Source: Adineta vaga
Taxonomy: Eukaryota; Animalia; Rotifera
Length of the DNA stretch: 64,000 nucleotides
NCBI GenBank assembly: GCA_021613535.1
Contig: CP075496.1
Location: 6,882,001 to 6,946,000, forward strand
Reading direction: 5' to 3'
Shown: in pieces, positions 1 through 64,000 of the stretch
How the letters are laid out: each line of letters begins with the position of its first letter
How positions within the stretch are numbered: the first letter of the stretch is position 1
Notes under the pieces: model-generated
Told to the model about the DNA's origin: nothing
Seen by the model: the letters and a program-made list of their open reading frames with translations, nothing else
Databases searched by the model: none
Translations under genes and position numbers: made by a program

Positions 1-356
1 TGTCATCGAATGTTATCGATGAAAATTTATTGATTGATAAATTATGGGACATGGGTACTGGTTTAACATCAATTGCTGGTGCATGTACAACATCTGAAAC
101 GCAACAATCAACGAATTATTACACTTCAAATGGTGATCAATTTACTGCTGAAGATGAAGCACTTGTACAGACAATATTAAAACAATCAATTTTAACATCT
201 ATGCTTGGATTACCTGAAAATGCATCTAGTGGTGATATTGAACATAGCTATCATCGTATCAGTACTCAATTGAACAAGAAATGGCTGTGTTTCCAACGTG
301 GCTTAGCCGCTCGTGAAAAACTCGAAGCTTTCTATGAGAACTATTTAAAACAATAG
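1..356 (+). CDS. 3' end of a protein with a C-terminal J-domain-like helical module (5' truncated by window edge)
   Basis: The ORF ends with MLGLPENASSGDIEHSYHRISTQLNKKW...AREKLEAFY, resembling the DnaJ 'LGL..A...DI..AY' pattern. The HPD motif is absent. Confidence 0.5.
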   Translation, partial: SSNVIDENLLIDKLWDMGTGLTSIAGACTTSETQQSTNYYTSNGDQFTAEDEALVQTILKQSILTSMLGLPENASSGDIEHSYHRISTQLNKKWLCFQRGLAAREKLEAFYENYLKQ

Positions 357-518
357 AATTAAAAGGAAAACAAAATAACTTTTAATTTGATTTTCAGATA
401 TTTCATAATTCTGATCAATATTTTTTATTTACGTTTCAATAAATATTTGAATTTGAATGACTATATAATGACTTTGACTCATTTTCCTATTCTAGATTAT
501 TTTCTTCAATCGAAAAAC

Positions 519-1248
519 ATGGATAATCAACAGTCGACTAAAATGCCCAAACCATTCGATCAAGATCAAGAAATGAATGCATCAAGTACCGATGGTAATC
601 AACCACATTTCGAATTTCGAGATGATGATCGTTTAAAGCAAGAAGATGATTACCGGCAAGGTTTGTTTTATGAAGAATAATTTTTAATAATTCAAAATAA
701 AAACTTATTTTAGAATTATTAAAAGTTCAAGATGAAATTGTTACATTACGTCAAGTACTTGGAGCTAAATTAAAACGTGAAAGTGAATTGAAAACCTTAC
801 TAGGTGTTGGTTTTGTTGATGATCTAAAACAAGATTGGAATGAAACAGTTCATGATATTAAAGCAACAACAGCATATCAAAAAACTGCTGAAACATTACA
901 AGCTGCATCGGATAAATTAGCTCCGGCTATTCAAACAGTTAATACATCATTCAAATCTCGTCTTGGAACTTTGAAAAGTACATTCTCATTCGAAATTGAT
1001 CTTTATTCGAAATGCTAATATATTTAGATTCAAATTTTTTCAAAACATTTGAAAATACACTTGGTTCAGGTGTGAATGCTGTGAAATCGAAAATGACACC
1101 CTCGAAATCGGCAATGCATTTTAATGGCAATGATGGTAATGAATTTAGTCACGGTGCAACAGGTGGACCTTTAACATCAAGTGTAACACATGATGAACGT
1201 CTAAATTTTGGTGGAGATTTAGATGAAAAGAAAGATTTAACAAAATAA
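519..1248 (+). CDS. TPD52: Tumor protein D52 family coiled-coil protein (3 exons: 519-660, 714-977, 1028-1248)
   Basis: The spliced translation contains ELLKVQDEIVTLRQVLGAKLKRESELKTLLG and TTAYQKT, the D52 signature. Introns are GT-AG. Confidence 0.85.
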
Positions 1249-1721
1249 ATAAAATATTTCTATCTATATCTATTCATCGATAGTAGACAAAGAATGATAA
1301 GAGGAAACATGTTTCTTCTTTCATTATGTGTTCATTTATTTTCTTGGGAACTCTGTCATTTATGCTTCATATATTTATTTATATACATACTTACTCAGTC
1401 GTTTGTCTTGTTACGTGTTATTTATTATCGATATCTCTATTCATTTTCCAATAAGATTAAAATCTGAAAATTCGCATATAAAGCAATCGTTTATCAACAT
1501 TTTCTTTAAGTCATTGTCATTCTTTGAGTTTTTTGTTGTTCCTTTTTTTCATTGGCACTCTTCTATGACTTCATGTCAATTTTATTCTTTTTCTCATTGT
1601 TGTTCTCGTAACGTATTTGTTTTTAATGTTCTCTTCTTCCGTTCTGAATAAAAAAAAAGACCAACAATGATTGAATACGAGAAGAAAAGCATTCTATTTA
1701 TCTTGTTTCCTTATTCTAGAT

Positions 1722-2089
1722 ATGGGTTCTTGGAAATTAGAAGTTTTTCGTAAGTAGATCGAATTATTTCGAATGAATGATTGACCTTTTGTCTTTATTT
1801 AGGTATGGCATGCTATATAAGTTTTCCATTAGCGGCAATGTTTTTATTCAGTCGTCCTGAATTATTCAAAGATCGTGTTATTGCTGCTCGAAAACGATAT
1901 TATCCACCACCAAATCCAGAACGAGTAAATCGACGAATATTGCAATTATTTGCACAAATTAATATATTTTTCTAGGATGAACTAATTCAACAATTAAAAG
2001 AACGTGAACGACTTCGACGAGAAAATGAAGTTTTAGAACAAATGAATCATTTTCAAAGTAAACAAAAAGATTCAATACAATTGAAATGA
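1722..2089 (+). CDS. PET100: Cytochrome c oxidase assembly factor PET100 (3 exons)
   Basis: Spliced MGSWKLEVFRMACYISFPLAAMFLFSRPELF...KRYYPP matches the PET100 N-terminal pattern (KLEIFRMxxYLxFPVxMF). Confidence 0.85.
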
Positions 2090-2186
2090 TCTCTTCGTTT
2101 TTGTTTGCATTGTCATTAGTTAGTAAATTTTGTTTAAGTAGAACATTTGCTTTTTAGATCAAAGAAATTTTCCTTTGAGATAATGT

Positions 2187-3471
2187 ATGGATCCTGCAAC
2201 GAGCGCAGTTATTAATTATTTAGGTATATCATTGTTTTTCATTGATAAATATGAATGAACATGAATAATTTAGAAAAACGAGCTGATATTGATCGAGTTC
2301 ATATTAAAGATAAAAAGGCATGCTCATCAGATGCATTGATTCAATGGGAAGAGGTTAGTTCAATTGATTAAATAAGATGAAAATTAAACAATTTGATTTT
2401 GTTTATAGAAAACATCATGTGAATTACCAGATGATCTGAAAAGATTTTATACAATATCTGATGGATTAGAGGTGCGATGGTCATTTAAAACAGAGAATAC
2501 TAGTAAATACATTCAATAAAGAAATAATTCATTGTATTCATGTTATTTTGTATTTTAAATTTAGAATTATCGTCAACATTTATTGGTAAAATGCATATAA
2601 ATTCTGTGAATGATTTAACAAAAATAGTATTATCGGGATCGAAGCAGATGGCTGTCGATGAATTGAATGATTTTGCCGAGAAAAGTAAAAAAAATCTATC
2701 ATATAAAATAATAGAATTAATAGAATGTACGTTTTTAGATTCACCTCGATTTAATTCACAAGCATGGCATATATTTGAACTTGATTCTTGTGATGGACAA
2801 GGACGTGTTTGTCTCGTTTACAATCCAGTACGTTTTGATGATTAGTCTATGAAACTTTCACAAGAACTAAATAAAATACTCTGACTTGTGAAATTTAATC
2901 TAATGATTTTTCTTCTAGCATCATGAAGTAAGCATTTGGTTTCTGGATCGTTCTTTACACTTCCATCGACTTGCTTCAACATTTACTGATTACTATCGAA
3001 TGCTTCTTCTTCATTGTGGTTTACCCTATTGGCATTATAAATATACGGATATTGGTATTCCACCTTATATTCTACATTGGTATTATACAATATCTCCATC
3101 TCTATTAATCTCTCATCCAAAAGATGATATATCATTATCAAATATCATTCCATTCAATGCTGAAAAAGCATTTCAACAAAATACAAATTCTGCAACAAAG
3201 TTTGTTCTCAGTTAGGTTGCTGCTAGATTTTAATATTTCCTGTTTTAGAAATACTAAGATAATCAACCAACAAACTTCAGCTACTCAAAGTCAACCGTCA
3301 CATTCTGAAGTTGCGGGTAATCGCAGTGCCACACAAAATCCGAAACGTCCAGTTCAACAAATGAAAAGGTTTATTTCATTTATCTGATGATTATCTATCA
3401 TATAGATTCTACTTTATTTTTACAGTATTAATCGATCATCATCCATTCCTCGCTCATTAAACAATCAATGA
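2187..3471 (+). CDS. TPGS2: Tubulin polyglutamylase complex subunit 2
   Basis: Motifs across the exons match TPGS2: WEEKTSCELPDDLKRFY, GKMHINS, FELDSCDGQGRVCLVY, IWFLDRSL, FTDYYRMLLLHCGLPYW. Confidence 0.85.
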
Positions 3472-3559
3472 ATCAAATTTCTTTTTTTTTCTCTTTTCTT
3501 TTCTTTAATCAATCTCGTTTCAGACGTTGTTTTCTACTTAAATTGTTTTACAATTCTAG

Positions 3560-5722
3560 ATGGAAAAAGTCAAAGAACGAACAGGAATCTATCATGAACA
3601 TCAAGATGGTGCACTATGTGGTCAACATGCGTTGAATAATCTTCTACAAAATCCATTTTTTTCAGCTGATGCATTAGCTGATATTGCTCGGTAAATAGAA
3701 TCATTTTTGTTCATTGTAAGCATCAATTTATTCTAATCTCTAGAGCGCTTGATGATGAAGAAACAAGTGTATTATACAATTCATCGTGCGAATCCGAAAA
3801 TGTAGATGGTCCGTATTTTTATTTTTCGAAAAATAGTTTTTTTATAATAGGTTTTCCTACTTTATTAGATACTGGATTTTACAATATTCAAGTGCTACAG
3901 CGAGCTTTAGCTGTCTTTGAACTTGAGTTAGTACCTTTTGGAAGTCAAGATCGTATAGCGAAACAAGCACGTGATTGTCCAGAAAGTATTGCTGCATATA
4001 TATGCCATTTAGGCGCACACTGGTTTACGATAAGACGATTTGGTAGACAATACTTCAATTTAAATTCTTTTTACTATGTTCCAGAAATTATTTCGGGTAT
4101 GACACTTTTGGCATGTATAAGTTTCATACAAGAAAATGGTTATTCTGTATTTATTATCAATGGAAATTTACCATCTTGTATAGCTGATCAACAACTATCA
4201 GCTAATCCTATTGGTGTAGAAGAATATAAATTTTTAACGAGAGATTTACCAAAATTAGTTATGGAAGAAGAACTTTTGGGAAAGATGAGCGAATTAAAGG
4301 GTACTGGAACAATATCTATACCTAGAAATGTATTGATTGCATATAAAAAAAATCCAAATGATCCAGAAATAAAGAGAAAATTAAATTCATTTTTACCTAG
4401 CGGTATAACTATTGATGATGGTATGCCAATGTCAGGTTGTGCATGTTTTCACCGGTATTATCCGTTTTAACCTTTTGTACTTCTAGGTCTACATAAAGGT
4501 AGAATTGGTCAACCGCTAATAGGATGTAGTGATTGTGATATTTGTCGTCGACGATTACAACCTTCAAAAGAGTTTTCGTCATCTCGAAAAACTGACGATT
4601 TATATATGGATGATCTGCGTGACCTAAAGGAAAATTCTACAGTTGTAACTCAACTGATAACCGAATATGTAATTAGTGAACCAGATCCTCAAAACCAAAA
4701 TAAATCACGTCAGCATAGAAACATAAGGGCTGGGATACTTGTAAATTTCCCTTCATCAGAAATTGATAGAGCAGATAACAATTACAAAGAACAGAGGCTA
4801 AATGAAGCAATATTGATGATACAAAAGGAAAGAGAATTTATGGATCAAAAACTTCAAGAGATGCAGACATTATTAAATCTGACAGACATGGATACTGAAG
4901 AAGATCGTTCTTTTTACGAGAAATATCCAGAAGTACTATATCAAAAACTATTGGATGCTACTATTGCTGCTAGTTTGCTCAGTAATAATTCCACAACAAA
5001 TGAACTTGAACAAATGCCCGAACGTATTCCATTACCAGCACCAACCAATTCGCAACCAGTAACACCGGTAAAATCCTCTTCACAATCATCGGTAGAAGCG
5101 CCATCATCATTCTCCACTAATACAGAATCGTTTCAACAAAGCGATACAAATTCATCAGAGTCAATATCCACAAGTTTACCACCCATACCAAAAGATACAC
5201 ATTCGGTAGAATCCCTACTACCAAATCTTTTACCTTTAACTAATACAGATGCAAAATCATCAGAAAACGTAGAACCATCAACAGTAGCAGAATCTCAAAA
5301 TGAACCAACACTTTCACCAAAAGATACACATTCGCTTTCATCACCTGCAGAAGATCCAGACAATATAAAAGCATTGAGTATCGAAGGTAATTCATTAATT
5401 AGTATTATTGTACTAAGTATCGCAACTACAATCCAATGCTTTTCTTCACATTTGAAAGTACAAAATAGAGTATTTAAATATCTATGATCGGTATTCATCT
5501 AACACTTTATCAATTAAATTATATTGAAAACAAAAAGATATGTGAATTTAAGATATTTCTAGAAAAATAGTAGCAAGCTGATCATAACCATTATTTATGA
5601 CTAATCTTTTAGAACATTTTTATTTGATAGTTTTTTCTTTAGAACTTCGACAACGTCGTCTTCGACTATATGGTAATAGAGATAGATCAATCATTTCCGT
5701 AGTATCGAATTCCAATGATTAA
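3560..5722 (+). CDS. ATXN3: Ataxin-3-like Josephin deubiquitinase
   Basis: Catalytic triad residues are present: IYHEHQDGALCGQHALNNLLQ (Cys), AHWFTIRRFG (His), FNLNS (Asn). There is a UIM-like LLDATIAASL. The last exon (5643-5722) completes a VCP-binding-motif-like EELRQRRLRLY. Confidence 0.85.
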
Positions 5723-5874
5723 ATCATTGTCTCACCACTTATGAATGAACAATGTGATATTTTTTACAAATACTTTTGTTTTAGACATAATTTTTAATAA
5801 TCACATATATATATATATATCAATCCTGAAAGATTTTTTTCTAGTGTGTAATCAAAACATATTATTTTTAGATT

Positions 5875-7427
5875 ATGTCATCATCTCGTTCCAATCGTAT
5901 TCGCTGTTTAATAAGTCGTCGACCAGAAAGTTCTATTGAACGTTTATCATTGCATTCATGTTTATATCATCTACGTCCTTATTGTTCATTATCAACATCT
6001 GCAACAATCAATGAAATATGTCTTCGACGTTTACTTAAATCCAATTATTCATGTCAATTTCAAGAATCTGATCACATATCCGAACAGAAATTATTACCAA
6101 ATAAATCGACATTTATTCTTGGTCGTTATATGTTAACATTACAATTAAATACTCTACATCTTTATGTCATTGACAAACATCGTCTAACATTACTTGGAGA
6201 AGATGTATGTACGATAAAGATTGTTTTTATTGGAATATGTACATACAGTCATTTTCAAAAACGAAATTTTGCTAAACAAGATGGATTTATTTTAATGACA
6301 GCTGATCAACGACTACTTTTATATGATTTTAAATTAAAAACACGTATGCCAACATCTGGAATAAATTTTCAATGTGAAATACCAGTGAAATTTCTTGAAA
6401 AATCATTTGACTATCATGAACAGAATCATATGATATCCATACATACTAGGCATAAACAACGATCACATTTATTTATTATTTTCCGAATATGGCCACAATG
6501 GTTAAGTTATGTCTTTTTAGTTGAACCACATATATTCGGTACTGATCTTAAACAAGCAACGATTACGCACGAGTTATTGATTGTACAGAACCAACGCAAT
6601 AGGTAAAAATATCTAATACTATCATAAACATTTCATTGTTTTTCTTCTTTTCTAGTTGTAATCTCTATTCCCTTCATACTATTCTCGATGAATATACAAT
6701 CAAATGTCATTCATTATCTGATCATCTCGATGAACTTTTACCAGTCAATGTTGTCATCAATTCCTGTCCACCATGTTTATTTACATTCAATTGTGAACGT
6801 CCTTTATTCGATTATGCTTTTTGCAGTACTCAACATTTTCTTACACGTATCAATGAAGATTATTTTGTTTTACATATTAATAATGATTTTACACCAGTTT
6901 TCAATGGTCATTTAAAACGCTCATGGACAGATAATTTATCACCGAATAATCAAGTTTATTTTATTGATACAACTTATCATCATGATTGTATTATTGATAT
7001 TCGAGAATCAATCGTACATGTTTGGCAATTAATACATGATGAATCAACTAAAGTGAAACATTTATATAAAATTGATGATGGAATTGGGTGTTTAGAGCCA
7101 GCGCATGATCGTCATATAACACGTTATGGTCGACAAACAACACCTCAACAAGCTTTAGATTTATCAACGACTGTTGTAACTGATCATTATTTTGATACCT
7201 ATAATAATATATTAACATTACTTTTTGAATCTGAGGTATCAGAAATGGTAATCATACGTCTTATTGAACATCCGATTGGTGTTTCTCGTCAAGATATTAA
7301 ATTTAAAAAGAATAATAAACAAAATCAATTAAGAATTATGCATGAGCAAGATAAATTAATTGTTCAAGAACTTAGTTGTCATACAGTTACACTTCGAATA
7401 TTTACTTTACAACGTTCAAAATGCTAA
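5875..7427 (+). CDS. DCAF17: DDB1- and CUL4-associated factor 17-like (2 exons)
   Basis: FIIFRIWP...HIFGTDLKQATITHELLIV..CNLYSLHTI, LPVNVVINSCPPCLF and ITRYGR align with recalled DCAF17 blocks (AVFRVLP..IFGNVTDATLSHGILIV; IPCNIKITDMPPLLF; VTASGR). Confidence 0.7.
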
Positions 7428-7861
7428 TTAAACATGTGTAGAATTGAAATTGTTCACATTTGGATCTTTATTTTCTTTTGTACGCAATCATCTTCTACTA
7501 CAATAAATTTTATATCTGTGAGAATAGTAAATACTCGTATTTTCTCTCGTAAATAAAGATATCTGATACAGTTAATTACTTTTCGATCGTCCAATTCCAA
7601 TTCTATCGAAGATCAACATTCATTCTGTCAATTGTATCACTATACTAATGAATGCAGAATATTCATTTATTTTTTTTTTGTATCGAAGTATACTTGGACA
7701 ATCTTTATACAATTGAATGTCATGACATTCTGAAAATATGACTTTGGTGAAAGATTTTATTTCTTTTTCTGCAAGTCAGTAAAGAATGATTAAAATGAAT
7801 ACAAAGAAGGGTGTATATAGTCTATATGGAATGTAATTCGAAGATCGAATTAAATCATCAT

Positions 7862-8792
7862 TTATGATGTTGAAAGAAGTTTTTGTACAAATTCTATAAA
7901 TAATAAATAGATGAATAGAAGATTAAATAGGTTTCTTCATTACCTTGATAATCAAGTTTACCATCTCGGTTAACATCAGCCTAAAAGATAAAATCATTAA
8001 AAAAAATATTTGATATAGTTTGAAATAGACCTCTCTCATCATATCTTCTAATTCTTCTTGATTTAATTTTTCACCCATGTTTAACATGACCTTGAAAATA
8101 GAGAAGTATACGTAACAATAATCAGAACTATGAAAATAAACCTGTTTTAATTCATTGATAGTGATAAATCCTGAATTATCTCGGTCAAAAAGTCGAAAAG
8201 CTTCACGTAATTCTTGTTCTTGATCGCGTTCATGCCAATGTTTACTCATAAAAGTAACAAAGTCTTGAAAATCTAATCGTTGATTACCTGAAGAAGAAAA
8301 ACGAACTTTCTTCGCATCAAACTCATATGTCCATATTTCACTTACCATTTTTATCCACTTCAGCAATAAGATCAGCAATTTCTTTATTTGTTGGATTTAA
8401 TCCTAAGGATCGCATTACTTGTCTAAACAGAATTAATAAAAATGTTTGTTTATTTTTCTGCATTCTGATTTCTTGACCTAGTCTCAATGTCAAAAAGAAA
8501 TATTTCCTAAAATTTGTCCCTTGAATAAAAGAGAAATCTGCAGAATCTATTCTAGAAGAATGAATAGAAGTCGAAAAATATTACTCACCCTATTTCATTT
8601 GCATCAATACTACCATCTCCATTCTTATCGAATAATTCAAATACATGTCGAAATTCTTGAAATATACAAATCAAAATTCATTCTTTTCTTTTATTCTATT
8701 CTCTTTTACCTTCAGTTTTTGCAGCGGAAAATGTACTCTAAAGAATAGATTGCCATTATAATTACATTTCAATTGTTCAAAATTCTTACCAT
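7862..8792 (-). CDS. Calmodulin-like four-EF-hand protein (~149 aa)
   Basis: The ATG is immediately followed by an intron, as in calmodulin genes. EF loops are DKNGDGSIDANE, DKNGNQRLDFQD, DRDNSGFITINE and DVNRDGKLDYQE. It is too divergent to be canonical calmodulin. Confidence 0.85.
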
Positions 8793-8899
8793 TGTTGTAG
8801 AATAAAGGCGATACGAATAAGTTGCTGGATGTAAGATTAAATGAGAAAGTCGACAACTCGTTAAATCACTCTCTTTTTTTCTTCACGCAAATATTAGAG

Positions 8900-8960
8900 A
8901 GTGAGTGAGAGAGAGAGAGAAAGAAAAACACACAGACAGAGCGAGAGAAGGAGAGAAAAA
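8900..8960. repeat. GA-rich/(GA)n tract upstream of the calmodulin-like gene
   Basis: gtgagtgagagagagagagaaag...gagagaaggagag is seen directly; a regulatory role is only inferred. Confidence 0.5.
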
Positions 8961-9566
8961 GATGGATTAATTAAGCAAAGCAGATATGTAGACACGGCGG
9001 ATGATGTTTGGTGTCAGATTACGGTTGCTATTCTTCCAATCTAATGTTTGTAATGGCGTCGATAAAAGAAGAAGAAGAAAAAAAAAAGAAAACGATGTAA
9101 GAGGAATTTGCATTTTCAATATCGGACGTAGCTGGAAGCCTGTCGTCCGCTTTCTCTTTCTCGCTTTTTTTTAAATTGATGCTCTGTTGTTGTTGTTGTA
9201 GCATTTTATGTTTTATTTTTAAACAGCTGAAAAGAAGAAAAAAAACTAAAGAGAAAACTTCACATATACTTATTCTTTGTTCTTGAAAAGACGATGTTTT
9301 GATTTGATATTCATCAAGCATAAAAATTTAATGAGTTTAAAAACAGATCATTTATTAGATAAAAAGGACAAGAATTAGGAAATTAGAAGCATTCAAACAT
9401 ACAAAAGAAAATGCAAGTCTTCTGTTTGTTCATTCTATTGCTATTGAGGTGACTGAAGGTTAAAAGTTGAAGATGAATAACTATTGGTCGGCAAGGAGAT
9501 TTTCAAGATCTGAAATCTATGTATAAGTGTTAAAAAAGACTTGAAGAAATAAAAATTTCAATTAAA

Positions 9567-10348
9567 TTACCATTTACGAGTGACTGATGTACGTAAAGAA
9601 GCAATGGCATTATCGAGTTCACTTTCATATTCATTCAGCCATGCTGGTCGTTCTCGACCCTCTGAAAATATGGCATTATCAATGTATATATGTATATATT
9701 AAAGAATACTATTCTTACCAAGCGTTTTGAAAACACCAGCAGCTTTCATTCGAGCGTAATCACGTTCCGGATCAAAAGTTCTGTTAAAAAACAAATCAAT
9801 TCATGTCTGATTGTATGACAAGTACATAATACATCAATTAATAATTTATCAACACTCGACAAAAGCAATTAAGGTTTGTCAAAAATCGGAAAAACTATTG
9901 AATAGAAACAATTGATTGTTGAATACTCATAGTCTGGAAATATGTACTTAGTTTATTTTTTCATAGAAAATTATTAATGCTTCAAAATGACAGAAATTCT
10001 GCATTTCACTTCATTGACATAATCTTACTAAGATGCTTCAATAAAGCAAAAACTCAATTTCCAACAGGGCTTTTACTTTATTAACATACGTCATCATTCT
10101 CTTTCAGATACGTTCGTAATTAAGAAAAAGAATAATACTTACTTATAAAATGACGAAATATTATTTTTATGACGATCAGAAATGAGAATTTTCCAGCCAA
10201 TAGCAGCCGTCACAGCTATGCTAAAACCCAGTATACCAGCGCGTGGTACACGTGCACGAGTTAAATTTTTTAATGTTGGTCGTCCAGTACTTGTCGATAC
10301 TTTATTGCCTTCTTTAGCAGATGAAACTGCTTTTGTATTTGATGACAT
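9567..10348 (-). CDS. COX6C: Cytochrome c oxidase subunit 6C with C-terminal extension
   Basis: RPTLKNL...single TM...DRHKNNISSFYKTFDPERDYARMKAAGVF matches COX6C (KPxMRGL...ADFYRNYD...FEEMRKAGIF). There is an extra exon at 9571-9662. Confidence 0.8.
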
Positions 10349-10735
10349 TCTCTGTCAGTATTTTTAATCTAAATTACGTGAATATATATACATATACAAT
10401 AAATGAATGAAGACATATAAATAAGAATTTAATAATCGTTAAAAGTAAGTAAAACAGAGGCGAAACGATTATACATAGTAGATATATGAAACTAGCACCT
10501 ATTATGAATACTCTTCATTTTCTTCGGTTTTTTCTTCTTCAAAGATTAAGAAAGAATAACAAGCCCAATCTGACAGAGTGAGATGCTTTACAATGTCACT
10601 CGGTTGTATACATAAAACTTGGAAATAAGAGAAAAAAAAATTATAGGCGTGGTTAGAACGACAAAAGAAATAAACACATGTTTTGCACGATAAAACGAAA
10701 GTTTTTCTTCTTTCTTATGCTTATCTATATTGTTG

Positions 10736-13700
10736 TTATTTCAATCGTTTATTTAATTTATTTTCATATGACCATTTTTGTTCACCTGATTCAACAAAAT
10801 ACTAAACAAAACAAAAAAAAAAGAAATAGTTTTCTGAGAAGAAATAAATTCTTATTCAATTACTTTTGTTTGCCATTTAATCGATTTTTCTGCACGTTCT
10901 TTGGCTCCTTCACGTTGTCGTTGCTCAAGAAATAATTTCGATTCTGTAGCTTTATCTAATTGTTTCGATTTCAAATAATAAGTAACATCTTTCCATAGAC
11001 TAAATGACAACAAATGAATTTATTCATTGTCTTACTGAAAATGACTTCCTACCATCGACTTTCAAATTCACTTTGTTCAGCAATCGGTCGAACATTTTTC
11101 TTAATCACTGGTGTAGATTTTGTATCGAAAAAGATATCGGAAATTTTTGTATCGCTATATTTTGCATACATGATACCATTCCATTCGCCATCTATTTTAC
11201 AAAATTCTTTTTTATCAGGTCCATGTAAACTTCCTGTTATTTGGTGTTTTTTACCATTATAAAATGGCTGAAAACATAAGGACGGTAAATGTTGGAAAAT
11301 ACATTCACAAAAGAAAAACCACGTACTTTTGTGAGAAACTCGATATTTGCAGAGTAACCTGTTTTTTCACAATCAATTGTTACTTTACCACCCATTTCAA
11401 ACCATGGTACACCGAGAATTGATCTAAAGAAAATCATGTTTAATGTCTTTATCTTCTTTGTAAAGAACTCTGTTAATTACAAACATTCTCATGCCATGTT
11501 TTGTGAGAAAAAGACAAAATCTCTTTGCCTTTCTTATTTCGCATTTTATCTATTTTTCTAATATTAAAAAAATTATATATTCAAAGATATACAATAGACT
11601 TCTTCTCTCTCTTTTTCAGCCTTATGGCTATGGAATTTCATATATTAATAGTAATTCGCTTCATGAAATTTCTACCTATAATCATACTTAATGAACATCA
11701 GAATCTTCCGCTTAGATCATCTCTTTAAGTCATGCTTTCATTTCACTCGATTGTTTCTTTTTGAAACTGATAATCTTCTGTATAATTAGATCAGTTTGAA
11801 ACTTTTGTAATTATTTACCGGCCGTATGCACTAGGAAATGTCATTACATAACGTTCATCATGTTCCAATAATGTTAATGTAGCATCTCCAATCATATGCA
11901 CAGCTACAGATAAGCCTAAAAATTTTGATTTTGTCCATAGACAACCATCAATTTGAATATGTTTTGCCGGACATTCAGCATAAAAGGATGCAACTAGAAA
12001 GAAATAATAATATGGATTAGAAATGTTGATAAGTCTATATTACTAGGTGGATGATGTGAAGTTTGTTCAGCAATGAAAGTAACATTATCATCAGATGACC
12101 ATGGAACAGGACCATCTTTTGCTAATTTTGTCTATAATAGAAGAAAAAGAAACAAGTAGAAAATGATAAAATTAGCAGAAAGAATCTTACATTTTTGCTG
12201 GCAGTTGAATTTGCTGAAGATCCAATATCATAATAACATTGAAATGTTTCACCAAGAATAGGATTATAAGGTTTTTTAGGTACAGCACTTTTACGGCCAG
12301 CATGAAATGCTGATAGATACCATTTAACAACTTGAATAAAACGATCACGTGGTGTATGATAATCTGTAACACTAGAGAATATTTCAGTAGACATGAGTTC
12401 ATTTCTTTGTTCATATGTTCTTACTTGACAAATTGATCTGGATGAGCAAGAAAATCAGCTAACATTTCCAAGAAAGAACGACGTTCAAGAATAAATGTCG
12501 GTAATGTTATTTTAGTTAAATCCATTGAAATACGAGCCTGAGAGAATAATAAATAGTAAAACAAGAGTATTTCGTACTGTGCAATATTATTTTTTACGAA
12601 TTATGTAAAATTTCATTATCAAACTAAATCTACTAATCTATTATCCTATTATCGAAATTCAATATTTTTTCTTTGCAACAAAAGAATTACAATATATTTT
12701 TAACTTTGCAGTATAAAGCATGACAAAGAAAAAAGAGGAAATTATTTTACCTGAGAAATTAAATGTGAAATAATAGTACCATCAATGGGTGCCACTGGAA
12801 AAGAAGTTTTTTTATTAACTGACGAAGAGAAAGTGCATCACTTACATTCTTCTTCAGGCTCTTCTTCATAAGCAGCTTCATAAATTTCAAATGGAATTTG
12901 TGAATTACTTGCACGACTACAATCAAAATTCATGGATACAAATAAACAGATAAAGTTTTCAAATTTTACTTCGTTCCATCGATTTGATTTTCATTCATTT
13001 TTCCTTTATCTATTGTATTACTTTCCACATTCTGCAATAATAATGTTGATTTATCAGTTGTTTTTGATAGAACATTATTATTTTGTTTATTAATTGTCTC
13101 CGTTTGTTGCAAATTATCAGTTGTTGGTGATGGTGATATTGTTGGTGTACTAAATAAATAAATTCATTTGTCATTGAAAAACAAATCTATTTCCATAACA
13201 ATAGAGAAAAGAAAAAAGAGAAAAGAAAAATAACTCGTCATCATCGAATAAAAGATGCTACTGACGAGTCGCCAGTAATGATCTTATTACGTCTGCGTTA
13301 TTTCCTCTGAACTCAGTTTGGTTATCATTTGAAGTTGTCTTCAGCACATTTTCTTTTCCTTCCTTTACGAACGGCTTCTGATTTCTATATCGTTTAATAG
13401 TTGAAAGAGAAGAAAAATAGTAGAGAAAAAAAGAACTACAAACGAGCGGAAGAAGTACTTTATGAATAACATTCGCTTTTTTTTCACAACTCACTCGATT
13501 AACCAAATGCATCTATATGATAATTATTCTGATTCAATGTTCAAAAGACAAATCAACAAAATATTTGTTACACATCAGAAAATCGAGATACATACTCTAC
13601 GTTTTCTTCTTCTTTTTGGAGAAATTCTCATAAAAACTAGAAACGATGATATTATAAGTGACATATATCAGATAAATATTTCAAGAGACGTGTAGTATAG

Positions 13701-15543
13701 TGGAAGTTTTCAACGCGTGAGAGTTTGAGAAAAAACAGATTCTAATGACGTTTCAAAGAAATTTGCAATGAATAATGTATTCAGAATTTGGAAGAGGAAA
13801 TGATAGACATGTCTGTATATCTTACTCCATTGCTTCGTCAGCATCATAAAAATCATCATCATCACTACTGGAATAAGATGAAACTGGAAAGTTTTTTCGG
13901 ACAGTTTTAACAGCAGTACGATAATCCAAAGCTAGTTTTGAAAATCAAAAATATTATAATAACGTCAAATTTGAATAGATTACATCCAATCGATGTTCGA
14001 TCTCCTTCATTTTCTTCCATTAATCCGCCACGAGCAGTTGAATGAGCGGTATGAGAAGATGCTTCATTACCATGGAGAATTGTATCTAAAAGAACACATA
14101 TGAGAATAGTTTTTCAGAGAAATAATGTTTGTTTTACCTTTATGAATATTCATATGTGATAGGACAGCTTGATAATCAACATCGGATCTAACATCGCTAT
14201 GAGGATCCATATGTACCTTTTGAGAAAAGAACTTTTGTAAATTCTTGTTCATTAATTAAGAATGATGATGATAACACCAACGTTATTTTCAATTCTTTAC
14301 TCTTAATTCTACGTTGTTCAACATTCTCCTTTCTATCGTATGAGTTACTATGAATCTCTACTGATCTCAATCTTTTCACATGCATATGATTATATAAAAT
14401 GTGGTTGAAAGTTCATGACATTCATTGTTCCTACCAATAGTTCTAATCGATGTTACTATGAACTTTTACATGGATTTAATCTTATTAAGAATCAACCTAC
14501 TTCATTTCATTCGTTTTCCTATATTCTCGCCTATGAAAAACTCTGCATGTTATAAAATCATAAAAAAACCCAGTAAACACTGATAATCTCACATAAAAAG
14601 CAAATCTTTCTTACTTTTGCTAATTGCAATGAAACAATGGAATATTTAACCGCTTCAATCAATCTCTATAAAAAAACAGAACATAAAAAAACACAAACTG
14701 TCATCTGTCACATTTCATCGTTGACTTACTTTTGCTGAAGTAACGACACGTTTGCAAGATTCTTGTTCTTTATTATCTTGCTCTTGTTCACTTTTTTGTT
14801 CAAGTGCCTTGATAATAAAAACAAAACACGATTTTCTTTCGGATAGAAATCAAAAGAGAATATCTTTACATTAACTTGATCAATTAATAATTGTAAATAA
14901 GCATCAGCTTCAGCTATTTTACGTTCAAATAACGATGTACTCGAAACAGATAATTTATCCTATCGAAAGAAAATTTTCTTGATAATCTTTCTTACAGCAA
15001 AAACACATACAGTATTAATACTATTTAGACTAATTGCTTCTTCTAAATTTGAAATCCATTTTTGTCTTTCTTCTGCATCACGTGCTAAATGAAGATACGA
15101 TTTTCTCAATAAAAATAACATTCATTTATATAATATATACCTTGGAAATGGAATGTTTTACCATGACAACGAATTGTAAACTAAAATACGAAAATATTTT
15201 CTCAATCTACATACATACATCATCATCATCATCATCTTACTGTACTGTCATCTTCGGAATCGATTCCTAAATAAGCTCCCTAGAAACATAATCCAATAAT
15301 GTATAAATTTTCAAAAACCATAAGTACGTTTCTTACCCTTAATAAAACAACACCACGTCGTTCACCCTTAACCATATTTTCTTTTGACTAGAATACAATC
15401 ATTATCTTAATTATATTATGACTTTTCTTGGATTTTACCGTGTAATAGATTAGCATTCCTTGAGTAGGATCTAATACAAAAAATCGATATTGCCATCCTT
15501 GTATGACATTCGTCCATTTACTAAGAGGACCTTCGAATAACAT
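10736..15543 (-). CDS. OSBPL9: Oxysterol-binding protein-related protein 9 (PH + FFAT + ORD)
   Basis: N-terminal [21 protein letters not shown] (PH domain) and FFAT-like [15 protein letters not shown] motifs are [41 protein letters not shown] and [13 protein letters not shown]. Confidence 0.9.
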
Positions 15544-16545
15544 CTTGAATTCAAAAAAAAGAAAGAAAAAGAAATGTAAATGTGTGTATTTTATCATTTC
15601 TTCAACATAATCAAAATTATGATTCATTGATCAATTCGTTTGAAAAGCATGTCAAGTTTTTTTTCGAATGAAGAATAACAGAAAAAAAATATGTGCACGA
15701 AGAATTTTGTTTATTTACGCCATGAAAGCTAAATACTTCGGAAATATCATTGGTAAAAAATGAGGATGCCTGACATAAGATGTCGCACTCGTAGAGTTTG
15801 GTGCTGACGAGTAGCAAGAGAAATAGATTAGTTAATAATGACTTGAAACAGTATGTTTATATCTCAAAGAAAATCTCCTAGGCAAAAGAATGATTTTTAA
15901 TTAATAAATATATGCAAAAATTCATTACTTTTCATTTATGATACAATATACTGATAGGTTATGATTTCCAATATGACAAACCTGTGAATTGTTTTATTTG
16001 AAATAAATACAACAATGAAATTAGTATTTTTATCTGTATTTTTCACATCTGTTCTACTATTTATTTTACTCGCTTCTCTTCATTACTTATCTTTATGATA
16101 TTAAGAAAAATCTAGATTACTTTTCTGAAATATTCAACAGTAAATACAATTGTTCAGTGAAAAATTCCCTATTGAAATGACATATTCATAATTCAGTTGT
16201 TGTACTTGAAAAATTGTCGATCACTGTGTTATATCATGTGTTTAATTATATTTTAATCCAACTGAACGACAAATACGAAATTGTCAATTCTTATTAGATT
16301 TCTGACAGTGATTATGTCTCAATAGAAAACAAAGAAATCAGTTTATTTTGTTTAATGGATGATTGAAAAGAATTGATTTCTGAAAAAGTATTGTATCGAT
16401 ATATTTTTATCTTTATTATTAGATATTAAAACCTGTCTAAATATAAAAAAAAGATCATTGCTTTGTGATAGATAAATAGACGAAATCAACGGAAGTGAAG
16501 TTTTTATTGCAAAAAAGTCTAGTTTGTGTTTTGAAAATCAAATGT

Positions 16546-17789
<1,244 letters not shown>

Positions 17790-18212
17790 ATCTCGAATAG
17801 AAAAAGCATAAATACAACATATACATCTGCATGTTTGCTTTATTTTTTTCTTCTTCTCTTTTTCAGGTTAACAAACAAGACAGAAAAATCAATGAAACGA
17901 AAGATGTGTAACCCAATGAATAAAAAAGCCAAACGGGTAAAAGGTAATAACAAGAGTTAGTAGGAGTAAACTTACACAGAAATAAAAAAAACACAAGAAA
18001 AGAAACGACGAACTTTGACAAAGTAATGAAATGATACGTGTATAGATCTCTTTTTTTTCTCTAGTTTTTCTTTATTAGGATAAAACAACAAGCACAAGAG
18101 ATATGAGAATAAGAAAAGAAGAAAAATGAAATTCTTTTTATGGAATATATATTTATATAAATACGGTGTATTTTGGTTTCTTTATTGTTTAATTTCAATT
18201 TACTTCGAAGAT

Positions 18213-19008
<796 letters not shown>

Positions 19009-22000
19009 TCAACTTTTTGATAAAAATCTACAAAAAGCAAATAAAAATTTTCTATTTGTCTTTAAATCTGATTGAAATGTTAAAGAATATAAAATGAACG
19101 TTCATTTTCAAAAAAAGAACTAATGTATCGAAAATATGATGAGACGTGGCAGAGAGTGTAGGAGGCAAGTAAAGAGAATCATCAAGAACAGAACAAATAA
19201 AAGCGAAAAAGAAGTTAATGATGATTCATCATACATCAAACATCCTTGTTAGATTTAGTTTTTTTCTCGGAAAAAACCTTTTTATTGAACTTTAATCCAA
19301 TATTTCAATATATTCAATTGAATGATCTTTAACAAAACTTGTATCTAGTATCAATGAAATATGTTCGTGTCAAAAGAGGTCACTATAAGACAGTATTGAT
19401 CACTTTCGAGTGTTTCGTAAGTAAAAAAAAATAAAGCTTTTATGATTCTATGTATTTGTTTTGTTTTGAAAAGAGAGAAACAATGGTAAGATGAATGAAT
19501 TGGATTTTTATTCATCGAAATGTTTTGCACTAAAAAAAAGTTATTTATAGATAAAAATCGATCCCATCATTATCATAAGAATGTTTGTCTTCATGACAGT
19601 GTTATCATCATCATCATCATCATTATATTTTCTCTTGACATATGCCAGTCGATCGAATGAAAAGTGTTTTTGTTTATGATTTTCTAATGATTCTCTTGAG
19701 ATCAGTTATTTCAAATGCGTCAATTAGGGGAAAAAACGACAGATACGAATCGTTTTTAACCTTCATCATTCTCTATTCTTATTCTACTAATGGAAAAAGA
19801 AAACGAGAATATATTTTCATGTAATCTTGAAGTGTTAATGCCATGATAATAAATCAATATTTTACATATCTGTCATAGGTAAGTAAGGTATAATAAAGAT
19901 ATGAATGATATTTGATGTCGATTTTATTTCGAATCTTTGTTAGAAAAGGCTTTGAAAAGACAAATGAAATCGATTAGATTTTGTTAAACATGACCAATAT
20001 TCACTATTGAAATGAAACTAGGGATATTTTAACCTCAAAAATAATATTTATTGTATGATTGCAAAGTTATGAAACTTGTTTAACTCAAGGTCGAATTTAT
20101 ATGGTATTAGTCTTTCTATGTTTCTTTTGTCATTCATGATCAAGTACGCCCTATCGTAATAGACCAATTTATTGCTAGTTCAATTACTTTTTTGTTTTAT
20201 AACTTTATACAAAGCAACGATACAAGTATGTAAAACGGTCAAATTTATATAATCAAATATTGATTTAACCATGTTTCTCATACTCAAATTTTCTTTTTCT
20301 TCTAATGCGGAAAGTTTTTTTCTTTTAATAAGTATTGTTTATTTTCATTCGCGTCAAATTGAATATCGCATTCTAAATATTTAGTCACACAAGGCTGATT
20401 ACAACGCTCGAATGATTCTTTACATCCGTGCATAACATGTGTCTACTTGTGTAATTATTCGAATAAATCAAATCAAATTAAATTGTTTATTTTGATGATC
20501 GATACTTTTGATCGAATCTGTTCACAGCGATTGACATAAAATATGTTGCAATTTAATTAATAGGTAGAATTACAATTAACTATGAGTTAAGAAATAATTA
20601 TACTATTGATCGTAGTCAATAGAAGCAAGTTCCTGTTTTTGGTTGAGTAGAATTCAAAGTGCAATTAAATTCATCTTATTTTTACTTAGAAGAAAAAAGG
20701 TTAGTATTAATCAGATTTTCTTCACTTCATGGTTCAAATTCTAATAGATACAAATGAGAAGTCATCAATCTCGTTAGGAGAATCTATAGGCCATGCTTCC
20801 TGTGACGGAAACTTCTGCTTTTATCTCCAAGGATTTATTGTTTTCGTATGAAATAAGAAAACTTTTATCTACTAATATTTTCTTCTAGTTTACTCGAACA
20901 TTTCAGCACGTAGAGAATGACACTTAGAAGTAGAATAAAAAAAACTCTTATCGAATTCATAATAAGCATCAATCTGGAATAAATAGGTGATTGACTTTTA
21001 GTTTTTAATATAAAAAATTTCATCACTTTTGAAATATTTAAAATGATCGAGATTGCTTTGTTCGTTAAGAATAGAAATTTAAGAGTAGTCTTGAAAATTC
21101 ATATTTGATCTCATGTGTTTTCAATAGTAAATATTGATTAAATGTAGCATAGAATGTCTTCAGTTGTTGGTATATATTTACATTTACTTACAAAACCACA
21201 TATAAATATACCTTGTTTTATTAGTAATGCCTCGTTTCGTATTGACTATAAAGGTAAAATATGAATAGCTTCATTAAGGATGCAATCGATCGATATGATT
21301 TAAAACATTTTCAAAAGATAGTTTTTATTTTATTTTTTTTGAAATATTCATCATACATTAACAGGCTGCAAGGTATCGACACGATAAATTAACATTTCAA
21401 GAGAACATTGTTTTGTCTAATTTCAATGCATTTCCGCACTATTTCTACGTAGGGAATATCATATAAAAAGATAACTCACATTGATCGAAAGAGCACGTTT
21501 CTTCTTCTTTTTTTCTCTAATAGAAATATTTATCTCATTGTTGCGTACTGTTTGACATAGGATATTTACTTTTAACATTGATAATGGATTTTTTTTGTAT
21601 GAAATTAGAAATTAGACTTATTAGTAATTATCCAGAATATCTAAAAAAAATAGCCTTGACAAGTAAAGTTTTTAGCATTTACAAAGTATTTTCTTTATCG
21701 AGAACAATTATACGCTGTATGAGTTCTCTAATTTATGACATTTGTATCTTAATGATCTGTATCAATGTATTCCTATTGATTTATGTATGAGACAATGTCA
21801 TATGATAGTGAGCTTGCTATATATTTCTATCTGTGATGGCATATCAATCTATCATCACTGTATGTAGTAGTAGTAGTGGTATTCGTACTGTTATATATAA
21901 CAGATAACATTTGAAATAGGAAAGTATCTTGAATTAATCGTTGAATTTCATGAATATTATTTGTTTATATGTATTTATAATAATTAGAGAGAGAAATGAA

Positions 22001-23204
22001 GTTTTGTAGTTAGTCATCCTCGATAATTTATGTAAAATTTCGAGGTCTTTTCTTCAGTAAAAGAAAATCTCTATTGAAATGTTTATTTATTTTCTTATTT
22101 CTACATTTATCTGAGATATGAGATCGATCATTTGTTGATTACTAGTATTCATCAATTGTATGTCTTCGAAATTGTATGCACTTTTGTCTGACATCAATAG
22201 GAATATTTACACAGCCGTTAAATATATAATCGAGGGATATTTTCTCGGTAGAGTTGACGAAAGTCAAATACGACATTTTTTTTCAATTTTTGACTATATT
22301 ATTTTCTATAGAAATTTTACCCATAGCAGACGATCGAGAATTTTATTAGAAAACAATGTCACCACCTACCAATGACCTTCTATGCACTCGAGGTATTGCT
22401 TTTTTATTAAACATATTGATTAGTAATCGATTCGGATATACTTTTAATTGAAATTTTTATTAAGTAGATCAATATTCCTAATGAAGTAGTTCTATTCGAT
22501 CTTTTCTTTGTCTACGTATGAATCGGAAATTACTTAACAATGTAATTGATTAGAGAAAAAAAAACGTAAATGATGACATTTATTGTTTTATTCCAGTTAG
22601 TCCTTCTATCGAACTTACATTCTGTTTGTGAAGATAACTTTTTTTATTTCTCTTCAAGAAAGATTCGTTTCGTTGATATATTCTTAATATTCAAAGCAAT
22701 TAATACAGAGAATGTGTTAAATGATAACAACTTAGTTCCTCTTCATATGTAACTTTATCCGTTGACAAGATTAGTAACAACCAATGTCCCATGTCAATCA
22801 ACTATTAGAACTTTTTTCACTGCTGATACTCACCCTTTCTGAAAACCCTAAGGAATACTATCATAATGAATAAGAATGTGGTTGTTTATTCAATAATCAT
22901 AATAATGATCCTATCATTTCTTGCATGCTACCCTTCATTTTCAGGCGCTGATATCTGAACTATATGAAATTCGGCATATGTTTATTACATTTCTAGACGT
23001 ACTTTTGTTTATGTGTACAACTGAGGTGAATTGGCATTTGCGAAAGTCTCACAATACAGAAATTAACTAATCCACCAGTCATTCTTTCATTGTCTTCCTT
23101 GTTTTGTTCCTATTGTGTGCAAAATGTGCATTTAACAGAGAGAAAAAAAAAGAAAGAAAAATGAGCAGATGCTTTTTTTTACTAGTAATGTTGTTTGAAT
23201 GAGA

Positions 23205-23250
23205 AACGAGAGAGACAGAGAAACAGAGAGAGAAGAAGAAGAAGAGGGAC
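23205..23250. repeat. GA-rich tract upstream of NTPDase gene
   Basis: gagagagacagagaaacagagagagaagaagaagaagaggg is seen directly. Confidence 0.45.
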
Positions 23251-24358
23251 AGAAAAACACCTAATTTTGTTGGCTGATGTCAATAATACGTTAAATTGAT
23301 TTCCTTTTTGCATGATTATCTTGTAAAGATTAATCTCATATATTTATATTAAATGAGAAGAATTATCCCTAGTTATATCACATTATAGAAAAAGAATATT
23401 ATGCGGAATTATTATTTTAAAATGATTTACTATTTTGATATTAAATGAATGAGAAAGGTAAAACAATCTATTAGGCTATTAAAACAAAACAAGTGTTACT
23501 AACCGAGCTGATAAGGTTTCTGTTGTATTTGTAACAGAAGTAAATTGTAAGTAAAATAGAGAGGAGAACAAGAAAGGAACGGTAGAAATTTACATACTAC
23601 TTAGTCTACACAAATCTTTCGAACATGTTAAATAAAGGTAAATAGAAGGTAGTAATTGAATGTTTGTAGTATTGACTTGACATCAAAATGGTATTGTATG
23701 ACTACAACTAATTTTTTCATAATGAGAACCTATTTTCATTAATCAGTAAAGAGACAAAAAAAACGAGAGATAAAAGCAGAGAGAAATGGAGAAAAGCGAA
23801 TATGAGATAAGAGAAAGAAAAAAAAGCTACAATTATTCTCGATTATATTTCCATATCGAGTTACTTTCCGAGAAAGTGAGAAATAATTGACGAGGTGTAG
23901 TCAACACAGTCAGCAGTTAATTAGAATACATATACGTGATTTCATGTCTAACTATGTAGGTGCAGTTAGTTCTGTTTTGTTTCGATTGATTACATTTACG
24001 ATTTCCTATGAAATTGTATCCAACATTATAACCATCAAGAGAGGTAAAATATCGTACTAGGATCAGTATTTATAAGTAACAAAACTATTTGATTATTTCT
24101 GTAGAGTATTTTGACATATATATATGTATATAGTCTTTCTTTTTCTCCTAATTGATGAATATTTATCAATATTGATGACAGTTTTCGATTAATGGTAATA
24201 GTATTCGACTTGTTGAATATCAGTTGATGTATAAACGCGATGACATAGTATATTCATATCGCTTTATTTACTTTTTCTATGTTTTAGAGAAAGAGAAAAG
24301 AAAATTTAGTGTTATATTTTTCTTCAAAATAACACTCGTATTAAACAGACCGATATAT

Positions 24359-26723
24359 ATGGAGGATCAACGACGAATACAAAAACGTCAACAGCGTATT
24401 CGTTCGATAATTAATTTTATACAAGGAATCGCTGTAACTCTCTTTACATTTGCTGTTATCATAGTCATCTATTTAACAGTTATCTATCGAGCACGTGTTA
24501 TACCATTTACTAATTATGCTATTGTTTTCGATGCTGGAAGTTCACATACAGAAATGTTTGTATATCAGTGGCCAGCAGATAAATCCGATGGTTTAGGTAC
24601 AACATCATCTGTTAATGAATATTTTGTTTGTCCACTTGCTGCAGTTTTTGCTGATGATTTGAAGAAAGAAGGCGAATCAATTAAACTTAAAGCCATATCC
24701 GATTTTGAACAACATCTCGATCGTTTACATGATTATTTTCGGCCTTGTTTAGAAAAAGCAGTATTGAAAATTCCTCCAACTCGCCATAAATTTTCACCAA
24801 TCTTTCTTGGTGCTACAGCTGGTATGCGTCTCTCACATTTACGTAATATCACACGTTCAAATCACATTTTGGAAACAATACGTGATATATTTTCAAGATA
24901 TTCATTCCAATTTGTTGCTGCTCGACAAGTAAGTTTTTCTAGACAATTTCTTCATAGATATATTTATTATTTATCCAAGTAAAACTATCAATAATATAGA
25001 TCAAAAAGGTCATGTTCTTCCTATAAACATTAATGAATAGAGCATATCTATAACTACTACATTACTGGATAGCAGGAAATGTTATTCATTGATTACTATA
25101 ACTATATATATATATATATATATATACAGATTCAGAAAAATATTAAGAGATTAAAATGTCTGTGATATACATATATGTGAAAAGAAAAATCTATTAAATT
25201 TCGATTGCTACCGCTGTGTTTCTGATTGTGTATGACATACATATTGATGAAAAAAAGCAGATGAATGACCTTGACGTTTTGTTTTTGATTTATAATAGGT
25301 ACGAATATTGACTGGAATGGAAGAAGCTATTGATGGATGGATAACAACAAATATTCTCTTAGAAAAATTTAAACATCGTCATGAAAAACGAAAACAATTA
25401 AGTTCATCTGCTTCAGTTGATGAATTAGATCCAGATATGGTTGGAGTACTTGATTTGGGTGGTGCTTCGACACAAGTTACATTCACTTGTAAGATTATTC
25501 ACAAAATCAATATTCTAAGGAAAGAAGAAAAATAATGTTCTCTTATCTTCTTATAGATGTTACTCATATTGATGATGAACCGATTCCTGAACAATTTACA
25601 ACAAATATTACATTATTCGATACACTTTATAGTCCTTATGGTCATAGTTACTTATGCTGGGGTAAAAATGAAGCATTGAGACGTCATCGAGCTCGTCTTA
25701 TTAATGCTGCTCTTAATGTTAATCGCACCTATTCACCTTCATCTACACGAATTCTTATACGTGATCCATGTTTAGCACGTGGTGCTAATGATTCTCTAAC
25801 TATGGCGAAAGTTTTTCGTTCACCTTGTACAGCAAATGAACAACAACTATTCAATCAGAATTTAAATATCTCATCATTTACATTTGTTGGAACAGGAAAT
25901 GCCAGTCAATGTCGTCAACGTCTGATTAATTTATTCGATGCGAAACGTAATGATAAAACAGTCAATTGTTCGTTTAAAAAAGATTATTGTACATTTGATC
26001 ATACATTTCAACCATTATTACCAACAAAAATTCATTTTATTGGTCTATCGGGTTATTATTATGTGTTCAACAATTTAGCTCATGGTATATAGCAGAATAT
26101 ACTGAAAAAAAAGTGAGATGTTCTAGTTTTTTTCTTCTAGGTATGTCAAAACCACCTGGATTAACAAAGGAACGTTATAAATTAAAAGATTTTTCATCCA
26201 AAGAAATATCTCAACGTTTAATTAGTGTGGTATGTAGAAAACAAAACAATACTTGATCCATTGATAGTAATTTGACTATATCTCTTAGTGTGAAACTCTA
26301 TATCCAACATTATATGAACAAGAATTAATGACCGCAGATAATGAACAACATAAACGAGCATTATGTTTTGATGCTTGGTATATGTGGCTTCTATTAACAT
26401 ATGCTATTGGTTTTACAGAAAATGATTTAAAACGTGTAAGTTTTGCTAATAGATTTCCAACAGGTAAAGTTGGTTGGACACTTGGATATATGATCAATCA
26501 AACAAATTATATTCCGGCTGAATTTCGTGAAAGACCTATTGGCAAAAATCAATATTTCAGTTGGGTTACACTATCTCTCATCATGGCATTAGTTACACTT
26601 TTATTTCTTATTCTTACATGTCAGACATATATACGTCATATCTATCAAAAACGAACTCATCGCCTAACGACTGTAAATGAAGATGATGATATAAATACAG
26701 CAGCTGAACAATCGCTTGCTTAA
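24359..26723 (+). CDS. Ectonucleoside triphosphate diphosphohydrolase (CD39/NTPDase, two TM helices)
   Basis: All five apyrase conserved regions are present: DAGSSHT, GATAGMR, ILTGMEEAIDGW, DLGGASTQ, GWTLGYM. There are hydrophobic helices at both termini. Confidence 0.92.
25103..25126. repeat. (TA)12 microsatellite in NTPDase intron
   Basis: Perfect TA run seen directly. Confidence 0.9.
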
Positions 26724-27038
26724 TATTTATAACCGGTGTTTCTTCTTCTTCTTCTTCTTATTTTATGTACTTAGTTTAAAGAAAGAAAATCTAGAGTCGA
26801 CTTTGCATCAAAGCATTCTCGAACTTCATCTAGTCATTCATCTTAGAATTGACATAAGCGAAAAGATTGTAGTGATTTTGTTCGTTTTGTGTACGCAGGT
26901 ATGCACTTATATATTATGTATTTATATATACATATATTAGTTTTAGTATATGTTTGTTGTCAAGTGTACTTTTTCTTTTCTTCTTCTTTTATTTTACACT
27001 GCTTCACAGTTTATATTCAGAAAACAAGACAGTGTTAT

Positions 27039-28413
27039 TTACTCTTCATTTTTTCGTTTATTGGAGTTTCCTATTTCCAATGAACGTCGTGCCATTGCTA
27101 GAGCACCATCATATGTAAGATTACCACCAATAAAACCGGATGCATGTATAAATATACATCCTGGTATATCAGATTTCGTACTCAATTCATCATCACGTAA
27201 ACCTTGCCATTGTTTAGGTAATGATAAACGATTTTCAAATGATTTATTGTTCAATGGAACAGCTTGTATACGCCAAGATTTATTCGAATCAGGATAGAGA
27301 ACATATTTGATTGTTTCACCAAGAGTATCTTTTTGTTCTTGTTCAATATCATATAAATGATCACGCCATGGAAATGAACGATCTAGGCGAAGTATTGAAC
27401 CAGATGGATCAATCTAAACATGGTCATAGAATAATGATTTGATCTATGAATCGATCTTACATCAAAACGTTGAGCAATGGCTTGCTCAAGTAATGCTCTT
27501 GCTGGCCACCATTCATGAATATAATAATAAAATCTATCGAGAAATTCTTTACCAATTAATTCCATAGCTTGTTTAAATCCCGCTTCTTCTCGTTCAGTTG
27601 GATTTGGATCGTTCCAAGCTGGATTGAAATAACCAACTCGTGAACTAAGATTTGTGTGAATTCTATATCTTAATAATGAGAAAATACATACAATTCACAC
27701 TAGTGAAAAAGAAAGAAGAATATTTTACTTCATATTTTCACCAATATCGACTCCATTGTCAATAGCATCAATTTCTTGTACAAAAGTTTCATACATTTTA
27801 TCAAATAAAATATCAGCTAGATGATTTCTAATATTTTCATCAAAGGATTCTTTTTTTAATAATTCTTGTAGAATTTCTTTGCCATAATGAACATAAATTA
27901 AGCCAGCACTGGATAATCTAATCGTCCAGGGTTTCTCTGGTCGTAAAGAATGAAAGGTATCAGTAAATGTTCTATTGATATGAAAGAATTTAGAAGAGAA
28001 GCATATGAAAAAAGTCATCTACTTTTGATGATGATCAAAACGTCTTTGTTCAGCATCGAACACACCACCAACATCAACAACTGTATCGCATTCGGCTAGA
28101 ATCTTTGGATCACGGGTTCTAAAATAATGAATAAACTGAATGTTCATCAATAATTTTCTCGAAAGACAATGCGGAAACAACAATCACGAATTCGATAAAT
28201 AATCTTTCGGATATCTTTTGATAATAGAATGACATGAACATAATTAACTAACCTGACGATTTCTGCATTAGCATATCGAGGTAAATTTTTCAAGAGAAAA
28301 CAAGCAAATATTTCATCACAATGAAAATGACCATTATGTGTTGCAATCTTGATTGTATTCACAGTTGACATTGTTCGTCGAAATCCGTGAAAATATCTGA
28401 TTATTGATATCAT
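27039..28413 (-). CDS. MYG1: MYG1 exonuclease (DHH family)
   Basis: [19 protein letters not shown]...[25 protein letters not shown] and [11 protein letters not shown] motifs. Confidence 0.93.
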
Positions 28414-28975
28414 CAAAAGTAAGAAATAAATGAAATTATAATCAATTTTTTTTTCAAATTTTCGAAAACTTGTCTTTTATTCAGAATCTATTAGAATAAT
28501 AGACAAAATATCATCAAGACGAAATAATCTATGTTTTATACTTTCTATTTTCTTCTTGTTTTATTTACGTTATCTGTATGCTTTTTTTTAATATTGTCGT
28601 TGTTTTTTCATCCGTCTGACAGCAGAGAAGAAGCAGCAGCAGTAGTAGAAGAACCATATGAGAAAAAAAAGAGAGACAAAAAAAGCCAGGAAAAAATGAA
28701 TAACAATGACAAAGATGAACAACAACAGTAATAATAAATGAACAACTGCTCAGCGGCTACAGACATCAATGAAAATGAAAGAAGGAAAAGTCTATCACGA
28801 ACACGCATGAATACACACACACAGAAAGATAGAGAAAAATTAAGTTCTTTTTTTATTTCTTTTCTACTTTCATCACATATACATAACCAAAAAATGAAAT
28901 AACATGACGTATGCTTTCGAATGATTACATACATTAAATGATAAAAGATACAAATATAATTTTCTGATTTTGTTA

Positions 28976-31900
28976 TCAGTTCTGTTCATTAGTCGCGATC
29001 ATAAAATCATCACTAACAAGATTAACCGCATCACGAAGTGATTCCATTGTTTCCTTTGAATAAAATATAAAAGTTGAATTTCTTTTTTTTTTCAATAACT
29101 ATGTTTTATGTAATTATAGACAAAACTTTTCAAAATTCAAAAATACAAATTTCATCGAGAGGAAAATTTATTTACAGATGATGATAGATCATCATTATCT
29201 GTGCATACCTGAATAGCTAGATTTAACGACGTGGCAGAATTGTCGACAGATGCTGTCTCTATGCGAATAACATTATCACATGAAGACTGTACTAAGGAGA
29301 AGCAAAAAGTCAATAAAATCGAACAAATAAAATGTATTTTAGAAAATCTTTTTCAAAAATTACTCAATGAAAATCATCAGTTTCGGAAGAGATATACAGA
29401 GTGAAACTAGATTATCTGCACAAAAAAAAACTAATGAAAAACAATGAAAAAGAAATCATCTAGATTGTTTTCCTGTAGATTTTAGCATTGCATCGTATTT
29501 AGAAAACTTCTCTATCAATACAACGAACAATTAACGTACCCTATCGACATCTTCTAATAAATCTTGCGCATATAAAGGATCATTCATTATTAGCGTAGTA
29601 GTTGTTGTAGTTGTTGATTTAACTTTAATTGTTTCAACATATTTAGCAGGTAGATCACTTACATATGGCATTGGTTGTAAAGTAGACAAATCTAAATTAT
29701 TAAAGAAGATGTTTAAACGAAAATCTATCGCCAACTAAATTTATACTATTCGTTTTTGTTTCTGTTTTTTTATCTCCACTATCATCATCACTGACTAATA
29801 CTATATCATCATCATCATCATCATCGTCGTCGTCACCACCACCACCACCACCACCATTATTACCAGCACCTGTTGATGATGTTTGACCATTTTCATTAAA
29901 TGATTTATTACCATTATTTTTATGATCACCATTTAATTGAACTGAATGATATAGTGGATTAGTATTATTATTCAGATGTGAAAATTCTGTTGATGATGGA
30001 TGTATAGATGAATATTGTTGGTCAAAATGATTTTGACGACGAAATTTCTTATGAAGATTATCATTCATTGTTTGTAGATATGTATCTGATGGTGTACCAT
30101 CGCTACCAAGTAAATCAACATTGGATTGATGGATCCCTAGAAATCAATTTTTTTGAAAATTATCTCTTTCGTTTTTTATTCTTAAAAAGATACCTAAATG
30201 TTGATTTGCTTTTTTAATACCATTTGTTTGTAATAGATTTTCATCATCTTCATCGGAATTAATTTCTGATTCACCTTCTTCATCAATATTATCTTCATCA
30301 TCAACTTCATCACTTTCATCCATTTCTTCACTTTCTTCACCAATTTCATCATAATCATCCATCTGTTCATTCTCATGTTCTTCATCGTCACTTTCACCAG
30401 CAAAAATATCTAAAGATGTTTTTATTATTTGAAAATAAAACAATTAACCAAATGATTTCTCTTACGTTCAGCACCATCGTCATCTTCATCATTATCAATA
30501 TTAACTGCGTGTACTTCATTTAATTTCATTCGTTTTGCATGTCGTTCAGCTATTGGATTGTATTCATCCTTATTAGCTTCTAAAAAAAGTCAAAAGTATA
30601 CAATACAAATTGTTTTTTGTTCGAATTACCTAGAATTGGTACATTGAAATTTGCTGATGAAGTTGCTACTAATGCAGTTGGTGTTGTTGGTAGTGTTGAT
30701 GTTGGTAAAAAAACGTTTGGTGTTGTTTCTATGGGTGCTTGATATACTGATGGTTTTGAAAGAGATTGAGAATTATTTGACGATGAAGGTTCTGTATTCA
30801 TCATTGTGATTGCTGCAGCTGCTGTTGATGTTACTGTTGGTTGCACATTCGTGATTATTGGCATGGATGAATAAGCAAAGACATTATGAAGATCGTTTGT
30901 TGTCATTGATGAATTCATATTATGCATAGGAATCGTTTTTCGTGGTTTATCAATATTTAAAAATGACCATGGTTGATATAATTGACTTGAGGAATCATGT
31001 ACTTGCTGCCAGATAAGTTTTAATTTTCTTACAGCCATTTTAACCTGAAACAAATTGATTTAATATAACTATTGAATATTCTCATTAGATAATGTTAAAA
31101 CAATGAAATTCTTTTAACTAAGATCTTTCGACTTACTTTAACAGATGAATCTAGTAAATTCGCATTATCAATAACATCTTTACTAATACCAATGATAGTT
31201 GAACAATCAGATCGCTCATTAATTAATAAACATTCAAGAATATCATATAAGCCAACACGACATAATTCATCATCATATGGTTTATTAAATACACTATTCG
31301 CCGTTTGACATGCCAAAAGTGTATGTATAAAATGATTTTGAAGAAGCTAATAAATCGAATAGAGTTATAATTAGAAGATCATACAAAATTTCATTTTGAT
31401 TCTTACGATATATTGATCCTTTGGCATTTGATCTGAATAGACATTGAGTAATTGTTGTGTACCTAATTAAATCAATGAAGAAAACGTTAAACAAACGAAG
31501 AATTTACTTACAATTGATGACTGCTCGAGATAGATTATGATCTGGTTTTGATAAGTAAGCAACTGGTACTCTTGTTCGTGTTCGTATAGTTGTATCATTT
31601 ATAATCCAGCGAATTAATTTTTGTAAAACATCAACATCCATTCGTACTTGCCGTTGAAATAAAGCAAATAGATTTGTTAACAATTGATAAATACTGATAG
31701 ATAATGTTCTAGTAGAACGAGAAAAGAAAAGAAAGTCAATCAAATCTTTCAAAACACAAGTTTACATACAGATATTCTGCTTGAGGACGTACAAGATCAA
31801 GTAATGAAATAATCAATGAAAATATTGATCGAATATTAAACATAAATGACGATGGATTACTAAAAAGAACACACATAGATAAACTTTAAAGAAGAAAACA

Positions 31901-33394
31901 GATATGAAAGAGAGAAAAACATACAACGTTACAAGTGTACTATATAATTGAATACAAGAACTAAGTAATGTTGGTAAATGTTGTTTACGATGAAGAATAT
32001 TCTAAATAAAAAAATAATATTGAGCAATGACATGTGTTGTTTTGTAAAAGAAAAAAAAGAATTATCAATAGGAAAATAGGAATTTACTTCTGATTTAAAT
32101 AGAATTAACTCTGTTCCTATTATGTTAAGTTATTCATCCTGAAGAATATACATAGAAGAAGATTTAATTATATAAAATAGATGCTAGTCACTTTCGAACT
32201 GACGAAAAAGAACTAATCAATCATAAAAACTCTGCTTCTTCTTACAAATTGTTGATTGTTAATCGAAATGACTTTTGTTATTAATTTAAATGTTCGTTCA
32301 CATGGCACTGTTACTGGACATTCCAATTGCACACTAAATAAATCCATACCAAATCAAATCATTTCATATCTCTTACTATCATATAAAACATACTAGAACA
32401 AATATCTCAATATATTACAACAATTAACAAAAATCGCTGTATAATCTGTTGATGAAATCACATCTCCAATTTCAGCGATCAATGCTGTTTCAAGATCGGT
32501 TACTTCTGGACAAAGTGAATCTAATTTAAAGAAGAAAAAAAAACGAATTGAAAGATTCATTCCTGAATAAGTACCATTGATTCCTGAATAAAGTTGATCA
32601 ATAAGAAGAGATGCAATTTTAAGATAACGATCATATTCATTTTTCCATGATTTAGCTTGTTTTGAACTTGATGGAATACCAAGTACAGATAGATGAGCAA
32701 TACATTTGCAAGATATCTATGCATATATGTATCATAAAACTTTTCTGTCGTAGAAGAATAGAGATCTATTTACTTCGCTTGGACCAGACATTTTTTTGTA
32801 AATAATACGAGGTAATACTGGACGAAATTTATTCTTCAATAAAATAAAATATATTAATTATTCATTAATCATTAACAACAAATAAACATACAATGAGAAA
32901 TGTTGAAAATTTTTTTGGATAATTTAACATACATTCATACAAACATGTTGCTGATAACAATGGTGCCTAGAAAAACAAATCAACGAATATGTAAATTAAA
33001 CGTATTAAATAAATTCATTTAAACTAACTGTAGTAAAATGATCTGCAGCGATGGTAATTATTTCTGAGATGTAATCTTTTGATAATAATAGTTCATCGAT
33101 AATCGTACTTCTTTGTGATGCTTTAACATAAGTTAATAGACCACTTAAACCAATTTGTAGCATCGTTCGTGATGTTGTATTCTAAGATTCAACGAAAGAA
33201 AAACAACGATAGATAAAAAAGAAAAGAAAGTAATAGTAGAAAAATATTCGTACAACAAGACACGAATAAAGAGCTTTTAGACGAGTTTCAGCTTCGTTTT
33301 CCAACAGATAATCATCTGGATCATCTTCAAAAAATCGATGAAGTTCTTCAAGAGTATTTCCAGTTGACCTATGAATTAAAAGAGAATATTTCAT
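28976..33394 (-). CDS. PELP1: PELP1/Rix1-like ribosome biogenesis scaffold with acidic C-terminal region
   Basis: Leu-rich helical N-terminal region with PVTVPCERTFKLITKVISI and PYDDELCRVGLYDILECLL (PELP1 NUC202-like), followed by Pro/Thr-rich and Asp/Glu-rich segments. It has many exons and the 3' exon structure is uncertain. Confidence 0.65.
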
Positions 33395-33876
33395 TGTTTA
33401 AAAAACAATTTGTCATATTTTCATAAATACAAACATTTTCTACTTTTGATTTTCACTGTTCAATGATCAGCACCGGCAAATAGTTGAAATAATTAACATA
33501 GACAAAATGAGATAAACGAACAAAAGAATTGAATGAACTGATTTTTTTATTTTCTATAATTTAAACAAGTTTCATTGATTGAATAAATGAATAAAACCAA
33601 TCAATTTAAGAAAGAACATAAGTGACCTCTATGATGATCGGATTTTTTTTATGAAAAAAATTTTCGTTCGATAAAATTTAAAATAATTTTGAGAAAATTA
33701 TAAAGAATAAATTAATTCATGATCTGTTTGATAATAAGAATTTTTTTCGTTTATCTTTCATTAAGCTATCTTGTGAGCCTTTACTATGGAACTCTTCTGT
33801 ACACAACGTTCTCTTTTCTTTTGCTTATTTTTTTTATTCACATATAACCACCAACAACAATAATTGAATAAAAAAT

Positions 33877-36011
<2,135 letters not shown>

Positions 36012-36433
36012 ATCTGAGAACAATGATGATATTTGTGCCAGCTTTTTTTAGTAGTAAAAATCAGTTTTCTTTTCCGAACTCTTCTCTTGAAGAAGATAAA
36101 ACAAAACAATAACAGACATATTTATGTATTAGAATTGTCAACTGTCCAAACAACATACCCGTTCGTTTGTTCTACCTGTTATTTCATATTCTTTAGTGTA
36201 ATTTGGCACGTTTGTCTTTCTCTATCTCTCTCTCTTTCTCTCTATCTCTCTATTTTGTCAACTCCTAACATCATATTCAATAAAATACCGCAGAAAAACT
36301 ACACATTCTTTCATATGAAAAAGATTTTGATTGGACTATCTATGCATGAATTTATTTGAACTTGGTTTTTTTCTGAATAAAAGCAGAAAAAGATAGGTAA
36401 ATGAAGGGAAACTAAAGGTAAAATGTGATGTGT

Positions 36434-38016
36434 TCAACGAACGAAAGCTTCATATTGACAATTCGGTGGACGAAGAGTAATACCAGGTTGACCACGCAGA
36501 TCTTTGGGGATCCATCCATTTGAAAAACGGAATTCGAATTTTTGAAATAAACTGACAAGAATTAGGAATAATTGAATTTTTGCGATTTGCTCACCTGAAA
36601 TTAGATCTTTGTCAATTTTTGATCAATTTCTATTGAAACTATTTACCTGTACATGCACGTTTACCAACACTAAATGGCATCATTGCTGGATGATTTACAT
36701 TTCGTAAACGTTGTTTTTCATCCAAGAATCTTTCTGGTTGAAATTTTTCGGGTTCGATCCAATTCTGTTCATCTTTCATAGCTGACCACATATTAACGAG
36801 AACAAAGGTATCTTTTGGAATAAAACAACCATGAAATGTGATATCTTGAGTTGTTGCTCGTGGAAGTAAAATTGGTCCAGCACAATGACAACGCATGGAT
36901 TCAAGTAAAACTGCTTCAATATAAGACATTCGAGTACGATCTTTCTCGCATGGGAGTCGATCTTTGCCAATAACTCGATCTATTTCTTCATGAATATTTT
37001 GTTGTACATCTGGATGTGCAGCAATATAAAAAATTGTCCAATTTAATGTATTAGATACTGTTTCTGTTCCAGCAACAAACAGATCTTGGACAAGTGAATC
37101 AAGATTTTCTTTGGAGAAATAGGCACTTCGTTGTCGATGTTGATTCATTTCATCTAAGTAAGCATCGACAATATTTGTAATGAAATCATTATCAAAATTT
37201 GTTTCACGTTCGCCAACTAATGTTTGTATAACACGATTACAATCATTGACATTTTTAAAGATATTCTTTTGAAATCTTCTTGTAAATGGTAAGAAATTAA
37301 AACAAGCGATTGTTGCTGTTTGATTAAAATTTTCATTGATTTTCTCAAATAAATTGTTCATATTCATGGTTTCGAAATATCGACCAAATGTTAATGTACA
37401 AATATTATTACATGATATTTGACTTAACATATTACCAATATGAAATGGTGATGATTGTTTTTCACGAATTTTTTCAGCAACAAAACGTACTTCATCCAGA
37501 CAACCATTTTCTAATGATGAACGTCGTCGACGACCAAAACGATTGAAACTTTTGATAAGAAAATTCTTATGGTCATTGAATTCTCGACCATATGGAGCAG
37601 AAATGACACCTTTGCCATGTAAGGTTTCATGAATCATATGAAGATGTGGTCGACCAGCAAATACTTCACTATGATCATGTAAAGCTTCACGAATGATCGA
37701 TGATGAATTGAGTACAATAACTGTTTGTGAACCGAAACAAAGACGAAAGATTGGACCATATTTACTGTTTTTCGACCAGCGATGTAATGTCTCATATGGA
37801 CGATAACCTAATTGAAGAAGATTACCAAAAACTGGCCATGGACGAGGACCCCATGGAACAGTTAATATTGAATCCTCTTTTTCATTAGAATTTGATTTCT
37901 AAATACAGATCAATTTTAATTTTGATTCATCGAATTCCAATTTAATGACTTACCTTATGACGCATGATACTCATGCTCAACATAGTAATAAAGGCGACCA
38001 GCACCAAGCCTAACAT
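36434..38016 (-). CDS. Cytochrome P450, clan 2 (3 exons)
   Basis: N-terminal TM anchor, GPRPWPVFGNL, I-helix AGTETVS, ESMR (ExxR), PERF and the heme motif FSVGKRACTG. Confidence 0.93.
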
Positions 38017-38061
38017 CTTGTATAAGGAAATTGAAATGTAAAAATGATTATCGGACACGCA

Positions 38062-38070
38062 TATTTATAA
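38062..38070 (-). promoter_or_regulatory. Candidate TATA box of the P450 gene
   Basis: TTATAAATA on the minus strand about 50 nt upstream of the ATG. The AT-rich background lowers its significance. Confidence 0.35.
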
Positions 38071-39201
38071 GTAAAGGTGAAAGTCTCGCGCAATATCTTA
38101 AAATACTCTAACAGAACCAGACATGCAAATCTGTTGTTTTTTTTTTGACACTCATAATCATACATAATCAATGCTTTTTGTAGATTAGATAATTATTAAA
38201 AGATACAATGACTTGTCAAAATACTATTGCTTTTTCTTATTTCGAAATTCATTATTTATGTCATTTTATTTTAGTCACGCATCTATACGGACAACAACAT
38301 TTACCAAACGATGTCAAAGTCACATGTTTCTGCAACGTGACTTTTTATAGCACGAACGCAATACTAAAACCTAGATTTCCAATATCATCATGCTAATGAA
38401 TGTTCTCGAAAAGGTGAAACAGACTTCATTTCTGGTGCAGAGAAAAACTACACATGATTAGTATAAATTTAGCAATTAAGAGAGATTGATTTGAGATTTT
38501 GCAGTGATGAAAATAAACAAACATAACAGAACTTTTTTTTTTGAAGCTTTGTACCCGTGAACAATATTTATAGTATAAATAACTCTTGAATGTCAAGTTA
38601 ATTTGAGAAATATTACATACAGATTGTCTTTCTGCATATGAAAATGAAACGATAGTTTTAGATGAATACGATTGTCTTTACATAGTTTTACACTTTCATA
38701 TCAAATGAAAAAGATTCCCTCACACTTGAAAACAATATTCCCAAAACTTGGTCTATATAATCATTCTGTTGTTGATTTTTCTAGAAATTTCTATCAATTT
38801 GTACTTCTATTTTTTAAATATTCATTTAGTTCATTTTTTCCGATTGAATATCCAGACATTCTTTTTCCAGAACTTGAAAGCATCTTCACTTTTTCAAACA
38901 CCGTTTTAGTCATCTGTCTAATAACTTATTCATCTGTTTATTTGAAAAATAAAATGAATATTTCATACATTTAATCAGAAAATAATTTTATCAATCTACA
39001 ATATCTTAACAACAATAAAAAAATATGTTTCGTCTATGCTTAAATAATGTATGAAAAACTGCGAGATTATATAGATACGATTAAAGAACAGACGATTTCT
39101 ATTCAGCTGCATTTATATATTAGGAAAAATAGGAGACGAGTAGAAAGACTGAGCAAGAATTTTGGATATATGAACATGACATTTTTGGTATTTTCATCGT
39201 T

Positions 39202-39988
39202 TTAAATATCTTTTAAATTTAAATAATCGACAATTGTTTGAAATATAAGTGTACCAATAAGATCATATCCTTTGGGTGTCAAATGCATATGATCATCCCA
39301 AATTTGTTTCTTTTCTTCTAGATCTGGTCGATGCCACGGAATAGCTTCATTGATATCTACACAAAATGTTCGTCGACCGCCAGCATAATGATTTTCCCAT
39401 GCATATTTTTTAATCAATGTATTTAATGTATGACGATCAAGATCACGAGGATCATTCGTTTTTAAACGACCTGTTTCATTAATAGTCATAATTACTAAAT
39501 TTGCACCGTGTTCATAGGCCAATTGATACATTTGTCTTAAACCATCAAAGATCGTTTCAGGTTTGATACCATAAGCTAGATCATGAATACCACCTAGGAT
39601 AATAATCCAACGATAATAATGACCTTCTTCAACAGCATCAGATAATGTTTTACGGAAACGATCAAGCATTCCAGAGAGAACACATTCATTGCTTCGACCA
39701 GAAGATTTAACCTGAATTCAAATAATAGAAAGACAATTTTGATTTTTGCTTTCTTTAATTTACCTCAATTTGTGGCCGATCAGGAGAACCATCGTATACC
39801 CATTCACAATGATTTCGTACCAATTCTGCTAATTTAATTGCATATGGATGGAAACGAAAACCAGCAAAATGAAAGCCCTATTGAAGACAAAATAGTTTTT
39901 CTTATATTCATTAAATAATATTAAAACTTTATACTTCTGTTAAACTGTCTCCAAATGCAAGGATTCGATAAACTTTTTGACTAGTCAT
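39202..39988 (-). CDS. SGNH/GDSL-type hydrolase (3 exons), microbial-like
   Basis: Block I RILAFGDSLTEG, block II SG, block III IILGGIHD and block V WDDHMHLTPKGY. Confidence 0.85.
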
Positions 39989-40237
39989 GAAGTATAAACT
40001 TTATAAAAATACTATTCTTACAATGAAGATACTATTAATAGAACGACGACGATGTATATTCTTTCTTTCTTTATATTTACGAACAATTTTTATACAAACA
40101 GACGATAGAGGTCATCATTGTTCGAACATTTTTTAGTAGAAAGAAAAAACGTATTTTTTTTGTACTTCATGAAAGAATCAATGCAAATTCAAACAGATAT
40201 GAAATTCTTCGAGTTTGTGTCTTTTTCGTGAAGTTTA

Positions 40238-40973
40238 TTAAGATTTATTTCGTCGACGTTTGTTTAATAGAGAACCCATCGATGAAGTTGATGATGATAA
40301 AAATGTTGTTGATTGTTGGCATGTTCTTTTTCTTAATAAGACTTTCTCTTGATGTTCAAGATCACGTAAGAAATTAGTTATTATTTGAGATTGATTTATC
40401 GATTTATATCGACGTATCCAACCGCCATTTCCATGTGTCGTTGCACGACATCCATAGAGTTTTGCTGCACTATTTTCTTCATCTAATACAAGCGCACTAG
40501 AAATTCGATTAGGACTATTTGTTTGTTGAAGATCAGGTAGCGGTGAAGTCATCGATAACATTGATAGAGTTTTCTCAGGTGAAATTGTAATCGTATCAAG
40601 TATTGTTCGTTTTTCTCTTGCTGATGATTTCGAAACATTAGTTGTATTCTGTAGAGAAAGATAGTTTCAATGAGATAACTTTTCATTGAATTATTTGTAT
40701 ACTTACATGTTTCTTTTCATTTATTATTAATGGTTTTCGTTGATATTTTCCTTTAGGAAATAAACCTTTTCCTTTACATGCATTTTCATGAAAATTTATT
40801 AATGTACTTCCATCAATATATGTTATTGCAATAGATCGTTTGACAGGTTGAGACCAATTATGACAAGTAGATGTTGATACTGCTGAATGATAATCGATTA
40901 AATCTTTTTGAGTAACGACTGGATTTCTCGGTTCACGACGATATTGTTCATAATAAAACTCATAATTGTTCAT
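40238..40973 (-). CDS. Uncharacterised basic protein (2 exons, ~225 aa)
   Basis: Two ORFs (40683-40973 and 40238-40561) are joined in frame by a GT-AG intron at about 40651-40706. No family recognised. Confidence 0.6.
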
Positions 40974-41570
40974 TTTTCTTTCAAGCTACGTTATTGAACG
41001 ATACTTACTGTACAGAATTGAAAAATGGTTATATTAACGAAGAGAAAGAAGAAACATAAATAAGAGAATCAGTATTATTGTTTATTTGAACTAATATCGC
41101 TCTTCTCCTTGAAATGATTCTTGGACAGAAGAAGAAGAAAAAAAAACGAAGACTAATACAGGTTTGTTTGCTATTTGACGTTTTGTAATTAACGACAGTA
41201 TTTATTCTTCTAGCCGAATGTACATCTATCAACTGTAATGAAAGGAAATTTTCAATGAGAAATTATATTTAGTTGATGTTGTTATTGGTAATAATCAAAC
41301 AAAGAATAGAAGAGAAAAAGAACTAATTATTCGATTACTACGGATGCTCTGTTTTGTTTTGTTATTACCAATAAATGTATAAGAGATTACATTTTTCAAC
41401 GATCAACTTCTTTAATAACTGACTTTTAGTTTTCGAATAAAGATAGATCTTTCTGCTCTGATCGTTGATTGTATAGAATAATTACATGATGTGAACCAAT
41501 ATATTGAAGAAAAGAAATTTTTGAATTATGAAAACAAAGAACAAAAGAACTATATAATCAATCGAATGTA

Positions 41571-42164
41571 TTATTGAGCGCGATAGGTTGCATTCAATTC
41601 GTTAAGTCGTTTTCGTCTAGAAAATAATCTTTTTAGGAAAATATTAAAGACGGAAAAATTGATCTTACGCTTCTTGTGAGAATATTTCAAATGTGATACG
41701 ATCATTGTCTTTACCAGCTGGCGATGCATTGTAATTAGAAACACCAAGAGCTTCCATGGCTTAGAAGAAAGATTATTATATTTATTCAAATGATTTTCAA
41801 AAGAGAGATACTCTTACTGGATGCATATTGTGAATATGTAATATGACCATGACCAGCAGGATCAAGCATACGAAAAATAGAAAGTAGATCATTATCTTGA
41901 ACGAGAGATGGAGAAGCAAGACCAGCTAATCGAGCTTTTTTCAATTGTTCAAGAAAATCAATCATGAACGCTTTTGGATCATCTAGATTTATTTTAGAAT
42001 AAAATCATAGTGAAAAATGATTGTTTATTTTCACTACCTGGTTTATTATAAACTAAAGCTGCTGATAGATTGTGAAAGAGATCAGGAATACGATGAGTTT
42101 GAAGATAATCAGCTCCTGATTGTTCAATAGGATTCATAACTGGTGCACTTGGTTTGTTAGCCAT
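41571..42164 (-). CDS. EFCAB10: EF-hand calcium-binding domain protein 10-like
   Basis: DYLQTHRIPDLFHNLSAALVYNKPDDPKAFMIDFLEQL is an RIIa/Dpy-30-like docking domain, followed by IFRMLDPAGHGHITYSQY and AMEALG. Confidence 0.8.
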
Positions 42165-42614
42165 CTATAAGACAAAATAAAAGAGATGAAATTGAAAAAC
42201 ATTCACAGTACAGAATTTGTGTATGTTTCAGAAATGACTTTAGATATATTCTTACAATACTAGATGGATTTTGTATAATCTCGGAAAAAAATACTTTACT
42301 CATTTCAAAAATAGTATCATTAGAACCGATCATATAATACATGAAAAATAGGAAACTATCTAATGAAACAGGGAAAACACATCGAAGAAAATTATATAAA
42401 ACAATTTTATATGTACACAAAAACCAAGATGACATACGAAGTGTTGTAAAGATAGAAATACCTCTGTTTTGATTTAAATTCTATTGAATTCTTTCTACGA
42501 TAAACATAGATGGCGTCAACTCTTGATCAATTTTATCAATATTCCTCCTGTTGGTAGAATTTTGTATGAACACAACAAGTTTTATACTTTAATAATTTTT
42601 ATTTACAAAATGAA

Positions 42615-44160
42615 TTATAATAATCCAAAACAAGTTTTAGCATAATTAATTTCATCTTTTAATTCTACAGACACATTACTCGAATCCAATAAATCAATTG
42701 TTGAAAGAAATGTTTCTGTTCGCAATGCATAAAAAAATATTGCAGTTAATCCATATTCGATTCGCTTGGTCATACCATTATCATCAATGATTGATGATAA
42801 ACCAGCAAATAAATACATTGATTTATCTTTTGTGATAGTTAAATATTGTTCAATGTTCATCTGTTCCAATTTTTCATAAAGTTTTCGATTAGTATCCATT
42901 TCAAATAATTCAACAAAAGATGCAAGAGCACATTTTGTTGGCATTGCGTAAGCGTGTACATGAGAACGTGTTACACGAGCACATGGTTTTTTACAATTTG
43001 CATTATCATTACTTAAACTATCATTGATATTTTCAGGTAGAAATGATGGATACGATTCAAAAAGATTTACACATTGACATTCTTGAAAACATTTAGATTT
43101 TGAAATAGAATTTAAACGATATTTTTGCATAATATCAAACGTCCATTTTGTCGTTTGTTGTATGAACATCGGTGATAAAGATTCTAAGATATTAATAATT
43201 AAAGATTCAAATGATGATATGGAATCAGTAAGTGAACGAAGATGATTATCGATAAATAATGAGAGACTTTCGTCTGATGAACAAAGAACTTTCTCTGTTG
43301 ATATATTTTGTTCATTAGTATCTTTACAATTATTGACACCACATTGCATGGAAAGATCACGTGACCATTTGGTAATTAAATAAAATCCACGAGATTTTTC
43401 TGTAGTTGAATCAATTGTACACATTGATTGCCAAAGTAATTCAATTGATATCCAATGTGATGGATATTTAAATCTTGCAACATCAAGTATCAAAACAAGA
43501 TCCTCTTGAACATGATATCCGGCAATTGGTGAAAAATGTCCACTGCCTGTTTGTTCAAGTGTACTTCGATTATAACTACAGACAAGACGAATATCATCTA
43601 AACGACGTGTACATGCAGATAATATCGCTGAACGAAAATGTGCAAGAGTTGTATTTGAAGCAAGATATGGAATGATTGAAGCACCATTACATTCTGCTAA
43701 GTAAAGAAATTCTTCAAATGTAAGACCTTGTTCTAATACATTTTCTAAGGGATTATCTTTTGATTTACGTTTATCACATGTACGAAGTGTATGTTCATCA
43801 AAATAACGCCAATTTCCTTTCCAAATTATGCCCGGATCAATATTTAAACTATTCAATACTATAAAGAAAATAAACAGATATATCCTGACGAAAATCAAGT
43901 AACTAACCCATAGAAAGTGTACCAGGGCCGCAATACGAAGGTTCAGCTTGTGTATGAAAGGTTTCAGCTAAACTGAAATATCCATGTAAACCATCACTGA
44001 GAAGTGCTTCACGAAATAAACGTTTGCCATGATCAGAATTGAATGGTATAGCTATTTTCGGTAATGGACGACGATGCCAACCAGGTATACATTGTGTTGA
44101 TATATTTCCATATGGCTGTCGAAGACTGATTGACGAAGAGCATGATTCCGTTGTCGTCAT
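42615..44160 (-). CDS. Phytochelatin synthase (glutathione gamma-glutamylcysteinyltransferase)
   Basis: TQAEPSYCG (catalytic Cys), VLNSLNIDP..WKGNWRYFDE, QTGSGHFSPIAGYH (His) and LILDVARFKYP (Asp). There is a single intron at 43859-43907 and a Cys-rich C-terminus. Confidence 0.93.
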
Positions 44161-44399
44161 ATTTTTCTTGAAAAGATGTGTACCAAAAATACTCTTCTAT
44201 TATAACAACATGTTGAAATTGAAATAGAAAATAGATTTTATCAGTCTAATGATTGGATTGATCTATTTCTCCAATCGATAGTATTTTCAAAATCTTTCCT
44301 TCAGAATGTCAAGATTTTTATTGGTACGATGTTATCCAATAAAGATTAAAGATTTCTACTCAATCTGAATCTGCATTATTCATTTCATTTACAAATAAA

Positions 44400-46964
44400 A
44401 TGTCATCATCTTTTGAATTTCCTGATCTTCTTTATCCAGAATGTTTAACATATGATGATCAACCACATGAAATCTTACTTGATCAATGGCCTGTCACTAC
44501 TATGGTTAATATAAAATCTCGTTCATATTGATATAATCTTCTTATATATATATTCAAGGATTTTTCTATCAATCGGAAATTTGTTATGCAAAAAATACCA
44601 TCATCTAGTCATATATCGACTTTCCGAGCAACTGCACCACCATTTACTTATTCAAGTAGTTAATTTCTTTTTCAAATGTAATTATCGATATATTCATTGA
44701 ATTTAGTTGCGATGGAAGATCTAACTCATATGAATAAATATACATTGTCGACTGTAAATGCGAATGCATATATTGATACTATAGATGAGCATCTAACAAA
44801 ATATTTATTTTAGAAATATAAAAATTATTCCATTCGTTTGATTGCCAAACATAATCATCTCATCTATATTACGAAAAAAAATCAACTTAGTAAAGAAAAC
44901 ATTTAATCCATGACATGTAACATTTTTCTTGTCATTCATTCATTTATTCATAGATATTCAATCATTATCAAATCATATTTATGATGAACTTTGGTCGAAT
45001 ACAACTGAACATTTATCAAATACTCGACAACGAAAACATGTAATACAATCACCTACTTCTATCAAATTACTCGATTGTAGTATTGAAGAAAATGAACAAA
45101 TATTGAACATTGTTCTTGCTAATCAAGTATATAGTCAAATAATGTCTGAATACATCGAAAAGAATTATTTACATATTTTTCTTACAGAATGGTGTGGTGT
45201 TCTATTCATATGATACAACGACGACTGACTCTAGATTAACTTCATATATTGAAACGTCAGATCATACACCAATTCTTTCATTAAAATTCAATCCATATAT
45301 ATGTTCAAATGCTATTTGTATTGATAAAAATTATCGAACTTATCTGTTCGATGACGATACATTTACTTATCTTCATCAATTAACAGATGAAAAACTTCTT
45401 TCATCTGATATTCCTCGACGAATATATCTCGATTGGGATGCTTCACCATTCTTATATACAATCGCTGATAATCATCAAGGTTCATGTCTTCTATATGATA
45501 TTCGTTTACGTAATGAATCATTCAAAGAACTTTTCAAAATCGGTTCAAATCATCCATATTTGGATAAAACAGAAATTATTCGTGGTTATGAAAAAAGTTG
45601 TATGAATCCATATCAACATGTTTTTATCACTGATTATTCATTAATCATAATTGATTCACGAATGCCTAATCGATCTGTAAGAAAGATTTTTGAATTAATA
45701 GAATATCATTCGAAATTTTATATCTTTTTTGTTTTGACAAGGCTATTCATTCTCATCATGAATTATTACGACCACCGACATCATTCACACAAATGTCATG
45801 GAACAATCAACATTTAATTTTTATCAATGATGAATTCAATACTAATGTTTTAGAATATAGCTCAGATGAACATCATCGTTTGATTCAAACAAATCCTTCG
45901 TGGGAACTCTGTCCTATATCAAATAGTCGAGTCTATTTAACAAATAATGATAGTTACAATAGAAAAGAATTATTATTAGCACAATCAATTTATTTCGATG
46001 TACCAATACGAGATATGGCTATTGTATCAAATCCAGTTAATTCAAAGTCATTTCTTCTCTTTCAAGTAATGTTTAACAACATAGATCGATTTTAGAATTC
46101 TTCAGTTACTTTTTCGTTTAACTATTTCATGTGAAAGTAATCACCTTTTCATCGTTATAGTTGAACAGTGCTGGTAATATACATGTTCAACTTCTTGATG
46201 AATTCATTGATAAAATCGACGAGAAAACATGGAATCCTGATCCCGATGATTTAATAAAGAAACCACCGGATTGTTTTCGACAAGCTATTGATTATTGGTC
46301 AACAAAGTTTGTTTTATGTGTAATTAGATTATATTTATTTTGTATAATGTTGTATTAGATTTCTCCCATTATTTCAATGTAACACTTGTTTAACATACAA
46401 TGTCGAACCAACTAATTTTACAATTGTGACACCGTTTACTGCAATGACACATAGATCATTACGTGATTTTCCAACATTTAAAAATGATCATCTATCAACA
46501 GATAAAACAATTCCAGGTAGAGATCAGAGTAAAAGGAAAATAATTTCACATATGATTGATATTTTTATTGATAGCTGAACTTACTGAATGTCCAACATGT
46601 TCATGTATGCCAGATTTAACTACACAGGGTCAAATATCTCGAGCGAAAAATTGGATTCACGGTAGATAAATCTCATTTGATTTTAAAATCTTTCTTTTGT
46701 CTCTTCTATAGATTGGAAATCACAATTAGATGATATTCAATCCGATTTGAATGTATGTTACATCTTATGCTTATTCTATGTTCATTTCCTTTATTTCTTT
46801 CATAGATTACACCATCATCAACAACATATGATTGGCGACAGGTATTTGATTACAATGAATTGAATGAAACAAATAGAGAATCAACATTATGGAATGAAAT
46901 TCATCGACCATGGTGGCCAGTAGAAAATGCAACAGCTAATCCATCTGAATCTCCGTTGGAATGA
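44400..46964 (+). CDS. TAF1C: TAF1C/Rrn6-like RNA polymerase I SL1 subunit (WD-like)
   Basis: FNPYI, ELFKIG, HVFITDYSLIIIDSRMP and LLFQLNSAGNIHVQLL resemble recalled TAF1C blocks (HLVCTQFSLYLVDERLP; LFQLSAAGDVFYQQL). The gene has many exons. Confidence 0.6.
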
Positions 46965-47435
46965 GAAGCTTATTTTTGTAGTGATTATTTGTTAATTTAT
47001 TTTGTTTAATTAAAAAACTATGAAATATCAATTACTTCTGTACGAGTGATTCTTCACGATTGATAAAAAAACATATAAAACGAAAAAAAAAACACGAGGC
47101 ATTTATTGTGTCATGGAAATACGAAATCAAAATACATAATATAGAAAGTATCGTATATCTTAATCACTCATGATTTTTTATACATAAATAATGAATTACG
47201 GAAAAAAGAAAACAATAAGTCACCGAGCACGCTAAAAATAGACATTTAAATAGATGAAATAAACTGCATATTTAGTTCATAAATAAAAATAGATTGAACA
47301 ATCAAAATTAAAATACAAGTAAATCGAAATTAAAAGAATAACATAACAGACTATTTATTATAATTTATCGATTGTTAATTGTGGTTGTTGTTTGTTTGTT
47401 TTTATAAATAAACGGTTTCATTCGAATGATGACCA

Positions 47436-50400
47436 TTAGTTGTCGTCGCTGTAATAAAAAACAGATAAATTGAACATGAAATTTATGAGATAGTATTTCT
47501 TTTTCTTTAACTTACTTCGTCCTTTATGTGTTTGAACAAAAGGTAAAAGTGAATTCAAAGGAATAGCATGATGGATAGCATATCGATATCCATTGATATC
47601 AATAATTAAAATGTCTAAACTTCGATTTTGTTTACTTTTGTCAAGAATTTCTTTGATTTCATTCTCCGTTAAATATTTCACATCTTGACCATTTAATTCA
47701 AGTACAATATTACCTTTTCGAATACCATAAGCATCGGCTGATGAGCCTGATTCAACATTTTTAATATATAAAACATTATCACGACGAAATGAAAGACCAT
47801 AATCTTGTTCATGTGCATGAAAATTTAATTTACACAAACGTGGTTGCATACGATCAGTATTCGGTGACTGATAATCGAATTCAGCTCCTTCTAGATAACC
47901 ACCACGTTGTTTTAATATTTGAAAAGCTGGACCTGTTAGAGTAACGAGTGCTATTTGACCAGTTTCTTCAAATTCACGTTTAATATAGTTAATCTTTTCA
48001 TCAAAGGAATCGAAATTTTGAATATTTTTCGATTGAATATAAACAATATGATCACCTTCGGATAAACCACTAAAGAACAAAAATAAGTGAGAAATCAATA
48101 AGAATTATTTCAATACCTTCGTTTAGCTGGACTATTTGGACATACTTCGACAACAATTGGTGTATCATAATTTCGTTTTTCAATTATACGAAAACCACAA
48201 CCATTGAAATTTGAATCACGAAAAAGTACACATCTACCTAAACAAATAAATAATGGATGAGAATATTTGCATTCTAAGAAAACACAGTTTCTCTTATACG
48301 TGGTAATGGATCTGTGGGTTCAAGTGAGAAACTATTAATATCGTCTGGCATATTTGATCGATCACCATTGATTCCATTATTGTTAAGTTGTGATGATGAT
48401 TGAGTTGGAAGATTACCATAGAGATGTTCGTCATTTAAGTTTTGTAAAGATTTTCCTGAACGTTTGGTTAATATTTTGACGTTCGATGGTGCAACAAGTA
48501 GACGTACATTGCCAGTATACGCAGCAGTTATTAACAAATCAATTACCTCTAATTAAAAAGAAAGAAAATTGTTGTCGAACAGATAAATTTTATAACAATC
48601 AATTCTGTTGCTTAACCGCATGTTTGTTTATACTAGGTTTTCCTCTACTATCTAGATAATAGGACTATAAGATAGAGTCGATGTTATTTTATACCCTTCG
48701 TCGATGTGTTTTCGACATTTTGATCATTAACTTCGACTATACAATCAGCTTCTTGTAAACCATTACGTTCTAAATCATCAACAGACTGATAGATTATCGA
48801 TAAAAATGAATATTAGTATTTACCTGCGGGTGAATTTGGTTTAATATTGCGAATAATATGTTTACGATTATCAGGTGCTACGCTAAAGCCTATTTTTTCA
48901 CCAGGTTTCAACCATAAACGATAAAAACGGAGAAGTCGTTTTTCAGATACAACATCAACTGCTCCACGTGATAGAGGTCTGTCTGAACCTTTACTTATCA
49001 TTGAAGTTCCAGCTTGCTGACTTGAAGATTGATCTTTTTCATAAGGAGATGTTATTAAGTCGACTGGTTTGTCTATTTTTGACGATCCATTCGTAGCAGA
49101 TATGACTGGCGGAGTGTATGGTTCAGTCGGTGGGCGATAAGGTTTCGATATTATGTCCGTATCATTTCTGCTTCTTGTACTGCCTGGAGGTGATTCAGGT
49201 GTACGATGTCTAATCAAAGTAAAAATATTCAATAGTTTAAATATTGAAAATTAAAAAGAAATTACTTACGGAGTTATTCTGGCTTCAGGTGCTCGTGAAT
49301 CAATACGATGCTTATGGCTTTTATACCACTCATAGCCCTCTTCATCGATAACAAGTAATTCGATCTCTTTATCTTTTTTATAAATATTTCGAATATTATC
49401 TCGAAGATCTTCAAAGTCATCATTTTCAATATTTAGCCTATTTACTTCGATAATATAATCATCATTACGAATCTCTGCTTTTTGAGCTGGTGAATTTCGT
49501 TTTAAACTTTTAATTTGATAACCAGCACCACCACCAAATGTATTTGGTGATTGACTAATTTCGAAACCAAGATCACGATATGCTGACCAGGGCTAAATAG
49601 AAAATAGAATGAAATTTCTTTTTGAATTTTATTTACCCGAATAGTACAACGACGCATCTCAGGATATCTTTCAACGACAGCTGGTTTTATCGATTCTGGC
49701 TTTGTAGAAGCTGATGCTCTTCGACTTAATAATGCATCTTCATTAATAACTTCTAATGACAATGGTTCACCGCGTGATTCATTTTCAGCTGCAGACGTAC
49801 GTAGAAAACTTTTAAACGCATCGTTATTCATATTTTGAACATTTTTATTGTTAGCAGTCAAAATATAATCATTTACACGAAGGCCTTTCAATGAAGATGA
49901 GACATTCTATAGTAAGAATATGTATTTATTAAACACTATTCTTACCTTCCTGCTCAGCTGGTGAATTTGGTGTAATCTCACCAATTTGGTTAGGATATTT
50001 ACCAGACGTTTTAGTTTTGAGAATAAAACCATAACCAATTTTTTTATCACGATATAATTGATATTTTCGTCGATTTGATCGTGAAATTTCTTCTGATGCA
50101 TTTGGTTCAATGGGATTGTTCTTTGCTATTGCTGATATTCCAGATGATGGCTGAACACTTGTGTGTTGATTGGCTTTCGAATCTGATTTTGATCGAGTGT
50201 CTAGATATATGTGTACGTATAAAATAATAGTTGAAGAAGATAGAAAAAAAGAATTGTAAATAAACCTTCATCCGATGATTCGCTATCTAGAGGTGCTGTC
50301 GGCTTCGCATAATGTGACGATGGTTTTTTAACTAGTGCAGATACTCCACGTGAACCGTCTTGGTCTGATATTGGTCGCACAGGAGCTGCTGGAGACGTTG

Positions 50401-51277
50401 TATCACTATCACTATCACTATCACTATCAGTAACATTCATATAGTGATCTGAAGCGACTGGACGAGCTAAACAAAAAATATGTTAATAAGTTTTGAGTGT
50501 AATAAAGAAATTCTTTCGTGTTTCTATCTTACTAGTTGGCACTTTTTCGGATGTTTGAGCTGGTTCTAATGGCATATTGTTATTTCTGTAATGTTTATAT
50601 GTTTGTGTATCCATAACAAAAAGTTTCACATTCAACTTTGCTTTTGCTTCTCTGAGTTTCTGAAATCCAATGGAACTTACCTTATCATAAACTAATTCAT
50701 CATCAATACTAATAACTCGATCGCTTTTACGTAATCCAGCAATACTAGCCGGTGTATTTGGATGGGCTTCTTGAATAAATACACCAATATCATTTTCACC
50801 ATTAACTAATTCAAACCCAAATGATTCTTTAGCGTCCGTCAAATGTACAACACATATACGTGGAATATGTTTAGGAAAATTTGCATATTCATCCGGCATG
50901 GTTTTTGGTGCTGAAATGGTTTTGGCTTGTTTAGGATCAATTTTGATTCTTTCAGTTAAAACTTGATCATAAAAACGTTTTTCCATCACAAGTAAATCGA
51001 TTGTATCATTTTTATCTCGTGCTTTTTGGATCGACTGTGTTAATTTCTCATATTTCACTTTTTTCATATCATCTTTGTTAACAGCTAGAATAACATCATT
51101 GATTTTGAGACCAGCAGCAGCCGCTGGACTATTCGATTCAACTACTGATATACTATATGGTGGATTTGATCCCGGTTTAAGATTAAAACCAAGTCCGGTG
51201 TAATTAGACCATTTACATAATCGACAAAGTCGAAGATTGGCATCTTTCAAAGTAAATCTTCTATTTCCTGTAGCCAT
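47436..51277 (-). CDS. NHERF/PDZK1-type multi-PDZ scaffold (about seven PDZ domains)
   Basis: Repeated R.C.L/G(L/F/Y)GF and NSPA..AGL...D.I..VN PDZ motifs across the exons. Confidence 0.85.
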
Positions 51278-52529
51278 GTCAATGCTTACTAATTGATTTT
51301 TTCAATTCAATATAAATGAAAATATCTGAAAAAAAAACGAATACTTGGTAATAAAACATCATTGCTTCTTCTCCAATATACATCCATGAAAAATTCTACC
51401 AGTCTTTGTGTATACGTATGATTACAACGAAATAACATTTCGTTTTGTTGGTTTTTTAGTCTAACCGCGAAGTTTTATTTTCTCTGTCTCTCATTCTCTG
51501 TCTATTAAAAACGAGTATAGATGTCTGATAAGAATTACATACATGTATCCAACATGTCATGTATAGTTGTGAAGAGAGAGAACATCTCCACACGTATTTT
51601 ATCTTAAAAAGATTCAAGAACAAAGAGATATTTCAACATTTTTTTTAAGTGGAAAGAATGTGAACTATGGCGTGAAACTTTCTCTTTGTTTTGTTTGAAA
51701 TATTTTCAAATTTAAATCAAATGAAAAAAGAACGAACATTCTTGATATATGAACATTTTATTATACAAGAGAGATTCGTTCATAATGAGAAACAATCGAT
51801 ATATGTCATATATTTGAAGTTTTACTTACTTGTTCTAGACATTTCTGTTTATACCTTTTTTCTTTTATTCATCTTCAATGAAAGTCCACTGAAACTTGGC
51901 CTTCATGTCTTCTCTATATTTATAGATAAAGGAGATAACAAAATATAGAAAGAGATAAAATTGTTGACAATTTCAATGCAGAAGGGAAAAAACATAAATT
52001 CATCATTGCAATTTTTTTGTTAAGAAAACGAAATTTGCAACATCGATATGTAATAAACCAATGACACGAAAATTGAGAATTTTTCTCATTGAAGAAAGTT
52101 CAATCAAAACTTATCCCATAATTACTGTTGTTGTTCTTGATTATAAATTTCTTTTCACACGATAACATGGTCGGAAGAAACAATTTACGATCTTTTACTA
52201 CTTCGAATTCAGCCAAGATAAGACTCGAACAGTTATACGCCTACGAAAACTAAAGAATTGATAAAATAGAAATTCTTTCGAAAGAAATAACTCATTCATC
52301 GATACACAATTCATGATTAACCCATAGAAATGAATCATTGTGTGTTTGTTTTTAATACTATACAATCGTATTGTGAATAATCATTTACTTGTAAAACTCT
52401 TCCGCAAAATAATATTCTATTATTTAAACATCAATGATAACTAACAACGTATGAAATATATTTAATCTTCAATATTTTATAATTGATTATTTTTATATAT
52501 AAGCAAGAAAATGAATATATCCTCTATGG

Positions 52530-53175
52530 TTATATTTGAATATTTCGTTGGAGAAATAGATTTTTTAAAATTTCATCCATTTGAGTATTATAACCAGTTA
52601 ATTGTCGGGCTATTTGTGATGACCATTCAAAATATTCTTTAACACGTTCTTCTGACCAACCCACAGGTACTGCACGATTTAAATCACGTAAATTATAAAT
52701 TTTATCAGCAAGACGAACAACAATTGCGTCGGCAGATAGTTGCTTTGCATTAACAATTTGTAAACGTTTTCGTTCACTTTTCTCTAAATTCTTATCATCT
52801 GTTAATTCCATTACAATACCTATGAAATATATATGTAGAAGTAAATTCATTGATAAAATCTCGAAAGATCAATACCAGCAATACGAGAACCAAATTCTTT
52901 TTGAAGTTCTTCAAGTGTCGTTTCTGTATCTTCGATTGTATCATGTAAAAGAGCAACCTAAGAGATATAGAATATTTTTATCTTTTGAATATTTCTTTTT
53001 GTTTTTGTCTATTACGAACAGCAAGTAAATCAAAATCATTAATACCAGCTTCATTACTTAGGATATGTGCAACTCCTATGGGATGATTTATATACGGTGT
53101 ACCATCGAGATCTTTGCGTTTTTGAAAACGATGTTTATAAGCAGCAAATTGAAGTGCGTGCATAAATTTTTCCAT
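52530..53175 (-). CDS. HDDC3: MESH1 HD-domain hydrolase (ppGpp hydrolase/NADPH phosphatase)
   Basis: FAAYKHRFQKRKD..TPYINHP, LLHDTIEDT, ELTDDK and LADKIYNLRDL..PVGWS motifs. Confidence 0.93.
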
Positions 53176-53447
53176 ATCTATGAATTAAATTTACGTTTGT
53201 TTATCAAAGCAAAAGAAGAAAAATATGATTTATTATTCCAAAAATTATTTTTTTGTTATATTTGTTAAATTTAGAAAAAAAAATATCATCTAGTCAATAT
53301 ATACAAATAGCTAGAAGAAAAAAGAATAAATAAATATATACACACATCACCGATAAGACAGAAAGAAAAATAAATAAATAAATAAACCATAATGCTAACA
53401 TAAATTAAAAGAAAAGTAAAGATAATTTTGTAATATATTTACGAGAT

Positions 53448-56400
53448 TTAACGTTCTTCATCTAAAGCTCGTTCAGGAAGTTCATTTATTGTATTGATCG
53501 AATAATCTGTTAATTTACTGTAACCAATACGTAGTTTTTTATCGTTTCCACATGAACTATTATGATTATCAACGGATTCAATACTAAATCGATTGTTTAA
53601 TCCTAAAATGAATATAAGCAATTCAAAATGAATTGAAGAATGGAAAAAGTATTAAATTACCGTAGGAGGCGAGTATAGGTGGTGTACTTGTCTTGTTTTC
53701 ATAGTTGCCATCCGTAGGAATATTAGGTGGGATAATCGAGTAAAGTTTCGTACCTGGATCCGTAATTTTACCAATAAAATCGTCGAGAATTTTATAATTT
53801 AAATTCGTATTTAAAGTTTCTAATGGTGCAACAACTATAGTATTCGAACAAATAACTAAAGAAAAACAGAAAGATTTGATTCTCGAAAGAATTGTTTTGT
53901 ATACATACGTTCAGTTTGTTTACATTCGAGTACCTTATGCAGATAAAGTGTTGATTTTGCACCACTAATAACTCTTGTACTAAAAAGACTTGTTATTGGT
54001 GGATAAGTAACTAAAATAAAACGAAAACAAATCAGAAGTAACATATCTTCCTAATAAGAAAGTTTAGTTTTCATACTTATACTTTTATCTGGTGAAGCAC
54101 CATGAATTGTATTATAATAACTATGTGGTAATGTTGATTCTAAGAAGAATAAGATAACATAGAGTATTTTAAAAACTATATATAAATAGGATTATGGAAT
54201 CAATAGGAATTAAGAAGTGAAAACTAATAAGCAACTCTACCACATATGAGCACAAAGAATCATAAGTAATAGTGATATGTATATATATATATATGTGTGT
54301 GTATAAATATGTTATTGAATAGAGAGAATCTCATAAAATATGAGCAGGTAAACCAGGTGAATCATTAAAATTGGTATTCTTTTTTAAAATCACTATTTAA
54401 AACACACGCGTAGTATATTGTACCCGAATTTCGACGTGAACAATTAAGATTATCTGTGAAATCAGGTCGTAAATAAGATCTTGTAATATAAAGGCCAAAT
54501 AGTGCACTCGATTTTCGACGTATTCTCGGCGAGGATAAAGGATATGATTCGGACTGCTGTGCGATTAAGTCTAGAAGGAATATCAAGCAGCAAACCCGTT
54601 ATTAGCAAATATAGTATGTTCTATACGAAAAAAAAACAACTAAAGGGTACATGAGACCACCACCAAAGGACATAACTACATAGATTGTGTCCCACCTAAG
54701 AGACGACGATTTAAAACCTTGCCTTTGGAAAGATAATAATAATCAAAACAGAATATTAAGAAACATTCATAGAGTGACTCTTACGTTGTAAGTCGGATTC
54801 ATCATCTTCGAGTGATTTCGGTTTCATGGCATAGTTATGATGAGAAACTAAATAAGATTAATAAAAACGAATAATCAATGAAAAAAAAAACAAATATACT
54901 TTGTTTAGAATTATAATTTAAAATATCAACATTCGTGTGTTCTGACGAACGACTTGTTGTTATTCCACTATTATTTCGATGAAGTGCTCTTGATGAAAAT
55001 GAGCGTTGTTTAATTACTCGTGGATCCGTTTTTTCTGGCGATTTAACATTACGTAGAGGAGTTATATTTGATTCATTCGATAATGTAGTTAATTGTGATT
55101 GTGGTAATGATGATGAGAGAGTTGGTTCCTGAATGATTGATAATGGGGAATCTGATATGAGTACTTTTTCTCGTTGTCTTGGTGGACTATGAGCAGCTTC
55201 ACGATTACTTTTTGGTAAAACTGTACGAGTTTTATCTATATTACATGTCACTGGATCAAACTAAACAGATAAATCAAATGTTTTTTTTTTCTCTTGTTCT
55301 TTTGAAATTAAATGAATATACGTCTGGTGGATTATCAAAACATCCATAAGCTCCGGGTGAGAAATGTAATTCCACATGAAAACGTTTTTCGGAATCTGGT
55401 TCTTCACTTGAATCTTCATATAACATAATAACAATTTGTGTTAAATAATTCAATTCAGAAACAGTATCTAGATAATCCATTGAACGTTTCCATTGTTCAT
55501 CATTTGAAGTCTAGAATTAAATAAATGCTTTCAAAATAAATCAAGCCAAAAGATAAAATTTATTTACATTCAATAAGCCACCATAACGAATAACTGTAAA
55601 AAGTGAGTGAACATGGGATTCACTTGTAAAATATAATCGTGTTCGAACATGTCGTCCAGGTGTTTGAATACCTTTGGAATAACTAAGAAAAAAAGAAAGA
55701 GAGAAGATTATTTTAGTGTTGATTCATCGAAATGTTCATTCAATGTGACATTCTGCATGCGCCAACATGCAGTTGAATATATAATTTCCGTTCAAATTAC
55801 TTTGAATTCTCTGAAAAGATGAATAAAATCCTTTTCCATTATTCAATTCGGAAATTAAATAAAAATCAAATCAATAAATAAATAAATAAATAAACGAGCG
55901 AAAGAAACAAAATACGGCAGAGATCATATGATACCTGATCGGATCTGAATCGTATTGATTCAAGTACCTATATGATGAGAGTTTTTTTGTTAAGAGAATT
56001 TATATTTATTTCATTGAACGTTTCATTATTTTTCTCTGGTAAAAGAATTCAATTGATTTTTCTTACCTTGGATCAAGTTTATTTACATGTTCATCCTGTG
56101 CTAATACACCAGTTAAATTACATTGAAGATCTACAAAGAAAACAAAAGGTAATTTAAAACACTGGCATATATAAACATACCTGCTCGAATCTTGCTGAGC
56201 AATGGTGTAATAATTCCACGTGCAATACTTAATTTTTCTTCAATAGTCATACCATATTCCTGAAAGATAGAAGAAGCAAATAAGCAATTGATCGATCAAC
56301 AATGTTTTACTTGTGGTACAACAAGATCAGCTAACGCTTTGGAATAGAGATGTAAATCAGTTGCATGTTTGAATTGTAGAACACTCTTATTGTGTAATAG

Positions 56401-59400
56401 ATCATATTTAATAGAATCATATATATCAGGTACTTTTGATATATTAAATTTATCTTTTTGAATATCATAGAAATCTTTTTCTAATTTAAACCCTAAAAAT
56501 ATCGTCATTCAATACAAAAAGAAAACATAGAAATGTGTACATACATCGTCTTAAACATAAATCCCATGTTTCGGAATGGTAAAGTGTGTCTAAAAGTGCA
56601 TTGAAAAAAACACAGACAAAGAGAATCAGTCATTAGTAATATATTTCATTTACCAGAAGGCCCTCTGCAATACGTGATTGAAGTAATTCAATCATTTCAT
56701 GAATATATGCAAAAATTTTTCGACAAGTTGTTACTGGATTTTCAATAAACTTCATTGATGATATTAATGAACTTGAACGAGTTGGTGTGATCTAGAAATA
56801 GTAGAAGAAGTCTGTTAGTTTCATTTCAAATATTTCTACGAACAATATCATAATCTTCTTCAGTAAATGCTCGATCTTTTGCCAAGAGATCATGTAATGT
56901 TTGTTTAACTTTTTGTTGTTCTTTTGTTGAATCAACATCATTGTCAAGTAAACCATTTGTATTCGCACTTTTAACCATTTGTACAAGTATAGGAGCTAAT
57001 TCACCATCAAGTGCCAATAAGCCTTTAGCAAAGGCAGCAGCAGTCATTTGTACACGACCTTCATCAGATGCATAGATTTTTAGATCATGTCGAAAGGTAG
57101 AATGTAAACGAAGAAGACCAACACCAGGTTGATCGCCACCAGCATCTTGGCCTCCTGGATACATTTTACGGAAAGCCTTTTAAGATAATATTAAAAACGA
57201 AATCAAATTATTAAATAGAATAACTCTACTTTGCCAAGTGTTTCCGCTTGATTTTTGCCCATATTAGTCAATTGGCCACCCCATTTGACGACTAATAGTA
57301 ATGATGGTTGTGATGGAATAGGTGAGCCGTCTAAAATGAAAAAGAAAAGTCCGATTGATTTGATATGTAATTTAGAAATATTTATTTACCAGTTCCACTA
57401 CTTAATTTTTTTGGTAAACCTTTCGGTAAATATTTCAATTGAATTTTACGATTAATTCCTGAGAAATGTCCATATAATTCTAGTACTTGTTTTAATTGCA
57501 TTAATTTTCCTTTCGTTTCTGGTGAATTAGGTAATTGCTGAAATAAATTATATTCATTTCTATTAAAATCAAAACAAAAAACTTTTGAGTTCTTCTTACA
57601 TTTGTTTGATGATTCTCAAGTTCTTTTAATAATGTTCGAGTAATATCAAGAACTTCCTACAAAGTAATGAAATACTTTCATATAGATAGAGATGAAGTCA
57701 AAAACAATATACTTGAAGTTGACCAGGATGTTTCAATTTTAAATGGCCATGTTTTGGTCCATTATATTTTTCAAATAATTGAAAAAATCTCCAATTAGAA
57801 ACACACAAATGAGTATTCAAACTAAATAAATAATGTCTTACAGAGGATGCAGAACGGCCATTTTCATTTTTTGTTTTGGTGTTCGATCACCATGTCGAAT
57901 TACTGCAATAACACAACGTAATTCCATTCTTGTACCAAATGCTGTTGGTACATAGGGTGGATCATCAGGTTGATAAGCTAATGTATATGGAATAGATAAT
58001 GTTGGTGCAAGTTCACACATAATCATATGTCTATAATGAACGTATAGAAAAATAACGTCTCCTGAAGCACAAACAAATGAAGTTAATACCCAAGAATCGA
58101 TGCACAATCATCATAATATTTCGTACTATTTTTAACAAAACTAAAACCATTAACATCGCAAACAAATGATTTCTTATCAGTACGAAGTAAATCAAAACCG
58201 CATATATTTTGCTGAAATAGAAATGAACAATTTGAAATTTATTTGATTGTTTCAATAAAAATTCAAAATACTTTAAATGCCGAACATATTCTCATTGCAA
58301 TCAATTTTTCATCTGAACGTAATATAACTGGATATCGTACTTCTTTACCAAATTCATCTCGTTCAACTTTTCCATCAAGTCCAGGAGATTTTCTTGCTTC
58401 AGCATGAGCATATTGATCACCAACGGTATAAACCTAGACAAGAATAATTTCGTATTATAAATTTAAATGAACTCATTGAACTGAATAATATACTTTCACA
58501 TCTGTACCATCCGTTGGCATAAATTCTTCATAAATATATGAACCCTCTTTACGAATACTGTTCTCCTCCATATAAACACTACTTCGACTACCAATCTAAA
58601 TGAAATAGTACGCAGTATTTAAATCAATGATAAATAAGACTATTTCGTATTATCAACTCTTTGAACAATACCTTTCGAAACAAACGTTGTGAACCGCCAC
58701 CAGCTGATGATGGAAAATAGATATAAACATCATGATTTTCTGCTGAAACCGGTTTTTCTACAAATGGTTTGTGAAATATTTCTCCGTCTATTTCAATTTG
58801 ATCCTCTTGTTCAATAACAGCTGACAAAGTTTCCCATGTTCCATCTAAATAAAATACGATAATATGAGAAATTAGAAGATATTTCTTTACCAGAATTTTG
58901 TCTTCGTCGAAGTACACCATAACGTGGTTGTTCAATTCCAACAGCTCGAAGTGTTTCATGCACTTTTATACGATCCATTATATCCCATTGTTTATCAAGA
59001 TCATTTATGAGAAATGGTTGACGAAGACGTGCATATTCTTGTGTTTTAGCTAAAGGAAACCCTTTACTATGAAAACTAATTAAAACATGACAAAATGGCC
59101 ATTCATCAACAGGTTTTTCATGTATCGTTGCTTCAGGAAATATAAATATGCGTAGAAATTCATGTTGTTCAAGACGATTTAAAATTTCTTCCATAGGTTT
59201 TGCTTTGATTTTTTTCCATTGTGCACAAATGCCCACTGTAATTATCCGACGATCTTCCTATGAAAAACAAAGCAACAATACATTTACCTGTCGAAACGAC
59301 ATTTTAACTCTTTACTTCGTTGTCATCATCTGAATTATTTATATCATCAAATATATCCTCATAATCATCACCGTATAAAGATTCATCACCACCAACACAA

Positions 59401-59435
59401 TCACCATGTTCAATATTTGCATTATATTCACTCAT
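53448..59435 (-). CDS. PPIP5K: Inositol hexakisphosphate/diphosphoinositol pentakisphosphate kinase (PPIP5K/Vip1)
   Basis: ATP-grasp kinase motifs ([29 protein letters not shown]) and a histidine phosphatase domain ([29 protein letters not shown]). Confidence 0.95.
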
Positions 59436-59625
59436 TTCGTTATTATGATTTGATTTTAATTAACAAAAAAATACATTACTATCAAAATTGATTTTTATTA
59501 TTCATCTAGTATTATATTATCTATCAGAATATTCTCATCACACATTGGTTTAGAAGGAAAACCTATACGCATATAAGTAACGCCCTCTGTCAATGATTTA
59601 TTTTTCTTGAGTCACTAGATATTGG

Positions 59626-60265
59626 TTATGATGATGATGATGAATGATCCATATGATCACAAGTTAAATTTGCACTTGGAAAAGCAGTTAAACCAAATTT
59701 AATTGTTTGTTTTTTATCATTATTATCATCACCACATGAACATCGACAATTTAATTTATACTCAGGCGTGACAACCTAAATGAGATAGAATCTATAATTT
59801 ATATTTATACGAATTACTTTCACTTAGGCAGATAGATGTTACTTCGTTACGTTTTCACTTATAATTCAAGAAGTCGAGCAAATGAGTTTTTATCCTTAGT
59901 CAGCGTCTTTTTTTTAGTATAATTACATCCTGTTTATATATAACTATCAATTAGACATCATTTTCTGAGTCATTCAAATCGTTTGTCATGCACAAATTAT
60001 AGACTTTACGTACCATTTCATATAAATCTTGAAGAATATGAATATCTTGAAAATCACAATTTGCTATTTTTTTTGTAGTATCACAACAACAATCACAATC
60101 AAGGAATTCTAATTGAAATTGATCTTTTATATAAACATTTTCATTGGATTTCTTCTTATAAATTGAATTCGGGATGTTATTCATTAAAACTTCATTTGTA
60201 GAAGATTGACTGGTACTATTCGATGATTCATCAGTATCATTCTTACAACTCACACGTGAACCCAT
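59626..60265 (-). CDS. Small Cys-rich ORF (exons 60014-60265 and 59626-59775; 133 aa), or an alternative first exon of PPIP5K
   Basis: Phase-0 donor ATG|gtacgt at 60013 and acceptor tttag| at 59776. It contains CDCCCD and CRCSC clusters and an N-terminal MG. Confidence 0.5.
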
Positions 60266-60362
60266 ATATCAAGGGAAAAAAAACTTAATAAATGAAAAAT
60301 GATTGCATTATTTTTTTAAAAAAGCGCTAAGAATCTCTCGACAAACAGTAAACAAATTCTTG

Positions 60363-61361
60363 TTAGATATGAAAAATATATTTCAATTTGAAAGTCAATG
60401 TATTATTAATAATCTTTCTTTTTTTTCGTTTTTGTGTTGGTGATGATATTAATACAGTTGTCACCGATGTGGTTTGTTCATTAGAATGTCGAATATCGAT
60501 TATGTGTGATGATGAAGAAGTTGATTGTTTCTTAGTCATACTCAAAATAATAATCAAAATAATTACACCAATAGTGATGAATCCAAATATCGAATAACGA
60601 AATCGTTGCCAAAAAAGATCACGTTCTTGAATCTTTCGATAATTACTAATTCCTATAAATAGTAAAAAAGCTTTCTCTACACTGAAAACAGAAAAATTAC
60701 TGTACGAAACTATCCTCTTTGTTTGCGACTAAAACCATTTTTTTCAGTGTAATTTGTTTCTGATATATATACAGATCATGCGCAGATTCTATATTAATAG
60801 AATCAACTGTTAAGTTGACAATGTGAAATATGTAGATCCGAGCAAGTATCCGATTAATAACCTGTCTGCTATGAATAAATTACATTTGGTTAATCAAAAT
60901 CTCGTGCTTTATTAACTCGCGGTACAGTCATCTATTTATAATGTAGAGAAAGAAAAATGCTTTTGACAGATGTCTAAATGAAAAAATCTCCATCATTCGA
61001 ATTAACTTCAATCAAATATTATGAGAAGTTCCTCTCTGTCTATGTTAATCTATGAATACAATTCATTCTAATTTTTACCAAAGACAAGATTTTCATTTTT
61101 GCTTAACATCTCTTCAGATCGTAAATGTAATATATCGAGTTGTTCACGTCGATTTGCTGCATGTTCAAGTGCATATCGAAGATCTTGATCCGTTTGATCA
61201 ACAATTCGATGCATCATATCTAATTGTTGTTGATTTTCTTGAACATTTAAATGATTCGTAGTAACTGAAGAAGTTGATTTCTCATTCAGAATGATAGGCA
61301 CTGATTGTGTCGATTTTAATGACAATTTACTCGGCATGTTTCGTTCAAAACTCTTCGACAT
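60363..61361 (-). CDS. Divergent synaptobrevin/VAMP-like R-SNARE with luminal tail
   Basis: ALEHAANRREQLDILHLRSEEM resembles the R-SNARE zero-layer region. Exon 2 encodes FWQRFRY, then a TM helix, then a Ser/Thr-rich and basic tail. Confidence 0.6.
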
Positions 61362-61526
61362 AATCTTTTTACCAAAAAGTTATTTGTAAGAAGAAAAATT
61401 CTTTTTTTTTGATTTCTCATGAAGAGAATTTATCAAACGAGAAAAACAGAGCGCGTTACAGTTTGACTGTCGTATTCGAAGTTTTCGTTTTATTTATACA
61501 AAAAGAAGAAAAAAAAGAAATCCATT

Positions 61527-64000
61527 CTATTTATTTCGACAACGGAGTGACCATTGATAGCGTAATTGTTGCCGTGATCGAAATCGAGCATAACAACATA
61601 AGGTTTCGAGAATAGCTTGACGGAAATTTCGTGAACTATATACATAAAGAAAAGGATTAAGTAGCGAATTGATATAACCAAACCAGAAGATGACACTTTG
61701 AAGAGCACCTGGGAATTTATTCGGATAGAATATCATTGTTGGATAAGAGATCGCAAAAGGAAGCCAACAAATAAGAAAAACAGCAAGAAGAATTCCTAAA
61801 AAAGATATAGAACGAAATGTTTTATTTATATTTCATTAAACATTAATAATATAAACTAAGGTCAGTGTATATGCTCAACTAAAAGATTGCATGCAATAAT
61901 AAGAAAAAGAAGAAATTAGTGAAGTGAATTGGCATGAACTTATTGAAATGTCTTTATTGTTTAGTTGACAAACAATTTCCCTTTTCCGATTTCGATATCA
62001 ATTAACATATGCACTTAAAATACAACTACTTTTTCCCTTACCCAGCATTCGACTTGCTTTTTGATTGCGTCGTAATCGGGCTTTATGTCGTTCATGCATG
62101 AATTGTGCAACGGCTCGTTGACTATATCGACTTGAATGATATGATGTTGATACATTTGATTGTTGAGTATGACGATTAAATCGACGATGATCATCATCAA
62201 GTGGATTATCGAATGATGAACTATGATCTGATAAATCTGGGGGAGCAATACCATTATTATTAAGACATTGAGTGGATGAATGTGACTGAGATCGACTACG
62301 TTCATTAGTAGATATATTAGGTTGATGAAGTGTATGATCTAGATCTTGAGGATGATGATGGTGATGATGATGATCTTCGATAATCGCTTTAGTAATAATT
62401 GTTTGAGATTGATTTTGATATTGTTGTTGATGATAATAATAATATGAAACACAACGTGCAGCTGGCAATGATGATGTACGAGTACTAAGACGAGTACGAA
62501 CCAATTGTTGTTCTTCATCTTGATGATTACGTACATCATTTTTTAATCGATTTTCTTCATTTATTTCGGATTGAAAACGTTTTTGTCCAGTAAATGTTGC
62601 TGTTGTTGTATGTCGAGTTGAATGATGAGGAAGGTGAGTTGATAAACTTTTGATTTTTTTATCTTTTGCTGTCGATGTTGATCGTCGTTTTCGATCCATT
62701 ACATGAGGATATTCACTATTCGTTTGTTGATGAATGGGTACTTCATGTATGTTGATCGGTTTTTCATTTATACTTAAAACTTCTTTTCGAACTGATTTTT
62801 GTGTACGATTTCGTTGAAAATATTTATAAATCAGAGCTCGTAATGATGATAATGATATTGATGTTGATGTTATACTACTTTTATTATGACCTGTATAATT
62901 ACTAAAGGCAGGTGACATTGTTGATGGTGTAAGAACTGATGTTTTCAAATCGTTTGATGATCCATTTAAATTAAATGTGTCCCAAGTACCGCGAATCTAT
63001 TGAAAGAAAAAGATTGATTAAAAATAACACTTGAATTTGAGCTTTACTACTCTATAATCGAATAAAACATAATGAAGACCAGTATTTTACTTCTTAACAC
63101 TGAAAACTAAAAATAAATCTTTCAGATTTTCAAGTACTAATCCTTGACTTAAACAGTTTTTCTTCGCTCATTTACATATAGTTTTATGCTCATTGATAGG
63201 TAGACGTTAGAAGAGGATATTTACGTAGGGAAAATCTCTTAGATCTCGTTGTATACGAAAACTATTGAAAATAATCTAAGAAAAGATTTGATCAGGCATA
63301 TAATTTATTTTCCTTCATTAAATATTCTTTTGTTACTTTGATCATATATTTATAACCCTATTTTTCTTTGAAAAACTCGTCAAACACACTACAAATAAAC
63401 TTACTAGAACCTCGATATTCTTAATATTAACTATAATTCTTGAGTAACAAGCAAGCATAAACAATAATGGAATATAATAAAAAAATGTACATAGGATAAG
63501 AATTATATATGGACGTGCTGGATGAACACAACCTGGTTGATTTGTTGTGTAATAATGTGCAATAAGAATTGAACTTGGCCAAATTAAAAATGGAATAGCC
63601 CATGAAATAATAATGAATATTAATATCGATGAATAGGAACGATTACGTAGATGAAAATAGGGTGCTAGAGAAGAAAAATGAAAAAATAAACATTTTCAAT
63701 AAAACAAATCAAAATAGAATCTCTACCAGTTAATGCCCAATATCGATCTAAAGCCATTGAAGCAAGTGTAAGAAATGATGCTGTTGAACATGTAAAATCA
63801 ATAGCCATCCATGCATAACAAAGACGATAATCCAATGGCCAACGTAAATGTAAGGAATGCATGGTCATAAATGGCATAACAAATAAACCAACAAAAAAAT
63901 CGGCTAAACATAAACTAACAATGAAAGAGTCCGAATATGATCGTGTATGAAGCCGTAATTTAACGGAAATCAAAACTAAACCATTACCTAGAAAGTCAAT
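61527..64000 (-). CDS. Class A biogenic-amine GPCR (5' truncated by window edge)
   Basis: GN (TM1), LCLADF (TM2), IDFTCSTAS..LDRY (TM3 with Asp3.32), YYIP (TM5), long ICL3, KASRMLG..CWLPF (TM6) and FWFGYINSLLNPFLY (TM7). Confidence 0.92.

Follow-up and report, generated by a model that had tools for sequence, protein, structure and literature searches.

In Adineta vaga, a rotifer of the bdelloid group, six unrelated genes lying head to tail on the + strand at positions 1-7427 of the 64,000-nt stretch of DNA analysed here (hereafter the window) probably form an operon that is resolved by SL trans-splicing and belongs to the kind without intercistronic DNA. At junctions 3-4 and 5-6, the poly(A) site of the upstream gene is located at the acceptor AG of the following gene, and the same is probably the case at junction 4-5. 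The original prediction had described a polycistronic unit with SL addition at five AGs and with spacing of the nematode type. The SL found at the gene 2 AG and the spliced RNA extending over junctions 3-4, 4-5 and 5-6 are in line with the former, whereas the nematode-type spacing had to be abandoned: the spacers consist mostly of upstream 3'UTRs rather than of the ~100-nt intercistronic regions that had been proposed, and the true intercistronic DNA, from message end to acceptor, thus amounts to 0 to ~60 nt.

Gene content and layout of the row

The gene order, as read directly from the sequence, is gene 1, TPD52, PET100, TPGS2, ataxin-3 and a DCAF17-like gene, with the following features:

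1-356, + strand: gene 1, 3' part, family unassigned (open frame L008:4902-6356; the X1 contig rec1 covers 250-463)
438-468, + strand: AATAAA of gene 1 (438-443) and RNA contig 3' ends at 463 (X1) and ~468 (X12)
494-495, + strand: SL trans-splice acceptor AG of gene 2, RNA-supported (X1 contig rec2)
519-1248, + strand: gene 2, TPD52-like; exons 519-660, 714-977 and 1028-1248; Pfam TPD52, 2e-11
1647-1658, + strand: AATAAA of gene 2 and furthest 3' reach of the contigs (1658), from contigs and sequence
1718-1719, + strand: predicted SL acceptor AG of gene 3; position kept in Adineta relatives and Rotaria
1722-2089, + strand: gene 3, PET100; exons 1722-1749, 1803-1924 and 1976-2089; Pfam Pet100, 1.4e-10; introns in RNA contigs
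2156-2158, + strand: junction 3-4, PET100 poly(A) start coinciding with the predicted acceptor AG of gene 4 (X1 loose end, 15 A behind 2158)
2187-3471, + strand: gene 4, TPGS2 (SMI1_KNR4 fold), eight exons; seven introns RNA-confirmed
3558-3559, + strand: junction 4-5, predicted acceptor AG of gene 5, adjoining its ATG (X1 rec3, of gene 4, ends at 3558 by record arithmetic)
3560-5722, + strand: gene 5, ataxin-3-like (Josephin); exons 3560-3690, 3744-3808, 3869-4435, 4487-5386 and 5643-5722; Pfam Josephin, 3.5e-21
5870-5872, + strand: junction 5-6, ataxin-3 poly(A) start coinciding with the predicted acceptor AG of gene 6 (X1 rec4 loose end, 10 A behind 5872)
5875-7427, + strand: gene 6, DCAF17-like; exons 5875-6602 and 6656-7427, intron read from sequence; AATAAA at 7502
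7923-8375, - strand: convergent EF-hand (AIF-1-like) gene, Pfam EF-hand; 3' border of the same-strand array

The stop codons of genes 1-6 (354-356, 1246-1248, 2087-2089, 3469-3471, 5720-5722 and 7425-7427), the ATGs of genes 2-6 (519, 1722, 2187, 3560 and 5875), the stop-to-ATG spacers (162, 473, 97, 88 and 152 nt, in order) and the AG dinucleotides ahead of genes 2-6 (494-495, 1718-1719, 2156-2157, 3558-3559 and 5870-5871), which precede their ATGs by 23, 2, 29, 0 and 3 nt, were all found where they had been predicted. Four of the five AGs satisfy a strict acceptor rule (Y at -3 and at least 6 pyrimidines in 8); for comparison, 12% of the ATGs in the window have a strict acceptor no more than 30 nt upstream and 2.5% have one within 3 nt. 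The U-richness ascribed to the 88- and 97-nt spacers is also evident, as T makes up 56% and 48% of them, respectively, and 35% of the window. The chance of finding six consecutive genes on one strand is ~1/32.

Protein searches were run exon by exon with the exons unjoined, while full-length proteins came exclusively from the natural RNA contigs L009, L010, L023 and L024. Matches of single exons to Pfam TPD52, Pet100 and Josephin bear out the names given to genes 2, 3 and 5, and TPGS2, which is single-copy in this genome, was identified via its full-length orthologue P0015, which matches vertebrate TPGS2 (~1e-41) as well as Pfam SMI1_KNR4. For gene 6, the Pfam match to DCAF17 is weak (E 0.0075), while the syntenic Rotaria product is annotated as DCAF17. 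Gene 1 had been labelled "J-like", a designation that we dropped, as no match was obtained in Pfam or PDB. This gene begins outside the window, with a probable exon 1 at L008:4241-4271 that was deduced from sequence, a 496-nt intron and exon 2 starting at L008:4768.

Upstream of the array, at a distance of 184 nt, lies an ITFG1-like gene, itself preceded by a ~2.4-kb stretch free of ORFs. This gene may be a seventh member of the operon, and the head-to-tail row probably comprises seven genes when it is counted. A single unit with its promoter upstream of gene 1 had been proposed; the unit may start one gene earlier, at the ITFG1-like gene.

Transcripts at the five junctions

That rotifers use SL trans-splicing has been established since 2005. 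In this genome, 42 SL RNA gene copies have a GT behind the SL, many of them arranged in divergent pairs, and all copies recovered share one SL sequence, in a search with limited coverage of other SLs. The RNA evidence consists of assembled contigs from four public runs of this genome (X1, X2 and X12 among them), all of which contain spliced RNA with a total of 15 confirmed GT..AG introns. Of these, 13 measure 49-62 nt, in agreement with the typical size of ~50 nt that had been anticipated, and the remaining two measure 91 and 256 nt; those of gene 2 were confirmed in 3-4 runs. None of the 15 joints connects a cis-spliced 5'UTR exon to any of the five AGs. At gene 2, the X1 contig rec2 carries the non-genomic sequence CTTACCAAG directly 5' of 494, which, with the AG added, reproduces the rotifer SL over its final 11 nt. 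Among the contigs of the four runs, the SL was seen at this one of the five AG sites, as 9+2 nt only.

Junctions 3-4, 4-5 and 5-6 are each crossed by unbroken contigs: X2 rec10 covers 1976-2217, X12 rec6 covers 3424-3689 (its full extent by record arithmetic being 1829-4329, over three genes), and both X2 rec13 and X12 rec8 cover 5641-6200. These contigs extend more than 31 nt to either side of the junctions and have their introns removed. It is conceivable that they are assembly chimeras or stem from genomic DNA in the RNA libraries, and that the loose ends are noise, especially as the RNA nature of the runs is presumed and the evidence is limited to contigs. We nevertheless find this hardly credible, because every intron is missing from the bridging contigs to either side of the junctions, the pattern recurs across species and independent studies, and what forms the loose ends, namely an SL tail and poly(A), sits at positions that make sense.

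In the three spacers concerned (2090-2186, 3472-3559 and 5723-5874), both AATAAA and ATTAAA are absent, although AGTAAA occurs at 2122 in junction 3-4. The poly(A) tracts at junctions 3-4 and 5-6 begin on the predicted acceptors; for spacers 97 and 152 nt long, the probability that both starts do so by chance is about 1e-4. At junction 4-5, the end of the X1 gene 4 contig lies no more than 1-2 nt from the gene 5 AG. Such positioning bears directly upon the possibility that these genes are separate units in a very compact genome, each with a promoter inside the preceding gene, an SL that trims a short outron overlapping the upstream 3'UTR, and bridging RNA that is merely outron or read-through. 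Where the poly(A) site of one gene and the acceptor of the next fall on the same AG, as at junctions 3-4 and 5-6 and probably 4-5, any RNA from which the downstream message is made has to contain the upstream gene's end, an argument that was accepted for Ciona (PMC1488885). Furthermore, all five promoters would need to sit within coding genes, and multi-gene spliced contigs are found in at least three species. We therefore consider separate units unlikely, even though several observations speak for them. Contigs are not single reads or molecules, and bridging contigs could be merged overlapping RNAs. Depth differs several-fold among the genes (up to ~8-fold, a measure unfit for ranking them). 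Lastly, an ohnologous region on C1 keeps only ITFG1, TPD52 and ataxin-3, the latter two located ~640-755 nt from their upstream neighbours, which indicates that these genes can exist without tight packing, although this observation does not tip the balance to either side.

Junctions 1-2 and 2-3 both contain AATAAA, and their upstream messages end ~30 and 45-60 nt, respectively, before the next acceptor AG. Gene 2 has a 3'UTR of at least ~410 nt, with its AATAAA ~70 nt ahead of the PET100 acceptor, an arrangement kept in five other bdelloid sequences. No contigs bridging junction 1-2 or 2-3 were found in the four runs of this genome. Taken together with the bridging RNA confined to the other three junctions and with the unusually long first intron of gene 1, these features would suit a hybrid organization in which the row is divided into two or three smaller operons (ITFG1 by itself, genes 1-2 and genes 3-6, for instance) and contains internal promoters, a situation known from many C. 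elegans operons. However, the gaps at both junctions are too short to hold a promoter plus an outron, and a contig of another bdelloid with an SL tail at its 5' end continues from TPD52 into PET100, all of which makes the hybrid organization quite improbable.

Other bdelloids, Seison and conservation of gene order

The contig just mentioned (L010) consists of an SL tail, TPD52, the spacer and PET100. A second contig from the same species (L009; species genome L021) begins at the first base past the orthologous PET100 acceptor AG and continues into TPGS2, while L023, L024 and L041 bridge TPGS2 to ataxin-3, such that two-gene contigs from other bdelloids span junctions 2-3, 3-4 and 4-5. L041 is such a bridging contig and does not represent an SL-tagged 5' end of ataxin-3. 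Of the contigs of the TPGS2 orthologue, L024 opens with CAAGAG and L026 with AAGAG ahead of the gene, and in L043 a near-complete SL lies ahead of TPGS2. Orthologues of genes 2 and 4 in other bdelloids are thus SL-tagged. Pattern scans of metagenomes for the SL joined to the start of DCAF17 or PET100 gave 0 matches. L017-L022 were rejected as RNA, being genomic DNA of related Adineta species that is colinear with introns, and they served solely for comparing junctions.

In Rotaria, the order is ITFG1-gene1-TPD52-Pet100-TPGS2-Josephin-DCAF17, with spacers of 103 and 80 nt and identical AG positions, including the acceptor of gene 6; the conservation of gene order that had been suggested as a check is thus seen in Rotaria. 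Since the synteny with Rotaria reaches as far as the convergent EF-hand neighbour, conserved order by itself is no proof of operon constraint. In Seison nebaliae, the cluster is absent from the surroundings of a Josephin gene, whose neighbours are unrelated, although this copy is possibly paralogous. Existing annotations contain fusions of neighbouring genes.

Proposed mechanism and comparison with known operon systems

Based upon these features, the probable operon may function as follows. Firstly, RNA polymerase II would read through the + strand, very probably across genes 3-6 and probably across the whole row, possibly from a start within the ~2.4 kb free of ORFs that precede the ITFG1-like gene. 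We infer a single promoter for the whole row, with the ITFG1-like gene and gene 1 as presumptive members of the operon. Structural hints at one promoter are limited to this ORF-free stretch and the lack of free DNA between cistrons, and promoters may also lie within upstream genes or introns, the candidates being the 496-nt intron that comes first in gene 1 and the intron of 256 nt in gene 5. Secondly, the 5' ends of downstream messages would arise by trans-splicing of the 22-23-nt rotifer SL to the AG located 0-29 nt before each ATG, and genes 3, 5 and 6 of this genome presumably acquire the SL in this way. Thirdly, the point at which upstream messages end would differ with the junction: ~30 to 60 nt short of the acceptor AG where AATAAA is present (1-2 and 2-3), and exactly on that AG at the junctions lacking it (3-4 and 5-6, and probably also 4-5). 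Probably, a precursor molecule at such zero-spacer junctions can be turned into the upstream mRNA or into the downstream one, or else the cleavage step of splicing itself produces the upstream 3' end. As a broader and rather speculative extension, to which we give little weight, many bdelloid genes could reside in operons without intercistronic DNA, where trans-splicing cleavage instead of the cleavage/polyadenylation machinery creates the polyadenylated 3' end. The same proposal had been made for Ciona without ever being resolved; were it true, bdelloids would offer a second independent animal lineage for testing it.

Rotifer operons are listed as "not determined" (PMC2481426) and "not reported" (PMC7986045, from 2021), a paper on chaetognath operons has no operon data for rotifers (PMC12460157), and we found no description of them in the literature searchable here. 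If the row is a real operon, Rotifera would join the animal phyla with polycistronic transcription, the fused gene models of bdelloid annotations would be explained, and promoters and expression would have to be read differently in an animal that serves as a model for asexuality and desiccation tolerance. Alongside Ciona, there would then be a second system where a single AG is both the poly(A) site of one gene and the splice acceptor of the next.

In type, the row matches the Ciona intestinalis operons without intercistronic DNA, in which the upstream mRNA ends with AG plus poly(A) at the downstream SL acceptor, mostly with no AATAAA (Satou et al. 2006, PMC1488885). Both systems exhibit same-strand genes, an upstream poly(A) abutting the acceptor AG (here at junctions 3-4, 5-6 and probably 4-5), one SL, two-gene RNAs and zero-spacer junctions devoid of AATAAA. 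On the other hand, the rotifer belongs to another phylum and has an unrelated SL, its junctions 1-2 and 2-3 retain AATAAA with gaps of ~30 and 45-60 nt, and, relative to Ciona, the start sites and the presence of the SL on all cistrons are predictions. The SL1-type operons of C. elegans, a minority class without intercistronic sequence, are similar in that no gap separates poly(A) site and trans-splice site and in that a general SL is used in place of a special one; the characterised cases keep AATAAA (PMC1488885), unlike the zero-spacer junctions here. With SL2-type operons, the row shares a grouping of unrelated genes and would share a polycistronic precursor and SL trans-spliced downstream genes (the SL being seen here at gene 2), whereas ~100 nt of intercistronic RNA and a dedicated SL2 contrast with the rotifer gaps of 0 to ~60 nt and single SL sequence. 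Oikopleura dioica operons, as cited in PMC1488885, have intercistronic regions of 23-30 nt and upstream cistrons lacking AATAAA. The ~30-nt gap at junction 1-2 and the single SL are comparable, while the AATAAA at junctions 1-2 and 2-3 and the lineage differ. Finally, in the chaetognath Paraspadella gotoi, a relative of rotifers within Gnathifera, 18% of genes reside in SL-resolved operons (spacing <250 nt) with no operon-specific SL (PMC12460157). Widespread bdelloid operons of the speculative kind outlined above would raise the question of whether operons are old within this group, which unites rotifers and chaetognaths. The SLs of the two are different.

The gene array and its predicted acceptors

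All stop codons, ATGs, spacers and acceptor AGs of the original prediction match the sequence as re-read directly, with AG-to-ATG distances of 23, 2, 29, 0 and 3 nt for genes 2-6.

Array features (window positions, + strand; spacers run from the preceding stop to the ATG; L008 is the DNA upstream of the window)
-1728 to -1233 (L008:4272-4767): probable first intron of gene 1, 496 nt, about 10 times the local norm
354-356: gene 1 stop
494-495: AG; 519: ATG; 1246-1248: stop; gene 2, TPD52; spacer 162 nt
1718-1719: AG; 1722: ATG; 2087-2089: stop; gene 3, PET100; spacer 473 nt
2156-2157: AG; 2187: ATG; 3469-3471: stop; gene 4, TPGS2; spacer 97 nt
3558-3559: AG; 3560: ATG; 5720-5722: stop; gene 5, ataxin-3; spacer 88 nt
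5870-5871: AG; 5875: ATG; 7425-7427: stop; gene 6, DCAF17-like; spacer 152 nt

Under a strict acceptor rule, an AG lies within 30 nt before 12% of all window ATGs and within 3 nt before 2.5%. Because this background is so low, the occurrence of AG sites at five of five downstream genes (four of them strict) is far above chance. The 97- and 88-nt spacers are indeed U-rich, with 48% and 56% T versus 35% for the window.

Protein searches used spliced models exon by exon with the exons unjoined, full-length proteins being taken solely from RNA contigs; the closest named proteins to those of the window belong to Adineta and Rotaria. Single-exon Pfam matches to TPD52, Pet100 and Josephin bear out the names TPD52, PET100 and ATXN3, while the orthologue of TPGS2, taken at full length from a naturally occurring RNA contig, upholds that name by matching vertebrate TPGS2 (~1e-41) as well as SMI1_KNR4. 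For gene 6, the syntenic Rotaria product is recorded as DCAF17, though the single-exon Pfam match here is weak. Gene 1 had no match in the searches run, leaving its earlier "J-like" label unsupported.

Trans-splicing and RNA ends at the junctions

The published rotifer spliced leader (SL), GGCTTATTACAACTTACCAAGAG (PMC3795323), occurs followed by GT in 42 copies in the 100.8-Mb, six-contig genome, whose contig 4 contains the window at 6,882,001-6,946,000. Many are divergent pairs, often ~130-160 nt apart (e.g. L001:1380-1700), and the SL RNA genes cluster on contig 5 at 9.88-9.93 and 10.91-10.93 Mb. All copies found begin TGCTTATT, so at that place the genome does not encode the G with which the published SL starts.

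Contigs assembled from four public RNA runs of this genome, each from a different study, cover window positions 250-6200. All four runs contain spliced RNA, yielding 15 GT..AG joints, every one an internal intron; at none of the 15 does one of the five AGs serve as cis acceptor. In one contig (X1 rec2), the non-genomic CTTACCAAG stands directly before 494 and, together with the AG, forms the 11 nt at the 3' end of the SL, which shows that TPD52 is trans-spliced at the predicted site. The SL was observed at this one of the five predicted sites among the contigs of the four runs, and two metagenome pattern scans returned 0 matches for SL-DCAF17 and SL-PET100 joints.

RNA of other bdelloids carries the leader as well. 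One Logan RNA contig (L010) begins with the SL tail CCAAGAG, encodes TPD52 and continues through a 238-nt spacer to ...ttctttcag/ATG of PET100. Another (L009, whose species is represented by genome L021) has as its first base the one following that acceptor AG; it contains PET100, then a 106-nt spacer, and reaches into TPGS2. Of the contigs from a Rotaria-like species, L024 and L026 begin CAAGAG and AAGAG before TPGS2, while L023, L024 and L041 extend into ataxin-3 over an 83-nt spacer whose end reads ...tgttttag/ATG. In a third species, the metatranscriptome contig L043 shows TPGS2 preceded by an SL (L043:4-26) that is almost complete but has an additional A (..TTACAAACTTACC..), owing either to a leader variant of that species or to misassembly.

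In X1, 15 A follow 2158 on the PET100 contig and 10 A follow 5872 on the ataxin-3 contig (rec4); given the genomic A after each AG, both mRNAs end ...TTTTTAG plus poly(A), exactly at the AGs predicted as acceptors for genes 4 and 6. By record arithmetic X1 rec3, the TPGS2 contig, ends at 3558, no more than 1-2 nt from the AG of gene 5. The contigs of gene 1 stop at 463-468, beyond AATAAA at 438, and a gene 2 contig extends to 1658, after AATAAA at 1647. Because upstream RNA ends reach or approach the next acceptor AG, the spacers are mostly 3'UTRs. The DNA belonging to neither message is ~30 nt at junction 1-2, ~45-60 nt at junction 2-3, 0 nt at junctions 3-4 and 5-6 and probably 0 nt at junction 4-5. 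A sequence check found both AATAAA and ATTAAA absent from the zero-gap spacers.

Intron-free contigs, which are assemblies such that coverage of two genes does not equate to a single molecule, span junction 3-4 (X2 rec10, 1976-2217), junction 4-5 (X12 rec6, 3424-3689) and junction 5-6 (X2 rec13 and X12 rec8, 5641-6200) unbroken; X12 rec6 covers 1829-4329 by arithmetic, or parts of three genes. Junctions 1-2 and 2-3 had no bridging contig in the four runs.

Several local features were also recorded. The last ataxin-3 intron (5387-5642, 256 nt) is the longest of the array; it sits shortly before junction 5-6, and run X12 retains it in part (depth 8). Over its first ~45 nt (..atgaatgaacaatgtgata.., 5723-5770 versus L011:16530-16580) the 3'UTR of ataxin-3 is conserved with Rotaria, an unusual feature for a UTR across such distance. 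TPGS2 has an out-of-frame ATG 4 nt before its start (aATGtATGG) that opens an overlapping 10-codon uORF (2183-2215), and the ataatgtATGGAT motif recurs in L043 and in Rotaria sp. Silwood1, whereas the species of L009 and L024 do not share it.

Extent and conservation of the array

Judging from sequence, gene 1 probably starts in a 31-nt exon (L008:4241-4271) followed by the 496-nt intron, which could harbor an internal promoter. An acceptor-like AG lies upstream of its predicted ATG (L008:4205-4206), followed by a minimal ATG-TAA uORF. The upstream neighbour of gene 1, an ITFG1-like gene of the same orientation, has a separate AG 5 nt ahead of the ATG and ends 184 nt before the predicted gene 1 ATG; ~2.4 kb without ORFs separates it from AMD1. 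On the downstream side the array is bounded by a convergent EF-hand gene.

In Rotaria sp. Silwood1 genomes the single-strand row ITFG1, gene 1, TPD52, Pet100, TPGS2, Josephin, DCAF17 is kept, its AGs sit at unchanged positions and the spacers measure 103 and 80 nt. Conserved order alone proves little, since Rotaria synteny extends past the array. Public gene models (L011-L016; P0027, P0028) fuse array neighbours in Rotaria (gene 1 with TPD52, 716-738 aa) and A. ricciae (Pet100 with TPGS2, 352-365 aa). The ohnologous block (L040; G000:C1:6136501-6146500, minus) retains three genes, ITFG1, TPD52 and ataxin-3, with 640-755-nt spacers, and has lost gene 1, PET100, TPGS2 and DCAF17; acceptor-like AGs lie 32 and 21 nt before the surviving genes' ATGs. 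One Seison Josephin gene has different neighbours from those of the array.

Comparison with known operons

Rotifer operons were entered as "ND" by Marletaz et al. 2008 (PMC2481426) and as "not reported" by Wenzel et al. 2021 (PMC7986045), while a 2025 chaetognath paper merely lists rotifers, without data, as one of the lineages showing trans-splicing and operonic transcription (PMC12460157); further literature searches found no description of a rotifer operon. We consider the array to be probably, though by no means securely, an SL-resolved operon of the Ciona type. The nematode-like pattern of ~100-nt intercistronic regions originally proposed does not hold, as the spacers are mostly 3'UTR with gaps of 0 to ~60 nt, and the array accordingly differs from C. 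elegans SL2 operons. In Ciona, Satou et al. found that upstream mRNAs end in "AG" plus poly(A) where the downstream acceptor lies and that most lack AATAAA, and they argued that such junctions cannot represent read-through of independent genes (PMC1488885). The zero-gap junctions described here bear this same signature.
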